DNA of 64,000 nt from an uncultured Bacilli bacterium (GTDB lineage: Bacteria; Bacillota_I; Bacilli_A; RF39; UBA660), in the NCBI GenBank assembly GCA_934096035.1, contig CAKOKX010000002.1, positions 51,480 to 115,479 of the forward strand, read 5' to 3'. The position numbers and the translations under genes were made by a program. Shown piece by piece: positions 1 through 64,000 of the stretch. Positions within the stretch are counted from its first letter, which is position 1; every line of letters begins with the position of its first letter. The notes beneath the pieces are model-generated. The model was not told where the DNA came from. It was given only the letters and a program-made list of their open reading frames with translations, and did not search any database.

Positions 1-946
1 TACTTCTAAAGAATTCAACTGTGTATTTCCACATTTTATTATACCAGTCCATTGCTTCTTCTGGCTTACATAAAACAATCATTTCTTGTTTTTCAAATTG
101 ATGAACTCTATAAATGCCTCTTTCTTCTATTCCATGAGCACCAACTTCTTTTCTAAAACAAGGGGAATAAGAAGTCATTGCAATTGGTAAATTTGCCTCA
201 TCAATAATTTCTCCTTTAAATCTACCAATCATTGAGTGCTCACTTGTACCAATCAAATATAAATCTTCTCCTTCAACTTTATACATCATTGCTTCCATTT
301 CAGGAAAAGACATAACACCCGTAACAACATCGCTATGAATCATAAATGGTGGAATACAATAAGTAAAACCTTTACTAATCATGAAATCTCTAGCATAAGC
401 AAGGGTTGCTTCATGTAGTCTTGCAACATCCCCGACTAGATAATAAAATCCATTACCACTAGTTTTACCAGAACTCACCTTATCTAATCCTTCAAAAGAA
501 TCACAAATATCTGCATGATAAGGAATTTCATAATCAGGCACAAATGGTTCTCCAAATTTTTCAATTTCCACATTTTCACTATCATCTTTGCCAATTGGTA
601 CACTTTCATCAATTATATTTGGTATAACTAACATTCTATCTTTAATTTCTTTTTCTAATCTTTCTTCTTTTTCTTCTACATAAACAATTTCTCCATTAAT
701 CTTATTTACTTCACTCTTTATTTTTTCAACTTCATCTAACTTTTTATCACGCATTAAAACTCCAATTGATGCACTCAAACTATTTCTTTTTGCTCTAAGT
801 TCATCAACCTTCATCTTACATTCACGATAACTTTTATCATAATCATAAACTTCATCCACTAATCCTAGTTTTTCATCTTGAAACTTTTTCTTAATGTTTT
901 CCTTTACTAATTCTCTGTTTTCCCTTATTAACTTAATATCTATCAT
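1..946 (-). CDS. serS: seryl-tRNA synthetase, 3' end runs off the window
   Basis: Not in the ORF track because it is open at the window edge. The minus strand from ATG (944-946) reads MIDIKLIRENRELVKE. Further in it reads MTSYSPCFRKEVGAHGIEE (class II aaRS motif-2-like fRxE). At the edge it reads EEAMDWYNKMWKYTVEFFRS. A T-box leader lies directly upstream. Confidence 0.85.
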   Translation of the reverse strand, partial: MIDIKLIRENRELVKENIKKKFQDEKLGLVDEVYDYDKSYRECKMKVDELRAKRNSLSASIGVLMRDKKLDEVEKIKSEVNKINGEIVYVEEKEERLEKEIKDRMLVIPNIIDESVPIGKDDSENVEIEKFGEPFVPDYEIPYHADICDSFEGLDKVSSGKTSGNGFYYLVGDVARLHEATLAYARDFMISKGFTYCIPPFMIHSDVVTGVMSFPEMEAMMYKVEGEDLYLIGTSEHSMIGRFKGEIIDEANLPIAMTSYSPCFRKEVGAHGIEERGIYRVHQFEKQEMIVLCKPEEAMDWYNKMWKYTVEFFRS

Positions 947-961
947 ATAATCCTCCAAAAA

Positions 962-1150
962 TAAAAAGAATGATACCCAAGGAGTGCTTATGCACGGTAC
1001 CATCCTTTATTTAACTTAATTAATATAACGGTTTAACCCGAGGCAAATGCCCAACTCAAAAGATAGATTTCATTATTTCCACTTTTCCTTTTCCACCAAC
1101 CAAGGAATCTCTATGTAGTTTTCATAATTACTTATTCTTTTTCTTCGTTT
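962..1150 (-). promoter_or_regulatory. T-box leader (tRNA-sensing riboswitch) of serS
   Basis: On the minus strand: AGAGA (1108-1112), then GGTGGAA, then the conserved T-box core AAAGGATGGTACCGTGC (rc of 992-1008). The 3' half of the core can pair with downstream GGGTATCATTC (968-978), which is followed by a T-run, giving the terminator/antiterminator alternative. The candidate specifier UCU (Ser) at 1065-1067 is tentative. Confidence 0.8.
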
Positions 1151-1196
1151 TTATGAAACTAATATAACACAATTTATACTAAATTACTAGTATTTT

Positions 1197-1736
1197 TTAA
1201 TAATTTTCAGCTTTTAATTCAAAATAACTTTGTGGATGATTACATACTGGACAAACAGCTGGAGCTTCTTTACCAATAACAATATGTCCACAATTACGGC
1301 AAACCCAAACACATTCTCCATCTTTACTAAATACTAACTTATCATCAATATTTTTTAATAACTTACGATATCTTTCTTCATGTGCTTTTTCAATATCAGC
1401 AACACGTTCAAATAAATTGGCAATTCTATCGAATCCTTCTTCACGAGCTACCCTAGCAAATTCAACATACATATCTGTCCATTCAAAGTTTTCTCCATTT
1501 GCAGCATCTAACAAATTTTCTTCCGTACTTGGAATACTTCCTCCATGTAATTCTTTAAACCACATTTTGGCATGTTCTTTTTCATTATTTGCAGTTTCTT
1601 CAAATATTGCTGCAATTTGTTCATAACCATCTTTCTTAGCTTTTGATGCATAATAAGTATACTTATTTCTTGCTTGACTTTCTCCAGCAAAAGCAGCCAT
1701 TAAATTTGCTTCTGTTTTACTTCCCTTTAATTCCAT
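1197..1736 (-). CDS. rbr: rubrerythrin
   Basis: 179 aa. Ferritin-like ExxH sites ([19 protein letters not shown]) plus a C-terminal rubredoxin-type CxxC...CxxC (CRNCGH...CPVCNHP). Confidence 0.92.
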
Positions 1737-2103
1737 TTTTTACTTCCTCCTTCTGGCATTCTTCACAAATGCCTTTAAAAACTATTTCATAATCAGTTAC
1801 TATATTGTTTTCTATCCACTCTATCTTAGGAAATTTTACATCAAATACATCAATAATCTTAGAACACTTTTTACATATAAAATGATAATGTGGAATAACT
1901 TTATCATAATGTTTAACACCATTAACCATTAAACTTATAATTAAATTATCGTTTTCTAATCCTCCCAAATTTCTATATACAGTACCCAAACTAATATTAG
2001 AAATCTGCTTCTTAGCCTCATCATATATTTGATAAGCATCCAAATGATTATTACTATTATTAATTATATCTAAAATAACTTTCTTTTGTTTAGTATTTTT
2101 CAC
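1717..2103 (-). CDS. perR: Fur-family peroxide-type repressor (PerR-like)
   Basis: 128 aa with an N-terminal wHTH (LGTVYRNL), HYHFICKKC and C-terminal CEEC zinc motifs. GTG start 5 nt after AGGAGG. Overlaps rbr by 20 nt, so the two look like an operon. Confidence 0.8.
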
Positions 2104-2114
2104 ATATGCCTCCT

Positions 2115-2135
2115 AAATAGTAATGATTACTATTT
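2115..2135. promoter_or_regulatory. Fur/PerR-box-like perfect palindrome upstream of perR-rbr
   Basis: AAATAGTAAT-G-ATTACTATTT is a 10-1-10 perfect inverted repeat containing a 7-1-7 core, TAGTAAT-G-ATTACTA. It sits immediately upstream of the perR RBS, in the divergent region shared with spoVS. Confidence 0.6.
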
Positions 2136-2214
2136 AAGTATACAACACAACTCAAAAAAAATCAAGCATAAAAATATAAATTTTCCATATATTTTAATGA
2201 AAGGAATGGTAATA

Positions 2215-2475
2215 ATGGAAATTCTAAAGGTTTCATCAAAATCTAACCCTAGTAAAGTTGCTGGTGCCATAGCAAACATTTATAGAGAAAACAAAGAAGT
2301 GGAAATCCAAACTGTCGGAGCAGGCTCTCTAAATCAAGCAATCAAAGCCATCGCTATATGTCGTGGTTTTGTAGCTCCTACCGGAGATAACTTAGTTGTA
2401 ATACCAGCATTTAATGACATAATAATAAATGGTGAACAAAAAACAGCTATCAAACTTATTATTACAAACAAATAA
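2215..2475 (+). CDS. spoVS: stage V sporulation protein S
   Basis: Internal ATG at 2215 of ORF 2086..2475 gives 86 aa: MEILKVSSKSNPSKVAGAIANIYRENKEVEIQTVGAGSLNQAIKAIAICRGF... This matches the typical SpoVS length and sequence pattern. A purine-rich RBS (AAAGGAATGG) lies upstream. Confidence 0.85.
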   Translation: MEILKVSSKSNPSKVAGAIANIYRENKEVEIQTVGAGSLNQAIKAIAICRGFVAPTGDNLVVIPAFNDIIINGEQKTAIKLIITNK

Positions 2476-2502
2476 CGGATCAATCGTCCGTTATTTTATT
2501 TT
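2472..2502 (+). terminator. intrinsic terminator after spoVS, overlapping the stop of the convergent gene
   Basis: ATAACGGA-tcaatcg-TCCGTTAT hairpin followed by TTTATTTTT. Confidence 0.7.
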
Positions 2503-3015
2503 TAAAGATATAATTAATGGGTCAAATAATTCTAGTATTCCATGTATTAAGAAAAAATATCCCAACACTAAAACTTGTATGTCATTTTCATAATATAAAT
2601 TCATTGTAGTTAAAAGTCCTGCCAAGATAAATAGCACTAAACTAATAACCTCAATAATCCACATTTTATTCTTTCTATCATTATAATAATCACCTTTTTT
2701 TAATTTAATAAGGGATAAAAGAATTATCCAAATTAGTAAACATAAAGCTAAATACCAAGGGACTTCACTAATATTTAATTTAAGCGCTACAATAAATACA
2801 ATGATAGATGCAATACTTGTAAATAATCCTTCATAATCTTTACTCTTACTTGTTAATAAAAATTTAATCAAGTTTAATACCGCATAAACTCCCAATACTC
2901 CCAAAAATATACCTTTTACTTTTACAAAATGAAATAATGGAAACAATAATAAAACACTTCCACATATTATTAAAAACACAGATGTAATTAAATCAACAAT
3001 TTGTTTTTTTTTCAT
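2491..3015 (-). CDS. hypothetical integral membrane protein
   Basis: 174 aa, almost entirely hydrophobic with about 5-6 predicted TM stretches. No family recognised. Confidence 0.6.
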   Translation of the reverse strand: MKKKQIVDLITSVFLIICGSVLLLFPLFHFVKVKGIFLGVLGVYAVLNLIKFLLTSKSKDYEGLFTSIASIIVFIVALKLNISEVPWYLALCLLIWIILLSLIKLKKGDYYNDRKNKMWIIEVISLVLFILAGLLTTMNLYYENDIQVLVLGYFFLIHGILELFDPLIISLKIK

Positions 3016-3058
3016 AAATCCTCCTCCTACATTGTATCACAAACAACTAACAAATGCA

Positions 3059-4372
3059 TTATAAATTTCTTTTTATCAATTGATTTAACTCAACAGCATA
3101 TTCCATTGGAAGTTCACTTTTAAATTCATCAATAAAACCTAAAACAATTAACTCCGTTGCTCTTTCTTCTGTAATACCTCTACTCATTAAATAAAATAAT
3201 ACATCATCACTAATTTTTGATACAGTTGCTTCATGTTCAATATTACTTGTTATGTTTCCAACTATATTCGTAGGTATCGTATCAGACATAGATTTATCAT
3301 CTAAAATTAAACTATCACATTTAACCATGGCATCACTATTTAAAGCATTTTTCTTTATTTCAACCTTACCACGATATGTAGCATTTCCACCATTTCCTGC
3401 AATACTTTTAGATACTATATTACTTTTAGTATTCTTTCCAATATGAATCATTCTGGCCCCACTATCTTGTTCTTGACCACTCTTGGCAACACTAATTGTT
3501 ATACATGTTCCTTTGGAATTATCACCTTTTAAAACACAACATGGATATTTCATAGTTACTTTAGAACCAATATTTCCATCAATCCATTCCATAACTCCAG
3601 CCTCATCCACTAAAGCTCTTTTCGTAACTAAATTATACACATTAGTTGCCCAATTTTGAACCGTAGAATATCTACATTTAGAATTTTTACCAACATAAAT
3701 TTCCACAATCGCTGCATGCAAACTTGACTCACTATATGATGGTGCAGTACATCCTTCCACATAATGTAAACTAGAATTATCATCTACAATAATTAATGTT
3801 CTTTCAAATTGTCCCATATTTTTACTATTTATTCTAAAATAACTTTGTAATGGTCTATTTAATACTGTATTTTTAGGAACATAAATAAATGAACCTCCAC
3901 TAAACACCGCTGCATTTAAAGCTGCAAATTTATTTTCGGCGTAGGACACAATCTTGCCAAAATATTTTTTAACTAAATCAGGATATCTTTTAATAGCATC
4001 TTCAATTGATGTAAATATTACATTTTTCTTTTCCAACTCTTCAATCATATTATGGTATATAACTTCACTTTCATATTGAACACCCATACCTCCAAAATGT
4101 TTTTCACTCTCTAAAACACCAACACTATCAAGTTCATCCACAACTGGTTTTAAAATATTATTCCAATTATTCTCTAGCTTTTTATCTGCTTCATTATTTT
4201 TATAATAAATAACATCATCAAAATTCAAATTAATTTCTGGACCAAACAGAGGCATCTTTTGTTCTACAAAAGACTTATATCCTTTTAATCTATAATCTAA
4301 AACCCAATCACTTTCATTTTTTATTTCAGATATTTTTTTTACCTTTTCTTCACTTAAACCAACAATTTCCAT
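3059..4372 (-). CDS. sufB: Fe-S cluster assembly protein SufB
   Basis: 437 aa. Contains YVEGCTAPSYSESSLHAAIVEIYV and the C-terminal FYLMSRGITEERATELIVLGF signature. It is the last gene of the suf operon. Confidence 0.9.
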   Translation of the reverse strand: MEIVGLSEEKVKKISEIKNESDWVLDYRLKGYKSFVEQKMPLFGPEINLNFDDVIYYKNNEADKKLENNWNNILKPVVDELDSVGVLESEKHFGGMGVQYESEVIYHNMIEELEKKNVIFTSIEDAIKRYPDLVKKYFGKIVSYAENKFAALNAAVFSGGSFIYVPKNTVLNRPLQSYFRINSKNMGQFERTLIIVDDNSSLHYVEGCTAPSYSESSLHAAIVEIYVGKNSKCRYSTVQNWATNVYNLVTKRALVDEAGVMEWIDGNIGSKVTMKYPCCVLKGDNSKGTCITISVAKSGQEQDSGARMIHIGKNTKSNIVSKSIAGNGGNATYRGKVEIKKNALNSDAMVKCDSLILDDKSMSDTIPTNIVGNITSNIEHEATVSKISDDVLFYLMSRGITEERATELIVLGFIDEFKSELPMEYAVELNQLIKRNL

Positions 4373-4373
4373 C

Positions 4374-4799
4374 TTACTTATCTACTCCATCAAGTATTTT
4401 AACAGCACTCTTACTCGATAAAAGTGCACAATTTTTTCTAGCCGGTTGCATATATATTTCATCAAAAACATTAAGTTCTCCAAGGATATCAGAATTATAT
4501 TTTTCTTCATTAATCATATTTTGATAATTACTTATTATTTCTTTTGCTTCATCTACACTTTTACCAATCAAGCTTTTAACAATTATACTTGTTGCACTTG
4601 TACATATTGCACATGCTTCACCATCAAAACAAACATCAACTATCTTACCATCTTCTATTTTCATCATTAAATCTATATTATCAATACATGAATCACTTCT
4701 TGTATTAGCTTTAACATAAGATTCATCTTCTTTTAAACCTCTATTTGTAGGATGTTGATAATTATCAAGTATAATTTCTCTTTTAGTTTCTTTATCCAT
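4374..4799 (-). CDS. sufU: Fe-S cluster scaffold / sulfur acceptor SufU (IscU/NifU-like)
   Basis: 141 aa with three conserved Cys contexts: DSCIDNIDL, DGEACAICTSATS, ARKNCALLS. Confidence 0.88.
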   Translation of the reverse strand: MDKETKREIILDNYQHPTNRGLKEDESYVKANTRSDSCIDNIDLMMKIEDGKIVDVCFDGEACAICTSATSIIVKSLIGKSVDEAKEIISNYQNMINEEKYNSDILGELNVFDEIYMQPARKNCALLSSKSAVKILDGVDK

Positions 4800-5373
4800 T
4801 AGATACCTCCATCATTTTCTTCATAAATTCTTTAACAACCATTTCTTCTTTATTACCATTTCCAATTAACAATGCCTCCATCATTAATTTAGTAGCATCT
4901 ATTTTACTTATACCTCTACTCATCAAATAAAACATTTTATCTTTATTAAATTCTCCGATATATGCTGCATGCTTAGAAAATGTATCATAATTTCTAATAA
5001 GTAAATTAGGTTTTATCACTCCAACTCCATTACTTAAATTAACTATTTGATTTTCTTCTAAGCAACTTACTTTATATGCTTCTTTTGGCACAATTCCTGT
5101 TACATCAAACTCTAACACACCATCTAGTACATTAACACCATGACATATTACTTCACTACTCGTGTTACTAAATTTATGTTCCACCTTAACACTACACTTA
5201 TTACTTCCATATCCCAATATGCCTAAGTGATATTTTACTTTAGCAAACTCTCCATTTAAATTAATATTTACAGAAACATTTTTATCCACAATATAATGAT
5301 ATATTTCTAATGTTTCATTTTCTTTTATTTCAAAATTAATATTCTCATCATTAATATATATAACTTTATTCAT
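4792..5373 (-). CDS. sufD: short SufD-like Fe-S assembly protein
   Basis: 193 aa. Has the C-terminal SufB/D signature FYLMSRGISKIDATKLMMEALL. Start and stop overlap sufC and sufU, so the short length looks genuine. Confidence 0.75.
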   Translation of the reverse strand: MNKVIYINDENINFEIKENETLEIYHYIVDKNVSVNINLNGEFAKVKYHLGILGYGSNKCSVKVEHKFSNTSSEVICHGVNVLDGVLEFDVTGIVPKEAYKVSCLEENQIVNLSNGVGVIKPNLLIRNYDTFSKHAAYIGEFNKDKMFYLMSRGISKIDATKLMMEALLIGNGNKEEMVVKEFMKKMMEVSNG

Positions 5374-6097
5374 TATAACCTACTTGTTCAGTTTCTAATG
5401 CCAAAGACATATCACCAGTTTTAACGATTTTGCCATTTTTCATAATATGAACATAATCTGGTTTAATAGCCTCAAGTATCCTTGGATAATGTGTAATAAT
5501 AAGGATTGATGTATCAGGAAACTCACTTTTATACTCATTTATATTTTCACAAACTACTTTTAAGGAATCAACATCTAACCCAGAGTCAATTTCATCTAAA
5601 ATAATAAGTTTAGGTTTTAATATCTTTATTTGCAATACTTCATTTTTCTTTTTTTCACCACCGGAAAAACCAACATTTACATCTCTATGAATCATATCAC
5701 GAGAAAAATTTAAATCATCTAAAGATTTATTTACCTCACTAATAAACTTAAAATAATCAATATGATTACCAGTTTGTTCTTCATAAGCATTTTTTAAAAA
5801 TTCACTATTTGTTACACCATCAACCACTGTTGGATCTTGCATTGCCAAAAATATCCCTGCTTTAGCTCTTTCATCTACACTTAACTCATTTAATCTTACA
5901 TCATTAAATATAATATCTCCATCTAAAACATTAAAAAGAAAGTGTCCCATTATTGCTTTAGAAAGGGTAGACTTTCCAGTTCCATTTGGCCCCATTATTG
6001 CATGTATTTCTCCATCTTTAATTTCTAAATTTAATCCATCTAAAATCTTTTTATCCTCATTCTTTAAACTAACAACTAAATTTTTTATACTTAACAT
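5366..6097 (-). CDS. sufC: Fe-S cluster assembly ATPase SufC
   Basis: Walker A GPNGTGKST, signature FSGGEKKKNE, Walker B LIILDEIDSGLD. I prefer the ATG at 6097 (MLSIKNL), preceded by AAGGTGG, over the GTG at 6106 used in the track. Confidence 0.92.
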   Translation of the reverse strand: MLSIKNLVVSLKNEDKKILDGLNLEIKDGEIHAIMGPNGTGKSTLSKAIMGHFLFNVLDGDIIFNDVRLNELSVDERAKAGIFLAMQDPTVVDGVTNSEFLKNAYEEQTGNHIDYFKFISEVNKSLDDLNFSRDMIHRDVNVGFSGGEKKKNEVLQIKILKPKLIILDEIDSGLDVDSLKVVCENINEYKSEFPDTSILIITHYPRILEAIKPDYVHIMKNGKIVKTGDMSLALETEQVGYNE

Positions 6098-6107
6098 ATT
6101 TACCACC

Positions 6108-6410
6108 TTACTTATTTATCTTTTCAACTAATGTTATTACTTCATCAATTATTTCTAAATTATTATTTTTTATATTATCAACCATACACCCCTTCATATG
6201 GCTCGTTAAAATATTATTACCTAGACTTTTTAAAGAATGCATTGATGCCGATAGTTGCATTATTACTTCACTACAATATCTATCATCTTCCACCATTTGC
6301 TTTATTCCTCGAATTTGTCCTTCGATAACATTTAATCTTTTTATAATATTTTTCTTTTCTTCACAACTTCTATGTTTATTTTTCTTACACATTTTACATA
6401 CTTCATGCAT
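6108..6410 (-). CDS. csoR: CsoR/RcnR (DUF156) family metal-sensing repressor with a C-H-C triad
   Basis: RLNVIEGQIRGIKQMVEDDRYCSEVIMQLSA...LTSHMKGC keeps the Cys...His-x3-Cys pattern of Cu(I)-sensing CsoR. I chose the start at 6410 (MHEVCKMCKK) because the first ATG of the track ORF overlaps the -10 box. The stop lies inside the sufC RBS. Confidence 0.8.
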   Translation of the reverse strand: MHEVCKMCKKNKHRSCEEKKNIIKRLNVIEGQIRGIKQMVEDDRYCSEVIMQLSASMHSLKSLGNNILTSHMKGCMVDNIKNNNLEIIDEVITLVEKINK

Positions 6411-6429
6411 ACTTCTTCCACCCAAAAGC

Positions 6430-6459
6430 ATTATACACCCTAGGGGGGTATAATGTAAA
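6430..6459 (-). promoter_or_regulatory. sigma-A-type promoter with an embedded CsoR-type GC-tract palindrome
   Basis: On the minus strand: TTTACA (6454-6459), an 18 nt spacer, then TATAAT (6430-6435). The pseudo-palindrome TATACCCCCCTAGGGTGTATA (6432-6452) fills the spacer and overlaps the -10. Confidence 0.65.
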
Positions 6460-6473
6460 GATTTTTTAACAAC

Positions 6474-6499
6474 AAAAAAAGTTCGTAACTACGAACCTT
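6474..6499 (-). terminator. intrinsic terminator of the 6500..6820 gene
   Basis: The minus strand reads AAAGGTTCGtagttaCGAACTTTTTTT. Confidence 0.75.
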
Positions 6500-6820
6500 T
6501 TATCTTGAAGAACCATAATTTCTACTATTTTCAAATTGTAAATATTCAGCATCACTAGCTATAGCTCTAACAATCTTGTTTCTTGTCCAAACTTCACTTT
6601 CTTTTTTATTAACAATACCAACCACATTCATATTTCTTAAAGGAACTTTAAATTGTTCCAAAGCAATTTTTATAGCTTGCATCATATAATCAGTCTCCTC
6701 TTGCCTAACAAAAAAGTCAAACCCTAAAAAATCAGGTCCTCCACAACGAACATCAACTGGATCATTCACTACACAATCAACAGATATATGAGAACAAACA
6801 ATTATCCTTTCTCTTTTCAT
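6500..6820 (-). CDS. hypothetical protein (106 aa)
   Basis: MKRERIIVCSHISVDCVVNDPVDVRCGGPDF... ATG at 6820 lies 9 nt after GGAGG. It has its own terminator. No family recognised. Confidence 0.6.
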   Translation of the reverse strand: MKRERIIVCSHISVDCVVNDPVDVRCGGPDFLGFDFFVRQEETDYMMQAIKIALEQFKVPLRNMNVVGIVNKKESEVWTRNKIVRAIASDAEYLQFENSRNYGSSR

Positions 6821-6889
6821 AAACCAAATCCTCCTTGCGCTATATAATAGCACAAATTAAAATTTAAAACAAGTTTTTACAACCTTCAG

Positions 6890-6918
6890 TTGCATAAATA
6901 AATATTATCTTGTATAAT
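6890..6918 (+). promoter_or_regulatory. promoter of tRNA-Thr
   Basis: TTGCAT (6890-6895), 17 nt spacer, TGtTATAAT (extended -10, 6913-6918), about 8 nt before the tRNA 5' end. Confidence 0.6.
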
Positions 6919-6926
6919 TTAGTTAT

Positions 6927-7000
6927 GCCGCTATAGTATAATGGTATTACAAATCCATGGTAAGGATTAAATCAGTGTTCAATTCACTGTTGCGGCACCA
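6927..7000 (+). tRNA. tRNA-Thr (anticodon GGT), CCA encoded
   Basis: Hand-folded cloverleaf. Acceptor GCCGCTA/TTGCGGC has one T:T mismatch. Anticodon arm is AATCC-ATGGTAA-GGATT. T arm is CAGTG-TTCAATT-CACTG. The 3' end is ACCA. Confidence 0.85.
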
Positions 7001-7013
7001 TTTAGAGATTTAA

Positions 7014-7035
7014 GTCCGTATCTACGGGCTTTTTT
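7014..7035 (+). terminator. intrinsic terminator after tRNA-Thr
   Basis: GTCCGTA-tc-TACGGGC followed by TTTTTT. Confidence 0.75.
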
Positions 7036-7110
7036 AAATTTCTAAAAACCAATTGAAATAAATGGATTTTTAGTCATAAATTTGTTAAAATATATTTGGA
7101 AGTGATTTTC

Positions 7111-8547
7111 ATGTACATAAATAAGATTATTGAGCTTTTACAAAAATATATAAATGATTATGAAGCAAAAAAATATGAACTAGAAGTTTTAAAAACAAAA
7201 AAACAACTTTACGAAGAACTTATTCCTCTACTAGAAAATAAAACAGAACTAAATGATAACAAATTATTTATAAGTGTTCTACTTAGTAGTATATATAATA
7301 ATGAAGAATATAATATAGAATTCTATAAAGCTTTATATTTATATAATCAAAATGATGTAAAGCATTTTGATTATTTTGGTACCAAAATAAAGCATCAATA
7401 CAAAAACACGGTTGAAAAAACCATGGCTTTAAAAAAACAAATACAAAATGCATATTACAGATTTTCAACAGCAAAAAAAGTACGTTTTCCACTTCAAAAA
7501 AGAAAACCATTATTTGACCAAAACTTTACATTCAAAAATATTCAAGCAATAATTTCTTACTATGCTACAATGGGAGAAATTTCTGAAAAAGATGAAGTTT
7601 TACTTAACAATGAGTTAGAATTTTACAACAATAATATTATACCAACACAAAATCAAGAAAAAGAATACAAAACTAAAGCGTATAATGAAGTTCCAAATAT
7701 TTTAGATAGTGGTTTTGAAATGTTTGATCTAATTGAAGTTAATTCCAACAGATTAGAAACAATAAATAGTTATGTTAATGATTTAAAATCATATATTAGC
7801 CAACTTAATATTGATGAAATAATACCAGTTATTGAGTCTTATCAAAAATACAATTTAGAAACCAATGAGTACAATTATATTGTCAATGAGATATTAAAAA
7901 TGTTTTTATTCGAAGCATTAGATTATTATAAAATTCTTCTTGATATAAGTATATATAGAGACAAAGAATCAAGATATGAAGCAATTGAAATATATAATGA
8001 ATACTTAGATAAATACCTATTAATAAGGGACTACTATAATAAAATTACAAACATAGAACTAAATGATGAAGTTGAAAACTTAGAAGAACTAGAAGAATCT
8101 GATGAATCAATAGACACAATAAATCCACGCCGATTAATATTCTCTCACCCAACCAATAATCCAACAAAATCTAGATTAATTGATGATTTAAAAGATATAC
8201 CAGAAGAATACTATAATTCAGTAAAAAATATACTTTTAAAATTTATAGCTTATAAAAAAAGACCAAAAGGATTTAATAACGATAAATATAAAAATGGTTT
8301 TGTAGAATTAAAAGAAGGGCCAATAAGAATCATCATGAAACATATTAGTAATAATATTTATTGTGTAATGGGAGTATTTGTAAAAAAATCTAATAATGAC
8401 ATAAAAGCGTACAGAACTATGGTTATAAGAACCGTTACAGATATAATAACAAAAGAAAAAGAAAATCAAGAACTAGCTTTAGGTGAATTAACAATGCAAG
8501 AACTAGCTAAAATAGTTGAAGAAAAAGCCAGAAAAGGAACAAGATAA
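7111..8547 (+). CDS. hypothetical protein with a C-terminal RelE/HigB/Gp49-like segment
   Basis: 478 aa from the ATG at 7111, with GGAAGTGA upstream. The N-terminal ~370 aa are helical, Asn/Glu/Lys-rich and unrecognised. The C-terminal FVELKEGPIRIIMKHISNNIYCVMGVFVKKSNNDIKAY resembles the Gp49/HigB toxin-fold core. Confidence 0.55.
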   Translation: MYINKIIELLQKYINDYEAKKYELEVLKTKKQLYEELIPLLENKTELNDNKLFISVLLSSIYNNEEYNIEFYKALYLYNQNDVKHFDYFGTKIKHQYKNTVEKTMALKKQIQNAYYRFSTAKKVRFPLQKRKPLFDQNFTFKNIQAIISYYATMGEISEKDEVLLNNELEFYNNNIIPTQNQEKEYKTKAYNEVPNILDSGFEMFDLIEVNSNRLETINSYVNDLKSYISQLNIDEIIPVIESYQKYNLETNEYNYIVNEILKMFLFEALDYYKILLDISIYRDKESRYEAIEIYNEYLDKYLLIRDYYNKITNIELNDEVENLEELEESDESIDTINPRRLIFSHPTNNPTKSRLIDDLKDIPEEYYNSVKNILLKFIAYKKRPKGFNNDKYKNGFVELKEGPIRIIMKHISNNIYCVMGVFVKKSNNDIKAYRTMVIRTVTDIITKEKENQELALGELTMQELAKIVEEKARKGTR

Positions 8548-8576
8548 CACAACTAAAAAGGAAACCCAATCGTTTC

Positions 8577-9566
8577 CTATTTTTTATACATTTCTTTAGC
8601 TTTTTCCATATTTTCTTTAGAATAACCAGCTAAGACATTAGGTACTTTATTAATTATATCTTGATATAATTCTTCAAAAGAAGCTTTATTTTTCTTACCC
8701 CATGTATTTACTACAGCTATTACATTACTTTTACCATTATTAGTTACAACATAAATACTTTTACTAGTTGTAATACCATTTTGTTTAGTTATAAATGGAT
8801 ATACCCACACGATATCATTTAATTCAATTAATTTAACACCACCAGCATAACTAAATAAATATTTATCAGTTAAATAAACTTTACATTTCTTATTATGAAT
8901 TCCTTTACCACTATTTACATCTTCTTCAATTTTTTCAAGTTCTCTTCCATATTCTTCCAATATTTTTTTACTTTTTTTATTTCTAACAAAATAAACTATT
9001 ATTAAAATTAATCCACTTAATGAAAAAACACCAAATAATATTAAAGCAAATATCCCTTCTTCTTTATTATCCCATGTTGTATCAAGATAATTTTCTCCTA
9101 CTACACTTTTAAGCTCATCAATCGTATAAGTATTACCATCTTCATCTTTCAAAAATTCTTGTAAATATTTAAACACTTCTGTATCACTTTTTGATACATT
9201 TCCATAAACCATCACTGGATTAGGTTTTTCTATTTCTGTTTCACTTAAAGTATATTCTTGTATTTTTCTTAAACTTTCCAAACCACTTTTATCAAGTACA
9301 ATTATAAAAGGATTATCATTTTCATCAAAAGCTATATAATAATCTTTTTCTTTACCATCCAAAGTTTCCGTAGCAAAAGCACTATCAAGTAAACTTACAT
9401 TTAATTTAGCATAAACATTTGCACTAGTATTTTTAGTTAAAACTTCATATTCTGCATTAACTTCACCAGAATATATAAGAAGACCTAACCCCATAAATAC
9501 TACAAATAAAATAATACCTATAACAAGCATACTTTTATGTCCTTTAATATTTTTATAAACATTCAT
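8577..9566 (-). CDS. hypothetical membrane protein (two TM segments)
   Basis: 329 aa with an N-terminal TM (MLVIGIILFVVFMGLGLLIY) and a central TM (IFALILFGVFSLSGLILIIVYF). Lies downstream of the HK/RR genes. Confidence 0.6.
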   Translation of the reverse strand: MNVYKNIKGHKSMLVIGIILFVVFMGLGLLIYSGEVNAEYEVLTKNTSANVYAKLNVSLLDSAFATETLDGKEKDYYIAFDENDNPFIIVLDKSGLESLRKIQEYTLSETEIEKPNPVMVYGNVSKSDTEVFKYLQEFLKDEDGNTYTIDELKSVVGENYLDTTWDNKEEGIFALILFGVFSLSGLILIIVYFVRNKKSKKILEEYGRELEKIEEDVNSGKGIHNKKCKVYLTDKYLFSYAGGVKLIELNDIVWVYPFITKQNGITTSKSIYVVTNNGKSNVIAVVNTWGKKNKASFEELYQDIINKVPNVLAGYSKENMEKAKEMYKK

Positions 9567-9625
9567 AATTTAAACACTCACTTTCATAATAACATTATAC
9601 TTTTTTTAAACATTAAAGTAAACAA

Positions 9626-10798
9626 TTATTTATAATATCTAATACTAAATTTAGTACCATTATTACTACTTACTCTAATTGTTCCATTATCTCTTTCTAT
9701 TATTTCTTTAGCTAAAGAAAGTCCAATACCAAAATTATTACTATTATTATTTTTCTTATAAAATCTATCAAATATATGCTTCATATCTTCATTACATATA
9801 CCATCACCACAATCAATTATATCAATGCTTACATACATTCCATTATCTTTATAATTTACATAAATATCCCCATTATCTTTACTATACTCAATTCCATTTT
9901 TTAATATATTAGTTATTGCTTCACATTCCCATTTGTAATCTCCCTCAAAAGCTACATCACTTTTACCACTTATATGAATGTTTATATTTTTAAGTTCTCT
10001 TAATATATCAACATTTTTTAAAACATCAAATAACAAATCTTTAACAATTATTTTTCTTTTTTCAAAAACCACTACATTTGCATCAAATCTTGATAATTTT
10101 AGCATTGCAATAATTAAAAAATTAATATTTTCAATCTGTATTCTTATATCATTTAAATATTCTTTTTGCTTTTCTTTACTAACATGTTCTTCAAGTAATG
10201 TATCAATCATAATCATAATTGATGTAAGGGGTGTCTTTAATTGATGAGATATATTAGCTAAATTATCCTTTATTTTAATTCTTTCTTTATTTTCTTTAGC
10301 ATATAAGCTTTTTAAACCCACTGTAGTGGTATATACTTCATTTTTTAAAATAGATAAATCTCCTTCAATATTATCAATTATTTCTAAATCATATATTCCA
10401 TCATTTATTCTTTTCAAATAATTCGTAATATTATCTATCTCTTTACATCTTTTTTTCTTATCAATTACATATAGAGCAATACATAATCCTCCAAAAACCC
10501 CAAACAATATTACATTAATAACAATATTTTTATAAAAAGAATCATTCATCTTACTTAAATAATTTATATCACTATCAGTAAATCCATATTTTTTTAATAT
10601 TTCATTATTATCTTTATTACTTCCATTAACTATTTTAATTAATTCTTCTTCATTTACATTTGGATAATTTTTACTTACCTCAGTAACTACACTACCCACA
10701 AAATCATTTATTACTTTACTATATCTATAATAATCAATATAACTAATTAACATTATTAAACATAAACTACCTAAAAACCATAAACTAATTTTTTTCAT
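9626..10798 (-). CDS. sensor histidine kinase
   Basis: Two N-terminal TM segments, H-box NISHQLKTPLTSI, HATPase GIGLSLAKEIIERDNGTI. Overlaps the response regulator gene by 4 nt. Confidence 0.88.
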   Translation of the reverse strand: MKKISLWFLGSLCLIMLISYIDYYRYSKVINDFVGSVVTEVSKNYPNVNEEELIKIVNGSNKDNNEILKKYGFTDSDINYLSKMNDSFYKNIVINVILFGVFGGLCIALYVIDKKKRCKEIDNITNYLKRINDGIYDLEIIDNIEGDLSILKNEVYTTTVGLKSLYAKENKERIKIKDNLANISHQLKTPLTSIMIMIDTLLEEHVSKEKQKEYLNDIRIQIENINFLIIAMLKLSRFDANVVVFEKRKIIVKDLLFDVLKNVDILRELKNINIHISGKSDVAFEGDYKWECEAITNILKNGIEYSKDNGDIYVNYKDNGMYVSIDIIDCGDGICNEDMKHIFDRFYKKNNNSNNFGIGLSLAKEIIERDNGTIRVSSNNGTKFSIRYYK

Positions 10799-11436
10799 AA
10801 ATCAATCCTATACCCTATACCTTTAATTGTTTTTATTATATCTTCGCAACCAATCTTTTCTCTAATTCTTTTTATATACACACTTAAAGTATTATCATTG
10901 ACAAATTTTCCTGACACATCCCAAATTTTATCTATAATCATATCTCTCGTTACTATTATTCCATTATTTTCAAGTAAAAAAAACAATAACTTTAATTCTA
11001 ATCCAGTTAAAATAATTTCTTGATCATCCTTATATACTCTATAACTATCCATATCAAATATTATATTTTTATACATTTTAATATTATTTTTCTTATTTCT
11101 TTTAATAATATTATTTATTCTTGATAATAGTTCTTTTGACCTAAAAGGTTTTATAATATAATCTTCTACCCCAAGATCTAATGATGTTACAACATCTTCT
11201 TCTTCATCCTTAGCACTTAATACCAGCGTTGGAACATCTACATAATTTTTAAAAAAGTCTAAACCATTTCCATCTGGCAACATTACATCCAAGATTACTA
11301 AATCATAATTATTACTTACTTTTTCTTTTGCATCTTTAATTGTACTGGCAACGCTAACATCATAATTATGCTCTTCAAGTAAAAACTTAATGGCTTTTAC
11401 AATCATTTCACTATCTTCAACTAAAAGTATTTTCAT
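10795..11436 (-). CDS. OmpR/PhoB-family response regulator
   Basis: Receiver domain (ILLVEDSEMI...DLVILDVMLPDGNG...KPF) plus a winged-helix C-terminus (...IKTIKGIGYRI). Confidence 0.9.
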   Translation of the reverse strand: MKILLVEDSEMIVKAIKFLLEEHNYDVSVASTIKDAKEKVSNNYDLVILDVMLPDGNGLDFFKNYVDVPTLVLSAKDEEEDVVTSLDLGVEDYIIKPFRSKELLSRINNIIKRNKKNNIKMYKNIIFDMDSYRVYKDDQEIILTGLELKLLFFLLENNGIIVTRDMIIDKIWDVSGKFVNDNTLSVYIKRIREKIGCEDIIKTIKGIGYRIDL

Positions 11437-11531
11437 ACATACACCTCACATTCTAACAACAAAAAGGTATCACTTCTATAAAAATGATACCATTATTTTT
11501 AGGTTAAATCAAATCTATTTATTCGCACAAA

Positions 11532-14072
11532 TCATATATTTTCATCTTTAATAACATCAATTATATTTTCATTTCTTGTTTTTCTTAAAGCAAAATGCAT
11601 AATTAAACTAACTAAAATATAAACAACCAATATTGCAATTATAATTGCTTGCCATGGAAATAAATATCCATAATCACTACCATTTGCAAATGCCTTATAA
11701 ATAGCAAATGAACCTAATATACCTAAAGGAATACCAATAATTAATGCTTTCGTAGAATACATAATTGATTCTAAATTAATCATTTTATTAAATTCATTTT
11801 TAGTCATACCAATAGATTTTAACATTGCAAGTTCTCTTCTTCTTAAATTCATATTTGTATTTATAGTATTTATTATATTTGTAATACCAATCAAACTAAT
11901 AACAATAATAAAACCATATAAGAAAATTGCTACTAAAATAATTAAACTTCTTTGAGCCTTAGCTTCTGTTTCAATATTAAACAAACTATAATTAGTAATA
12001 TCATTATCAAGTAAATATTCTTTAATTAAACTTTCTAGTTTTTCTGCATCTGTTGATTTAATATACAGACTTTTTGAATCAGTAGCCGTTATATTATAAT
12101 TAAATACAATATAATCATAAAATTCATCACTTACTACAATCGTTGGAGTTTCACTATATACATTTTGAAGTCCCATTGGTAAGATATCAATTCTTTTTAT
12201 AATTCCAATACTTAAATCTTTATTATTAATAGAACCAGTAACAGTTTTAAATTTATTTAAATCAAATAAATTTACTTCCTTATAATTTTTACTACCTTCT
12301 TGATAAAAAATATTTTTATCAATTAATAAACCTTTATAATTAAAATTACTTTCATCAACTTTATTGTCTTTAAGTATTCTTTTAAACTCATCTTCACCTA
12401 CAGACATAATTCTAAGGGACAAATCATTTACACCATCAAAAAATTTTAATACATCTTCATTATAATATTTTTTATAATCAAATGTCATACTCATACTTCT
12501 AATTATACTATACCTACTAATATTATCCATTTTTATTATATCATTAATTATTTTTTTATATTCTTCTTCATTAGTATCCCTAAGATAAAGCTGAATATCG
12601 TAATTAATATCTTGATAATACTGATTTGTTAATTTAAAGCCATAACTTAAAAATGATGATAAGGAAATAAATACAGCAACACTTATTACAATTGATATAA
12701 TCGTAGTTCTATTTCTTTTTTTATTTCTCTTTAAATTCTTATAAGCAATATCTCCACCGACACCAAATAATTTATCAACTAACTTAGATGACTTAATCTT
12801 TTTACTATTAATTTTTATTTCATTATTATTTCTAATAGCTTCAATTGGTGAAATTTTACTACTCTTTTTAGCTGCTCTAACCACAGACAAATAAATTGTA
12901 ACTGCTCCAAGTATAATGCTTAAAATTATTGGCCAAATAGATACGCTAAATACAAATTTAAAATCATCAGAAGTATACTTAGCAAAATAATTTATTAAAA
13001 TAACAAGTATATAATCAGCAAATATTCCACATAAAATACCTAAAGGAATACCAATCAATCCAAGAATAAAACCTTCATGTAAAACATTTTTCTTAATTTG
13101 TTTACTTGTTGCCCCAATACTTGAAAGCATACCATACATCTTTTTCTTCTCTTGATTAGCAATATCAAAACTATTTTTTATAACAAATACACTAGTAAGT
13201 ATTATAATACCTATTACTACACCCGCAACAGCATATAACATATTCATTGTTCTATCACTTAAACTAGCACCACTCCATCTTAAAAGTTCAGTATTTAAAG
13301 AAATATTATATTTATTTAAATCTTTATCATTTGCTATATTATTTATATATTCTTTATAATATCCAGCATCTTTAAATAATAATGAGACATTTATATTATC
13401 ACTTACATTATCTATTTTAGTAATCATCACATAACCCGGAGCACTGTATCCTTCAATATTATAATTTAATCTTTCCATAATACCCACAATTTTATATTCA
13501 TGTTTATGTGTATCAGTTATATATTCTTGACATTCGTTAATTTCTCCTTCTTCAACGTAATATGGATTACTTTGATTTAAAATAGTTCCATCCGTACATA
13601 CTCTTTTACCAATATCTAAACTAATTGTATCACCAATTTTTACTTTAGCATTATTTTGAAATGGTACGCTAACTACGATTTCTCCACTATCCTGAGGAAG
13701 TCTACCTGAAACTATTTTTAATGTTGTATTATCAAAAGCCGATTTTGTATAACCTAAAACATAAGCATAAGGCTTATATTCATTCATATTATCATATTTT
13801 GCATAACCTAAAGTCTCTGTTAAATAAATACTTTTAACATGACTATTATTTGTAAAATATTTTAAATCTTCTTTACTTACATTTTCTACAGTTAAATGTC
13901 TATTTCCTCCATCCATAATAGCTATATTTACTAAAGTTGCCCTAAAAGATGTAACCATACCAGCTACTGCACATATTAATGCAACAGAAAGCAAAATACC
14001 TATTATTGTTACTATTGTTCTTTTTTTATTTAATTTTAAATTTTTAATAGTTAAATTATTTAATACATTCAT
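11532..14072 (-). CDS. FtsX-family ABC transporter permease (two FtsX modules)
   Basis: 846 aa with a MacB/FtsX-type N-terminus (LTIKNLKLNKKRTIVTIIGILLSVAL), a large extracytoplasmic region and two 4-TM FtsX modules. Paired with the ATPase upstream. Confidence 0.85.
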   Translation of the reverse strand: MNVLNNLTIKNLKLNKKRTIVTIIGILLSVALICAVAGMVTSFRATLVNIAIMDGGNRHLTVENVSKEDLKYFTNNSHVKSIYLTETLGYAKYDNMNEYKPYAYVLGYTKSAFDNTTLKIVSGRLPQDSGEIVVSVPFQNNAKVKIGDTISLDIGKRVCTDGTILNQSNPYYVEEGEINECQEYITDTHKHEYKIVGIMERLNYNIEGYSAPGYVMITKIDNVSDNINVSLLFKDAGYYKEYINNIANDKDLNKYNISLNTELLRWSGASLSDRTMNMLYAVAGVVIGIIILTSVFVIKNSFDIANQEKKKMYGMLSSIGATSKQIKKNVLHEGFILGLIGIPLGILCGIFADYILVILINYFAKYTSDDFKFVFSVSIWPIILSIILGAVTIYLSVVRAAKKSSKISPIEAIRNNNEIKINSKKIKSSKLVDKLFGVGGDIAYKNLKRNKKRNRTTIISIVISVAVFISLSSFLSYGFKLTNQYYQDINYDIQLYLRDTNEEEYKKIINDIIKMDNISRYSIIRSMSMTFDYKKYYNEDVLKFFDGVNDLSLRIMSVGEDEFKRILKDNKVDESNFNYKGLLIDKNIFYQEGSKNYKEVNLFDLNKFKTVTGSINNKDLSIGIIKRIDILPMGLQNVYSETPTIVVSDEFYDYIVFNYNITATDSKSLYIKSTDAEKLESLIKEYLLDNDITNYSLFNIETEAKAQRSLIILVAIFLYGFIIVISLIGITNIINTINTNMNLRRRELAMLKSIGMTKNEFNKMINLESIMYSTKALIIGIPLGILGSFAIYKAFANGSDYGYLFPWQAIIIAILVVYILVSLIMHFALRKTRNENIIDVIKDENI

Positions 14073-14074
14073 AA

Positions 14075-14761
14075 TTAATTCCTTACATCACTAACTATTT
14101 TTCCATCTTCAATTGTAATAACTCTATTTGCAACACTTGCAATATCAGGATCATGTGTAATAACAATAATAGTTTGATTATATTTTTTATTTGACTCTTT
14201 TAATAATGCAACAATTTCATCACTAGCCTTGGAATCCAAGTTTCCTGTTGGTTCATCCGCTAAAACTAATGCTGGATTATTAATAATAGCTCTTCCAATT
14301 GAAACTCTCTGTTGTTGACCACCAGATAACTCATTTGGCAAATGTTTTCTTCTGGCACTTAAACCTAAAGTATCAATAATTTCATTAAGTCTATCCTTAC
14401 TTACATTTTTACCATCTAACTTACAAGGAAGAACTATATTTTCTTCAACATTTAAAATTGGTATTAAATTATAAAATTGATAAATTAATCCTACTTGTCT
14501 TCTTCTAAATATTGCTAAAGCATCATTATTCATACTATAAATATCAACATTATCAATAAATACTTTACCACTCGTTGGTCTATCAACACCTCCGAGTAAA
14601 TGCAAAAGTGTAGATTTTCCACTACCACTGGCCCCAACAATAGCAACAAAATCTCCTTTTTCCACACTAAAACTTACATGATCTACAGCATTAATCGTTG
14701 TATTACCATTCTTATAAGTTTTAACTAAATTTTCAACTTTTAATATATCCATTTTCATCAC
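14075..14761 (-). CDS. ABC transporter ATP-binding protein (MacB/BceA-like)
   Basis: Walker A GASGSGKST, signature LSGGQQQRV, Walker B LVLADEPTGNLD. Exact start uncertain: GTG at 14761 or ATG at 14752. Confidence 0.9.
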   Translation of the reverse strand: MMKMDILKVENLVKTYKNGNTTINAVDHVSFSVEKGDFVAIVGASGSGKSTLLHLLGGVDRPTSGKVFIDNVDIYSMNNDALAIFRRRQVGLIYQFYNLIPILNVEENIVLPCKLDGKNVSKDRLNEIIDTLGLSARRKHLPNELSGGQQQRVSIGRAIINNPALVLADEPTGNLDSKASDEIVALLKESNKKYNQTIIVITHDPDIASVANRVITIEDGKIVSDVRN

Positions 14762-14899
14762 CCATTAAAATCATATTATTTTATTATGACTCTAAAGTGA
14801 CTAATTCATCACTTTTAAAATTTATTTTAACATTTATACCAATTATTAACAATATATTCTAAAATATTAATGCCATAATAATACTGAAAGGTAGTATGT

Positions 14900-15088
14900 A
14901 TGACCGAAAAAGATTTATTATATTTAAGTGATGCCTTCAATTGGAACTTAATTGCTTTAAAAAAATATAAAGTATATGAAGAATTCACTACAGATAAAAC
15001 ATCTAAATTAATAGAAAAGTTAATTAAATTACATGAAGATAATTGCAATGAGATATTATCTATGTTAAAGGAGAATAATAATGAGTGA
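14900..15088 (+). CDS. small hypothetical protein, partner of the CotF-like gene
   Basis: 62 aa. Overlaps the next gene by 8 nt, which suggests translational coupling. Confidence 0.45.
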   Translation: MTEKDLLYLSDAFNWNLIALKKYKVYEEFTTDKTSKLIEKLIKLHEDNCNEILSMLKENNNE

Positions 15089-15332
15089 TAAAGATTATTT
15101 ATTAGAAATGTTAACAACTGAAAAAAATATATCAGTAAATTTAGTATATGCTTTAAATGAAGCAAGTAATAAAAATATTTATGATTTATATTTTAAAATG
15201 TTTAAAAGTATTAATAAAATAACAAAAGACATTTATGAAGAATGTGTAAATAAAGGATATTATCAAAAGAATAATATCCCTTACAAAAAGGTAATTGATT
15301 CTTATAATCAATTATCTAAAGAAATCATTTAA
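15081..15332 (+). CDS. spore coat protein F (CotF)-like
   Basis: 83 aa. DKDYLLEMLTTEKNISVNLVYALNEASNKNIYDLYFKMF...GYY fits the Coat_F helical pattern. Confidence 0.6.
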   Translation: MSDKDYLLEMLTTEKNISVNLVYALNEASNKNIYDLYFKMFKSINKITKDIYEECVNKGYYQKNNIPYKKVIDSYNQLSKEII

Positions 15333-15339
15333 TAATTTT

Positions 15340-15377
15340 AAAACCAAATTGATTTTTTAATCAATTTGGTTTTTTTT
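15340..15377. terminator. bidirectional intrinsic terminator
   Basis: AAACCAAATTGA-ttttttaa-TCAATTTGGTTT flanked by an A-run and a T-run. Sits between convergent genes. Confidence 0.8.
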
Positions 15378-16137
15378 ACTTTTTAGCAACTATACCATAA
15401 TATCTTCTTACTAATTTTATTCCTTTTGATGTTTCATTTTCATCAACATATTGTGAAAATAAATCTGTTTCAATTGTTTTTCTTTCATATTGTTGATTTT
15501 TTTCTTCAGATAATGAATCTAGTATTGGTGTTTTTTGAAGTAAAGCATATAAATCTTCCTTTGTCTTATAATATTCAACATCATGTAATGGAATTAACTC
15601 TACACTTCTAAATCCAGCATCCATAACTCTTTCATAATCTATTAAACTTATAGGTTTTGGATCATTTAATGCTTGTCCTCTTCCAAAGAGCCTTTTTAAG
15701 GCCCAACAATCTAATTTATCAACTCCTCTTAAAATTAATTGCCCATTATTTTTTAATGTTCGATAAATTTGAATTGGATCTATAGTTGTATGACGAGCAG
15801 TAACAACATCAAAGTAATTATCAGGAGTATCCATATTTAAATTATTCATAACTCTGAACGAAACATTTTTTCTTCCACTACTTTCCAAATTTCTATTAGC
15901 AGCTTCAATCATTGCACTAGAAAAATCTGTTCCCAAGATTTCTGCACATTCAGGAAAATATTTAAGAACTTTTTCTCCAGCTGCAGTACCTAAATCCAAC
16001 ACTCTAAAATTCTTTTGCACTCTTTTTCTTATTTCTTCTTCATAAACCCAATTTGTAAATGATTCAGTAAAATAATCAATATCATCAAAAGACCAATTAG
16101 CTAAGTTGCTATAATAATCATGTTCATTTGTTTTCAT
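15376..16137 (-). CDS. class I SAM-dependent methyltransferase
   Basis: 253 aa with motif I VLDLGTAAGEKV. Substrate unknown. Confidence 0.8.
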   Translation of the reverse strand: MKTNEHDYYSNLANWSFDDIDYFTESFTNWVYEEEIRKRVQKNFRVLDLGTAAGEKVLKYFPECAEILGTDFSSAMIEAANRNLESSGRKNVSFRVMNNLNMDTPDNYFDVVTARHTTIDPIQIYRTLKNNGQLILRGVDKLDCWALKRLFGRGQALNDPKPISLIDYERVMDAGFRSVELIPLHDVEYYKTKEDLYALLQKTPILDSLSEEKNQQYERKTIETDLFSQYVDENETSKGIKLVRRYYGIVAKK

Positions 16138-16173
16138 ATATATATATCATCCTTTCTCTCTTGTCGTGATTGT

Positions 16174-16369
16174 AAAAAAAAACCTCCTTTCATGAATATA
16201 CAACAAAAAACAACCACAAAATAATTGTGTATATTTTTTGCCATTCATGAGGAGATTCTTAAGGCTCTTCATTATTCCTTTAAACATATAAGTTTATCCG
16301 ATAGTAAAACGCGAATGACCAATTGATTTACTACGAGTAAATTCTATCAAAAAAAGTAATTTTTGTCAA
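16174..16369 (-). promoter_or_regulatory. promoter plus ~190 nt structured leader ending in an intrinsic terminator (unclassified riboswitch/attenuator candidate)
   Basis: On the minus strand: TTGACA (16364-16369), 17 nt spacer, TAGAAT (16341-16346). An 8 bp stem follows (GTAGTAAA...TTTACTAT). A long hairpin CTCCTCATGAAT...ATTCATGAAAGGAG (16254-16183) plus T9 (16174-16182) sits ~35 nt before the methyltransferase ATG. Confidence 0.5.
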
Positions 16370-16380
16370 AATTATATTGT

Positions 16381-16848
16381 TTAATTAAAATAAATTCTTG
16401 CTTTAGATAAATTTTTAAGTCTTTTAATTTTAACAAAACTTTGTGTTGAAGAAAAAATAAGACCATAAACAGAACTACATATAGAAAGCCATCCTGACAT
16501 TAAAATAACTTCTTTTAAAATACTAACAAAACCAGTGTAATAAATAATTATTAAAGCAATACCAAGTGCTAAAAGAATTGCTTTTCTATCTTGTTCTTTT
16601 TCATAAGTACATAATAAATCTTTTACTTGAATACCATAACTTTTTCTTATTATATCAATCATATCTTGCTTTTCTTCATCACTTATTTTTTCTTTACAAG
16701 TTATATTAATTATAACTTTATTATTATAATCACCTTCTAAAGATTCATTATAAATGTATTCACTTAATTTATCATTTATTTTTAAATTAGAAAACTTATT
16801 ATAAAAGTCTCTCTTCTTATTTAAATTAACTAGTATCTCCGCATTCAT
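16381..16848 (-). CDS. hypothetical membrane protein
   Basis: 155 aa with two C-terminal TM segments. No family recognised. Confidence 0.55.
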   Translation of the reverse strand: MNAEILVNLNKKRDFYNKFSNLKINDKLSEYIYNESLEGDYNNKVIINITCKEKISDEEKQDMIDIIRKSYGIQVKDLLCTYEKEQDRKAILLALGIALIIIYYTGFVSILKEVILMSGWLSICSSVYGLIFSSTQSFVKIKRLKNLSKARIYFN

Positions 16849-16852
16849 TTTA

Positions 16853-17224
16853 TCAACCTCTTTTTAACACAAAATCATTTATTGTTATTAAATTATTATC
16901 AACTAAAATAGACTCAAAAGATTCTTGTAACATATCACTATGTACTAACCACCATACTGCATCTTCTAAAGAAAAATCTTTTAATTTATAAACACTTTCA
17001 TTTATCAAAACCACATTTCCTATTATCTGAGGTCCTTTTTTTACAAGTATACCTTTTTCTAATAGTACTCTCATTATTTCATATAAATAAAGAAATGTTT
17101 CTGCAAATCCTAAACTAGAATTTAAAGACAAGGTTATATCTTTATCATTTATTTTACTTATTTCTTGTACATATTCAACAATATCTGTTATATTATCTCT
17201 ATTAATCGTTTTTACTATCCACAT
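16853..17224 (-). CDS. hypothetical protein
   Basis: 123 aa from the ATG at 17224, with GAGGG 8 nt upstream. Lies 4 nt upstream of the next gene. Confidence 0.5.
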   Translation of the reverse strand: MWIVKTINRDNITDIVEYVQEISKINDKDITLSLNSSLGFAETFLYLYEIMRVLLEKGILVKKGPQIIGNVVLINESVYKLKDFSLEDAVWWLVHSDMLQESFESILVDNNLITINDFVLKRG

Positions 17225-17313
17225 AACTACTACCCTCATTATAAGTATACTATCAATTTATTAGTTTTTAAAGCCATATTTACAAAAAAGTCTAATTATA
17301 GTATAATTTTCAT

Positions 17314-19245
17314 GTGGTGATTAGTTTGAAAAAATCTGAAAAAAAGAAAAAAAAAGAAAAAAATTTTGATAGAAAAAAAACATTAAATTCAATAATTATT
17401 TTCATAAAAAAATATTACTATATATTATTATTAGCCTTACCTTTTATTCTTATAGATTTATTCACAAGGTATAAAGTTAAATTTTATGGTTTATTAAAAC
17501 CAGTTCCAAATCTCTTTACTATTATATGGATTACACTATTATTAGGTATATCTTTATATCCAAAGAAAAAAATTGGAAAAATAATTTATTCAATAATATT
17601 TGTTTTATCATTATCAATATATTTAGTAAACAATGTTTACTTTTCTATGACTGGTGTATTTTTTGATTTCAGTATGGTTTTACTTGCAGGTGAAGGTTCT
17701 GAGTATTTACTCGATTCAATCAAAAATTGTGACGTTTCTGTTTACTTATTTTTAATTCCAATATTTATTACATTCATCCTTGCTTTCAAAGTTTATCCCA
17801 ATAATGAAAAAAGAAATTACAAGAGATTCTTATATCCATTTATAGTATTCATTGTTTTACATACCATCACTCCATTATTCTTAGGAAAAGCCAACGAAGA
17901 ATTAACATGGAGTACATGGAGAAATCCTAGAAATATTTATAATAGTTTTAATGATAATAATAAATCAATGACCGTATCAGGTATATATGAATACACAGCA
18001 AGAAACTTTTATATAACATTTTTGAAAAATAAAAATACAACAAATGAAGAAGACATTAAATTTTTAAAAGAAGAATATTCTAAAGAAATTGAACTAAACA
18101 AAAATAAATATACAGGGAAATACAAAGATAATAATCTAATAATGATTCAACTTGAAGGTTTAGATTCATGGTTAGTTAATAAAAATGATACTCCAACAAT
18201 TTATAATCTAATGAAAAACAGTATTAATTTTACTAATCATTATTCATATTATAATGGTGGGGGATCAACATTTAATTCAGAATTTGCAGTAAATACAGGA
18301 TTCGTTACTCCACTTTCATATACACAAAACGCATATACATTTAATAAGAATTCATTTCCATACAGTTTAGCGCATTTATTTAAAGAACAAGGTTATACAG
18401 TAAATGCCTTCCATATGAATACTAAAGAATATTATTCAAGAGGTACAAATTACAAAAACTGGGGTTATGACAACTATTATGGTTTAGTAGATCAAAATAC
18501 ATATAAAGATAATTCATATTATTTAGATAGAGAATTACTTTTAAATGAAGAATTTAAAGAAAAAATGTTTAACAGTGAAAAATTTGTTGATTATATAATT
18601 ACTTATACAAATCATATGCCTTTTAATCCTGAAAAAGGAAATTGTAAAATGTTACTTGACTTGGATAGTAAAGATACTGAAAATACAAGTTATGATTTAA
18701 CCGAAGAAGATTGTGCAAGAAGACAAGCAAAAGAAACTGATTATATGATTGAATTATTACTTAAAGAGTTAAAAGAAAGAGAACTTCTGGATAAAACCAC
18801 AATTGTAGTTTTCACCGACCATTATCTTTATACTTTATCAGATAAAACAATCCTAGATAAATATAAAAACACAAGTAATAATTTAATAAACCATACACCA
18901 TTCTTTATTTACACAAACAATAAAGATAAGAAAACAATTAAAACAGTTACATCACAATTAAATATTTTACCAACAATTTTAAACCTTTTTGGAATAGATT
19001 ATAATCCAAACTATTACATCGGAGAAGATGCTTTAAAAAATAATTATCAAAAAATAGTATTCTTTAGTGATTACTCTTGGTATGATGGCAATGTTTATGT
19101 TGATGGAGGCTTAGTTACTAACAACAGATACATTAAACCAGACTTACTAGAACAAAAAAATTATTATGTAAATTACCTAGTCAAGAAAAATGATTTAACA
19201 TTGAAATATAACTATTTTAAAGAAATTGAAAAGAGTTCAAAATAA
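17314..19245 (+). CDS. LtaS-family sulfatase-domain membrane protein (lipoteichoic acid synthase-like)
   Basis: Lys-rich N-terminus, about 5 TM segments, then a sulfatase domain (MIQLEGLDSW, GGGSTFNSEFAVNTG, VVFTDHY). Start codon uncertain: GTG at 17314 or 17317, or TTG at 17326. Confidence 0.85.
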   Translation: MVISLKKSEKKKKKEKNFDRKKTLNSIIIFIKKYYYILLLALPFILIDLFTRYKVKFYGLLKPVPNLFTIIWITLLLGISLYPKKKIGKIIYSIIFVLSLSIYLVNNVYFSMTGVFFDFSMVLLAGEGSEYLLDSIKNCDVSVYLFLIPIFITFILAFKVYPNNEKRNYKRFLYPFIVFIVLHTITPLFLGKANEELTWSTWRNPRNIYNSFNDNNKSMTVSGIYEYTARNFYITFLKNKNTTNEEDIKFLKEEYSKEIELNKNKYTGKYKDNNLIMIQLEGLDSWLVNKNDTPTIYNLMKNSINFTNHYSYYNGGGSTFNSEFAVNTGFVTPLSYTQNAYTFNKNSFPYSLAHLFKEQGYTVNAFHMNTKEYYSRGTNYKNWGYDNYYGLVDQNTYKDNSYYLDRELLLNEEFKEKMFNSEKFVDYIITYTNHMPFNPEKGNCKMLLDLDSKDTENTSYDLTEEDCARRQAKETDYMIELLLKELKERELLDKTTIVVFTDHYLYTLSDKTILDKYKNTSNNLINHTPFFIYTNNKDKKTIKTVTSQLNILPTILNLFGIDYNPNYYIGEDALKNNYQKIVFFSDYSWYDGNVYVDGGLVTNNRYIKPDLLEQKNYYVNYLVKKNDLTLKYNYFKEIEKSSK

Positions 19246-19262
19246 TGAACTCTTTTCAATTT
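19230..19262 (+). terminator. intrinsic terminator after the LtaS-like gene
   Basis: AAAGAGTTCA-aaataa-TGAACTCTTT hairpin that includes the stop codon, followed by a T-rich tail. Confidence 0.7.
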
Positions 19263-19264
19263 TT

Positions 19265-20770
19265 CTATTTATCAATTGTATTTAAATCATCAATTGTAAC
19301 TTTACTTTCATGTGGTATTGGTTTCCATTCAACATGCATAAATAACGCAGCATAAGTTGCATATCTACCAATAATATCAAATGTAGGCCATGTAAATGTA
19401 TAAAGCATTTTCTTCCATATAGACATCTTTTTAATATTTTTATGTTCTACGATAAATAAATATATAGCCACCCACATATTTTCTATATACATACCTATTC
19501 TAAATAATATTCTTAACCAAATTGATAAGCCAATTCCTGCAAATAATGCATTAATTCCAGCATTCATACTAACCTTTATAGTAAAGAAATGTCTTAAGGC
19601 TTGCGCTAAATAAGTTCCTCCCCCAAATATATTTACATCTATTACTCCAACATTATAGCAGTAACATCCATACATTACTACTATAACAATTAGCCATCTA
19701 GCAATATTAAATACCGAAAATGGTGTAAGTTGCATTAATGTATCGTATGAAGCAAATCTATGTCTAATATTTTCAACTATATTTAATAAAAAGCCTTTAA
19801 ATGATTTAGTTTTTTCTTTTTTATTAACAGAATTTTCTCCCCATTTAGTTCTAACATACCATTTACCCAAAAATATATTAATAAATAAATATGGTCCAGA
19901 TTCTACAAAGGCTTGTAAATGACCTTTCGCCCATCTTGTTCTTTGTCTTAAAGCTACTTTCAAACTTATAGGTTGTTCATCATAAAACATAGCTTCATTT
20001 TGATAACTAATTTGATAACCTTGAGCAACAGCATCTGCAGTTAAAGCTCTATCTTCTGTTAAAGATGTATAATGCCATCCATTTTTAACAATTTCATTTG
20101 TAAATAAAAAGCCAGTACCTTGAATATTTGTTGCTAAATGTAAAACACTTCTTGCTCTATGATTATATCTAATAGATCTAATCCAATGAAGTGCATAAGT
20201 AGATGCAATCCAGTTTTCATCAAAATTCTTTGTATTTCGATATGATGTTATTATTTTTTCACCAGAATCAAATGCATCATTCATTTTGGTTACAAAATCT
20301 TTTTTTAGTAAGTTATCTGCATCAAAAACAAAGTAACCTTCAAAACTCATTCTACCATAGTCTTCTTCTATTCTATCAAATAAAAATTCTAATGCATAAC
20401 CCTTAGTTCTATGTGCGTCATCAAATCTCTCATAACATATTGCTCCATGTTCTCTTGCAACTTTTGCAGTATTATCAGTACAATTATCTGCAACAACAAA
20501 CACTGTTAACAAATCCTTGGGATAATCCTGTTTATTAATACTATCTAGTAAATTTCCTATAACCTTTTCTTCATTTCTAGCGGCTATTACAATCCCATAT
20601 TTATGTTTATTTTTTGCTGGTTTAAATTTTCTTGTAAAGAAAAAACCAATAATCCAATATAATGTTTTATAAGCAAGCATTGCACTTAAAACACTACTTA
20701 TAACATAATAAACATTTTTCCAATCAATATAAGAATTTCCAATAGCTTTAATAATATTACATACACTCAT
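19265..20770 (-). CDS. family 2 glycosyltransferase with a C-terminal multi-TM region (processive, NodC/IcaA-like)
   Basis: IVIAARNEEKVIGNLLDSINKQDYP, VVADNCTDNT, FDADN, QRTRWAKG (QxxRW). Confidence 0.85.
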   Translation of the reverse strand: MSVCNIIKAIGNSYIDWKNVYYVISSVLSAMLAYKTLYWIIGFFFTRKFKPAKNKHKYGIVIAARNEEKVIGNLLDSINKQDYPKDLLTVFVVADNCTDNTAKVAREHGAICYERFDDAHRTKGYALEFLFDRIEEDYGRMSFEGYFVFDADNLLKKDFVTKMNDAFDSGEKIITSYRNTKNFDENWIASTYALHWIRSIRYNHRARSVLHLATNIQGTGFLFTNEIVKNGWHYTSLTEDRALTADAVAQGYQISYQNEAMFYDEQPISLKVALRQRTRWAKGHLQAFVESGPYLFINIFLGKWYVRTKWGENSVNKKEKTKSFKGFLLNIVENIRHRFASYDTLMQLTPFSVFNIARWLIVIVVMYGCYCYNVGVIDVNIFGGGTYLAQALRHFFTIKVSMNAGINALFAGIGLSIWLRILFRIGMYIENMWVAIYLFIVEHKNIKKMSIWKKMLYTFTWPTFDIIGRYATYAALFMHVEWKPIPHESKVTIDDLNTIDK

Positions 20771-20816
20771 AAATACCTCATTAATTAATAAATAAATTAT
20801 ATCTTACTAATAATCT

Positions 20817-22031
20817 TTAGTCAATATATCTTATATCTATATCCACATCTCCATTTATTCCCTCAACTCTTCCATTACTACAAAGTTGCCAATAAGAATA
20901 ATCTCCAGTATAATTTGTATTCTTCGTATAATGAGCAAGCCAAACTGGATAATCAGCACTCATCCAAATATTTTCTAAATATGTTTTACTACTATAAAGC
21001 ATTGCATCATAACCAGCATCTTTTACAGTATCCATAAACTTTTTAGCCATATTAGTTAAACCAAAGAAACTAAGTTCATATTTATTAAAACTCCCCCAAT
21101 TTTCCCAGTCAAAAGCAATTGGTAAGTCAACATTATAATCCTTTATTTGTTCTATAATCCACTTGGCATCACTAACAGCTCTATCAACACTATTAGCATA
21201 AGAATAAAAATAAACTCCAACAGGAATACCAACACTATTAGCGTTTTTTATATTTTGAATAAATTTACTATCCACAAAATTTTCACCATCTATTCCATTT
21301 GATGAACCAACTCTAATAATAACAAACTCAACTCCAGCATTCTTTAACTTACTAAAATCTATATCTCCTTGCCATTTAGAAACATCAATTCCAATTTGGG
21401 TATTATTATTTTTATAATCCTTTATTACATCATTAAATTCAGTTACACTTTTAATACCACTACTTCCTCCCTTATTACTCGGCTCATTTACATTTAATGT
21501 AAATTTCTTTTCTGATACATTTTTACTACTATCAGTTGCTTTAAATACTAAATTATAAGACCCTACTTTATTTAAGTCATAATTTCCCTCTATAACACAA
21601 ATTGGATCATTATCATAGTTATCTCCACACATTATTTTTTCTAATAAATTATCTTCACTACCCTTTACAACATTATAACTTTTACCTAACCATATTAATG
21701 GTGCCTCTTTATCAACAATATTAATTTCATAACTATATTTTAGTTTTATTCCATCATCATTTATATATTGAAAATCAACTTTTTTCTTTCCTAAACTATC
21801 AGTATCAAGATAATAATCATCCACAATTTTACCATTAATATTTTCTATAAATGAAGAAACTCTCAAAGTATCAGCAAAATCTGCTTCTAAGTTATCTTTT
21901 AATTCAACTTTAATAACTGCATTTTTTACTTGTATATATTTATATAATAAAAAGCCTCCAATACTTAATAAAATAACGCCTAGAATTATACTTACTATCA
22001 ATATCGTCTTTTTGTTTTTCATGTATATCAC
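20817..22031 (-). CDS. membrane-anchored GH25 muramidase with an Ig-like domain
   Basis: N-terminal TM, an Ig-like segment (YNLVFKATDSSKNVSEKKFTLNV), and a GH25 domain (GIDVSKWQGDIDFSKLKNAGVEFVIIRVG...DIDI). Confidence 0.85.
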   Translation of the reverse strand: MIYMKNKKTILIVSIILGVILLSIGGFLLYKYIQVKNAVIKVELKDNLEADFADTLRVSSFIENINGKIVDDYYLDTDSLGKKKVDFQYINDDGIKLKYSYEINIVDKEAPLIWLGKSYNVVKGSEDNLLEKIMCGDNYDNDPICVIEGNYDLNKVGSYNLVFKATDSSKNVSEKKFTLNVNEPSNKGGSSGIKSVTEFNDVIKDYKNNNTQIGIDVSKWQGDIDFSKLKNAGVEFVIIRVGSSNGIDGENFVDSKFIQNIKNANSVGIPVGVYFYSYANSVDRAVSDAKWIIEQIKDYNVDLPIAFDWENWGSFNKYELSFFGLTNMAKKFMDTVKDAGYDAMLYSSKTYLENIWMSADYPVWLAHYTKNTNYTGDYSYWQLCSNGRVEGINGDVDIDIRYID

Positions 22032-22073
22032 CTAATAAAAGAATAACAACTATTTACTAATAAATCAAGTTAT

Positions 22074-22985
22074 TTACATATTGTTTACTATTTCATAAGT
22101 AAGTGGCATCACCTTTTCACTTCTCACAAAATTTGCTACAAGCTTATCTTGTTCTTTAGTTATTATTATACCTATCGTAGGATTATTACTTGATTCTTTA
22201 ACATAATTATCAATTAGATTCATATAGAATTCTACTTGACCTTTATCTTCTTTCCTTAACTTTCTACATTTTATTTCTACTACCACATAACAATTATATT
22301 TAATATTATAAAGTAACATATCTATAAAATAATTCTTATTTCCATCACTTACTTTATATTGATTTCCAACCCAAGTAAAACCATTTCCCAATTGCAAAAA
22401 TACATAACTTAATTGGGAATAAATCAGTTTTTCTAAGTCTATTTCATTTTTTACTTCCTTATCTTCCAATTTTAATAAAATTGGATTCATAAAATTATCA
22501 CTTATATCTGTTATTTTTGATGGAACTATTATATCTATTTTATCTGGTTTATATTCTAATCTTTCATATGAGTTTGATTTTATTTCTCGGTTTAATTCAC
22601 GAACTGACAAATTATTTTTTATACATAGATTAATATAATAATTTCTTTTATTTACATCCACTATGGGCAAAAGAACTCTTATAACGGACCAATTCAATTG
22701 TGGACACATTGTGTCAACAATTGGAAATGTAAGATAAAACTTTCTGAACCTAAATAAATTTTCATATGAATACCCTTTGCCATATTCTTTTGTTAACTTT
22801 TCAGCCCATTTCTTAATTAATTCATTTCCATACTTTGCCTTTTCTTTTCCTCCGTGTGCTTCCACGATTAATCTTCCAACATTCCAATAACACTCTACTA
22901 GTTCTCTATTAGCATTTGCTTCCCTTATAGATTTTCCTATTTCTACTCTTTTTATATATTCATTTGCTTCATCTAAATAATTCAT
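22074..22985 (-). CDS. YhcG/DUF1016-family PD-(D/E)xK nuclease-like protein
   Basis: 303 aa. N-terminal helical domain (RELVECYWNVGRLIVE) and a C-terminal nuclease-fold core FIDMLLYN...CYVVVEIKCRKL (D...ExK). Confidence 0.75.
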   Translation of the reverse strand: MNYLDEANEYIKRVEIGKSIREANANRELVECYWNVGRLIVEAHGGKEKAKYGNELIKKWAEKLTKEYGKGYSYENLFRFRKFYLTFPIVDTMCPQLNWSVIRVLLPIVDVNKRNYYINLCIKNNLSVRELNREIKSNSYERLEYKPDKIDIIVPSKITDISDNFMNPILLKLEDKEVKNEIDLEKLIYSQLSYVFLQLGNGFTWVGNQYKVSDGNKNYFIDMLLYNIKYNCYVVVEIKCRKLRKEDKGQVEFYMNLIDNYVKESSNNPTIGIIITKEQDKLVANFVRSEKVMPLTYEIVNNM

Positions 22986-22995
22986 TTTTCCTCCT

Positions 22996-23901
22996 TCATT
23001 TTACTAGTTCATATGAAAGTGGTACAAGTCTTTCACTTCTCACAAAATTTGCTACAAACTTATCTTGTTCTTTAGTTATTATAATTCCTATCGTGGGATT
23101 ATTACTTGGTTCTTTAACATAGTTATTAACTAAATTCATATAGAATTCTACTTGACCTTTATCTTCTTTCCTTAACTTTCTACATTTTATTTCTACAACT
23201 ACAAAACAATTATACTTGTAATTGTATAACAGCATATCTATAAAATAATTCTTATTTCCATCACTTACTTTATATTGATTTCCTATCCATGCAAAACCAT
23301 TTCCTAATTGCAAAAACACATAACTTAATTGTGAATAAATTAATTTTTCTAAGTCTTTTTCATTCTTTATTTCCTTATCTTTCAATTTTAATAAAATTGG
23401 ATTCATAAAGCTATCTGTTATACTTTGAACTTTTGATGGAACTATTATATCTATTTTATTTGGTTTATGCTCTAACCTTTCATATGAGTTGTTTTTTATT
23501 TCTCTTTCCAATTCTCTTTTAGACAGATTATTTGTTATACACAAATTAATATAATAATTTCTCTTATTTTTATCTTTAATGGGCAAAATTTTACATAAAT
23601 TTGTCCATGTCAATTGTTGGGCCAGCGGGCCAACAATTGGAAAATATAAGTATAATTGTCTAAATCTAGATAAGTTTGTATAGTCATATCCTTTGCCATA
23701 TTCTTTTGTTAACTTTTCAGCCCATTTCTTAATTAACTCATTTCCATACTTTGCCTTTTCTTTTCCTCCCTGTGCTTCCACGATTAATCTTCCAACATTC
23801 CAATAGCATTATACTAGTTCTCTATTAGTGTTTGCTTCCCTTATAGATTTTCCTATTTCAGCTTTTTTTACATAGTTAGCCGCAACATCAAAATAATTCA
23901 T
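22996..23901 (-). pseudogene. tandem YhcG/DUF1016 paralog with one in-frame TAA at codon 30
   Basis: Reading from ATG (23899-23901) gives MNYFDVAANYVKKAEIGKSIREANTNRELV*CYWNVGRLIVEAQGGK... The stop is at 23809-23811. The paralog has GAG (Glu) at the same position. The rest (track ORF 22996..23781, GTG start) is intact. Confidence 0.8.
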
Positions 23902-24022
23902 TTACTATATCCTCCTAAAAAAGTATCACCTACAAACATTTTTATTTTTTAATACCTTTCACTTAATATATTTCCTTATTTTTTGTTTTTTTGCGTTTTT
24001 TCGACAATTTTTTTTAAAAATC

Positions 24023-24068
24023 AAAAAAAATGTAATAATCAATCGCAGTTTTGCAATTAATTATTACA
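24023..24068 (-). terminator. intrinsic terminator after the SDR gene
   Basis: On the minus strand: TGTAATAAT...ATTATTACA stem followed by T8. Confidence 0.65.
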
Positions 24069-24084
24069 CATTTATTAATCTTTT

Positions 24085-24843
24085 TTATTTAATACCTAAT
24101 TTTTTACCTTGAATATGATAACAATAAATAAGTTGAATTCTATAAGGAAGAACGCGTAACAAAAAAATACCTAATTTTATCCTAAATGTTGGAATAATAA
24201 TCATTTTTTTCTTAAACAATTTATTTATTGCATATTCTGCCACATATTTAGGACTAGCTTCTTTAATACTAAATTCACCATGCGCTACTTTATTAAAATT
24301 AGTATTAACTGGCCCAGGACATAAAGCCGATACCACAACATTGCTTCCACTTTGTCTTAACTCTTCATTAATAGCCATTGTAAGTTTAAGAACATAATTC
24401 TTTGTTGCATAATAAGTACTAAGTCTAGGACCTGCCATAAAACCGGCACTAGATGCCACATTTAATATATATCCTTTATCTATTTCCACAAAATCTTTCA
24501 AAAATAATTTAGTCAAAATATGATATGCTTTAATATTTAAATCAATCATTTCTAATTCTCTATCCAAATCTGTCTCTGTAAATAATCCGAACAAGCCAAA
24601 TCCAGCATTATTAATCAATATATCTATATTTTTATCTTTACACATTTCATATAATTTAAAAACTTTTTTTTCTTTTAGTAAGTCAAGTTCAATAACTTCG
24701 ACATTTACTTTAACGTTCTCTTTTATCTTTAACATTTCATCTTTATTTCTAGCAACAAGAATTAAATCAATTCCTTTATTTGCTAAAACATATGCCATAT
24801 TTTTTCCAATTCCACTTGAAGCTCCCGTTATTAATGCTTTCAT
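24085..24843 (-). CDS. short-chain dehydrogenase/reductase (SDR)
   Basis: ITGASSGIGK (TGxxxGxG), NNAG, YYATKNYV (YxxxK). Confidence 0.88.
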   Translation of the reverse strand: MKALITGASSGIGKNMAYVLANKGIDLILVARNKDEMLKIKENVKVNVEVIELDLLKEKKVFKLYEMCKDKNIDILINNAGFGLFGLFTETDLDRELEMIDLNIKAYHILTKLFLKDFVEIDKGYILNVASSAGFMAGPRLSTYYATKNYVLKLTMAINEELRQSGSNVVVSALCPGPVNTNFNKVAHGEFSIKEASPKYVAEYAINKLFKKKMIIIPTFRIKLGIFLLRVLPYRIQLIYCYHIQGKKLGIK

Positions 24844-24885
24844 AATTCCTCCTTATTTAGAAAAGAGTATTAGCAAACTAACACT

Positions 24886-26505
24886 CTATTTTTTATCTTC
24901 CATAACACTTAAAATACTTGGAAGTATTTGTTTTTTTCTTGAAACCATTTTAGGTAAAAATACTCCCTCATAAGTATCTTTAAGACCAAATGCATCCTCA
25001 ATTACTTCACTTGCCTTAGTATTATATATTACATAAGAACCATTCTTTATTATATCTGTTATGAAAATAACTACCACACTATAATTAGTATCAGCCATTT
25101 CATTTAAAACATTCACATATTCATCCATATTTTCTTTTATTTTTTCAAAATCTAATGTCATTACTTGACCAATACCCAAGTTTTTAGAACCAACTACATA
25201 ATTTTTAAAATCACTTTTTATTAAATCCCTAACACTCATACCTTCAATAGAAGATGCAGCTTTTATCATTTCTAAACCATATTTATCCATATCAACTTGA
25301 GCAATACTAGCAAGTTTTACAGCAGCAAATCTATCATCATCTGTAGTTGTTGGGCTAGTAAGTAACAAAGTATCAGAAAGAATTGCTGATAACATAAGGC
25401 CACCAATTTCTTTAGGAATATTAATTTTATTTTCAATAAACATATCATAAATCATCGTAGATGTACAACCAACAGGTCTACTTCTAAAATTAATTGGCAC
25501 ATTAGTACCTATTGCCCCTAAATTATGATGATCAATAATTTCCAAAATATTAGCTTCTTCAATACCATCAACAGATTGAGCTAAATTATTATGATCAACT
25601 AATATAACTTTTTGTTTTTCATAGTCATTTGGTCCAGTAAGTCTAATTAATCCTAAACATTCTCTTTTATTATTAATAACTGGATAATTAGTATGATTAA
25701 CTTTATGAGTCATTGTTTTAAAATCACTAAAATAATCATCATTATAAACTGTAACAGGGTTTTTATTAATATTAATATTTTTAATATAATTACTTAGTGT
25801 AATTCTTGTAGCTATTTGGAAACTATCAAGTTCAGATGCAATAATATTAACTCCATTTTCTTGGGCTTTTTTAATTATTTTCTTTTCCAAATTTATATTT
25901 AAAGGTAAAATTACTAACTTAACTTTACTTTTTATTGCATAATCAAGTACTTTATATCTATCTCCAACAATTAATATATCTTCATTACTTAACTCAAAAG
26001 ATTGTTCTAATGCCTTAAAACTCAAGCCAGCAATTAAAGTAATACCCTTAATTATATCATCACATTTAACAATCACTTTAGCATTTATTGTTTCAATAAT
26101 ATTATCTAGTGTAGTATATACTTGTTCTCTATTACCATTAATTAAGTATTTTGCCAACTCTTTTAATGTTACATAACCTGTTAAAACTTTTTTATCATCA
26201 ACCAATGGTATTGCTGTTATGTTATGTTTTTCCATCAACTTAAAAGCTTCATCAATACTTCGGCTTTCATCAATAAATGCTTTTTTATCATATTTTACAT
26301 TTTTAATTCTAACTCGCACATCATTTAAATAGCTTGGAACTGGCACATCAAAATAATTTAAAACAAATCTTGTTTCATTATTTATATTTCCTAAAACTTT
26401 AGGTACAGTTTTATCTCCAAGTTCATTTTTTAAATAAGACAATGCTATACTTGAACATACAGTATCAGTATCAGGACTTTTATGTCCAAAAATAAATGTC
26501 GTCAT
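24886..26505 (-). CDS. ppaC: family II (DHH) inorganic pyrophosphatase with a CBS-domain insert
   Basis: FGHKSPDTDTV, VDHHN, a CBS pair in the insert, and a DHHA2 C-terminus. I chose the ATG at 26505 (MTTFIFGHK), which lies after GAAGGTGA. Confidence 0.85.
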   Translation of the reverse strand: MTTFIFGHKSPDTDTVCSSIALSYLKNELGDKTVPKVLGNINNETRFVLNYFDVPVPSYLNDVRVRIKNVKYDKKAFIDESRSIDEAFKLMEKHNITAIPLVDDKKVLTGYVTLKELAKYLINGNREQVYTTLDNIIETINAKVIVKCDDIIKGITLIAGLSFKALEQSFELSNEDILIVGDRYKVLDYAIKSKVKLVILPLNINLEKKIIKKAQENGVNIIASELDSFQIATRITLSNYIKNININKNPVTVYNDDYFSDFKTMTHKVNHTNYPVINNKRECLGLIRLTGPNDYEKQKVILVDHNNLAQSVDGIEEANILEIIDHHNLGAIGTNVPINFRSRPVGCTSTMIYDMFIENKINIPKEIGGLMLSAILSDTLLLTSPTTTDDDRFAAVKLASIAQVDMDKYGLEMIKAASSIEGMSVRDLIKSDFKNYVVGSKNLGIGQVMTLDFEKIKENMDEYVNVLNEMADTNYSVVVIFITDIIKNGSYVIYNTKASEVIEDAFGLKDTYEGVFLPKMVSRKKQILPSILSVMEDKK

Positions 26506-26568
26506 TTTATCACCTTCATATTTATAGAAAGATTTTAACATATATTTATATATTTTACAAGATTATTA

Positions 26569-26597
26569 TTGACGAACAATCGTTTAATTAGTATAAT
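26569..26597 (+). promoter_or_regulatory. uvrB promoter with a Cheo-type LexA (SOS) box in the spacer
   Basis: TTGACG (26569-26574), 17 nt spacer, TATAAT (26592-26597). CGAACAATCGTTTA (26573-26586) matches the Firmicutes consensus CGAAC-N4-GTTYG apart from the last positions. Confidence 0.7.
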
Positions 26598-26674
26598 ATA
26601 CATGTTGTTGGAAAATATTAAATAATGAATTAAAATACATCATATAAATCCATTCAGTAAGGAGGGAAAAAAAC

Positions 26675-28615
26675 ATGTTTGAATTAGTTAGTAAATATAA
26701 GCCTAGCGGAGATCAACCACAAGCTATAAAAGAACTAGTGGATGGTATAAACGAAGGAAAAAAAGAACAAGTTTTATTGGGTGCAACCGGAACAGGGAAA
26801 ACTTTTACTATTGCCAATGTAATAAAAGAAACTAATAAACCTACTCTAGTTTTAGCACATAACAAAACTCTTGCAGGTCAGCTTTATGCAGAATTAAAAG
26901 AATTTTTTCCAAACAATCATGTTGAATATTTTGTCTCATACTATGATTACTATCAACCTGAAGCATATGTACCAAGTAGTGATACCTACATTGAAAAAGA
27001 TTCTAGCATAAATGATGAAATTGATGAACTTCGTCATGCTGCTACTAGTGCTTTAATTAATTATAAAGATGTCATTGTGGTTGCATCAGTTTCTTGTATT
27101 TATGGTATTGGAGAAAAAGAAGAATATGAAAAAAACATGTTAATTTTAACCATCGGAGATAAAACAAATAGAAATAAAATATTAAATAGATTAATAGATA
27201 TGACTTATGAAAGAAATGATTTAGATTTTCATCGTGGAACATTTCGCGTTCGTGGAAATAATATTGATATCATACCAGTTAACGAAAAAGTAAGTGGCAT
27301 AAGAATCATTTTAGAAGATGATATAGTTTCAGAAATATGTGTATTTGATCCACTAACTGGTGTTGTAACTCAAAATAAAAAATCTGTAACAATATCACCA
27401 GCATCACACTTTGTAACGAGTAAAGAAAAGTTAGAAGAAGCATGTAACAGAATCGAAAAAGAATTAAAAGAACGTTTACAAGAATTAAAAGATGAAAATA
27501 AACTAATCGAAGAACAACGACTTCGCGAAAGAACCAACTATGACCTTGAAATGCTTCGTGAAACAGGATTTTGTAATGGCGTTGAAAATTATTCAAGACA
27601 TTTAGCTCTAAGAGATGCCGGAGAAACACCTTCATGTTTAATTGATTTCTTTCCGAAAGATTTTTTACTTGTAGTGGATGAATCACATGTAACACTACCC
27701 CAAGTTCGAGGAATGTATAATGGAGACAGAATGCGTAAACAAACACTCGTAGATTATGGCTTTAGACTTCCTAGTGCCTTAGATAATAGACCACTTAGAT
27801 TTGAAGAATTTGAAGCAAAAATCAATCAAGCAATTTATGTATCAGCAACACCCGGAGATTATGAACTTGAAAAAACAAATAATAAATATGTTGAACAAAT
27901 TATTAGACCAACAGGATTACTTGATCCAATAATTGAAGTTCGTAAAACTGAAGGCCAAATCGATGACATAATCAGTGAAATAAATGAAAGAATAAAAAGA
28001 AATGAAAGAGTTTTAATTACAACTTTAACTATAAGAATGAGTGAAGAGCTAACAAATTATTTAAAAGAAATGAATATCAAAGTTGCTTATTTACATAGTG
28101 AAATTAAGACTTTAGAAAGATTAAAAATAATTCACGACTTACGAAGTGGCATCTATGATTGTATCGTAGGTATCAACCTTCTTCGTGAAGGACTAGATAT
28201 TCCTGAGGTAAGTTTAATATGTATATTAGATGCTGACAAACAAGGATTTTTAAGAAGTAACAGAAGTTTAATTCAAACTATCGGACGAGCAGCTAGAAAT
28301 GAAAATGGTAAAGTTATTATGTATGCCGATACTTATAGTGATGCCATGAACGAAGCCATTAAAGAAACCAAAAGAAGACGAGTAATTCAAGAAGAATATA
28401 ATAAAATTCATGGAATCACACCAAAAACCATTATTAAAGACATAAAAGAAGTTGTTACAAATGAAGTAACTAATAAAAAGAAGAAAGTTAGTAAGAAAGA
28501 AAAAGTTGAAATGCTTGAAACTCTTGAAAAAGAAATGCGTGAAGCAGCTGCAGCTATGGACTTTGAAAAAGCAATGGAACTTCGAGATATTTATTTTGAA
28601 TTAAAAGGTATTTAA
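26675..28615 (+). CDS. uvrB: excinuclease ABC subunit B
   Basis: 646 aa. Walker [17 protein letters not shown], helicase motifs, C-terminal UVR domain ([18 protein letters not shown]). Confidence 0.97.
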
Positions 28616-28646
28616 AAAGTATTGCAAAATTTTGCAATACTTTTTT
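28616..28646. terminator. bidirectional terminator between uvrB and dgkA
   Basis: Perfect palindrome AAAAGTATTGCAAAATTTTGCAATACTTTT. Confidence 0.85.
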
Positions 28647-29007
28647 AAAACAATGCTAATATTTTAGGAATAAATATAATACACCCTACCACTGCTGCAA
28701 AAAAAGCATTAACTAAAACAGCACCTGCAGCTATATCTTTAGCATATTTAGCATGAATTCTAATCTCCGGAGATAATAAATTTACGACTTCTTCAATAGA
28801 TGTATTAAATAATTCTGCACCAATAACTAAAGCAAATAAAACTATACACACTACCCATTCCCAAACCGCAAGTTTAAGAATAAATCCTAGAATTACAACG
28901 AGTATCATAGCTAAGGTATGAACTTTTAAATTTCTTTCAGCTTTACAAGCTTTTTTTATGCCTTCAATTGCATATTTAAAACTACTTAATAGACTATCAC
29001 TTTTCAT
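28645..29007 (-). CDS. dgkA: DgkA-family lipid kinase (diacylglycerol/undecaprenol kinase)
   Basis: 120 aa, 3 TM. Motifs FKYAIEGI...ERNLKVH...ELFNTSIEEVV...AKDIAAGAVL. Confidence 0.88.
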   Translation of the reverse strand: MKSDSLLSSFKYAIEGIKKACKAERNLKVHTLAMILVVILGFILKLAVWEWVVCIVLFALVIGAELFNTSIEEVVNLLSPEIRIHAKYAKDIAAGAVLVNAFFAAVVGCIIFIPKILALF

Positions 29008-29608
29008 TTTTACCTACCTTTTTATTATAAATATTTATATAAATTATTAAATATGCAAGTCCAAGTAAGAAACCACCTGCTACATCAGTAAAATAATGAA
29101 CTCCTACATAAATTCTACTAAAACCAATAGATAATATTAATAATGATAATAAAGTAATTAATAACCATTTTAAATATTTATTAGAAACATTTTTATAAAC
29201 CAAATAAATTACTATTCCGTAAAATGCCATACTTACCATGGAATGTCCAGATGGAAAACTATATCCACTTTCTTCAACTAATCTTAAAACATTTGGCCTT
29301 GGCCTTCTAACAATATGTTTGATAGCTTGATTAATTACAGTTACTCCAACTAAATCAAATGTTACAAACCATCTATTTTTTTTACAAAACATAAAAATTA
29401 GCACACCAGCAAGTACTGTAAAAGCAACTCCACCTAACTCAGTAATTACTTTAAGTACCGGAGTTAATCCATCATTCATTATATTATCTGCAATAAAACT
29501 ATAAACTTTTGTATCAATTACTAAGTTATCATAGCTTAACACACTATAACAAATAATGCTAAATAATATCAAACATAAAACAACAACAAAAATACTAAAC
29601 TTCTTCAT
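28997..29608 (-). CDS. PAP2-family phosphatase (undecaprenyl-diphosphatase-like)
   Basis: KxxxxxxRP (KHIVRRPRP), PSGHS, SRIYVGVHYFTDV. Confidence 0.88.
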   Translation of the reverse strand: MKKFSIFVVVLCLILFSIICYSVLSYDNLVIDTKVYSFIADNIMNDGLTPVLKVITELGGVAFTVLAGVLIFMFCKKNRWFVTFDLVGVTVINQAIKHIVRRPRPNVLRLVEESGYSFPSGHSMVSMAFYGIVIYLVYKNVSNKYLKWLLITLLSLLILSIGFSRIYVGVHYFTDVAGGFLLGLAYLIIYINIYNKKVGKNEK

Positions 29609-29610
29609 AA

Positions 29611-30504
29611 CTACCCTTCGATATGTTTCTTTTCTAAAAACATTTTAATTCTATCTAATCCAATTATAACTAATCCACCGATTAAAAAATAAACAACGCT
29701 AAATGTATCAAAACTTAATGCATCTTTAGGCACTTCTAATGTTGTTGGGCCCATTACAATTGCATATAAAGAACCAATCATTAGCCCAATTATTAAATAA
29801 ACTGTGGCACTTCTATATTTGTCTAGTGCCATTTTTATTAACTTTATTATTAAAGCAATACCAAGTAAGACTCCAACTCCAAAAATAAATAATGCTGGAA
29901 AATAAGTAAAATTCATATGTAAAAATTCTTTTATTCCATTTATTATTGGAATATATAAACCAAATATCAAAAGAAGAGTTGACCCAGAAATACCTGGTAA
30001 TACCATCGCACATATTGCTACCATCCCTGATAACAAAATATACATAGCTAAACCAAAATTTAAATTAGCTATATTAACACTATCTCCGCCACTTATCGGA
30101 TTAAAATATGTTATTAATGAAACAATTAAAATACCTATTATAGTAAAAATAATATTTTTATATTTACACTTAATATTATCTTTTTCTTCTTTCATTATTA
30201 AAGGTATAGAAAATACAATAAATCCTAAAAATAAAGAACTAACACTATATATTTTTGATTCAAATAAACTAGTTAAAACTAAAGTAGCTAAACTCATACC
30301 AATAATCCAACCAGTACCTAATTTAAATAAAAACCATAAAGCACTTTTCTTCTTTTTAAAGTCACCATAAAAAACATCATTCAAAGCATTTATAAATTTA
30401 TCATAAAAACCAAGAATAAAAGCAATTGTACCACCACTAACCCCTGGTACACTATCAGCTAGCGCCATACAAAAGCCCCAGAATGCATTAATTAAATATT
30501 TCAT
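29611..30504 (-). CDS. DUF368-family membrane protein (candidate undecaprenyl-phosphate translocase)
   Basis: 297 aa, polytopic. Repeated hallmark ADSVPGVSGGT / LPGISGST. Confidence 0.85.
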   Translation of the reverse strand: MKYLINAFWGFCMALADSVPGVSGGTIAFILGFYDKFINALNDVFYGDFKKKKSALWFLFKLGTGWIIGMSLATLVLTSLFESKIYSVSSLFLGFIVFSIPLIMKEEKDNIKCKYKNIIFTIIGILIVSLITYFNPISGGDSVNIANLNFGLAMYILLSGMVAICAMVLPGISGSTLLLIFGLYIPIINGIKEFLHMNFTYFPALFIFGVGVLLGIALIIKLIKMALDKYRSATVYLIIGLMIGSLYAIVMGPTTLEVPKDALSFDTFSVVYFLIGGLVIIGLDRIKMFLEKKHIEG

Positions 30505-30554
30505 TTTACCACCTTTTAAATTATACCAAATAACATTATTATATACAAATTTTT

Positions 30555-31217
30555 TTAATCATTCGTTACATTACCATCACCAAAAACAGGAATGGTATCA
30601 CCCAAATATGTTGGTTCAGGTTTAAACATAACCTTTACAAAATCTTTATCTCTAGCAAGTATTTCCCTAAGTTCAAATTTTACACTTCCACTATAATCTC
30701 TTAAAGTTGCAGAAACTCCAACTGCATCTAACTCTAACTTTTCAGCTATATACAAACTTCTATACAAATGAAATTGTTGTGTTACAATAATAAGATTGTT
30801 TGCTAAAAATATTTCTTTTGCTCTATAAATACTATCATATGTTGAAAAACCAGCATGGTCCATAAAAATATCATTACTTTCTATCCCTTTATCAAGTAAA
30901 TAATTTTTCATAACATTTACCTCATCATAATACTTTTTGCCATGATCCCCACTTACAATTATTTTTCTAGAGTAACCATTTTCATATAATTTATAAGCCA
31001 TATCAAGTCTATCTTTTAAAACTGGACTTGGTTTACCATTTCTTAATCCAGCCCCTAAAACTAAAATAGCATCATAACCTTTATTCAAATTATTTTCATC
31101 AACTATTTTATCCTTTACACTACACTTTACATAAATATTTATTCCTAAAACTATAATGATTCCCATCACAATTAAAGTACTTATAACAATTATTATTTTT
31201 TTTAAAACTTTATTCAT
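30555..31217 (-). CDS. SanA/YdcF (DUF218) family envelope protein
   Basis: N-terminal TM, then DAILVLGAGLRNGKPSPVLKDRLDMAYKLYENGYSRKIIVSGDHG... Confidence 0.82.
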   Translation of the reverse strand: MNKVLKKIIIVISTLIVMGIIIVLGINIYVKCSVKDKIVDENNLNKGYDAILVLGAGLRNGKPSPVLKDRLDMAYKLYENGYSRKIIVSGDHGKKYYDEVNVMKNYLLDKGIESNDIFMDHAGFSTYDSIYRAKEIFLANNLIIVTQQFHLYRSLYIAEKLELDAVGVSATLRDYSGSVKFELREILARDKDFVKVMFKPEPTYLGDTIPVFGDGNVTND

Positions 31218-31324
31218 ATTTATTTCTTCAACTTTTCTATTTCTTCTTTTGATAGACCTGTTACTTCTAGTATTCCATCAATCGGATAATTTGCTTCCAA
31301 TAACTTTTTAGCAATTGATTCTTT

Positions 31325-32125
31325 TTACACTTTTTGTCCTTCAGCTACCCCTTTTTCAAGACCTTCTTTTAATCCTTCTCTTCTAGCAATATTTTTCTCA
31401 GTATTTTGAATGTACTTTTCTTCTTCCTCCGGAGTAATATCATATATGAATACATCTTCTTTATTTAATCTTTTCAATTTATCAACACTCTCCTTAACAC
31501 TAGAGTTTTTTATTTCACTACAATACTTTTCAAGATCTTCTTTATTCTTTATCCCTAACATTGTTAAAAGTGGTTTTTCTCTAGCACTTTTCATGTCTTT
31601 ATCATACCAAAGTTTAGCAAATTTTTCAACATTGATTTCATAATATTTGAAACGATTATCTAATTCCTTTTTATTATCTTTATCATAAAATGTATAACAC
31701 GTTATTAATGGATCCGTAGGTTTTACTTTATAGTTTAATGATATATGAATAAACTCTGAGACAGTATCATATGCTTGGCTCACTAAAGTTTTTTGACTAC
31801 AGAAAGAAAAATAAAAATTAATATTTCTCACCTTTGTACTTGCACTATATGATGAATTAAGTTCTAAATTTATTTTTCTTCCCTGTGCTTCCACGAATAA
31901 ATCTAATCTTTTACTTCGCTCACTTTTTTGTCTTATCTTTAATTCAACCGGAATAAATTTAATTATTTTATCTATTTTAATATCTAAGCATTCACTTAAA
32001 AGTTCACAAAGTAAGTGTGTTCGATCTTCATTAAACCCCACGAATATAGCTTTAAACATCTTATCATAATTAAAACCATAAAAGATATCATTTGTTTTAT
32101 TTTTTTCTATTAATTTACTAAGCAT
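31325..32125 (-). CDS. Rpn/PD-(D/E)xK 'transposase_31'-like nuclease, ended early by an in-frame TAA
   Basis: RLDLFVEAQGRKINLELN core and REGLKEGLEKGVAEG tail. The 34 codons after the TAA (31325-31327), down to a second TAA (31220-31222), are in frame. They read KESIAKKLLEANYPIDGILEVTGLSKEEIEKLKK, which is the usual C-terminus of this family. Confidence 0.65.
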   Translation of the reverse strand: MLSKLIEKNKTNDIFYGFNYDKMFKAIFVGFNEDRTHLLCELLSECLDIKIDKIIKFIPVELKIRQKSERSKRLDLFVEAQGRKINLELNSSYSASTKVRNINFYFSFCSQKTLVSQAYDTVSEFIHISLNYKVKPTDPLITCYTFYDKDNKKELDNRFKYYEINVEKFAKLWYDKDMKSAREKPLLTMLGIKNKEDLEKYCSEIKNSSVKESVDKLKRLNKEDVFIYDITPEEEEKYIQNTEKNIARREGLKEGLEKGVAEGQKV

Positions 32126-32343
32126 AAAATTTCTCCCTTCGATAAGTCTATATCTTAAGACAGAAGTACCAAAAAATGCAAGAAAAAGCGTTCATCAAAA
32201 GTCGACATAAATCGAGATATTTACACAGTTTCGTCTTATTTTTAAGAAAATATTAAAAACCAAAAAACATACAATTTTAAACATTTTGTATACAAAACAT
32301 ACAAAATATATTATACTTAATATATAGAAAAACGAGGTAAAAA

Positions 32344-33519
32344 ATGAAAATAGGAATATTTACAGATGCATATGAACCCCATATATCGGGAGTTACAACA
32401 AGTATTAAAATGTTAAAAACAGCATTAGAAAAAATGCATCACGATGTATATATAGTAACAGCAAACTTAGATAACAACAAATTCATTTATGATGAAAAAA
32501 ATAGAATAATCTATTTACCAGGAATAAAAACTGGAATTTATGAAACTAAATTAACAGGTATATATTCTAAAAAAGCAATGAAAATAATTAAAGAATGGAA
32601 TTTAGATGTTATTCATTCTCAAACAGAATTTGGAGTTGGTTATTTTTCCAGAATCGTAGCAAAAAAACTAAACTTACCTATAGTTCATACATATCACACA
32701 TTGTATGAAGATTATGTACATTATGTAACACATGGACATTTTAATAATTTTGCTAAAAAAATAGCTATTAAAATCACAAAATACTATTGCGAAAAAAGAT
32801 GTAATGAATTAATTGTGCCAACAGACAAAATAAAAGACTTATTTATAAATAAATATAACATAATAAAACAAGTAAATGTTATTCCTACAGGTATAGACAT
32901 TGATAAATTTAAAATAACGCCATCAATGAAAAAAAATATCCAAACTATAAAAAACAAATATAAAATAAAAGACACAGATTTTATAATAGGTTCAGTAGGA
33001 AGAATTGCACCCGAAAAAAGTTTTGATAAATTACTTTACAATATTAAAGATATGATAAAAGTTAATACCAACATCAAAGTCTTATTAGTGGGCGGTGGCC
33101 CAGATTTAGATAATTTAAAAGAATTAACTAAAAAACTAAATTTAGAAAATTATGTTATATTTACAGATAAAATACATTATGACCTTGTACCAACATACTT
33201 TAACATCTTTAATGTTGTAGTTTCTTTTTCAAAAACAGAAACACAAGGACTTACAATTATTGAAGGGCTCGCAGCATCTAAACCGACATTATGTATCGAA
33301 GATGATTCCTTTAGGGCTATGATTGAACCAAACTACAATGGATATTTATTTAAAAATGACAAAGAATTCAAAGATTATATTTTTAAACTTATGAATGACC
33401 AAAAACTTTATAAAGATATGTCCACTAATGCAAGAAACAGTACATATAAATATTCAAAAGAAGTTTTTGCAGCAGATATTTTAAAAGTATATCATAAAGC
33501 AATAGAAAATAAACACTGA
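32344..33519 (+). CDS. GT4-family glycosyltransferase (diacylglycerol glycosyltransferase-like)
   Basis: MKIGIFTDAYEPHISGVTTS..., GGGPDL, ETQGLTIIEGLA (EX7E). Ends in TGA inside a terminator hairpin. Confidence 0.85.
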   Translation: MKIGIFTDAYEPHISGVTTSIKMLKTALEKMHHDVYIVTANLDNNKFIYDEKNRIIYLPGIKTGIYETKLTGIYSKKAMKIIKEWNLDVIHSQTEFGVGYFSRIVAKKLNLPIVHTYHTLYEDYVHYVTHGHFNNFAKKIAIKITKYYCEKRCNELIVPTDKIKDLFINKYNIIKQVNVIPTGIDIDKFKITPSMKKNIQTIKNKYKIKDTDFIIGSVGRIAPEKSFDKLLYNIKDMIKVNTNIKVLLVGGGPDLDNLKELTKKLNLENYVIFTDKIHYDLVPTYFNIFNVVVSFSKTETQGLTIIEGLAASKPTLCIEDDSFRAMIEPNYNGYLFKNDKEFKDYIFKLMNDQKLYKDMSTNARNSTYKYSKEVFAADILKVYHKAIENKH

Positions 33520-33540
33520 ACAAAACAGTGTTTATTTTTT
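33511..33540 (+). terminator. intrinsic terminator after the GT4 gene
   Basis: AAACACTG-aacaaaa-CAGTGTTT followed by a T-rich tail. The TGA stop (33517-33519) lies within it. Confidence 0.8.
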
Positions 33541-33557
33541 AACAGCTATACAAAAGA

Positions 33558-34754
33558 TTAGATCATTTCCTCTTCTATTTTTTCTTTATTTTTTAATAGT
33601 TCCACTAATTCATCAATTTCTTTTTCCGTATTATAGAAAAATAAACTAACTCTTAAAGTATTTGTAACTCCAGTTGCATTTTTTAGTATTTTAGCACAAT
33701 GATTACCTGCTCTTACACAAACATTATATTTATTTAAATAATAAGCAACATCTTGACTAAATATTCCATCAACATTAAATGCTACGATTCCACTATCAGC
33801 TTCAAGATTTATTATATCAACATGACTTAAAGGCATTAATTTTTCAATCAAATAATCTCTTAAATGTAATTCTCTTTCATGAATTTTATCCATACCAATT
33901 TTATTAATATATCTAACAGCTTCACCTAAACCAATTACACCTGCAATATTCGGAGTACCTGCTTCAAGCCTTGTTGGTAAGTCTTTTAAATAAACTGTAT
34001 CAACTGTATCAAAAGACTCATTCATTCCTCCACCTAAATTAATAGGTTCTAATTCTTCAAGTAATTCTTTCTTACCATATAAAACTCCAACCCCTGTTGG
34101 TCCAAGCATTTTATGTCCTGAAAAAGCCAAAAAGTCAATATCTAGATCTTGAACATCAGTTTTTAAATGGGGAACCATTTGAGCTCCATCTACTACTACA
34201 AAAATATTATGTTCATGAGCAAGTTTAGTAATTTCTTTAATAGGTCTAATATCCCCAACAACATTAGTAATACCAGCTAAAGCTATAACTTTAGTATTAG
34301 GTGTTATACTTTTTCTAACATTATCTAAAGTTACATGTAGTGACTCATCCAAAGGAATAAAGTTAACAATACAACCTAAATCTTTACTTAACCTAAACCA
34401 AGGAAGAACATTTGATGCATGTTCACTAGTTGTTATTAAAATTTCATCTCCAGCTTCTAGCAAGTTTGCAAAAAAACCACTAGCAATCATATTTAAAGAA
34501 TCCGTTGTACCACTTGTAAATACCACCTCTTCTTTAAATTTAGCATTTATAAAATTTTTAACTTCTTCACGAGCATTTTCATATTCAACATCAACTTTAA
34601 AAGAAATATCATAATCTCCGCGATGAGCATTAGCACTATAATTTTCATAATACTCAGTCATTTTATTTATAACACATTGGGGTTTTAAACTTGTAGCACC
34701 ATTATCAAAGTATATTATATCTTGTTTTAACATAGGAAAATCTTCTCTATACAT
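33558..34754 (-). CDS. sufS: cysteine desulfurase (SufS/CsdA class)
   Basis: REDFPML...IYFDNGATS, SGHKMLGPTGVGVLYG (PLP Lys), RAGNHCA (catalytic Cys loop). Confidence 0.9.
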   Translation of the reverse strand: MYREDFPMLKQDIIYFDNGATSLKPQCVINKMTEYYENYSANAHRGDYDISFKVDVEYENAREEVKNFINAKFKEEVVFTSGTTDSLNMIASGFFANLLEAGDEILITTSEHASNVLPWFRLSKDLGCIVNFIPLDESLHVTLDNVRKSITPNTKVIALAGITNVVGDIRPIKEITKLAHEHNIFVVVDGAQMVPHLKTDVQDLDIDFLAFSGHKMLGPTGVGVLYGKKELLEELEPINLGGGMNESFDTVDTVYLKDLPTRLEAGTPNIAGVIGLGEAVRYINKIGMDKIHERELHLRDYLIEKLMPLSHVDIINLEADSGIVAFNVDGIFSQDVAYYLNKYNVCVRAGNHCAKILKNATGVTNTLRVSLFFYNTEKEIDELVELLKNKEKIEEEMI

Positions 34755-35025
34755 ATATTTACCTCTTTTCTATTTATACTATAATTTATTCGCTGTAAAA
34801 AAAGCTAATTATAACAAAAGCCTTGTCCAGCTTTTTATTTATTATTTTTCCAAAAGAAAAATACATACATATTATAATACAAAAATTTAAATAAAACTAG
34901 TATTATAATTTGACATAATGTTCAATATAAAATATAATTATTTTGTAAGAAACATCTCTTTTTCATATTTTTTACCAAAGGCGTGACCTTTATAGATGTT
35001 TCTTTACACATAAAAACACAAGATT

Positions 35026-36138
35026 TTACTCTCTTGTGTTTTTCTTTTTTAATTTTAAATTAACATCTGTCTTTAAAATACTATAAAGAATTGAAGCTAA
35101 AGGAACACTTAATAACATTCCTAATACTCCATTAATACTAGCACCAATAGTTACAGCCACTAAAACCCAAATACCTGGAAGCCCCACAGATTTTCCCACT
35201 ACATGAGGATAAATCAAATTACCCTCAAGTTGTTGAAGAACAATAATGAATATAACAAATATTACTGATTGCAAAGGATTTACCATAAATATTAAAAATG
35301 CACCAATAATTGTACCAATAAAAGCCCCAAAAACTGGAATTAATGCCGTAAATCCTACTAAAACTGAAATAGCACCAGCATATGGAAGCCTTAAAATAAT
35401 CATTCCAAAGAAACATAAAACTCCAATAATTATAGCTTCTAAACATTGACCACTTACAAAATTAGCAAAAACTCTATTGGATAATTCAGCAATATCTACT
35501 ATTTTTTTACAACTCTTATTAGGTAAATATGCTTTCATTATATTATTAAATTGTCTACTTATTTTTTCTTTATCAATTAAGAAATATATTGCAAAAACTA
35601 TACCTATAAAAACATTTACAAATGCATTTAATACATTACTTGCTATTCCAAATGTAGCTTCAATTACTTTTCCACTATTATTTAAAACATATTCTTTAGC
35701 ACTATCTCCTAGATTACTTAAAGTTTCCATTATATCATTAATTACATTATTAGATACATTTAATTTTAATAATAACTCTTTTAAATTACTCAAATAATCA
35801 GGTATATTATTAGCAAATATAACTATAGTATCTTGTAAATTTGGAATTATTAACAACATTAATATTATAAAAAATCCAATGACAATAAAAATAGATAACG
35901 TTAAACTTACTCCCCTTTTAGTATTTTTATTCCAATTTAATTTTTCAAACCATTTATTTTCAATTACTCCCATTAAAACATTTAAAACAAAAGCAATCAT
36001 TATTCCAATTATAAAAGGCATAAATATTTTAATAATATATCTTAATATACTAAATATTTCTTTTATATAAATAAATCCAAATATTAACAAAACAGTATAA
36101 AGTATTAAGAATCTTATATCTTTTTTATTTAATTTCAT
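35026..36138 (-). CDS. AI-2E family transporter (PerM-like)
   Basis: 370 aa, polytopic. LQQLEGNLIYPHVVGKSVGLPG. Confidence 0.85.
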   Translation of the reverse strand: MKLNKKDIRFLILYTVLLIFGFIYIKEIFSILRYIIKIFMPFIIGIMIAFVLNVLMGVIENKWFEKLNWNKNTKRGVSLTLSIFIVIGFFIILMLLIIPNLQDTIVIFANNIPDYLSNLKELLLKLNVSNNVINDIMETLSNLGDSAKEYVLNNSGKVIEATFGIASNVLNAFVNVFIGIVFAIYFLIDKEKISRQFNNIMKAYLPNKSCKKIVDIAELSNRVFANFVSGQCLEAIIIGVLCFFGMIILRLPYAGAISVLVGFTALIPVFGAFIGTIIGAFLIFMVNPLQSVIFVIFIIVLQQLEGNLIYPHVVGKSVGLPGIWVLVAVTIGASINGVLGMLLSVPLASILYSILKTDVNLKLKKKNTRE

Positions 36139-36817
36139 CTAATCCCTCCAAATACATCTTTACATCTTCTATTTCATATACAGCAAATTTAATATCTTTA
36201 TTTACTTCTTTTTTTACTAATAATTGATTATCATTAAAATCTTCAAATATTAAAGAATATTTATCACCATTCTTATCACAATTTACTTTTAAACTATATT
36301 TATTTTTATAATCAGTTATTACGGGTTCTACTCTTTTACTATTATAAACTTTATCTATTAATCCACTCATAGCTTTTTCACTTATATCGCCATCTAAATA
36401 AGCACTTAAACTATTATATTCATAAACCCACATATCACTTAACTTATAATCACTACTACAATAATTATCCTTTACATAACTAATATTTACTTCTTTATAA
36501 TATTTATTACTTTTTATTTCATAATTAGTTATTGTAATATTATTATCTTTATCATAATAATATTTACCATAACAATCATCTAATGATTTTAAATATTCAT
36601 CTTTAACTCTTTCTAACTTTTCTACACTTACAAAAGTATAAAATGTTACATCTAAATTATTCTCTTTTACATACATAAATCTACTAATAGGTATACCTTC
36701 CTTTAGATCATCATTTTTAAATGTATCGTAAACAAAAGTCTTATTAGTAAGTAATAAAAACAAACCACCAACAACTATTACAAAAATTAACAATTTAATT
36801 AATTTAAATAATTTCAT
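36125..36817 (-). CDS. hypothetical membrane-anchored protein
   Basis: 230 aa with an N-terminal TM. Lies between tex and the AI-2E gene and overlaps the latter by 14 nt. Confidence 0.55.
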   Translation of the reverse strand: MKLFKLIKLLIFVIVVGGLFLLLTNKTFVYDTFKNDDLKEGIPISRFMYVKENNLDVTFYTFVSVEKLERVKDEYLKSLDDCYGKYYYDKDNNITITNYEIKSNKYYKEVNISYVKDNYCSSDYKLSDMWVYEYNSLSAYLDGDISEKAMSGLIDKVYNSKRVEPVITDYKNKYSLKVNCDKNGDKYSLIFEDFNDNQLLVKKEVNKDIKFAVYEIEDVKMYLEGLDEIK

Positions 36818-36821
36818 TTAT

Positions 36822-38963
36822 TTACTCCTCTATTAATGATAAATTAACTCTTCCTTTTTCTTTATCTATTCCACAAACATAAACTGTTATTATATCTCCG
36901 ACTTTAAGTATCTCACTTGGATGTTTTACAAACGATTTACTCATTTTAGAAATGTGCACAAGTCCATCATCATGAAGACCTATGTCTACAAATGCACCAA
37001 AAGCAGTTACATTTCTTACAGTTCCTTCCAATTGCATTCCAACTTCTAAATCATCAATTGTTAATACATCACTTCTTAAAGTCATTTGTTTAATTTCATC
37101 TCTTGGATCTATTACACCATTTACTAAGTTATTTTTTATCATTTCCCATAATTCATTAGAAATATTATATTTATTTATTACATCATTATCTTTAATATTA
37201 TTTAGTTTACTTTCCATATCCTTAGTACCCACTAAATTTACATCTATGTTATTATCACTTAGTATTTTATTAACAATTTCATAATCTTCGGGATGAATAT
37301 TAGTTTTATCTAAAGGATTATTTCCAAATATTCTTAAAAAACCAGCTGATTGTTCAAATATTTTATCATCCATACCTGCAACTTTCTTAAGCTCTTCACG
37401 AGATTTAAAGCCTCCGTTTTTCTTTTTATATTCTTGCATTTTACCAATGACTTTTTTATTTAAACCAGAAACATGATTTAAAATACTATCACTAGCATTA
37501 TTTAAATTAACACCTACTTCATTAACTACTTTACTTACCACAAATCCTAATTCTTCATCTAATTCTTTTTGTTTCAAATCGTGTTGATATAACCCCACCC
37601 CAATGCTTTTAGGATCTATTTTAACAAGTTCTGACAAAGCATCTTGTAATCTTCTACCAATTGAAACAGCACTTCTTTGTTCAACAGAATAATCAGGAAA
37701 TTCTTTTTTAGCAAGAGGACTTGCAGAATAAACACTAGCACCAGCTTCACTAACAATAACATATTTAACATCTAAATTATATTTTTTAATTAAATTAGTT
37801 ACAAACATTTCACTTTCGCGTGATGCCGTACCATTACCAATAGCAATTATCTTAACATTATGTTTTTGTATTAAAGCTAACATTATTTTTTCAGCCATAT
37901 CCACTTCTTTTTTAGGTTCATGCGGATAAATTACTCCGATTTCTAACACATCACCATTTTCATTTAATACAGCAAGCTTACATCCTGTTCTAAATGCTGG
38001 ATCAAATCCAAGTACCACACTACCTTTAATCGGCGGAGTAAGTAATAAATTTTCTAAGTTATTTCCAAACTCATCTATACCAAACTCACTAGCTTTATCA
38101 TAAAGTTCTGCTTTAATATCTCGCTCTAAAGATGGTTCAAGTAGTCTCTTCCATGCATCTTCAATAAACATTTTTACATCATCAACTAATGGTGATTTTT
38201 TATTACCTATTACTTGTTCTTCTAAATATTTAATAACACCACTTTTATCCAAACTAAGTGAATATGTAACAACTTTTTCTTTATCAGCACGAGCTAAAGC
38301 AAGCACTTGATGTGGTTTAATATTAGTTATCTTACATTCAAAATTATAATATATTTCATATGTTTTAGCCTCATCGACAGCACCTTTTTTAAGTTTACCT
38401 TTAACAAGTCCATTATACCAATAATAATTTCTAATAGATTTACGATACTTAGGTTTATCACTAATCCAATCTGCAATTATATATCCAGCATTAATTATAG
38501 CATCATCAACACTTTTAACATTTTCATTAATAAAATCTTTAGCAATTTCATCTCTAGTCTTATTTGGTAAAGTCATAATTATTTTAGCAAGTGGCTCTAA
38601 CCCTAACTTAATTGCTTCAGTACCTTTAGTTTTTCTTTTTTCTTTAAATGGAGCATAAATATCCTCAACTTCACTTAACTTACTAGATTCATTTATTGCT
38701 TTAACTAATTCTTCCGTAAGCATACCTTTTTCATCAATTAATCTTTTTACATCTTCTTTTCTATTTTCTAAATTAACCATATAGTTATATTCAGTTTCAA
38801 TTAATCTTAACTCATCTTCATTTAAATTACCAGTTACTTCTTTTCTATAACGAGCCATAAATGGAATAGTTGCTCCTTCACTAAGCATACTAATAACATT
38901 CTTAATTTGATAATCTTTCAAATTAATTTTATCACTTACTTTTCTTATTACTTCTTCATTCAT
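36822..38963 (-). CDS. tex: Tex-like transcription accessory protein (S1 RNA-binding)
   Basis: 713 aa. YqgF-like and HhH regions and a C-terminal S1 domain (VGMQLEGTVRNVTAFGAFVDIGLHDDGLVHIS). Confidence 0.92.
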   Translation of the reverse strand: MNEEVIRKVSDKINLKDYQIKNVISMLSEGATIPFMARYRKEVTGNLNEDELRLIETEYNYMVNLENRKEDVKRLIDEKGMLTEELVKAINESSKLSEVEDIYAPFKEKRKTKGTEAIKLGLEPLAKIIMTLPNKTRDEIAKDFINENVKSVDDAIINAGYIIADWISDKPKYRKSIRNYYWYNGLVKGKLKKGAVDEAKTYEIYYNFECKITNIKPHQVLALARADKEKVVTYSLSLDKSGVIKYLEEQVIGNKKSPLVDDVKMFIEDAWKRLLEPSLERDIKAELYDKASEFGIDEFGNNLENLLLTPPIKGSVVLGFDPAFRTGCKLAVLNENGDVLEIGVIYPHEPKKEVDMAEKIMLALIQKHNVKIIAIGNGTASRESEMFVTNLIKKYNLDVKYVIVSEAGASVYSASPLAKKEFPDYSVEQRSAVSIGRRLQDALSELVKIDPKSIGVGLYQHDLKQKELDEELGFVVSKVVNEVGVNLNNASDSILNHVSGLNKKVIGKMQEYKKKNGGFKSREELKKVAGMDDKIFEQSAGFLRIFGNNPLDKTNIHPEDYEIVNKILSDNNIDVNLVGTKDMESKLNNIKDNDVINKYNISNELWEMIKNNLVNGVIDPRDEIKQMTLRSDVLTIDDLEVGMQLEGTVRNVTAFGAFVDIGLHDDGLVHISKMSKSFVKHPSEILKVGDIITVYVCGIDKEKGRVNLSLIEE

Positions 38964-39026
38964 ACTATATACCTCAATTCTTCCTTAATTATACCAAAAA
39001 AACATGGACAATGCCATGCTTTTAGC

Positions 39027-40289
39027 TTAATTTATAATAATCGGTAAACTTTTTGTTCCATCACCACTTACATAAGTTACTGATGTATCAAGATTAAAAA
39101 CGGGTCTAACTCCATACGAATCCATACCTACAAAACTATTAGTAACATTTCCATCCCTATGTATTCCAAACATCATCTCAGAATCATCTGTATATGGAGT
39201 TAATGTCCAATCATCAAAACCCATGTACATCCAATTTATTGTTATTGCTATTCTATAATCTTTTGTTGAATCACTACTATTATATCCTACTAATGTCCAT
39301 GCACTAGGACCTGCAGCATAATAATAATCTGATACATACATTAATCCTATTTTTGCATCATATGTTGTACTTGAGGCACTACTTCCTACTTCATATTGAT
39401 ATGCTGTTTTTGGTACTGAAGTTCCTATATTAGCCCATGAGCCGCCACCAACTTTCCATGTTGTTGTAATTATTTTTGATGCCCAAGTAGTTCCTATATT
39501 ATTGATGAAACTTGTATTTAAGTTTGTTTTATTTAATTGACTTACACTCCAATCATTTGTTGAAGGACTGCTATTTAAATGATAAATATCAATATCTGTT
39601 AAAGCACCTTGATATTTTGAAGGTGGAGAATTATGATAAGAAAATTCTCCTGTGGTTCCTAATAAATTTCTATTTGCATAATCATATTTGATTAATTTTA
39701 CTTTGCCATCTATTACACCAATTATTCTATATAAATTATCTATTGGACATGGGTTTGTTGTTGAACCAAAGCATACAAAGTTATTTACTTGGTCGCTTGC
39801 TCCTGCATATCTATAACTATTATCACCAGCTCCATTAGATAAACTTGATTTATGATAATAAATATTATTTTGCCCTTGTGTCCCAGTATATTGAGCAATT
39901 ACACAATCTTTTAATGTTTTGTCACCACAAACCTCTGATAAAACTAAAAGTTTATCAAAATAAACATAACACTTATCTGATAAATTACCTAAAACTATCA
40001 CTGCTTTCTTTGTATCATCCCAACTTATTTTTGAACCATTTTCACATCTCGATAATTCTGAATTAAACTTATAGCCTTCTGTTGGCCATTTACTCTGAGT
40101 AACTGTTTTATAATCTCCAGCTCCTGCTGTTTGTTCTAAATTCATGGATATTCCTTTAGTTATTTTAGTTTTATTATTAACACTATCTTCAACATAATTA
40201 TTTGTAGTTTTAAAATAATTAAAACTTGTAAGAAATGTAATTAATAAAACTAAAGTAATTATTGATAATATAATATATTTTTTCTTCAT
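39027..40289 (-). CDS. hypothetical secreted or membrane-anchored protein
   Basis: 420 aa. N-terminal TM/signal (YIILSIITLVLLITFLTS), Ser/Thr/Asn/Tyr/Trp-rich, ends ...GVRPVFNLDTSVTYVSGDGTKSLPIIIN. No family named with confidence. Confidence 0.55.
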   Translation of the reverse strand: MKKKYIILSIITLVLLITFLTSFNYFKTTNNYVEDSVNNKTKITKGISMNLEQTAGAGDYKTVTQSKWPTEGYKFNSELSRCENGSKISWDDTKKAVIVLGNLSDKCYVYFDKLLVLSEVCGDKTLKDCVIAQYTGTQGQNNIYYHKSSLSNGAGDNSYRYAGASDQVNNFVCFGSTTNPCPIDNLYRIIGVIDGKVKLIKYDYANRNLLGTTGEFSYHNSPPSKYQGALTDIDIYHLNSSPSTNDWSVSQLNKTNLNTSFINNIGTTWASKIITTTWKVGGGSWANIGTSVPKTAYQYEVGSSASSTTYDAKIGLMYVSDYYYAAGPSAWTLVGYNSSDSTKDYRIAITINWMYMGFDDWTLTPYTDDSEMMFGIHRDGNVTNSFVGMDSYGVRPVFNLDTSVTYVSGDGTKSLPIIIN

Positions 40290-40352
40290 TTAACATCATC
40301 TCCATTACAATATCACGCACAGATATTTTATTTTATATACTCATTTTAACCG

Positions 40353-40409
40353 AAAAAAAAAAAAAAAAAAAGCCCTATATTCGTGCAAACACACAATTTA
40401 GGGTTTTTT
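40353..40409 (-). terminator. terminator-like hairpin with an exceptionally long homopolymer (A19 on plus = T19 on minus)
   Basis: On the minus strand: AAAAAACCCTA-(21 nt loop)-TAGGGC followed by T19 (40353-40371). Lies between the 827-aa gene and the promoter region of the 420-aa gene. Confidence 0.55.
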
Positions 40410-40410
40410 A

Positions 40411-42894
40411 TCATTCTTCTAGAATTTTAAAATCTTTTACATCACCTTTATCAAAATCATAATCAATCCATATAATAGCATTTTTAGTACCAGATAAATT
40501 CCAAACATACCAACTTAAATACATTTTATCATTTATAATAATTGGTTCTACATAATAATTATAATAATCATAATTAATATCTTTTTTTAAATTATCTAAA
40601 AAATTTAATTCATAATCATAATTATTTAATTCTTTATAGTATTTTGAATTATCAGCATTCATAAAATCCAGCATTGGTTTAAGTAAAAAAGCAAACTTTT
40701 TATCACTTAAATAATCTTCCTTAATATTTTTCTTATATAAATCAATTAATACATCTAATAAATAACCTGTATGTTTATAAGTTATATCTAAAGATGTTGT
40801 ATCACTTAAAGCATTAAGAACATTCATAACAATTTTTTCATCATTAAATCCATCATATAAAACTTTAACAAAATAATTAGTATCATCATAATACCATTTA
40901 TTTAAAGCACTTGAACCATAAATATACTCTAAAGCCTCAAGATAATATGTACCAAAACTATAAGCACTAACATTTTTAGTAAAATACTTTGAAGCAAATA
41001 TTTCAGCTCCTGCTTCTGTAATATAATTAGTATATGCAAAACTTACATACTCACAATTATCTGGTATATTTAAAATAGCATCATATACATCAACTTTATT
41101 ATCACATCTATATAAAGTTGTACTTTGTTTATTATTAAAAGAAAAATCTACGAAATGTATAAGTTCATGATATAAAACACTATCTTTATCCGTTACTAAA
41201 TCAATTCTTGTATCAAAGTCTTGATAAGTTCCAAAGGCTTTTCCATCCTGTAAAATATCAGCTTTGTTAATATTCAAATAACCAAGTTTATGTAAAAAAT
41301 AGAATTCATCTAAATATTCTTTCTTATCCACTACAATTTCAAATATATCATAAACCTCTTTTTTATAATCAAGTAGCATATTATTATTTTCTACAATATA
41401 AGCATATTTTTTTAATAATTCTTCATTTTTATTTATTTTTAATTCTATCTTTTCTAAATCATATTTGTCTATAATATCATCTAAATCTATGTCATAAAAA
41501 ACATCAAAATTAATCTTTTTTATCTTATTATTTCCAAGTTTTATTATATATGTTTTATATAATGTTTCTAAAATTATATGTTCATCATTTATTTTAATAT
41601 TTACAAAAATCTCATCTATAATTTCTTTTCCATCTTTATATAAATAATGTTCATTTGCATTTTTAAATACATCACAATAACCATTATTATAGCAATTTAT
41701 ATTATAAAACCCTTTCGCTATTTCATTTAAATTATTATCCAAAAAATAATATTTAAAGCTTTGATAGTCATAACCACTATATACATTATTAGTTAAATAA
41801 CTTATATTTATATTTTCATTAATATTTAATTGTTTTAAAGATTTATCATAATATTTATAAGTTGTACCATCACCAAGTAAATCGAAAACTGCTGCTACTT
41901 TAATATAATCACCTTCTAAAGTAATTTCTCCTCCACTAATTTCTTTATCTTTATAAAAAAGTATATAATTATCTGTATCAATGCCTAAAATAGCATCATC
42001 AAATAGAATTTTATAAGCATACATACATTTATCAACAACAATTTTGTCGTTATTATCTTTTAATTTATAACCAGTTTGGCATTTATCTTTAGACATTTTA
42101 TATTTATTATTTATTTTAGTATTATCTTTATAAATTTTATCTCCATCTATATAATAAATAATATTATTATAAGTAAATATATTATATTCTGCATAATTAG
42201 TATTATCATAAGTAATACCTTCATATAAAACTTCTTTAGTTCTAGTATCAATTAAATAACCTTTATTATTTTTAGTAAATCTAAAATAAGTCATTCCTTC
42301 ATCGTTATTATATAAAGAAGAATTTTCAAAATTACTCCATAACACTTTTTTATTAATTAAATCAACAACTATACTTTTACTTTTCTTTTCATAAGATTCA
42401 ATAATTAATAGATCATTGCCAAATTCTGCAAAATATTCAAAATTTCCAGTAAAATCTAATACATATATTTTATTTAAATTATTATCATAAATAGCATTAT
42501 CCACCAAAACATATTTATTATCATTAGCAACTTTTATTTGAGTTCCATTTATTAAAATTTCTCCATCTTTATTTATTATTTTTTTGATATTTTTATTAGT
42601 TACAATTATAAACCTTTTATCAAGTATTTCATAATTAGTAAACTCTTCAGTATACTCACTAATTATATTATCATTAAAATCATATATAACTAATTTATTA
42701 CCTTCATCTTTAACATAAAAATTTTCTCCAACACTAACATTAATATTATTTATTACAGTAACACTTTCAAATCCTAATACTTTTTCTTCATTTATACCCC
42801 TTTTGTCATTAAAAACAATATAAATAGTCACAAAACTCCATATTACGAATAAAACTAAAGTACTAATTAACAATCTCTTTTTATTCTTTTTCAT
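40411..42894 (-). CDS. large membrane-anchored hypothetical protein with an HExxH motif
   Basis: 827 aa from the ATG at 42894 (MKKNKKRLLISTLVLFVIWSFVTIYIV). The N-terminal half has repetitive beta-strand-like segments. LYHELIHFVDF appears in the C-terminal half. Confidence 0.6.
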   Translation of the reverse strand: MKKNKKRLLISTLVLFVIWSFVTIYIVFNDKRGINEEKVLGFESVTVINNINVSVGENFYVKDEGNKLVIYDFNDNIISEYTEEFTNYEILDKRFIIVTNKNIKKIINKDGEILINGTQIKVANDNKYVLVDNAIYDNNLNKIYVLDFTGNFEYFAEFGNDLLIIESYEKKSKSIVVDLINKKVLWSNFENSSLYNNDEGMTYFRFTKNNKGYLIDTRTKEVLYEGITYDNTNYAEYNIFTYNNIIYYIDGDKIYKDNTKINNKYKMSKDKCQTGYKLKDNNDKIVVDKCMYAYKILFDDAILGIDTDNYILFYKDKEISGGEITLEGDYIKVAAVFDLLGDGTTYKYYDKSLKQLNINENINISYLTNNVYSGYDYQSFKYYFLDNNLNEIAKGFYNINCYNNGYCDVFKNANEHYLYKDGKEIIDEIFVNIKINDEHIILETLYKTYIIKLGNNKIKKINFDVFYDIDLDDIIDKYDLEKIELKINKNEELLKKYAYIVENNNMLLDYKKEVYDIFEIVVDKKEYLDEFYFLHKLGYLNINKADILQDGKAFGTYQDFDTRIDLVTDKDSVLYHELIHFVDFSFNNKQSTTLYRCDNKVDVYDAILNIPDNCEYVSFAYTNYITEAGAEIFASKYFTKNVSAYSFGTYYLEALEYIYGSSALNKWYYDDTNYFVKVLYDGFNDEKIVMNVLNALSDTTSLDITYKHTGYLLDVLIDLYKKNIKEDYLSDKKFAFLLKPMLDFMNADNSKYYKELNNYDYELNFLDNLKKDINYDYYNYYVEPIIINDKMYLSWYVWNLSGTKNAIIWIDYDFDKGDVKDFKILEE

Positions 42895-42895
42895 A

Positions 42896-43123
42896 TTATT
42901 TATTCCCCATATAATAAAGTCTTTCATTTAAATTATTTGCCACAAAATCTATTTCATCATATTCTTCATCATCTAAAAAAGAATCATCTAAATATCTATC
43001 AATAAGAAGTAATACTTCAGCTAAAGTCTTACATTTTGTTACATCAATATTACATTTATTTAATACACTAATTTCATAATCATTAATAACTATATTATCC
43101 CCATATTTTTTAAGTTCATCCAT
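42896..43123 (-). CDS. small acidic hypothetical protein
   Basis: 75 aa. Its stop lies 1 nt before the start of the 827-aa gene. Confidence 0.45.
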   Translation of the reverse strand: MDELKKYGDNIVINDYEISVLNKCNIDVTKCKTLAEVLLLIDRYLDDSFLDDEEYDEIDFVANNLNERLYYMGNK

Positions 43124-43134
43124 ATCTTATAACC

Positions 43135-43386
43135 TCACCTTAATTCTATCACATCATAACAAAAAAATATAGGTCTTTTTATTTCATAAACACCTAAATC
43201 AGTTTTGTCTGCTATAACTTGAAAAGTAAAATTAGTATTATTAAAAAAATTAATAGCTATTTCAATTGAGTTTCTTCTTTTTACTCCAACCTCATAAACA
43301 TCTTGTTTTATTTTTTCTTTGTCATAAAACAAAAGATCATCAATGTTTACTTTTAAACAATTAGCACCTTTTAACACTTTCGACAA
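43135..43386 (-). CDS. small hypothetical protein (TTG start)
   Basis: 83 aa ORF. The only in-frame start is TTG and no clear RBS was seen. Confidence 0.3.
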   Translation of the reverse strand: MSKVLKGANCLKVNIDDLLFYDKEKIKQDVYEVGVKRRNSIEIAINFFNNTNFTFQVIADKTDLGVYEIKRPIFFCYDVIELR

Positions 43387-43457
43387 AAAATATCAAAGCA
43401 TTTAATTATCCAAAAAATATGCCAAAAAAATAAAGACCATTAAGGTCTTCATATACA

Positions 43458-43832
43458 TTATTTTACTTCAATATATTTTTTATTTTTATCTTCATTTGCT
43501 TTTGAAACGCTTATTGTTAAAATACCATCTTTAAATTCTGCTTCCATAGTATCTTCATCAATATCTTCTAAATGAAAACTTCTTTCAAGTCTTCCAAACA
43601 TTTTTCTTTCTCTATGTAAATATTTTTTATTATCTTCATGTTTTTCATGATGTTCTGCTTTAACAACAATATTTCCTTTATTGCATTCAACTTTTATATC
43701 TTTCTTGTCATAGCCTGGAACATCCATTTCAATAAACACTTTATTATCTTTTTCAAAGATATCACATTTCATCTTATTTTCTTTTTCAAAATCACTTAAC
43801 ATATCATCAAAAAACATTCTACTTGGTAACAT
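43458..43832 (-). CDS. Hsp20/alpha-crystallin small heat shock protein
   Basis: Alpha-crystallin domain (MDVPGYDKKDIKVE...DGILTISV). I prefer the ATG at 43832, which lies 9 nt after AGGAAG. Confidence 0.88.
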   Translation of the reverse strand: MLPSRMFFDDMLSDFEKENKMKCDIFEKDNKVFIEMDVPGYDKKDIKVECNKGNIVVKAEHHEKHEDNKKYLHRERKMFGRLERSFHLEDIDEDTMEAEFKDGILTISVSKANEDKNKKYIEVK

Positions 43833-43917
43833 AAATATCATCTTCCTTTCATATTTTCAAATCTTTACTATTACTTGAAAATGTTTTTTTTTGTTAATCT
43901 TCTCAATTAACACTACC

Positions 43918-43959
43918 ATTATATTACTAATATTAGCACTTGTCAATAGCAAGTGCTAA
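43918..43959 (-). promoter_or_regulatory. promoter overlapped by a CIRCE-like (HrcA) operator
   Basis: TTAGCACTT-N9-AAGTGCTAA (43933-43959) compared with the consensus TTAGCACTC-N9-GAGTGCTAA. On the minus strand, TTGACA (43941-46, inside the N9 spacer), a 17 nt spacer, then TATAAT (43918-23). Confidence 0.75.
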
Positions 43960-43974
43960 TATTTCACAAAAATT

Positions 43975-46371
43975 TCACTTTTGAATACAATAACCAAAAT
44001 TAGAACTTAATTTTTTTGATGAACTACAAATTGGTGGATCAAATACCCTCTGGCAAGAATAATATGAACCTATTTTAAATTTAGTATTTAATGTCCAACC
44101 ACTATCACAACAATAATTAGTTCCTTCAACAATAACTTTATTACCCCATGCACTTTTAGGACAAGGTACTTCTAAATTTTTATCAGCAATATTATATAAT
44201 GCTAAATCATTATAAACACATTTATATTTATCTGTTGTAATATCATAAAATTTATATCCGCCATAACACTCTGATAATTCTGTATTATAATTTATTTTTT
44301 CTGAATTACTATAATTCTTACAAACCGCATGCCCAATTGCAGACACAGAACATTCATTATACTTATTACATGCTTTTACCCAAAAATAGGTATCTCCGGT
44401 TCGATTAAGGTTAGTACGCATTCCTATACATCTCGCTGGCATAGGATCTCCTTTCTTCAATCCAGAACAACCAGGAATCCAAGAAGAAGAACTCACACTT
44501 GGTGCAGTTTTATTGGTAGTAGCAGCATACCACGTTCCTATAGAAAGCGCAATAAAATTAGTATTTGCTGATAAAAAATATCTTCCAGTTGAACAATCAT
44601 ATGAAACATCATGCTCTGCAGAGGCAGGAATGTCTCTATCAATTTGCACTCTATAAGGCCCACCTTTTCCAATATTACCAACTGCATCTTTTGCAAAAAC
44701 ATAATAATATGCATATTCATTCCAAGTAATATCTCTACTAACATTCAAAGTCTTCGTAGTATTAACATCAATCCATTTTTGTGGTGTTTCATAACCTGTA
44801 ACAGCATATGCAACAATTCCTGATTTACTATCTGTTATTTTCGCAGATAAAGTGTAATCTTCTCAAATAGTTTTATATGTTAAATCAGTAGATGTTAATG
44901 TTATAACTGGGGCATCATCATCCAAATTTATCATATATTTACTTATTCCTGAACATGTATTATTAACAGTACAAGCTTTAACGTAAACATAAATTCCATA
45001 TTGAGTTTTCTTTGCAGTCATACTTGTTCCAGTACTTGAAAGTTTTGATGGATTAGTTCCATAATAATATATCAAATTTTGTGAACCTTGATTCGTACTT
45101 TTCCATGATAATGTATAATCTTTGTCATGATATGATCCACTTACTTGACCATCTGATGCACTTATTACTGGATTTGTCGGGATTGTATCTACATTTATTT
45201 TATAGCTACTTATTCCTGAACACAAATTACTTTCTCTTGTACACGCTTTTACATACATTATTACATTATATTGATCTTTCTTAGCTACTACTGATGTACC
45301 TTTATTTGTCATTTTACTCTTATCTGTTCCATAATAATATATTAATTCTTGAGTTCCATTATATGTACTTTTCCATGATAATATATAATCTTTACTATGA
45401 AAATTTCCACTTGTTATTCCATCTGATGCACTTATTATTGGATTTTCAGGCTTTGCATCTATCGTAGAAATCGTCATTACTTTTTCATTTTCATTTCCTG
45501 CTATATCTTTTACACATATTTTATAATTACCATTTGATTTAATAGTTATTTTATTATGTGTATTATAACCAGTACACTTAGCTGTTTCTCCAACTATTAC
45601 ATAACCTCCAACTCCAGACCCTAATCCATCACTTGCTACTATTTCTATTTCTTTACTTTCACTCCAATTTGTATCATATTTTATTTCATTTATTATCGGA
45701 GCTTTTTTATCTATATTTACTATTTGTGATGCCTCACTTACTTCATTATCTTTTGTTATTTTAGCTGTATAATTTATATTGGCTATCAAGTTTACATTTG
45801 TTTTTATAGTATCTTCTGTTGATGATATTCCCGTATTACTTTTCCAACTTATTTCATATCCAGATTCTTTTGTTATTCTCTTTCCATTTACAAATTTTAA
45901 CCCTATTGTTATATCATCTTTAAACCATTGTTCATTTTTTATATCATTACAATTATTTCCTACGACTTGACATATCACTAAGTTTTTTCTTCTTATATAT
46001 TCATTACATGTTGTACCATTTTTTCCTACATTACTTCCAAATTTTGCTTTATATTCTCCATCTTCCCAGACTAAATCTATTATATAACAATTCATTGATT
46101 CTCTAGTTACTGGATCATATATATCTGTTTCATCATCTGGTTTTATTAATCCAATCTTTATTAAGTCTTCTACACTTACTGCAGTGACATTTGTTTCATT
46201 AGCATATTCTATTGCTTTTGTTTCTAAATATGTTATTAAATTACTCTTTTCTTTTTCTAAAACACTATTTCTTATATTTATAAACACTGCTACTGATGCA
46301 GATATTAATATTGATAGTACTACCAACACTGCAATAAGCTCTATTAATGTAAATCCTTTCATATTTTTCAT
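43975..46371 (-). pseudogene. large modular type IV pilin-like protein (copy A), one reading frame interrupted by a single in-frame TGA
   Basis: N-terminus MKNMKG|FTLIELIAVLVVLSIL is a prepilin cleavage/methylation motif. Track ORFs 44863..46371 and 43975..44748 are in the same frame. Across the TGA (44863-65) the sequence reads ...TYKTI*EDYTLSAKITDSKSGIVAYAVTGYETPQKWIDVNTTKTLNVSRD..., which is colinear with copy B. Confidence 0.75.
45056..46371 (-). repeat. ~1.3 kb direct repeat, copy A (offset 3535 bp from copy B)
   Basis: Proteins are identical for aa 5-439. Antisense-frame track ORFs are also identical (45779..45970 = 49314..49505; 45081..45284 = the C-terminal part of 48508..48819; the starts of 46184.. 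and 49719..). Identity in a second frame argues for near-identity at the DNA level. I saw 2 nt differences, in codon 4. Confidence 0.85.
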
Positions 46372-46377
46372 GAATCA

Positions 46378-47235
46378 TTACTCCTCTGATACAGAACCAC
46401 TACTAATTGTAATACATCTCGTATAATTACCTAAATATTGTATTTCACTTTCATTTCCTGCCATATCAGTTGCATAGCTCCAAACATTATAAGTTTTATC
46501 ACAAGCTAAATCTTCTATTCTATCCTTAAAATCACTTTTATTAGGAGCTTCATTATTTTCTGAAAAATAATAATATTTTTTATTCAAAAAGTAATTATCT
46601 TCATATGTAACTAAAACTGAATCTTTCAAATTACTACTTTTATAAATCGGAGCTTCAACATCAACCATCACTTTAGTTTCTTTTACATAAGAAACATCAT
46701 CAAAATTAATCATTACATTTAATGTTGTATTAATATTATCAGTTATTTCCAATTCATTACTAACACTATTTACAGAACCATCAATACTATACCATTCTAC
46801 TGAATTTATATCTTTTTCTTTATAATATGAATTTCCATCATTTTTTAATTTAACTTTAATAGTACCGCCATTCTTATTCCATTCATTTAATTTAAAATTA
46901 TCACTAGTTATTAACTCAATAATAGGTCTTTTTGCTAACTCTTTCGATTTATCACAATCTGTTTCCTTTTTACTTATTTTATCATTATCAATAACATAAA
47001 TATCGCATATATTTTCATTTGTATTGGTTATATAACCATTTTCTAATAAAGCTTCTATACTAACTTCAGTTTCTAAAGTATCATTATAATAATCTTGAAA
47101 ATATTTACTTAACTCAGTTTTTTCTTTATTATTTTCACTTGGTTTATGATCAATATTTTTATATATTACTAACCCAATTATAACTCCCACAATAATGGCC
47201 CCACAAACAACAATTATTTTATTTTTCGTTTTCAT
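46378..47235 (-). CDS. membrane-anchored protein with a pilin-head-like segment and an Ig-like domain
   Basis: 285 aa. N-terminal TM without the G|FTLxE motif. SIEALLENGYITNTNENICDIYVIDND resembles SVEDLIKIGLIKPDDETDIYDP of the neighbouring pilin-like proteins. Also has VDVEAPIY and ATDMAGNES Ig-like motifs. Confidence 0.6.
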   Translation of the reverse strand: MKTKNKIIVVCGAIIVGVIIGLVIYKNIDHKPSENNKEKTELSKYFQDYYNDTLETEVSIEALLENGYITNTNENICDIYVIDNDKISKKETDCDKSKELAKRPIIELITSDNFKLNEWNKNGGTIKVKLKNDGNSYYKEKDINSVEWYSIDGSVNSVSNELEITDNINTTLNVMINFDDVSYVKETKVMVDVEAPIYKSSNLKDSVLVTYEDNYFLNKKYYYFSENNEAPNKSDFKDRIEDLACDKTYNVWSYATDMAGNESEIQYLGNYTRCITISSGSVSEE

Positions 47236-47266
47236 ATTTTCCTCCTCACATTATATTTTAACTACA

Positions 47267-49906
47267 CTAACCAGTACAATACCCATAATTTGCACTTAGT
47301 TTAGCGCCTCCAAAACAATCTGGAATTCCATAATTTTTTTCACAAGCATAATAATTACCCATTTTAAATTTTTTATTTAAAGTATAACCTTCTGGACAAC
47401 AATAATTAGTATTTGGTACAGGTACATATTTACGAGCCCAAGCATTTTCCGCACAAGTAACCTCTAAATTCTTATCTGATATATTTTGAGCATGAGACCA
47501 TCTATCCATACACATATATTTATCAGTATTAATATCATATGTAAGCCATCCATTATAACAATGCCCCATATCAGAATCATATGTTATTCCTTTTGGGTTT
47601 TGACGATTATTACATACTGCATGACCTATCGGAGTAATAGTACATTCATTATAGGTATTACATGCTTTTACCCAGACATAAGTATCACCATATCGATTAA
47701 GACTTATTCTAGAACCAGAACAATAACCATTATATTTAGTAATTCCACTACAACCAACAGACCAGCCACTTGCATTTAAAGAAGGTGTGTTTTTGTTTGT
47801 AGAAGTATAATAATATATATTATTTGTTACAGCAGCTAATATTTTTGCACCAGCAAATATTTTCCCACTAGAACAATTATAATATACTTCATGATCAACA
47901 ATATTAGGATAATCCCTATCAATACTAACAAATTGTTCTTTTTTACTTATATTTCCCATCGCATCTTTTGCAAAAACGTAATATGTACCAAATTCCTTCC
48001 ATGTAAAACTACGACTAACATCTAAAGTTTTTGTATTTTTAACTGTTATCCATTTTTGTGGTGTTTCATAACCAGTAACTGCATAAGCTACTATACCTGA
48101 CTGACTATCCGTTATTTTTGCTGTTAATTTAAAATAGTTTCTATAATCAGAGTCAATAGTGAATCCTATATTTGGAGCTTCAGTATCAACATTTAACAAA
48201 TATTTGCTTATTCCTGAACATGTTTTATTAACGGTACAAGCTTTAACATAAACATAAATGCCATATCGACTCATATCAACATTTAAAGATGTTCCAGTAC
48301 TTGAAAGTTTAGATGAATCAAATCCATAATAATATGTTAATTTTTGAGATCCTTTATTAGTACTTTTCCATGTTAACGTATAATTCTTACTATGATATTT
48401 ACCACTTGCTATTCCATCTGATGCGCTTATTACTGGATTTGTCGGTTTTGTATCTACATTTATTTTATAGCTACTTATTCCCGAACACAAATTACTTTCT
48501 TTAGTACATGCCTTTACATACATTATTACATTATATTGTTCTTTCTTGGCACCTACTGAGGTTCCTTTATTTGTCATTTTCGTTTTATCTGTTCCATAAT
48601 AATATATCAAATTTTGTGAACCTTGATTCGTACTTTTCCATGATAATGTATAATCTTTGTCATGATATGATCCACTTACTTGACCATCTGATGCACTTAT
48701 TACTGGATTTGTCGGGATTGTATCTACATTTATTTTATAGCTACTTATTCCTGAACACAAATTACTTTCTCTTGTACACGCTTTTACATACATTATTACA
48801 TTATATTGATCTTTCTTAGCTACTACTGATGTACCTTTATTTGTCATTTTACTCTTATCTGTTCCATAATAATATATTAATTCTTGAGTTCCATTATATG
48901 TACTTTTCCATGATAATATATAATCTTTACTATGAAAATTTCCACTTGTTATTCCATCTGATGCACTTATTATTGGATTTTCAGGCTTTGCATCTATCGT
49001 AGAAATCGTCATTACTTTTTCATTTTCATTTCCTGCTATATCTTTTACACATATTTTATAATTACCATTTGATTTAATAGTTATTTTATTATGTGTATTA
49101 TAACCAGTACACTTAGCTGTTTCTCCAACTATTACATAACCTCCAACTCCAGACCCTAATCCATCACTTGCTACTATTTCTATTTCTTTACTTTCACTCC
49201 AATTTGTATCATATTTTATTTCATTTATTATCGGAGCTTTTTTATCTATATTTACTATTTGTGATGCCTCACTTACTTCATTATCTTTTGTTATTTTAGC
49301 TGTATAATTTATATTGGCTATCAAGTTTACATTTGTTTTTATAGTATCTTCTGTTGATGATATTCCCGTATTACTTTTCCAACTTATTTCATATCCAGAT
49401 TCTTTTGTTATTCTCTTTCCATTTACAAATTTTAACCCTATTGTTATATCATCTTTAAACCATTGTTCATTTTTTATATCATTACAATTATTTCCTACGA
49501 CTTGACATATCACTAAGTTTTTTCTTCTTATATATTCATTACATGTTGTACCATTTTTTCCTACATTACTTCCAAATTTTGCTTTATATTCTCCATCTTC
49601 CCAGACTAAATCTATTATATAACAATTCATTGATTCTCTAGTTACTGGATCATATATATCTGTTTCATCATCTGGTTTTATTAATCCAATCTTTATTAAG
49701 TCTTCTACACTTACTGCAGTGACATTTGTTTCATTAGCATATTCTATTGCTTTTGTTTCTAAATATGTTATTAAATTACTCTTTTCTTTTTCTAAAACAC
49801 TATTTCTTATATTTATAAACACTGCTACTGATGCAGATATTAATATTGATAGTACTACCAACACTGCAATAAGCTCTATTAATGTAAATCCTTTTCTATT
49901 TTTCAT
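47267..49906 (-). CDS. large modular type IV pilin-like protein (copy B, intact, 879 aa)
   Basis: MKNRKG|FTLIELIAVLVVLSIL prepilin signal. After the pilin-like head come Ig-like modules (KDIAGNENE, AKDAMGNISK), three 90-aa tandem repeats, and a ~200-aa Cys-rich C-terminal module. Confidence 0.8.
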   Translation of the reverse strand: MKNRKGFTLIELIAVLVVLSILISASVAVFINIRNSVLEKEKSNLITYLETKAIEYANETNVTAVSVEDLIKIGLIKPDDETDIYDPVTRESMNCYIIDLVWEDGEYKAKFGSNVGKNGTTCNEYIRRKNLVICQVVGNNCNDIKNEQWFKDDITIGLKFVNGKRITKESGYEISWKSNTGISSTEDTIKTNVNLIANINYTAKITKDNEVSEASQIVNIDKKAPIINEIKYDTNWSESKEIEIVASDGLGSGVGGYVIVGETAKCTGYNTHNKITIKSNGNYKICVKDIAGNENEKVMTISTIDAKPENPIISASDGITSGNFHSKDYILSWKSTYNGTQELIYYYGTDKSKMTNKGTSVVAKKDQYNVIMYVKACTRESNLCSGISSYKINVDTIPTNPVISASDGQVSGSYHDKDYTLSWKSTNQGSQNLIYYYGTDKTKMTNKGTSVGAKKEQYNVIMYVKACTKESNLCSGISSYKINVDTKPTNPVISASDGIASGKYHSKNYTLTWKSTNKGSQKLTYYYGFDSSKLSSTGTSLNVDMSRYGIYVYVKACTVNKTCSGISKYLLNVDTEAPNIGFTIDSDYRNYFKLTAKITDSQSGIVAYAVTGYETPQKWITVKNTKTLDVSRSFTWKEFGTYYVFAKDAMGNISKKEQFVSIDRDYPNIVDHEVYYNCSSGKIFAGAKILAAVTNNIYYYTSTNKNTPSLNASGWSVGCSGITKYNGYCSGSRISLNRYGDTYVWVKACNTYNECTITPIGHAVCNNRQNPKGITYDSDMGHCYNGWLTYDINTDKYMCMDRWSHAQNISDKNLEVTCAENAWARKYVPVPNTNYCCPEGYTLNKKFKMGNYYACEKNYGIPDCFGGAKLSANYGYCTG
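48176..48979 (-). repeat. three in-frame 270-bp (90-aa) tandem repeats inside copy B
   Basis: Units start NPIISASDGITSGNFHSKDYILSWKST..., NPVISASDGQVSGSYHDKDYTLSWKST... and NPVISASDGIASGKYHSKNYTLTWKST... Copy A (44911-45444) has only two units, and its second is a hybrid of units 2 and 3. Confidence 0.85.
48591..49906 (-). repeat. ~1.3 kb direct repeat, copy B
   Basis: Same evidence as copy A. Identity breaks at 48590/48591, which corresponds to 45055/45056 in copy A. Confidence 0.85.
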
Positions 49907-49909
49907 AAC

Positions 49910-50746
49910 TTACCTCCGATATATTAAAAAATCAACCATTTTAATTTTAGACACTTTAGATTTTATCTTTCCCTTAGAATATTCTTCGAAAAAAATCAAA
50001 TCACTCAAAGATACATTTTCATCAACAAGAACTTCTATAACTACTTTATAAAAATTACTAACATTAATTAAGGTACAATTGGAATAATATATTCCTTCTC
50101 CCTCTTTTAAATTATTTTCAATATTTCTAATAAGCATTTTACTTTGATCATTTTGACCTTTTAATAAAATTACATTATCAATTAATATTTTTAAGCCTTT
50201 AATAAAAATCACTATTGCCATAAATAAGGATCCTAATAAATCAAAAACTGGTATAAAAGCTCCAAGAACAACAAAAAAGATTGAGATAAAAACAAGTAAA
50301 AAATCATAATAATTTTCATGAGCAATTTCCATTACCATCTCACTTTGAATTTTTTTTGCACCATCAAATAATTTATTAGCCCATATTACTAATGATAATA
50401 TAATTATCAAAATGGGCAATAAAATTTTCAAATTAACAAACTCATAATTTATAAAAAATGATTTTCCAAAAATAACGAATCCTAAAATACATAGAATAAA
50501 GCCAAAGAAAGCCATTGAAGTCATAGGCAATGTACCATAACCAAATGGTTCTTTTTTACTACTTCGTCTACCTCTAATCAAAGATGCATTAAAACTTATT
50601 AAATTGCTTGAAAGATTACATAAAGAATAATATCCACTAGTAATTAATGTATAAGAACAAAATATTGTTCCACAATAAATTTTAGCCAAAGATATTAATG
50701 AACTAATAAAAATATCAATTAATGTAATACCTCTTTCTTCTTTCAT
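49910..50746 (-). CDS. cation diffusion facilitator (CDF)-like membrane protein with degenerate metal-site residues
   Basis: 278 aa. CDF-like layout (…KKEPFGYGTLPMTS… and C-terminal YKVVIEVLVDENVS), but the TM2 position reads TSGYYSLCN instead of the usual Asp/His-rich motif. The stop lies inside the RBS of pilin-like copy B. Confidence 0.45.
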   Translation of the reverse strand: MKEERGITLIDIFISSLISLAKIYCGTIFCSYTLITSGYYSLCNLSSNLISFNASLIRGRRSSKKEPFGYGTLPMTSMAFFGFILCILGFVIFGKSFFINYEFVNLKILLPILIIILSLVIWANKLFDGAKKIQSEMVMEIAHENYYDFLLVFISIFFVVLGAFIPVFDLLGSLFMAIVIFIKGLKILIDNVILLKGQNDQSKMLIRNIENNLKEGEGIYYSNCTLINVSNFYKVVIEVLVDENVSLSDLIFFEEYSKGKIKSKVSKIKMVDFLIYRR

Positions 50747-50758
50747 ACAAACTCCTTT

Positions 50759-51280
50759 TTAATCAAATATAATATAATCTTTTTTCCTTGGGCTAGCTGG
50801 TGGTAAAATCATATCTCTATAACCAAGTACAACATTACCTATTCCAACATAATTATCATTTAATCCCCATTTATTCATTAACTTTTTACCAAAATCAGTT
50901 TGAAAAGTTTCATAAGCTCTATGAACCCAACAACTATCAACACCTAAGCTAAATGCCACATTTATCATATTAGATATTACAGCACTACCATCTTCTTTAT
51001 AAGTACTTACATTTTTATCTGCAAAAACAATTATCAATGTCGGAGCATCATAAAATGGATTTAATCCTGGTTTATTTACAAAACTGCCATTTACTTTTGC
51101 AATTTCTGATATAAGCTCTTTATTTTGAACTACTACTATTTTAGCACTTTGCATATTTTTACCAGATGGTGCAAAAGTACCACATTTTAATATTTCATTT
51201 AGTATATCATCAGGTATTTGATCTTGTTTAAATTTTCTAATACTTCTTCGTTCACACAACACTTTTGTAACATCATTCAT
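50759..51280 (-). CDS. nitroreductase family protein
   Basis: LCERRSIRKF near the N-terminus. ATG at 51280 lies 8 nt after GGAGA. 173 aa. Confidence 0.8.
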   Translation of the reverse strand: MNDVTKVLCERRSIRKFKQDQIPDDILNEILKCGTFAPSGKNMQSAKIVVVQNKELISEIAKVNGSFVNKPGLNPFYDAPTLIIVFADKNVSTYKEDGSAVISNMINVAFSLGVDSCWVHRAYETFQTDFGKKLMNKWGLNDNYVGIGNVVLGYRDMILPPASPRKKDYIIFD

Positions 51281-51378
51281 TTGAATCATCTCCATACAAT
51301 ATAATAATAACATATTTTTTGCATTTAGGGTATTGCTTTTATAAAAAAAATTTGATAAGATAAGTTATGCAAAGACAT

Positions 51379-51455
51379 GGTGCAATTGGTGAAGTGGTTA
51401 ACACGCCGGATTGTGGCTCCGGTATGCAAGGGTTCGATTCCCTTATTGTGCCCCA
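51379..51455 (+). tRNA. tRNA-His (anticodon GTG) with G-1 and an encoded CCA
   Basis: Extra 5' G opposite C73. D loop AGTGGTTAA. Anticodon arm CCGGA-TTGTGGC-TCCGG. T arm AAGGG-TTCGATT-CCCTT. Acceptor has two G:T wobble pairs. Confidence 0.85.
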
Positions 51456-51556
51456 TTGTGAAATCTGCTCGAACTTTTCGAGTTATGATAAATGACTAAT
51501 TCAGAAATGGATTAGTTTTTTTGTTATTAAAAACTATCCTAACTTAAAAAGAAAGG

Positions 51557-51838
51557 ATGGAAACAATGGTAAATATTATTAAAGAAGAACTTTCATTAGA
51601 AGAATCATTAAAAAAGAAAATTGAGTTTATATGTGATTTTACTAATACTAAACCAACTATTATTAAGGGTAATATTAGAAAAGTTGATAGAACTAACTTA
51701 ATTTATATTGAGCCACATAGAATAATAATTAATAACATAACATTTCTTGTGTTTAATTATTCTAATGAAATATTTATTGAAAACTTATCTAATAAGATTA
51801 AATTATCAGAATTAGAAGATTATTTAAAAACAATCTAA
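51557..51838 (+). CDS. small hypothetical protein (93 aa)
   Basis: RBS AAAGAAAGG before the ATG. No family recognised. Confidence 0.45.
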   Translation: METMVNIIKEELSLEESLKKKIEFICDFTNTKPTIIKGNIRKVDRTNLIYIEPHRIIINNITFLVFNYSNEIFIENLSNKIKLSELEDYLKTI

Positions 51839-51985
51839 ATACTACTTATTCCCTAAACAGTGAATTGACAAATCAAAAAAAAGTGATATTATAAATAACC
51901 AATGAAAGAGGTATTCTCTAGAAAGAGAGGTACATCTATGATAAAATATATACATAAACAAAAAATTTATAATATTGAATATTGT

Positions 51986-52037
51986 GAGGAGTCAGTAGTA
52001 TTTAGACTTTATTAAATACTATTGGCTCCTCTTTTTT
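51986..52037 (+). promoter_or_regulatory. terminator-like hairpin immediately 5' of the recombinase RBS
   Basis: GAGGAGTCAGTAGTATTTA-gacttta-TTAAATACTATTGGCTCCTC plus T6, ending 21 nt before the ATG. A promoter precedes it (TTGACA 51865-70, 16 nt spacer, TGaTATTAT 51887-92). A 25-codon ORF (51938-52015, MIKYIHKQKIYNIEYCEESVVFRLY) runs into the stem. Confidence 0.55.
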
Positions 52038-52052
52038 AGTAAAAGGAGTTGA

Positions 52053-53912
<1,860 letters not shown>

Positions 53913-54037
53913 AATGCGTGGCACGTTATGAAATTACAAAGTAATTTTGTAAGTGGTGATAGCAATTTAAAAATTAATACTTTATGAACTTTAACAATTA
54001 CGAAGTTTTGGTTATTGTGAAATAAAGTAAACGGTTT

Positions 54038-54092
54038 CTAAGGTGGTAAACCTTAGCTTCCATATCTTGTCTCTGACAAGATATATAGGAAG
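54038..54092 (+). promoter_or_regulatory. candidate oriT (two adjacent hairpins) upstream of the relaxase gene
   Basis: CTAAGG-tggtaaa-CCTTAG (54038-54056), then CTTCC-ATATCTTGTC-tct-GACAAGATAT-ata-GGAAG (54057-54092), which contains a perfect 10-bp inverted repeat. Confidence 0.45.
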
Positions 54093-54159
54093 TTATGAAT
54101 AATGACAAAGCCACTTTCGTGCCATTTTCAATATTCATAATTTAGGGGGTGTTAAAAAT

Positions 54160-55485
54160 ATGGAATTATCTTATTCACTACATTTAGGTAATGATAAAAA
54201 CAAATCTATTAAAGCAAGACAAGAAGCAAAGAATACTCCATCAGGTACTACATCAAAAAATAATAATGCTATTCAAAATGTTAAGCAATTAGGTAAAGTT
54301 AATCATCATAATTTAAGACAATATTATAATAATCAAGAACTAATTAAAACTATTAAAGGTTCAAATGATATTACTAAAGATGTTAAAGAATTATATTTAG
54401 ATTTATTTGAAGAATCTAGACTAAAATATAATAAAAAACAAACAAGAGATGATAGAACTATTGATAACTACTTTAATAAAATAAGTAATGATACAAAACA
54501 TGACCTTGCTTGTGAGATAGTTATTGAACTTGGAAACATGAAATATTGGGATGAAAAAAGCCTAGAATACAAATATCAAATGATACAAGTATTCGAACAA
54601 CAATTAGAAGATATACAAGAAATAGTTCCAGACTTTTATATAGCAAATGCTACTATACATTTTGATGAACATTCTCCTCATATGCATATAGTTGGAGTTC
54701 CAGTAAAAGAAAATTGTAAAACAGGTTTATCAAGACAAGTTGGTAAAACTTCCATCTTCACAAAAGAATCACTAGTAGTTATTCAAGATAAAATGAGAGA
54801 AAGATGTATTAATGAATTTAATATTGTTTATGGATTAGATTCTAAACTTAAAGAAAAAGAAAAAGGTAAAAATAGAGATATTACTTCATATGAAAGAAAA
54901 CTCTTTAATGAAAGAGTTAAAGGACTTAAACAAGAAATATCTAATCTTCAAGATGAAGTATCTGATTTAGAAGATAATAAAGAATCTATCAATAAACAAA
55001 TTACTAAACTTAATAAAGATAAAGATGATATAAACGATGAAATTGATAAAAAGAAAAAACTTAATAATAAAATTATTATTAAATCTAAAAATCAATTATT
55101 AGACGAAAATAAAAAATTAAAAGAAGAAAATGAACATTTAAAGAGTATCAATTATCAAACTGAAAATAGATACAATGATTTAAAAGAAAGAACAGATTAT
55201 CTTATTTATCATTTAAATAAAATAATTAAAAAACTTCCAGAATTTATACAAAATCTAATTTATAGATTATTTAATTACAATAATATAAATCTTAATTTTT
55301 TTAAACAACAATATGATCCTGAAGTTATAAGAAAGAGAGAAAAATCATTTAAAAGATTTAATCTATTTAATAAAAAAGAAATTGAAAAAGTAACTAAACA
55401 TATTAATGATGAAATGGATGAGTATACTGAAGAATTTTATAACGATAAAAAAGATAAAGAAAAAGACGATGGCTTATCATTATAA
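54160..55485 (+). CDS. MobV/Pre-family mobilization relaxase
   Basis: HFDEHSPHMHIVGVPV (HxDE...PHxH motif), followed by a long Lys/Glu/Asn-rich coiled-coil C-terminus. Confidence 0.85.
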   Translation: MELSYSLHLGNDKNKSIKARQEAKNTPSGTTSKNNNAIQNVKQLGKVNHHNLRQYYNNQELIKTIKGSNDITKDVKELYLDLFEESRLKYNKKQTRDDRTIDNYFNKISNDTKHDLACEIVIELGNMKYWDEKSLEYKYQMIQVFEQQLEDIQEIVPDFYIANATIHFDEHSPHMHIVGVPVKENCKTGLSRQVGKTSIFTKESLVVIQDKMRERCINEFNIVYGLDSKLKEKEKGKNRDITSYERKLFNERVKGLKQEISNLQDEVSDLEDNKESINKQITKLNKDKDDINDEIDKKKKLNNKIIIKSKNQLLDENKKLKEENEHLKSINYQTENRYNDLKERTDYLIYHLNKIIKKLPEFIQNLIYRLFNYNNINLNFFKQQYDPEVIRKREKSFKRFNLFNKKEIEKVTKHINDEMDEYTEEFYNDKKDKEKDDGLSL

Positions 55486-55500
55486 GTCATCGTTCTTTTT
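55465..55500 (+). terminator. terminator between the convergent relaxase and deaminase genes
   Basis: ACGATG-(16 nt)-CATCGT followed by TCTTTTT. Confidence 0.5.
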
Positions 55501-55505
55501 AAGTG

Positions 55506-55913
55506 TTAATCACTTTTTCCCCACCAATCAGGCAATAATTCACTCATTTTTTTTGTTTCATAAGTTTTATCGTCAACTAGTATTTCAATATTTTTTGAAT
55601 CTTTACCTAATTGCATTATTAATTCTCTACACGCTCCACAAGGAGCTCCACCAATTTTTCCATTAGGCATAATACAAACGATTTTAGATATTTCATCTTC
55701 ACCATTAGTTATCATTGTATGAATGGCATTTCTTTCAGCACATATACCTAAAGTAGAACAAGTATCAATACACACACCTGTATAAACATTACCATTTTTA
55801 GATTGAATTGCTGCACTAACCATTCCTGCTTTAATATGATTAGATATTTGTCTTGGATTTAATACATCTTTTGCTCTTACTATTAATAAGTCCCATATTT
55901 CCTTGTCTTGCAT
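55506..55913 (-). CDS. small cytidine-deaminase-fold zinc enzyme (Cdd / blasticidin-S-deaminase-like)
   Basis: 135 aa. CAERNAI and PCGACRE zinc motifs. The C-terminal ELLPDWWGK resembles the tail of the small tetrameric deaminases. Confidence 0.8.
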   Translation of the reverse strand: MQDKEIWDLLIVRAKDVLNPRQISNHIKAGMVSAAIQSKNGNVYTGVCIDTCSTLGICAERNAIHTMITNGEDEISKIVCIMPNGKIGGAPCGACRELIMQLGKDSKNIEILVDDKTYETKKMSELLPDWWGKSD

Positions 55914-56806
55914 AAATCAATCACCTCAGCCCATTTTTCAATATATTCTTTAGGAATATTCAAACTTCCTGAACCTATACCTATATCATTATTTGGTTTT
56001 TTATCTCCATGAAAATCGCTACCACCACTAATAAATAAATTATTCTTTTTTGCATAATCAAGAAGAATATTTATTCTATTATCACTTTCAGCGGATGGAT
56101 GAAAACATTCAATACCATCAAGTTTTACTTCTTTTCTCAATTCATCAATAAATCCAATTGTATCTTCAAACTTATATTCAAATGGATGTGCTAAAAAAAC
56201 TAATCCACCAGCTTCATGAATTTTATCTGCAACATCTCTGAATTTTGGAGTTGGGAATTTTTTCTTTTCATCAAGATAGAAAACACTATCTGGATTATCT
56301 AATCCAATTCTTCTAAAATCATTAAAAGAATTAGCATAACTACCTAATTTTTCAACATTTTCAGGATACTTAATTATTTCATAAAACAAATAAACGATAA
56401 AGAAATCTGTTACTGGAATATCTTTTTTAATATTATCTAAATTATATTTTAATCCAGCTCTCTCACACATTTCTAAAGAAGCTTTTTTAGCACTTTCAAA
56501 CTTTTCAGTTAGTATCTCTTTTGAGAAAAACTTATCTGACCAATCATTTATTATTTTTGGATTTTTAATGTTATATGCTAAAAACTCTATTCTCTTGCCA
56601 TTATCTAATGTTGCATTCATTTCAGCACCAATTACTATTTTTCCTGTAAAAATATTTTTCTTTAATGCCTCATCTTCGTATTGTCTACATGTATTATGAT
56701 CTGTTAAGGAAATATATTCTAGATGTTTTTCTTCACATTTTTTTAATACTTCTTCCAATGGTTTATCACCATCAGAATACAATGAATGCATATGCATATC
56801 TACCAT
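55883..56806 (-). CDS. PHP-domain metal-dependent phosphoesterase
   Basis: MHMHSLYSDG (HxH), LTDHN, FLAHP, ECFHP, GGSDFHG. Overlaps the deaminase gene by 31 nt. Confidence 0.82.
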   Translation of the reverse strand: MVDMHMHSLYSDGDKPLEEVLKKCEEKHLEYISLTDHNTCRQYEDEALKKNIFTGKIVIGAEMNATLDNGKRIEFLAYNIKNPKIINDWSDKFFSKEILTEKFESAKKASLEMCERAGLKYNLDNIKKDIPVTDFFIVYLFYEIIKYPENVEKLGSYANSFNDFRRIGLDNPDSVFYLDEKKKFPTPKFRDVADKIHEAGGLVFLAHPFEYKFEDTIGFIDELRKEVKLDGIECFHPSAESDNRINILLDYAKKNNLFISGGSDFHGDKKPNNDIGIGSGSLNIPKEYIEKWAEVIDLCKTRKYGTY

Positions 56807-56931
56807 TTAAACCACCACCTACAATAATTATACCATTATTTTTGTTGTTTTTATAAAAATTACATAAAATGAATGAAATATTGACGATAATATGTTATAA
56901 TAATTGTCAATGAAAGCAAAGAACTAAATAA

Positions 56932-56983
56932 GGGCTAGTAAAGACTTATTGATACAAAAATAGGTTTACTAGGCTCTTTTTTT
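56932..56983 (+). promoter_or_regulatory. terminator-like hairpin in the kinase gene leader
   Basis: GGGCTAGTAAAGACTTATT-gatacaaa-AATAGGTTTACTAGGCTC (about 16 bp with a bulge) plus T7, ending 17 nt before the ATG at 57001. The only RBS (GAGGTG) lies after it. Confidence 0.55.
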
Positions 56984-57000
56984 AAAAATGAGGTGTTAAA

Positions 57001-58983
57001 ATGAATTTTTTAGGTTCAACGATAAATGGATATAGTTTTTTAGAAGTCGTGGGTTCTGGCAGTTTTGGAACTGTTTATAAAGTACAAAAAGATGATAATA
57101 TCTATGCTGCAAAGGTATTTGCTGAATCTTTTGTATTAAGTGAATATAAGAATGATAGAAATAGAATAACTAATGAAATTGATGCGTTAAAGATTGCAGA
57201 TAGTGAAAATTTAGTAAAATACTATGATGATTTTGAATATACATCAGAGTCAGGTTTAAATACACATATAATTATAATGGAATTTGTTACTGGCAAAAAG
57301 ATTACTGATATTATTGATGAAATTAGTGATAAAGATAAATTAATTGATTTATTTAAGAATATTTTGAATGCTGTAAATCAACTTCATAATTTTGATATTA
57401 TCCACAGGGATTTAAAGCCTGATAATATATTAATAATGCAAGATGGAACAATAAAAATTATTGATTACGGACTTGCTAAATTAATTGATTTTTCGTCAAT
57501 TACTAGAACTGGTGATCGTGTTGGTAGTCCAATGTTTATGTCACCAGAACAAATTGTTGATAGTAAACATATAACAAAGAGAAGTGATATATACTCATTA
57601 GGTGTAATTTTATATTTAATGTTTACGAAATCATATCCTTATGAAGTTACTTCACTCGAAGAACTGGTTTATAAAATTATTAATGTGCCAATAATTCCTC
57701 CAAGCGAAAAAAATAAAGAAATACCACAATATATTGAAAAAATAATATATAAAGCATTATCAAAAAAGGATTACAATAGATATCAAACTATAGAAGATTT
57801 TTATCAAGCTTTCGATAATATTGAAGGTTTAAATAATATAACATCTTCTAAATATTATGCTTGGTTAATTAATGAAAAAAAAGTATATGAAACATATGTT
57901 GAAAACAATAATTTAAAATGTATTTTTCCATTACATTTAAAATATTCACAAAAAGGATTATATAATCATATGCTAAAAAATACAGATGATGTGATTATTG
58001 ACCCATCTACTCAACGATTCAGTTACGCCACTTTTTCAAAATATACAGGTCTAGTTAATTTATCTTATAGTCCTAAAACTGGTGTAATTGATTTAGATTA
58101 TTTAATAAATAAAAACAATCGCCAAGAATATATAAAAAATTGGTATAATGAAGTATCGGAGTTTAATAAAGTTATTTTGCCATATCATTATATTAGTAAT
58201 ACGAATTATAAAGCAGATAAAATTGAAGAGTGGATAAAAGTTAATGTTCAATTAATAAATGAAAGTATCGATTATATAGAAGAAGCCGGAAAAAAACTAG
58301 AGACATATGCAATGATATCAATAAACCTTAATAATTTGATGTATGAAAAAGAAAGATTGTTATCTTATTATGTTAATTTAAAAGTTGATAAATATATTGT
58401 ACAAATTTCTGATATGAAAAATCCAAATGTTCAAAATATTGCAACATATGTTGAATTTATAAAATTGCTACAAGTATCAACTGGTAAAGATGTAATTGCA
58501 TTAAAAGTTCCCGTAGCACTTGGACTATATTTAATATCAATTGGGATACATGGTTTTTCATGTGGAATCTCAAATTTAGAGTTTTTTGATGAAAATTACA
58601 TCAAAGATGAAACAGATCCATTTAATTTATATGCAAAATATTATTTTCCACAACTACTAACATTAATGTCATATTATCGTGCTGATGCTTATTCTTTACG
58701 AGATATTTACAATGAATTAAATAAATGCAATTGTAGTTATTGCGATGGAAGAGATTTTGTTGAAATAGCTGCTGAAAAAGACTATAAAATTAAATTACAT
58801 TTCCTTGAACAAATGAAAAAAGAATTTAAAAATTTGAATGACATCGTTGATGAAAATGAAAAAAAGTGTTATTATGTTAATAGAATAGAAAAGGCAATTA
58901 ATAACTTTGAAAGTTTGAAAAATAATGGTTTAATAAAGAAATCGGATATCAATGATATACTTTCTATTCTCAAAAGAATATAA
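57001..58983 (+). CDS. Ser/Thr protein kinase fused to a ~390-aa C-terminal domain with TGT-like hallmarks
   Basis: Kinase motifs: GSGSFGTVYKV, AAKVF (Lys), HRDLKPDNILI, DYGLAK, SPMFMSPE. The C-terminal part alternates beta and alpha segments, contains GIHGFSCG, and ends with CNCSYC-x18-H (KIKLHFLEQ). Confidence 0.8.
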   Translation: MNFLGSTINGYSFLEVVGSGSFGTVYKVQKDDNIYAAKVFAESFVLSEYKNDRNRITNEIDALKIADSENLVKYYDDFEYTSESGLNTHIIIMEFVTGKKITDIIDEISDKDKLIDLFKNILNAVNQLHNFDIIHRDLKPDNILIMQDGTIKIIDYGLAKLIDFSSITRTGDRVGSPMFMSPEQIVDSKHITKRSDIYSLGVILYLMFTKSYPYEVTSLEELVYKIINVPIIPPSEKNKEIPQYIEKIIYKALSKKDYNRYQTIEDFYQAFDNIEGLNNITSSKYYAWLINEKKVYETYVENNNLKCIFPLHLKYSQKGLYNHMLKNTDDVIIDPSTQRFSYATFSKYTGLVNLSYSPKTGVIDLDYLINKNNRQEYIKNWYNEVSEFNKVILPYHYISNTNYKADKIEEWIKVNVQLINESIDYIEEAGKKLETYAMISINLNNLMYEKERLLSYYVNLKVDKYIVQISDMKNPNVQNIATYVEFIKLLQVSTGKDVIALKVPVALGLYLISIGIHGFSCGISNLEFFDENYIKDETDPFNLYAKYYFPQLLTLMSYYRADAYSLRDIYNELNKCNCSYCDGRDFVEIAAEKDYKIKLHFLEQMKKEFKNLNDIVDENEKKCYYVNRIEKAINNFESLKNNGLIKKSDINDILSILKRI

Positions 58984-58998
58984 GTAAGGTGATATTAT

Positions 58999-59634
58999 AT
59001 GACATTCAAATATGAAAAGGATTTAGTTAATGAATTAGTTAAAATTTTACAAGATGAATACAATATTAAATATGTTGTAAGAGAATTACAAAATGGTAAA
59101 AACATTGCGGATGTAGTTTATTCAAAAGAATTACAAAGAGACTTTGCCATATTTGATGAATATATTGATAGTTATTATTATTTTAATGAAATAATAATAA
59201 ATAAGAAAAAAAATATCGATGAACTTGATATTCAAAATAAAGAACTACTAAAAAAATTTAAGAAATTCTTAAAAAAACTGGAAAAAGCAGGATATATAAC
59301 CATTAAAAACAATAGAATACATGTTATAAAGAAAGTTGATATTGCATCAAAAAATGTTGTGGCAATTGAGGCGAAACTTAGTGATTGGAAGTCTGGCTTA
59401 AATCAGGCACTTGCCTATAAGCAATATTCTGATTATGTTTATGTTGCTATTGATGAATGTTGTTATAAAAAAATAGATGTCAAACTATTTGAAAACAATA
59501 ATGTTGGTCTTATATTAGTTGGTAAAGGTCATATTAAAAAAATATTAAATCCCAAAAAAGAAAAAGAGTTCAATGATGATATTAAATACTATATGGTTGA
59601 TAAATTCTTATCTTCTATCAATTCAGTTGCATAA
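58999..59634 (+). CDS. PD-(D/E)xK nuclease-fold-like protein with an inserted wHTH-like segment
   Basis: 211 aa, starting 15 nt after the kinase stop. YEKDLVNEL...NIADVVYS...VVAIEAKLSDWK...QALAYKQYSDYVYVAI fits an E...D...ExK...Q pattern. Residues ~60-110 are Lys-rich and helical. Confidence 0.5.
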   Translation: MTFKYEKDLVNELVKILQDEYNIKYVVRELQNGKNIADVVYSKELQRDFAIFDEYIDSYYYFNEIIINKKKNIDELDIQNKELLKKFKKFLKKLEKAGYITIKNNRIHVIKKVDIASKNVVAIEAKLSDWKSGLNQALAYKQYSDYVYVAIDECCYKKIDVKLFENNNVGLILVGKGHIKKILNPKKEKEFNDDIKYYMVDKFLSSINSVA

Positions 59635-59650
59635 TCAATTTCACATTTAT

Positions 59651-59681
59651 AAGTAGCGCGAATTATCGATTGCTACTTTTT
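59651..59681 (+). terminator. intrinsic terminator after the kinase/nuclease-like pair
   Basis: AAGTAGC-(14 nt)-GCTACTT followed by TTTT. Confidence 0.6.
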
Positions 59682-59733
59682 AATTTTTATGTTAAACTAT
59701 TATTAGTGATTAGTTGTTTATCAACTTTTGCTT

Positions 59734-59767
59734 TAGGGTTTCAGATAACCTTTGTTATCGCCCCATT
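59734..59767 (+). repeat. degenerate tRNA-His 3'-end-like sequence (candidate att remnant)
   Basis: TAGGGTTTCAGATAACCTTTGTTATCGCCCCATT compared with the tRNA-His 3' end AAGGGTTCGATTCCCTTATTGTGCCCCATT (51428-51457). GCCCCATT is shared exactly, and I count about 25 matched positions by hand alignment with gaps. Confidence 0.45.
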
Positions 59768-59775
59768 AAAGATAC

Positions 59776-59805
59776 AAAAAGCAAGTATTTTCTACTTGCT
59801 TTTTT
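59776..59805. terminator. bidirectional terminator overlapping the ASCH gene stop
   Basis: AAAAAGCAAGTA-ttttc-TACTTGCTTTTT. Confidence 0.8.
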
Positions 59806-60178
59806 CATACTCAAAATTCCATATTCCCAGTCTTCCTTTAGCTTTAATAGGTTCAATAGCTAAAACATTTTCCAAAATCCATGCATATCGTCCAACTTCA
59901 TACAATCCACATTTATATTCCATTTTATTATTTTTCTTAACATTTTCAATAAATTCAGCTGTCATATAAATGCAATCTAATAACTTACATTTACAAATAA
60001 TCTCACCATACATCGGCGTAATCAATTTACTTAATTCATCATTTTGATTACTTTTACTTAAACTAGCATGAATATATAATTCACCACGATAATTTGTTTT
60101 AAAGTTTCTTGTTTCATAACATTTATACCCGTCTTTAATTAAACTAGCATAAGGTTCTTTTATACTTAAGACCTTCAC
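59792..60178 (-). CDS. ASCH (PUA-like) domain protein
   Basis: 128 aa. LSIKEPYASLIKDGYKCYETRNFKTNYRGELYIHAS is the typical ASCH N-terminal pattern. GTG start. Confidence 0.75.
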   Translation of the reverse strand: MKVLSIKEPYASLIKDGYKCYETRNFKTNYRGELYIHASLSKSNQNDELSKLITPMYGEIICKCKLLDCIYMTAEFIENVKKNNKMEYKCGLYEVGRYAWILENVLAIEPIKAKGRLGIWNFEYEKSK

Positions 60179-60241
60179 AATATCACCTAAAAGTAATATA
60201 ACATAGATTGTATATAATAAGCAAATAAATCCAAAATAATA

Positions 60242-61612
60242 ATGGTGAAATTTATGAACAAATTAACTAAATACAATAGCAAAAGAAATTTTAATATAAC
60301 TAGTGAACCCATAGGTAAAATTTCTAAGAAAAATAAAAAACTAACATTTTGTGTCCAACACCATATAGCAAGAAAAGATCATTATGATTTTAGATTAGAA
60401 CATAATGGTACAATGGCTTCCTGGGCAATACCAAAAGAACCTTCTTATAATCCCCAAGACAAAAGATTGGCAATAAAAGTTGAAGACCACCCTATTTCAT
60501 ATAAAACTTTCGAAGGAACAATACCTAAAGGTGAATATGGTGCTGGTACAGTTATGTTATTTGATCTAGGATATTACGAAATTGTAAAATATGAAAAAAA
60601 TTTAATAAAAGTTATTCTGCGTGGCAAAAGACTTAAAGGCATGTGGACTTTAACCCATTTTAAAGATGATAACTGGTTACTTATAAAAGATCATGACTTT
60701 TATGAAAACTACATTGATATAGTCAAATATAAAAGAAGTATTAAAACAAACAGAACCATGAAAGAAATAAAAGATAACGTAAACAAAAAAGAAATATTAT
60801 TAACCAATCCTTCAAAGAAAATAATTGGTAAAATTACTAAAAAAGATATCTTTAACTATTATAAAAAAATAGCACCATACATGATGCCTTATCTAGAAAA
60901 TAGAATTATAAGTGTAGTGCGAGCCCCATCAGGAATAAATAACAATACTTTTTTCAAAAAACATTTAGAAAATCAAAATGGTTATTTAGAAAAAATAAAC
61001 ATTTCATCTAAAAATGATAAAGAAAAAGATTATTACTATATACTGGATGAAATTGGTTTATTAAGTGAGGTTCAAATGAATAGCTATGAATTTCATATCT
61101 GGGGAAGTAATGCATCAAATAAAAATAAACCAAATATGATGGTATTTGATTTAGATCCAGATGAATCACTTCCTCTTGATAAACTAAGAATCGGAGTAAA
61201 ATATTTAAAAGAAATATTAGATAACTTAAACTTAAAGCCATTTTTAAAAACCAGTGGTGGCAAAGGCTATCATGTTGTTGTTCCTTTTAAAAATAATTTA
61301 ACTTGGAAAAAATTTTATAAAATTTCTAAAGATATAGCAAATATATTAGAAAATACACATCCGGAATTATTCACAACAAATATCAGAAAAGAAAATCGTA
61401 AAAGTAAAATATTTATCGATTATTTACGCAATCAAAAAAGTGCCACTTTCGTCGCACCATATTCAGTTAGATTAAGAAAAAATGCTCCGGTATCAATGCC
61501 AATAACTTGGAATGAACTTGACAAAATTAAACCTAATGAAATAACTATTGATAAAGCTATTACAAGGTTAAAGAAAAAAGACCCGTGGGAAGATTTCTTT
61601 ACTTCCAACTAG
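60242..61612 (+). CDS. LigD-type 3'-phosphoesterase + polymerase/primase protein (no ligase domain)
   Basis: PE domain: [34 protein letters not shown]. Pol domain: [40 protein letters not shown]. The start may instead be the ATG at 60254. Confidence 0.88.
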
Positions 61613-62529
61613 TCTAATGTATTTATATCAATTCCTTCAGCATCAAATAAATCTTTAAAAGTTGTTTTAAAATTAGCTATTTCTTTAACCTTTACATCAT
61701 CATATATATTTTTAGAATTTTTAATTGCTCTATAAAAATCTATTATAGACACAATTTTTCTGTTGTCATATAAAGCAAATGTAAAGGCATTAGCAACTAT
61801 TGTCAAACAAATATCTGGATATCTACTTGCAATTTCATAAACTCTTTTATATTCATCAGTCATTTCAACAATAAAAGCCATTATTTTTTCAGTTATAAAT
61901 GGTTGGTAATTAACCTTTACACCAATTTGATATTCAAGCTTAGGTAAAGTTCCCATTAAAATTTTTACAACTGTAGGTTTATCTGCTTCCAAAACATCAA
62001 TCTTTTGAAATCTACGAAGAAAAGCCCTATCTCTTAAAATGTATTGTTCATACTCTTCCGTAGTTGTAGCACCAATCATTTTAATTTGACCTCTATCTAA
62101 TCCTGCTTTTAGCATGTTTGCAAAGTCCATGCCACCAGATTTATTAACAAGTAAATGTGTTTCATCAATAAATATAATCGTATTTAATCTATCGCTTAAT
62201 TCTCTAACTAGTAAATCAATTCTATTTTCAACTTGTCCTTCACTCATAGTTTCTCCAATAAGGCTTGTAATATTTACTTTAATTAAAGAATAATTTTTCA
62301 AAGCATCAGGTACTAATCCTTTTTGAATTCTATATGCCAGTCCTTCTACAATTGCCGTTTTCCCAATACCAGGTTTACCAACAAGTAAAGCACTTTTTTC
62401 GGGTGTTAATAAAGCTAAAATAATTTGTTTTATTTCTTCATCTCTTGCAATTGCAGGATCAGTTATATATTCTTTTGTTGTTAAATCAACGCCATATCTT
62501 TCTAACATACTTATTTTTTCATTATTCAT
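61609..62529 (-). CDS. stand-alone AAA+ ATPase resembling Clp/Hsp100 NBD1
   Basis: 306 aa. [14 protein letters not shown], Walker [16 protein letters not shown], Walker [18 protein letters not shown]. No N-domain, middle domain or NBD2. Confidence 0.75.
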
Positions 62530-62558
62530 ATAATCACCTTTATTTTTTTATTATATCA

Positions 62559-63635
62559 TTATTTAAAATTTTTTACTACATAACTAACTAAATCTTTCGC
62601 CGATTTACTATTTATGTATTTTTTTTGATTTTCAATCATATTATTTTCTAATTCTTTATTTTCTAGTATTCTTTTTGTACATAAAACTACTTCATTTACA
62701 TCACTAGCATATAACCCCATACCATTTTCACTAAAAAATCTAGCATTATAGTTTTCTACCCCAGGAATAGGCATCATTATAACAAATGGCTTCCTCATCA
62801 TAGTTATTTCAGTTGATGTAAGTCCACCAGGTTTAGCAATAATAACATCGCTATTTTTCATATATTGATTCATATTATTAATAAATCCTAATACATATAA
62901 TTTATCACTATTAATTTTATCAAGTTCACTTTTTAATTCTTGATTACTTCCACAAACAACAATTAAATTACAATCAATATTCTCAAGTATTGCTTCTACA
63001 CAGGCTTTCATTTCCCCAAAACCCATGCTTCCAGATGTTAACAATACTCTTTTTTTATCATGAGGAACATCAATATCTTCATTTACTTCAAAAAAACTAG
63101 ATGCAACAGGTATTCCAATTGGTAGCAATACTTCTTCTTTTATACCTTTTTCTACAAATTTAGGTATAAATTGTTCACTGGGAATAACAAATAAATCCGG
63201 ATTAGTTTCATTCCAAAAAGGAATACATTCATAATCTGTAGCAACATTAATAAATTTTATATCTTTCTTTTTCTTTAAAGCAGTTAAAGCTAAACAAGGA
63301 AATACATGAGTACCAATAGCTAAATCATAATTGTTACTAACTAAAAATTCATCTAATTTTTTTACAACCAACTTATTAAAACCATAAACCGGACTTTTTA
63401 TTCCCGTTTTATTATAAAGCTCACCCAATTTATAAACTGTTTTAAATATATTTCCCTTTCCCTTCGTAGAATCTAAATATAGTTTTTCAGCTCTTTTACT
63501 AGCTTTTTCTCCAGCTAACTCCATATAGTCTTTTACATCACATTCTATTCCAACTTTATTAAATTCATCAGCAATATATTTAGCACAACTATTATGTCCT
63601 CCACCTGTACTACATGTAAATACAACAATTTTCAT
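62559..63635 (-). CDS. MGDG-synthase/GT28-family diacylglycerol glycosyltransferase (UgtP-like)
   Basis: MKIVVFTCSTGGGHNS N-terminus and a C-terminal KPGGLTSTE nucleotide-sugar motif. Confidence 0.82.
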   Translation of the reverse strand: MKIVVFTCSTGGGHNSCAKYIADEFNKVGIECDVKDYMELAGEKASKRAEKLYLDSTKGKGNIFKTVYKLGELYNKTGIKSPVYGFNKLVVKKLDEFLVSNNYDLAIGTHVFPCLALTALKKKKDIKFINVATDYECIPFWNETNPDLFVIPSEQFIPKFVEKGIKEEVLLPIGIPVASSFFEVNEDIDVPHDKKRVLLTSGSMGFGEMKACVEAILENIDCNLIVVCGSNQELKSELDKINSDKLYVLGFINNMNQYMKNSDVIIAKPGGLTSTEITMMRKPFVIMMPIPGVENYNARFFSENGMGLYASDVNEVVLCTKRILENKELENNMIENQKKYINSKSAKDLVSYVVKNFK

Positions 63636-64000
63636 CTAATCACTCCAGCTATCATTATACATATTTTTCAAATATTCTTTATTAAAAGTTTTATCTAGAA
63701 CTTCCTCATATTTATATTTTGCTTCAATCCCTTTTTCTTTATCTCTTGCTCTATTAACTGCTACTCCAGTAAGTATTCCATCAAATACTAAAAACACACT
63801 TAACCAAATTGCTATTTTCTTACCAACATTATAATCTATTTTATCTATAAACTTTATTAACTTTGGATATATGTATTTAATCCAAATAATACCTAAAATT
63901 CCCCAGAAAAGTGAATATCTAACACAAATCCTCCCATTTATATTAAGGGGTTTTCTGGAATAGTCCCAAGCAGTAAATCCTAACACTAATTCCATTCCTA
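63636..64000 (-). CDS. DUF1113-type membrane protein, probably 5'-truncated by the window
   Basis: GFTAWDYSRKPLNINGRICVRYSLFWGILG pattern. The frame stays open toward the window end and the stop abuts the start of the next gene. Confidence 0.55.
   Translation of the reverse strand, partial: GMELVLGFTAWDYSRKPLNINGRICVRYSLFWGILGIIWIKYIYPKLIKFIDKIDYNVGKKIAIWLSVFLVFDGILTGVAVNRARDKEKGIEAKYKYEEVLDKTFNKEYLKNMYNDSWSD

Follow-up and report, generated by a model that had tools for sequence, protein, structure and literature searches.

Two adjacent pilin-like genes with a common 5' block and divergent, Cys-rich 3' ends raise the question of whether recombination at the locus exchanges the ends of its products, or whether the genes encode two constant proteins, and of where such proteins are displayed. 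The host is an uncultured human-gut bacterium, in which the two pilin-like genes lie side by side. Here, a computational analysis was applied to the window, that is, the whole 64-kb stretch of DNA surrounding the locus, and to related loci in other assemblies. We consider it fairly probable that genes A and B encode tandem paralogous modular type-IV-pilin-like surface proteins, with gene conversion in their 5' parts, stable tips, and docking to a filament through a shared base.

Locus organization and protein architecture

The features of the locus are collected in Table 1. The spacing between its genes is 3-31 nt, and each of the three genes (A, middle, B) has its own Shine-Dalgarno sequence (GGAGG upstream of the gene A ATG), which is consistent with their organization in one operon. 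The upstream cation-efflux gene probably shares a transcript with gene A; the same 3-nt spacing between the two is found in the related loci that include the cation-efflux gene.

Table 1. Features of the pilin-like locus, in window coordinates
Feature	Residues or codons	Position	Strand	Basis
Gene A, modular pilin-like protein, 879 aa		47267..49906	-	ORF and translation
Gene A, class III signal and alpha-1 helix	aa 1-60
Gene A, pilin module	aa 1-128	49523-49906	-
Gene A, two Ig-like domains	aa 129-304	48995-49522	-
Gene A, three 90-aa repeats	aa 305-573	48188-48994	-
Gene A, distal Ig-like domain	aa 574-662	47921-48187	-
Gene A, Cys-rich end module	aa 663-879	47270-47920	-
Gene A, 270-nt tandem repeat array		48323..48980	-	Tandem Repeats Finder: period 270, 2.4 copies, 84% matches
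Middle gene, 285 aa, N-terminal transmembrane helix and pilin helix/head-like segment		46378..47235	-
Gene B, paralogue of A, TGA-interrupted	799 codons incl. stop	43975..46371	-	Translation
Gene B, pilin and Ig base, same as in gene A
Gene B, two 90-aa repeats	aa 305-483
Gene B, Ig-like domain	aa 484-577
Gene B, B-type Cys-rich end	aa 578-798	43978-44640	-
Gene B, premature TGA (ATT TGA GAA)	codon 503	44863..44865	-	Translation and relatives
Exactly identical block, 1,304 bp, copy 1 (gene B)	codons 5 to 439	45056..46359	-	Base-by-base comparison, offset 3535
Exactly identical block, 1,304 bp, copy 2 (gene A)		48591..49894	-	Base-by-base comparison, offset 3535
Cation-efflux family gene, ends 3 nt before gene A start		49910..50746	-	Pfam Cation_efflux

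Both pilin-like ORFs open with MKN[R/M]KG followed by FTLIELIAVLVVL. The Pfam N_methyl model (PF07963), with a cut-off of 21.2 bits, scores 32.4 and 29.4 bits for the two genes; the TIGR02532 match likewise exceeds its own cut-off. Weak sequence matches to ComGC, GspG/H, MshA and geopilin cover the N-terminus alone, and the head region retains a ComGC/GspG-like motif. An AlphaFold2 model of residues 1-311 of the gene A product (pLDDT 90) consists of a 52-residue helix (9-60), a beta head and two beta-sandwiches, and the matches obtained with this model in Foldseek are tandem Ig/FN3 domains. The class III prepilin signals and the modular architecture (predicted pilin helix and head, Ig-like modules, repeats, Cys-rich end) described in the first-pass annotation were thus confirmed, as were the 90-aa repeats, three in gene A and two in gene B, encoded by 270-nt tandem units. 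The gene A array comprises the repeat families D1, D2 and D4, and a protein alignment of strains showed that the stalk changes its length through gain and loss of 270-nt repeats, giving products of 789, 879 and 970 aa. The remark that the protein is large for a pilin also holds: at 879 aa, it is slightly longer than any modular pilin in the InterPro survey of 2021 (PMC8179133), where the maximum is 860 aa, and members of its own family range from 300 up to 1,531 aa.

The 285-aa protein encoded between genes A and B had been described as carrying a pilin-head-like segment, and such a segment was found (85 aa with 28% identity to the pilin helix/head region, E = 5e-4). The protein has a plain transmembrane helix lacking the G-F-T-L-x-E motif and, without a class III signal, is not a canonical partner pilin. 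We read its C-terminal stretch (VDVEAP...TDMAGNE) as Ig-like; searches against Pfam and NCBIfam gave sub-threshold, chance-level matches only. In all strains, the single-gene assembly L002 among them, the middle gene comes after gene A, and its exact sequence is present on 71 contigs.

Filament subunits or membrane-anchored stalk proteins

Genes A and B belong to a large family without annotation: of the clusters formed at 50% identity, 818 are matched at E <= 1e-3 and 130 at E <= 1e-30. Approximately residues 1-300 are common to most of these clusters, while the C-terminal modules vary (e.g. Filamin, Flg_new); more distant proteins, which have the N-terminal prepilin region alone in common, carry LRR_5, dockerin, DUF6273 or SASA domains. 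Positions G6, F7, T8 and E11 (Gly-1, Phe+1 and Glu+5 among them) are invariant in 13 family members that are 29-69% identical to gene A. Modular pilins are widespread (PMC8179133), and genes A and B are a good new example of this known type and not a new mechanism of variation.

Genes for a prepilin peptidase, a GspE/PilB-type ATPase, a PilC-type platform protein or a short major pilin were not found in the 64-kb window, in the flanks of the related strains L001-L004 or beside the two distant family members L040 and L041; none of the related loci retrieved has a peptidase, ATPase or platform gene closer than 10 kb. Tip-complex minor pilins are usually encoded together with the machinery. The orphan position of every locus examined, among housekeeping genes, would fit a different role, in which the class III signal and helix form a peptidase-processed membrane anchor or export signal, comparable to that of archaeal substrate-binding proteins with class III signals, and A and B are stalk proteins rather than filament subunits. 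The diverse, enzyme-like and scaffold cargo of the family and of related N_methyl proteins (SASA, dockerin, LRR_5, DUF285, DUF6273) and the bulk of 300-1,500-aa members as filament subunits point in the same direction. We nevertheless regard this role as rather unlikely, since invariance of Glu+5 and of the Gly/Phe cleavage context is a constraint that filament assembly, unlike a simple anchor, would be expected to impose, the head keeps its ComGC/GspG-like motif, and pilin genes are often unlinked to the machinery. The known bacterial modular pilins are, moreover, filament-borne (PMC8179133).

Homogenized 5' modules and stable tips

The strain set comprised eight two-gene assemblies (seven distinct haplotypes) and a ninth, more divergent, single-gene assembly (L002). 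In the window, the first 1,316 nt of A and B differ at nt 11-12 only (codon 4, R vs M), and exact alignment substantiated the earlier report of identical codons 5-439 at an offset of 3535 bp. Over nt 1-1020, the A/B mismatches in the eight assemblies number 2, 2, 5, 1, 4, 2, 22 and 9, compared with 8-74 differences between orthologues of different strains. Between the window and L001 there are 67-68 differing sites in A and in B, with the A of each genome matching its own B; in 6 of the 7 independent strains, the nearest relative of the 5' module of A is the B of the same strain. The ends of the conversion tracts vary by strain (nt 894, 1063, 1193, 1217 and 1316). As judged from these alignments, gene conversion holds the first 0.9-1.3 kb, encoding the pilin base and the proximal stalk, nearly identical within each genome, so that the previously postulated recombination between the copies is real and takes the form of concerted evolution.

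The C-terminal ends (217 aa in A, 221 aa in B) are moderately similar and Cys-rich, as first described, with ~53% protein identity, 70-77% DNA identity and 14 Cys residues each. Structure prediction, which had been suggested, yielded an all-beta model for the gene A end (pLDDT 77), but a fold search with the end module returned generic FN3/Ig matches only and no specific fold. As neither fold nor sequence of the distal module gave a match pointing to binding, the term "adhesin" is used by analogy.

The first-pass annotation proposed that recombination across the identical module swaps C-terminal binding domains, as in cassette or antigenic variation. A long identical 5' block joined to divergent 3' ends, the clearly evident recombination between copies, the single gene with an A-type end in the divergent lineage L002 and the occurrence of truncated B alleles would all suit such a system. 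Comparison of strains for recombinant forms revealed, however, no A/B tip chimeras: the A-type end occupies slot A and the B-type end slot B in all eight two-gene assemblies. No part of the locus is more conserved than the ends (dS of 0.05-0.09 vs 0.2-0.4 in most other parts, with a low dS in the second Ig-like domain as well). The dN/dS of the ends between strains, 0.14-0.54 (~0.15 for the B end), indicates that both are under purifying selection. Each copy has its own start codon and ribosome-binding site and, therefore, neither is a silent cassette. Because the copies are direct repeats, a crossover cannot exchange tips; it deletes the 3' part of A, the middle gene and the 5' part of B. A conversion tract could not be closed 3' of the tips either, where no homology block exists: the downstream sequences differ, and DNA identity is 70-77%. 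No inverted repeats above the AT-rich background and no dedicated recombinase were found at the locus; the only recombinase nearby is part of an unrelated mobile element, which is absent from the one relative aligned over the interval. Tip swapping is therefore very unlikely. The comparison shows the two distal modules to be distinct alleles of long standing, each conserved in itself and fixed in one slot, and recombination evens out the stalk while the tips are not swapped.

A premature stop codon in gene B

Gene B had been treated as intact, the in-frame TGA at codon 503 having been overlooked. ORF calling in the window splits the gene into a 502-aa ORF (44863-46371) and a 257-aa remnant (43975-44748), whereas gene B is intact (798 aa) in L001, L003, L004, L034, L035 and L036. 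No other long ORF in the window is interrupted. The haplotype recurs on a contig from an independent ENA sample (L033), without a single difference in A, B or the middle gene, which makes a read error unlikely. Recurrence of the allele in a second sample would also be expected if the TGA were decoded or recoded and full-length B still made, and the 295 codons past it are open and, with 15-18 differences over the final 600 nt, near-identical to those of intact orthologues. The downstream frame would, however, also be left intact by a nonsense mutation of very recent origin. The standard code evidently applies in the window, where 9 of 54 ORFs end in TGA and all 153 counted Trp codons are TGG, and codon 503 is AGG (Arg) in three relatives, not a codon for Trp, Gly or Sec; readthrough is accordingly improbable. 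In the window strain, gene B carries a recent nonsense mutation; its product would be a 502-aa stalk without a tip, which would leave the A tip as the only one on display.

Reliability of the repeat assembly

Short-read metagenome assembly may collapse a 1.3-kb near-identical repeat into one consensus that is used twice, so the perfect A/B identity may be slightly overstated; the ~65 strain-specific variants common to A and B cannot be produced in this way. That the identity as a whole is a collapsed repeat written twice is hardly credible, even though most contigs are short-read metagenome assemblies and repeats longer than the k-mer collapse, because differences inside the block are resolved in several assemblies (9 in L036, 22 in L035), each copy has flanks of its own that are assembled consistently in 8 of 8 two-gene assemblies, strain-specific A/B co-variation is independent of exact identity, and two copies (8 differences per 1,020 nt) also occur on L039, which looks like a long-read assembly from its generic contig name and its split genes.

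Comparison with known systems and a proposed mode of display

In the pilE/pilS system of Neisseria, a single expressed gene receives hypervariable 3' sequence from silent cassettes that lack a promoter. The present locus resembles it in non-reciprocal recombination among pilin gene copies with a common conserved 5' sequence, but both A and B are complete genes, conversion evens their 5' parts, and their 3' parts are stable and conserved. The babA/babB genes of Helicobacter pylori, unlinked outer-membrane protein genes whose functional chimeras alter binding, offer another parallel, as intragenomic gene conversion keeps segments of the paralogues near-identical and the ligand-binding segment is divergent; in contrast to babA/babB, no A/B chimeras occur among the strains compared.

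Among minor pilins, CofB and TcpB of type IVb pili (ETEC, Vibrio cholerae) have, like A and B, a pilin module followed by beta-repeat and beta-sandwich domains; they are located at the tip, and their beta domains escape sequence signatures (PMC8179133). Unlike A and B, they are ~500-aa proteins that form trimers and are encoded inside their own pilus operons in diderm bacteria (PMC8179133), and there is no sequence similarity to A or B past the signal. The tip complex of Streptococcus sanguinis, also a monoderm (Gram-positive-type) bacterium, consists of two modular pilins, PilB (vWA module) and PilC (lectin module), and the small partner PilA (PMC8179133, PMC9934059). Likenesses are the canonical short-leader class III signal with Glu5, the small pilin module bearing bulky non-pilin modules, and two different modular pilins, with two different heads predicted, encoded with a small partner protein. 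However, PilB and PilC do not have an identical pilin base and stalk, their cargo is a vWA or lectin module instead of a long Ig/FN3 stalk with an unannotated Cys-rich module, and the partner gene at the A/B locus lacks a class III signal; A and B also lie outside any pil locus, with no machinery seen.

In the filament-docking arrangement that we favor, the pilin module (class III signal peptide, long hydrophobic N-terminal helix and small beta head) would form the base, followed by a rigid Ig/FN3-like stalk with 2-4 copies of the 90-aa repeat and the distal 14-Cys beta-rich module. A prepilin peptidase encoded elsewhere would cleave after Gly6, and the identical pilin bases would allow A and B to dock interchangeably at one site of a single type-4 filament, most likely the tip; the small membrane protein encoded between A and B may take part. 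If this is true, the bacterium would display two alternative binding heads, by analogy with the PilA-PilB-PilC tip complex of S. sanguinis.

Organization of the locus and architecture of genes A and B

The cation-efflux gene, gene A, the middle gene, gene B and the HSP20 gene are closely packed and share one orientation (table). Both A and B begin with MKN[R/M]KG followed by FTLIELIAVLVVL, and the exact match of the 5' module that the first-pass annotation had described was confirmed: the two genes are base-for-base identical over 1,304 bp at an offset of 3535 bp, a block spanning amino acids 5-439, although near-identical repeats can collapse in short-read assembly and such "perfect" identity may mask a few differences. 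Ig/FN3-like beta-sandwiches begin at about aa 130 and are followed by 90-aa repeats, which are genuine tandem units of 270 nt, and by a Cys-rich end module of ~220 aa with 14 Cys in each protein and ~53% identity between A and B. The earlier description was accurate for the modules, repeats and ends; what it overlooked is an in-frame TGA in gene B.

Features of the pilin-like locus and of its neighbourhood, with positions in the window
Feature	Position	Strand	Remarks
GH25 muramidase	20817-22031		
DUF1016/YhcG PDDEXK-nuclease gene, first	22074-22985		
DUF1016/YhcG PDDEXK-nuclease gene, second	22996-23781		shorter N-terminally
Membrane-anchored protein	39027-40289		420 aa, weak DUF6273 match
Membrane-anchored protein	40411-42927		838 aa
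Terminator-like hairpin	43430-43452		after HSP20 gene
HSP20 gene	directly downstream of gene B	minus	own perfect -35/-10 promoter
Perfect sigma-70 consensus	43918-43946		TTGACA, 17 nt, TATAAT; before HSP20 gene, directly 3' of gene B
Gene B	43975-46371	minus	
In-frame TGA of gene B	44863-44865		codon 503
Identical block in gene B	45056-46359		
Middle gene	46378-47235	minus	285 aa
Gene A	47267-49906	minus	879 aa
Identical block in gene A	48591-49894		
Cation-efflux gene	49910-50746	minus	
tRNA-His	51380-51455		
Insertion relative to L001	51458-59759		~8.3 kb, immediately 3' of tRNA-His
Large serine recombinase	52059-53912		within ~8.3-kb insertion
Mob_Pre relaxase	54160-55485		within ~8.3-kb insertion
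Site lacking the HNH-domain gene	62561-62568		

Prepilin signal, pilin module and stalk

Both proteins score above the cut-offs of PF07963 (N_methyl; 32.4 bits for A and 29.4 bits for B, curated cut-off 21.2) and TIGR02532 (28.4 and 26.3, cut-off 16.3). The class III signal of A, MKNRKG followed by FTLIELIAVLVVLSILISASVAVF, consists of a short hydrophilic leader ending in Gly, Phe+1 and about 20 hydrophobic residues with Glu+5; in an alignment of 13 diverse family members G6, F7, T8 and E11, which make up the Gly-1, Phe+1 and Glu+5 context, are unchanged. For residues 1-311, modelled by AlphaFold2 with 13 family members as input (pLDDT 90), a 52-residue N-terminal helix (9-60), a small beta head (strands 64-114) and two beta-sandwich domains are predicted, and the model thus has the helix plus beta head of type IV pilins. 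A Foldseek search with this model gave no pilin-specific match because the tandem Ig domains dominate the search, and the proteins matched were tandem Ig/FN3 proteins. The competence major pilin ComGC (NF040999) was rejected as an assignment, since its 32.2 and 32.5 bits cover only residues 5-83 against an equivalog cut-off of 75, and a model of ~84 positions does not fit proteins of 879 and 798 aa.

The C-terminal 306 residues were modelled as all-beta (pLDDT 77), with an Ig-like domain, a further sandwich and the Cys-rich part. A fold search with the end-module model returned only generic tandem FN3/Ig matches (TM-scores 0.17-0.32), and PDB sequence, PHROG, Pfam and NCBIfam searches gave no match outside the N-terminal motif; the Cys-rich end module was found in a single other representative cluster, P0135. 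Elsewhere in the window, the GH25 muramidase combines a membrane helix at its N-terminus with an Ig-like surface domain whose DKEAP motif is like those of the pilin stalk domains.

A large family of modular pilin-like proteins

A profile-free exhaustive search of 1.84 billion representatives returned 818 clusters (counted at 50% identity) at E <= 1e-3 and 130 at E <= 1e-30. Most matches align over residues 1-300, beyond which other modules follow, for example Filamin and Flg_new; a second search, based on the shared N-terminal prepilin region, extended this range to LRR_5, dockerin, DUF6273 and others. Family members are up to 1,531 aa long. Generic pilins from many phyla were among the matches listed for the motif KGFTL[VIT]EL[IL], the nearest true relative among those listed being that of L005, a locus of an uncultured Bacilli bacterium (32% identity). 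In databases, the cluster is labelled "type II secretion system protein, partial" (Bacilli bacterium). The fusion of an N-terminal pilin module to extra modules that are not pilus-specific makes A and B modular pilins in the sense of Raynaud et al. 2021, whose study counted >1,200 of them, with 264 architectures and a maximum length of 860 aa (PMC8179133). They constitute a new, unusually large modular pilin-like pair from a large unannotated family. The gut-clade pilin TANB77 (PMC11680825) is unrelated and belongs to a Tad-type cluster in Clostridia.

Concerted evolution of the shared base

The host is an uncultured gut bacterium of 26% GC, represented solely by MAGs, that is frequent in human gut metagenomes, and the locus was taken from nine assemblies besides the window. 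Mismatches were counted in eight assemblies including the window, all with the order A-middle-B and together representing seven distinct haplotypes (that of L033 being the same as in the window). L039 also has this order and was excluded from the counts owing to its split genes; in L002, from a more divergent lineage, the middle gene is accompanied by just one gene of 970 aa, whose end is A-type. The 90-aa repeats of gene A number two, three or four depending on the strain, giving 789, 879 or 970 aa.

Within a genome, A and B show 2, 2, 5, 1, 4, 2, 22 and 9 mismatches over their first 1,020 nt in the eight assemblies, compared with 8-74 between orthologues of different strains. Between the window and L001, 67 sites differ in A and 68 in B, yet A matches the B of its own genome in both. 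The endpoint of the homogenised tract is strain-dependent and lies between nt 894 and nt 1316. Since A and B are closer within a genome than orthologues are between strains, and the tract ends are strain-specific, the shared base evidently evolves in concert through repeated gene conversion. This conclusion does not depend on exact identity and withstands the possible collapse of repeats, as shown by the strain-specific co-variation of A and B, the differences resolved in L035 and L036, and the presence of two copies on L039, which we infer from its name and split genes to be a long-read contig.

Fixed and conserved end modules

The proposal in the first-pass annotation that recombination across the identical module swaps the tips is not supported by the strain comparison, in which the tips are fixed and conserved, and base and stalk are homogenised instead. 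In all two-gene strains compared, the A-type end occurs only in slot A and the B-type end only in slot B. Divergence across the locus is lowest in the end modules, which show 3-21 differences per 600 nt and a dS between strains of 0.05-0.09. Most other parts have a dS of 0.2-0.4, and the second Ig-like domain, spanning aa 129-220, is likewise low at 0.06-0.08. For the window against L001, L003, L035 and L036, where the ends were taken as 47270-47920 and 43978-44640, dS was 0.42-0.45 in the cation-efflux gene, 0.17-0.19 in the middle gene and 0.2-0.3 in most of the pilin base and stalk. With dN/dS of 0.14-0.18 in B and 0.43-0.54 in A, both ends are under purifying selection, and their low dS suggests either a recent sweep or exchange of tip-coding DNA across strains.

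The arrangement of the DNA also argues for homogenisation of base and stalk and against tip swapping: A and B are direct repeats, the sequences 3' of each gene are unrelated, there are no meaningful inverted repeats (only short AT-rich imperfect ones were found), and the nearby serine recombinase is borne by the ~8.3-kb element, which is missing from L001. A silent donor or cassette of the pilE/pilS type does not fit, because start codon, Shine-Dalgarno sequence and full signal peptide are present in both A and B, B is intact (798 aa) in six other assemblies, and the ends, far from forming a hypervariable C-terminus, are the most conserved and are slot-specific. A shufflon or invertible segment was rejected in view of the direct orientation, the lack of meaningful inverted repeats and the location of the recombinase inside an unrelated element. 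For annotation, the lesson is that cassette switching should not be read from a long identical 5' block and divergent 3' ends alone; comparison of strains gave the opposite pattern, a homogenised base with fixed tips.

Loss of the B tip

The TGA of gene B is AGG in relatives, and the haplotype that bears it was found again, identical, in the independent sample L033. An alternative genetic code, with TGA read as Trp or Gly, was rejected since the window follows the standard code. On these grounds gene B should here give a 502-aa stalk without an end module. Truncated B-like products of 415 and 442 aa in other samples may partly be sequencing errors, and L039 was not counted as an independent loss of B, because other genes are also split there, perhaps by an error-prone long-read assembly. 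Family members are repeatedly split into two overlapping ORFs, in L039 (7001-9398, 415+392 aa) and, for distant members, in L040 (1908-3859, 375+287 aa) and L041 (2342-4742, 275+534 aa), through either common frameshifts (phase variation or decay) or assembly errors provoked by repeats.

Neighbouring features

Besides the recombinase and the relaxase, the ~8.3-kb insertion holds a cytidine-deaminase-like and a PHP-like gene (both assigned by eye), a 660-aa Ser/Thr kinase-domain protein and a 211-aa gene. The insertion as a whole resembles an integrated mobilisable element that may carry cargo of defence type. Downstream of HSP20, and syntenic in all strains, lie two further membrane-anchored proteins that have no convincing annotation, the DUF6273-like one varying from 380 to 466 aa between strains; in P0324, P0329 and P0406, from other organisms, an N_methyl prepilin signal is joined directly to DUF6273. 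The entire 39-50 kb stretch may be a surface-protein island. The adjacent, paralogous DUF1016/YhcG genes, whose C-terminal halves are very similar, are another local tandem duplication. In L001-L004, L034 and L035 the MGDG-synthase and AAA genes are separated by a 716-aa HNH-domain gene (L001 3475-5656), which is missing from the window and L036.

Pilus machinery and proposed working of the pair

No Peptidase_A24 prepilin peptidase was found within the 64-kb window, and no assembly ATPase with a GspE signature or Walker A motif in the window, in L001-L004 or in the Bacilli-type loci L005-L008, L011, L019, L020, L023 and L024. Likewise, neither the window nor the flanking regions of related strains, nor the surroundings of the family members of L040 and L041, contain a peptidase, ATPase or platform gene. 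This absence at the level of the locus, which says nothing of the whole genome, is the main weakness of a filament model. A short N_methyl protein, P0363, was discarded as a lead to the machinery, its locus differing in gene content and apparently coming from another organism.

Added to the demonstrated architecture, concerted evolution, fixed and conserved tips, variation in repeat number and loss of the B tip in the strain of the window, the following working can be proposed. A prepilin peptidase would cleave A and B after Gly6, and the identical pilin bases would let both take the same position in one type-4 filament, most plausibly at its tip, where a long rigid stalk would bear either of two alternative heads. 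The middle gene is found wherever gene A is, and its product, with a helix/head-like segment, may be a partner of A and B; its lack of a class III signal speaks against this. The closest studied analogue is the PilA-PilB-PilC tip complex of S. sanguinis, whose two modular pilins present different adhesive modules (PMC9934059). A serious rival to the filament model sees the class III signal as a processed anchor that would display the proteins at the surface without any filament, in keeping with the lack of a peptidase, ATPase or platform gene near any locus examined; the invariant Glu+5 runs counter to this anchor, short of excluding it.

A wider reading, which we regard as unlikely, is that in an uncultured, low-GC gut Bacilli lineage the class III signal and a ~300-aa base of pilin and two Ig domains form a general chassis for many effector modules, with gene conversion keeping two chassis identical here and two Cys-rich heads competing for or sharing one docking site. 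It draws on the at least 800 clusters (50% identity), products of up to ~1,500 aa and genes scattered away from any pilus operon. If true, it would mean an undescribed display system, in which selection for a common assembly interface drives concerted pilin evolution.

Modular pilins show how simple filaments acquire new binding functions; only a handful have been investigated, none of them from uncultured gut Bacilli. The locus points to a big protein family without curated annotation beyond a 25-residue motif, and offers a natural experiment, with two heads on one identical base, one strain minus one head, and stalks of two, three or four repeats. Host or glycan binding is a candidate role for the surface proteins of this organism, given how common it is in human gut metagenomes.

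Follow-up and report, generated by a model that had tools for sequence, protein, structure and literature searches.

A TGT-like domain and its PD-(D/E)xK nuclease-type partner as a candidate conflict module in an uncultured Bacilli bacterium

The window, a stretch of 64,000 nucleotides from contig CAKOKX010000002.1 of an uncultured Bacilli bacterium, encodes a Ser/Thr kinase continued by a long C-terminal domain, with a small gene located immediately downstream. An earlier note, made from the sequence alone, interpreted the C-terminal domain as similar to tRNA-guanine transglycosylases (TGT) and the small protein as PD-(D/E)xK-like, and proposed that the two genes constitute a defence module. 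Which parts of this locus form a conserved unit, and what might the unit do? We addressed these questions by comparing sequences, predicted structures, and gene neighbourhoods.

The gene pair, its regulatory elements, and the kinase

The fusion and partner genes were found where the earlier note had placed them, separated by 15 nt (Table 1). The C-terminal domain has 347 homologues and the partner 83, and 49 genome loci were recovered; therefore, the two genes are not a chance pair of open reading frames. The blastn block common to the closest relatives matches locus L036 at positions 56919-59770 of the window (92.6%), L001 at positions 56930-59634 (85%), and L002 at positions 56930-58647, where the match is stopped by a contig end. 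Synteny with the closest relatives breaks at both edges of the cassette: the flanks differ, and the block is kept.

The two genes had been described as sharing a leader hairpin and a terminator. The leader hairpin is real and is kept in the three closest loci, whereas the downstream terminator is weak and specific to the window. The predicted energy of the leader hairpin is -17.5 kcal/mol, only modestly better than that of shuffled sequences (z = -1.65), and the ribosome-binding site GAGGTG (56990-56995) is located just 3' of it. Equivalent hairpins followed by T-runs occupy positions -77 to -22 in L036, L001, and L002; the bases of their stems and loops differ. The hairpin is absent from the other clades examined, and an Rfam search of the island returned the tRNA-His and no match to the leader. 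The downstream terminator was not listed by a consensus scan and is not conserved in relatives. The promoter-like site lies outside the block conserved with L036 and L001.

Table 1. Features of the cassette and of the region upstream of it, in window coordinates
Feature	Position	Strand	Basis
tRNA-His	51380-51455	+	context only
93-aa ORF	within 51380..55485	+	context only
Large serine recombinase, upstream	52059-53912	+	context only
Mob_Pre relaxase, upstream	54160-55485	+	context only
Promoter-like ATGAAA-17-TATAAT, extended -10 TG	56873..56901	+	consensus match only, 10/12
Whole cassette: leader, two genes, and tail	56919..59770	+	blastn block common to closest relatives
Terminator-like leader hairpin, then U7	56930..56985 (hairpin 56930-56978)	+	folding energy
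Kinase-TGT-like fusion gene, 660 aa	57001..58983	+	ORF translation
Hanks-type Ser/Thr kinase, residues 11-262	57031..57786	+	Pfam PF00069, E 4.6e-49
TGT-fold (beta/alpha)8 barrel and C-terminal zinc subdomain, residues ~285-660	57853..58980	+	AlphaFold2, Foldseek
DPST motif at barrel-strand end, D334-P335-x-T337	58000..58011	+	family alignment
GIHGFSCG strand, counterpart of TGT GIDMFDC	58543..58566	+	fold order, collinear hhalign blocks
Zinc site CxCxxC-x18-H: C576, C578, C581, H600	58726..58800	+	alignment, hhalign
Partner gene, 211 aa; RBS AAGGTGA upstream	58999..59634	+	ORF translation
Winged-helix-like insert, residues ~50-115, between core strands 2 and 3	59146..59343	+	model, Foldseek local matches
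IEAK...QALAY: ExK catalytic motif, then QxxxY	59365..59418	+	homologue alignment, translation
Weak terminator-like hairpin and T-run past partner gene	59651..59690	+	-9.6 kcal/mol

Translation confirmed the kinase motifs quoted in the earlier note, which are GSGSFGTV, AAK (K38), HRDLKPDN (57403-57426), DYG, and SPE. The catalytic set is complete (G-loop, K38, D137 of HRD, N142, D155 of DYG, and SPE), and each of its residues is either invariant among homologues or conserved in at least 90% of them. The best PADLOC matches of the fusion protein, PD-T4-6 (E 5e-58) and mad6, stop at approximately residue 290 and thus cover the kinase part alone. Partial NCBIfam matches to MAD6 and PglW are far under the NCBIfam cut-offs, and PknB scores as high on this kinase as the defence-kinase models. 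PD-T4-6 is a generic Hanks-kinase call, whose models pick up housekeeping PASTA kinases as well (PMC11514479). We therefore rejected an identification as PD-T4-6: the match is to a generic kinase domain, PknB performs equally, and a partner gene adjoins.

No named system matches the cassette, as the PADLOC, NCBIfam, and Pfam matches are confined to the generic kinase domain. The kinases Stk2, PD-T4-6, Mad6 of MADS, PglW of BREX type 2, and TerY-P have an intact Hanks-type Ser/Thr kinase in common with the fusion protein; however, they lack both the TGT-fold domain and the partner seen here. The TGT-containing BREX-related system 'BRC' was also rejected, as it consists of seven different components and has no kinase fusion (PMC12839542). 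A literature search found no description of the TGT-like domain or of the partner.

Fold and catalytic positions of the TGT-like domain

The C-terminal domain of about 380 amino acids was modelled using AlphaFold2 with a pLDDT of 87.3 and a pTM of 0.89, and the beta strands listed in the earlier note agree with the secondary structure of the model. In a Foldseek search of the PDB, the top 50 matches were all TGT or QTRT1 structures, with a probability of 1.0 and E of ~1e-6. The structural alignments extend over the full length of the domain (~390 columns), with TM scores of 0.55-0.62 and a sequence identity of ~9%. The proposed TGT-like fold is thus borne out by a confident model with TGT structures as its sole match. 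The similarity is structural: a Pfam search had no match even at E <= 1, PF01702 included, and the family profile produced only chance matches to PDB sequences, none of them TGT. The domain belongs to no family in Pfam, NCBIfam, PADLOC, or PHROGs. Aligned using hhalign to E. coli Tgt alone, the family profile reached a probability of 1.4%. Against a profile of 75 TGT sequences, the global mode was unsuccessful and the local matches had probabilities of 3% and 0.3%; the local blocks are collinear despite the low probabilities, and were used as register support only. The putative mapping of catalytic residues onto TGT given below combines strand order with these low-probability blocks.

The zinc subdomain is present as described earlier (Table 1). 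Its four ligands are invariant in 42 kinase-fused members and conserved in 60-64 of 65 sequences of the enlarged family, and a low-probability hhalign block pairs them with C302, C304, C307, and H333 of E. coli TGT. The DPST motif is similarly well kept, with D in 64, P in 65, and T in 60 of the 65 sequences. According to strand order only, as no significant alignment covers D334, this residue (VIIDPST) would be topologically equivalent to the general acid/base Asp of TGT in LTDSGG (Asp89 in E. coli, Asp102 in Z. mobilis). The other two positions differ from TGT, in agreement with the remark in the earlier note that the Asp positions are not conserved. The position of the nucleophile (D264 in E. 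coli, D280 in Z. mobilis) is occupied by Ser here and by S, T, E, or G across the family. No conserved acidic residue is found in or after the strand 388-404 (...ILPYHYISNT), where the Asp recognising guanine or preQ1 (D143 in E. coli, D156 in Z. mobilis) would be expected; hhalign pairs L-P-Y-H with T-P-Y-P directly past E. coli D143.

The family resembles TGT/QTRT1 (PF01702) in its (beta/alpha)8 barrel and its zinc subdomain with the CxCxxC...H ligands; an invariant Asp lies at the end of the strand that, by topology, would correspond to the one with Asp89/Asp102. Unlike the universal TGT, it is rare and patchy, the protein is joined to a kinase or accompanied by a nuclease-type partner, and the nucleophile and guanine-binding Asp residues are replaced or absent. 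DpdA-type relatives of TGT are established DNA modifiers (PMC12839542) and, like the present family in its proposed role, represent the TGT superfamily in a defence context. Phage DpdA or queuine-transferase models were detected as structural relatives; however, with TM scores of 0.33-0.48, they are less similar to the domain than the tRNA TGTs are. Furthermore, the catalytic make-up differs, and the partner set here comprises a winged helix-turn-helix (wHTH) PD-(D/E)xK protein together with a kinase, PIN, or DUF3800 module. The companions of DpdA, namely the ParB-like ATPase DpdB, DpdC, and preQ0 synthesis genes, are not conserved near the cassette in 50 loci, and the 25 most frequent flanking Pfam families include no ParB, DUF328, or QueC/D/E. 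A scan of viral contigs seeded with E. coli Tgt yielded near-identical genes only.

The partner protein and the conserved core

The AlphaFold2 model of the partner has a pLDDT of 93.7. The E...D(NIADVVY)...E-A-K...Q layout noted earlier is present and invariant in 31 homologues with 43-96% identity, in which E6, E29, D38, E124, K126, D129, W130, Q136, and Y140 do not vary. In the model, core strand 2 carries D38 and strand 3 carries E124-A-K126, in agreement with the PD-(D/E)xK signature. The QxxxY motif that follows resembles that of RecB/Cas4 nucleases. The insert between the two strands has local Foldseek matches to wHTH regulators and a match to Pfam WH_eIF2D (E 5e-4) that is below the cut-off. 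The best fold match in the PDB, 3dnx, is a PD-(D/E)XK structure (PMC3045609) and has a probability of 1.0, but is modest, with E of 2e-3 over 94 columns; BsaWI, SfsA, and EndoMS are among the fold matches of low probability. The partner has no family in Pfam, NCBIfam, PADLOC, or PHROGs, and its profile gave only chance matches to PDB sequences. As modelled, the partner is a small wHTH-containing protein of the PD-(D/E)xK nuclease type. It has the D...ExK...QxxxY residues and the combination of DNA-binding winged helix and nuclease core in common with 3dnx-like nucleases, RecB/Cas4-type nucleases, and Mrr-like type IV restriction enzymes, and probably also the alpha-beta-beta-beta-alpha-beta core fold, but differs from them in having the wHTH inside the nuclease core and in its linkage to a TGT-fold protein.

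The linkage of the two genes is strong. Among species-representative genomes from about ten phyla, the partner adjoins the fusion gene in 39 of 44 assessable loci, with a gap of -50 to +23 nt and a convergent orientation in two loci. Three of the five fusion loci that lack it are among ordinary genes. The two proteins also co-evolve (mirror-tree r = 0.93, Mantel 0/2000). The co-occurrence that the earlier note had suggested checking holds almost universally across phyla. Fusion homologues of 660-700 aa occur in Firmicutes, Bacteroidota, Desulfobacterota, Planctomycetota, CPR, and others, and the distribution is patchy and cassette-like.

An exhaustive search of 1.84 billion representatives showed that the TGT-like family is rare, with 106 clusters, of which 28 are kinase-fused and 26 stand-alone, with no other fusion; in about half of the family clusters, the TGT-like protein stands alone and has no kinase attached. 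A partner homologue (E 4e-19 to 3e-28) adjoins every stand-alone locus with assessable neighbouring DNA. Because these relatives keep the partner without the kinase, the TGT-like protein and the partner together make up the conserved core. This moves the emphasis of the earlier note away from the kinase, which does not define the module. At some stand-alone loci, the third gene encodes PIN_3 (L055, L057, and L060) or the RNase H-like DUF3800 (L051-L053), the latter being the effector of type VII retrons and tied to mobile elements and defence (PMC7736814, PMC13594972). No conserved third gene accompanies the kinase-fused form in 50 loci. The kinase belongs to a set of exchangeable modules of the effector type and is dispensable in the wider family. 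Overall, the observation made in the earlier note was confirmed, and none of the testable outcomes that it had named as refuting its reading was observed.

Genomic context and possible function

The pair had been placed inside a mobile element, as cargo. The recombinase and relaxase do lie upstream, at the tRNA-His hotspot (Table 1), and both also occur in L036. However, in L001 and L147-L150 the cassette is located at tRNA-His and neither gene is present between them; therefore, the description as cargo of a recombinase/relaxase element is not firmly supported. A search for att-type direct repeats around the island found short chance repeats only. No match to the module was found among annotated plasmids, annotated phages, and IMG/VR; therefore, we consider it to be host-side and rejected the possibility of a phage or plasmid gene.

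The neighbours of the cassette vary. In the window, they include LigD-like, ASCH, PHP, and deaminase genes, which are not conserved with it. An MmeI-type restriction-modification system is near the cassette in 3 loci, and some loci have a Type I S subunit, DRT, PDC-S13, serine recombinases, or Bro-N. Other neighbours are Abi_C and RelA_SpoT in L051, an integrase, SNF2 helicase, and MTase in L055, PLD-SNF2 and NACHT in L046, and a TerY/PP2C/kinase cluster in L145. Housekeeping genes make up many of the neighbours, and in two lineages the pair occupies a stable chromosomal site.

Judging from this context, the cassette has about an even chance of being a self-contained two-gene conflict module, which would most likely act against phages or mobile DNA. 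The TGT-like protein and the partner probably form a complex. The Asp residues for covalent catalysis and guanine recognition are apparently lost, whereas the zinc subdomain and a single invariant Asp are kept; the TGT-like domain may be a base-flipping reader of nucleic acid, possibly a hydrolytic glycosylase, rather than a base-exchange enzyme. Its target would most likely be DNA, because its constant partner is of the wHTH nuclease type, although PIN and RNase H-like third modules would suit an RNA target equally well. On recognising nucleic acid that is foreign or abnormal, the domain would engage the partner nuclease and switch on the fused kinase, which may then phosphorylate host or phage proteins and arrest the infection, as in Stk2-type abortive infection. 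More specifically, and only tentatively, we propose that the TGT-fold protein and the wHTH-PD-(D/E)xK partner form an unrecognised nucleic-acid-sensing immune core with swappable kinase, PIN, or DUF3800 effectors, in which the TGT scaffold has been turned to flipping or excising unusual bases (e.g., of the 7-deazaguanine type) in the DNA or RNA of an invader, and in which this recognition is linked to abortive infection through phosphorylation.

A tRNA-directed abortive-infection or toxin module, in which the TGT-like domain binds tRNA in the manner of canonical TGT and directs effectors towards the translation machinery, with the partner as a regulator or antitoxin, is rather unlikely. The closest structures are indeed tRNA enzymes and not phage DpdA models, the PIN_3 and DUF3800 third genes are of the RNase type, and one of the fusion genes lacking a partner, that of L018, overlaps the beginning of a gene for a GluRS paralogue. 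However, this adjacency is a single case, the wHTH and intact PD-(D/E)xK/QxxxY residues of the constant partner are typical of DNA enzymes, and the Asp with which TGT recognises guanine is not kept.

It is still less probable that the cassette has a role outside defence, either as a signalling kinase with a nucleic-acid sensor for repair or stress, or as a toxin-antitoxin-like module that stabilises genomic islands. The stable location and housekeeping neighbours in several lineages, the repair-like genes in the window, and the PP2C phosphatase and second kinase nearby in L145 would fit such a role. Nevertheless, a family that is rare and patchy (106 clusters, about ten phyla), recurs with different flanks, and has interchangeable effector-type third modules argues against it, as does the lack of conservation of the window's repair-like neighbours.

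Modification-restriction of the Dpd kind is very unlikely. In such a system, host DNA would receive an inserted or exchanged base from the TGT-like domain, DNA lacking the modification would be cut by the partner, and the kinase would have a regulatory role. The TGT fold, zinc subdomain, conserved Asp at a presumed catalytic position, adjacent nuclease-type partner, and DNA-modifying DpdA relatives speak for it, but the nucleophile and guanine-binding positions, the missing Dpd companion genes, and a structure closer to tRNA TGTs than to phage DpdA-like models do not, and a modification enzyme would not need to exchange a kinase for PIN or DUF3800.

If the TGT-like protein and its partner do act in defence, they would represent a new type of immune sensor, a catalytically rewired tRNA-guanine-transglycosylase fold, and a second case, following DpdA, in which the TGT superfamily was independently drawn into conflict systems. 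The core, which stays fixed while kinase, PIN, and DUF3800 modules are naturally exchanged around it, offers an experimental handle for separating sensing from killing, and the kinase version would be a tractable case of a nucleic-acid cue switching on a bacterial Hanks kinase. Two families not covered by Pfam, NCBIfam, PADLOC, or PHROGs would gain an annotation. The pair is also present in the cultured gut Lachnospiraceae Waltera hominis and Petralouisia muris, which makes it testable.

Gene pair and its conservation

The fusion joins a Hanks kinase to a C-terminal domain resembling tRNA-guanine transglycosylases (TGT). Its gene is followed after 15 nt by that of a PD-(D/E)xK-type partner, and the G+C content of the window is ~25%. 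The motifs quoted in the earlier note are all present in the translated ORFs: GSGSFGTV, AAK (K38), HRDLKPDN, DYG, SPE, GIHGFSCG, and CNCSYC-x18-H in the fusion, the last two in its C-terminal domain, and E6, E29, NIADVVY (D38), and IEAK...QALAY in the partner. Translation also confirmed the DPST motif of the C-terminal domain. The protein kinase domain spans fusion residues 11-262 (Pfam, E 4.6e-49). Fusion residues ~290-660 and the partner have no match in Pfam, NCBIfam, PADLOC, or PHROGs.

Features of the cassette and its surroundings (window positions)
Feature	Position	Strand	Remark
tRNA-His	51380-51455		beside island holding cassette
Cytidine-deaminase-like and PHP genes	55506-56806	-	135 aa and 307 aa, 31-nt overlap; between relaxase and cassette
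Promoter-like site	56873-56901	+	upstream of leader hairpin
Discrete cassette	56919-59770	+	leader, fusion gene, partner gene, tail
Terminator-like hairpin and U7	56930-56978 (with run to 56985)	+	directly before RBS
Fusion gene	57001..58983	+	660 aa, ORF
Partner gene	58999..59634	+	211 aa, ORF
ASCH-domain gene	59792-60178	-	beside LigD-like gene
LigD-like gene	60242-61612		3'-phosphoesterase and primase-polymerase domains; ligase domain absent

Scanning one genome per species recovered 49 loci, from Firmicutes (Lachnospiraceae, Clostridia, Bacilli), Sphaerochaetaceae, Bacteroidota, Ignavibacteriae, Desulfobacterota, Planctomycetota, Aminicenantes, Calditrichia, and several CPR lineages. A partner homologue immediately adjoins the fusion in 39 of the 44 assessable loci, which bears out the gene pairing claimed earlier; it is absent from L015, L018, L019, L046, and L048, and five further loci are truncated by a contig edge and not assessable. 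Thirty-seven of the adjoining partners are co-directional with the fusion, with gaps of -50 to +23 nt, and two are convergent and overlapping. Clustering of all neighbouring ORFs did not find a third conserved gene, the next commonest cluster occurring in 10 of 50 loci. Across pairs of loci, identity in the TGT-like domain strongly tracks identity in the partner (r = 0.93, Mantel 0/2000; r = 0.64 for pairs <50% identity); the two genes descend and diverge as one unit.

Apparently decayed copies occur on a Christensenellaceae chromosome (L044, 4064-9704), where only fragments of kinase, TGT-like domain, and partner are left, and in a Petralouisia muris isolate (L013, 4264-6261), where a frameshift or sequencing error divides the fusion gene into two ORFs. 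The most divergent kinase-TGT-like fusions, L046 and L048 (23% identity), are both partner-less. In L046 (3864-12348), the fusion gene is bracketed by a PLD-SNF2 helicase and, accompanied by an unknown 331-aa protein, a NACHT/STAND NTPase; these may form an alternative partner set.

Fold and active-site residues

AlphaFold2 gave a confident model of the C-terminal domain from a 53-sequence alignment (pLDDT 87.3, pTM 0.89), in which strands alternate with helices ahead of a helical tail. A Foldseek search of the PDB gave 176 matches at E <= 0.001, and the best 50 are all TGTs (Z. mobilis TGT, mouse and human QTRT1), aligned over ~390 columns with TM 0.55-0.62 and 8-11% identity; at the level of the predicted model, these matches support the TGT-like fold suggested in the earlier note. 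Phage queuine-transferase/DpdA-type models match the domain more poorly (TM 0.33-0.48). A 42-sequence profile of the domain did not find TGT among PDB sequences, and hhalign against a 75-sequence TGT profile reached a probability of only 3%. Kinship with TGT shows at the fold level only.

Residues were mapped onto TGT by strand order and hhalign register, with reference numbering set by aligning E. coli with Z. mobilis TGT. Despite low probabilities (<=3%), the top two local hhalign alignments are collinear and make sense: they match C576-x-C578-xx-C581...H600 to the E. coli TGT zinc ligands and place the beta4-beta6 region in the fold-expected register. In TGT (E. coli/Z. mobilis; zinc ligands in E. 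coli numbering), D89/D102 is the general acid/base, D264/D280 is the covalent nucleophile, D143/D156 recognises guanine, and C302, C304, C307, and H333 bind zinc. According to the mapping, the general acid/base would correspond to D334 (VIIDPST), which is invariant (64/65), and the nucleophile to Ser in GIHGFSCG (versus GIDMFDC), with S, T, E, or G in relatives. An acidic residue is absent from the guanine-recognition position, and the zinc ligands are retained. A signature universal to kinase-fused and stand-alone members comprises the four zinc ligands along with D334-P-x-T337, P394, G508, G515, G522, and Y548, whereas conservation of R339, H396, N400, K/R502, and E531 is confined to the kinase-fused clade. 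We infer that the pocket is functional but does not serve canonical covalent base exchange.

In the partner model (AlphaFold2, pLDDT 93.7), strand 2 bears D38 and strand 3 bears E124-x-K126, with a winged-helix-like insert (residues ~50-115) between the two. Its best PDB match is 3dnx (Foldseek, prob 1.0, E 2e-3, only 94 columns), a PD-(D/E)XK structure according to Laganeckas et al. (PMC3045609). Thirty-one partner homologues all share E6, E29, D38, E124, K126, D129, W130, Q136, and Y140. The succession of ExK and QxxxY is reminiscent of RecB/Cas4-type nucleases.

Modular composition and genomic setting

When 1.84 billion representatives were searched exhaustively with an HMM of the TGT-like domain alone, only 106 clusters emerged, of which 28 are kinase fusions, 26 are stand-alone proteins of full length (~390-430 aa), and 52 are fragments. 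None of the 106 contains a fusion type other than kinase, and the stand-alone proteins have no Pfam family. Wherever the flanks of a sampled stand-alone locus could be assessed, the TGT-like gene is adjoined by a partner homologue (E 4e-19 to 3e-28), located upstream in L051, L054, L056, L058, L059, and L060, and downstream and convergent in L055 and L057. L055, L057, and L060 have a PIN_3 RNase gene that overlaps the TGT-like gene at its 3' end; in L051-L053, that place is taken by DUF3800. This RNase H2-like protein serves as the effector in type VII retrons (PMC7736814) and is described as a frequent associate of defence systems and mobile elements (PMC13594972). The TGT-like protein and the partner therefore make up the invariant core of the family, and kinase, PIN, and DUF3800 take the place of an interchangeable effector.

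The cassette lies in a stretch (~52-62 kb of the window) where + strand genes follow one another and GC skew is altered. From values around -0.3 to -0.5 on either side, the skew flips to +0.29 to -0.07 at 52000-62000, coinciding with the + strand island genes next to tRNA-His. A large serine recombinase, a Mob_Pre relaxase, and the deaminase-like and PHP genes are located 5' of the cassette, and the ASCH and LigD-like genes 3'. In L036, the recombinase and relaxase are kept and unrelated DNA replaces the deaminase/PHP segment, which is therefore separate cargo. In L001 and L147-L150, the cassette directly follows nitroreductase/tRNA-His; synteny 3' of the cassette is lost in these loci and in L036. 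The L147 LigD-like gene sits about 8 kb away on the other side. Comparison with close relatives delimits the cassette as a discrete unit. Its earlier description as cargo of a recombinase/relaxase element is possible, though both of these genes are absent from L001 and L147-L150; a variable spot adjoining tRNA-His is the safer description.

Both genes had been proposed to share a leader hairpin and a terminator. The hairpin is kept in position and shape (-77..-22 from the start codon) in L036, L001, and L002 with changed stem and loop bases. The 3' terminator after the partner gene is weak. The hairpin is absent from clades other than this close Bacilli clade, and no Rfam family match was found for it. 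It may be an attenuator or antitermination switch; as an attenuator, it would hold expression low.

Relation to known systems and possible function

The module draws on superfamilies with known members in defence: TGT/DpdA, Hanks kinases, and PD-(D/E)xK nucleases. The best PADLOC matches to the fusion (PD-T4-6, mad6, MkoA) span the kinase domain only, as do the NCBIfam matches (PknB, MAD6, PglW), which are far under cut-offs. The housekeeping PASTA kinase that every S. thermophilus genome carries is likewise tagged by PD-T4-6 models (PMC11514479). Among recent candidate systems, 'BRC' alone contains TGT, and its seven-gene architecture differs from that of the cassette (PMC12839542). In membership tests, the module fell outside PD-T4-6/Stk2, and the TGT-like domain outside canonical TGT. 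With family libraries reaching the kinase domain only, and no kinase-TGT or kinase-DpdA combination found described in the literature, the module retains the 'undescribed' status first given to it.

The likeliest reading, to which we give about an even chance, is an undescribed defence or conflict module built from a rewired TGT-fold reader, a nuclease partner, and a fused kinase. Reader and nuclease would act on foreign nucleic acid, by recognition or attack, and the kinase would deliver a cellular response; by analogy, the module would work like a sensor-effector defence cassette. Defence or mobile-element neighbours in other loci include MmeI-type RM (3 loci), a Type I S subunit, DRT, PDC-S13, UvrD/GajB-like helicases, serine recombinases, Bro-N and, in one locus each, Abi_C with RelA_SpoT and an integrase with SNF2 helicase and methyltransferase. 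In L145 (4293-8895) and L146, from a widespread Lachnospiraceae lineage, the pair lies directly 3' of a Pkinase - LRR_5 - vWA - PP2C_2 - TerY_C cluster, which resembles the TerY-P defence system (triad) and whose PP2C could antagonise the kinases. The family was not found in annotated plasmids, annotated phages, or IMG/VR.

A tRNA-directed toxin module is unlikely. A role outside defence, in signalling or addiction, is slightly less likely again; many of the remaining neighbours across loci are housekeeping genes. Dpd-like modification-restriction is improbable, the module having fallen outside Dpd when tested for membership.

In L018 (7143-12546), the partner-less fusion gene overlaps the start of a glutamyl-tRNA synthetase paralogue by 4 nt, and a UvrD-like helicase follows. 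GltX is the target of HipA-type kinases, and the adjacency might hint at a translation-related target.
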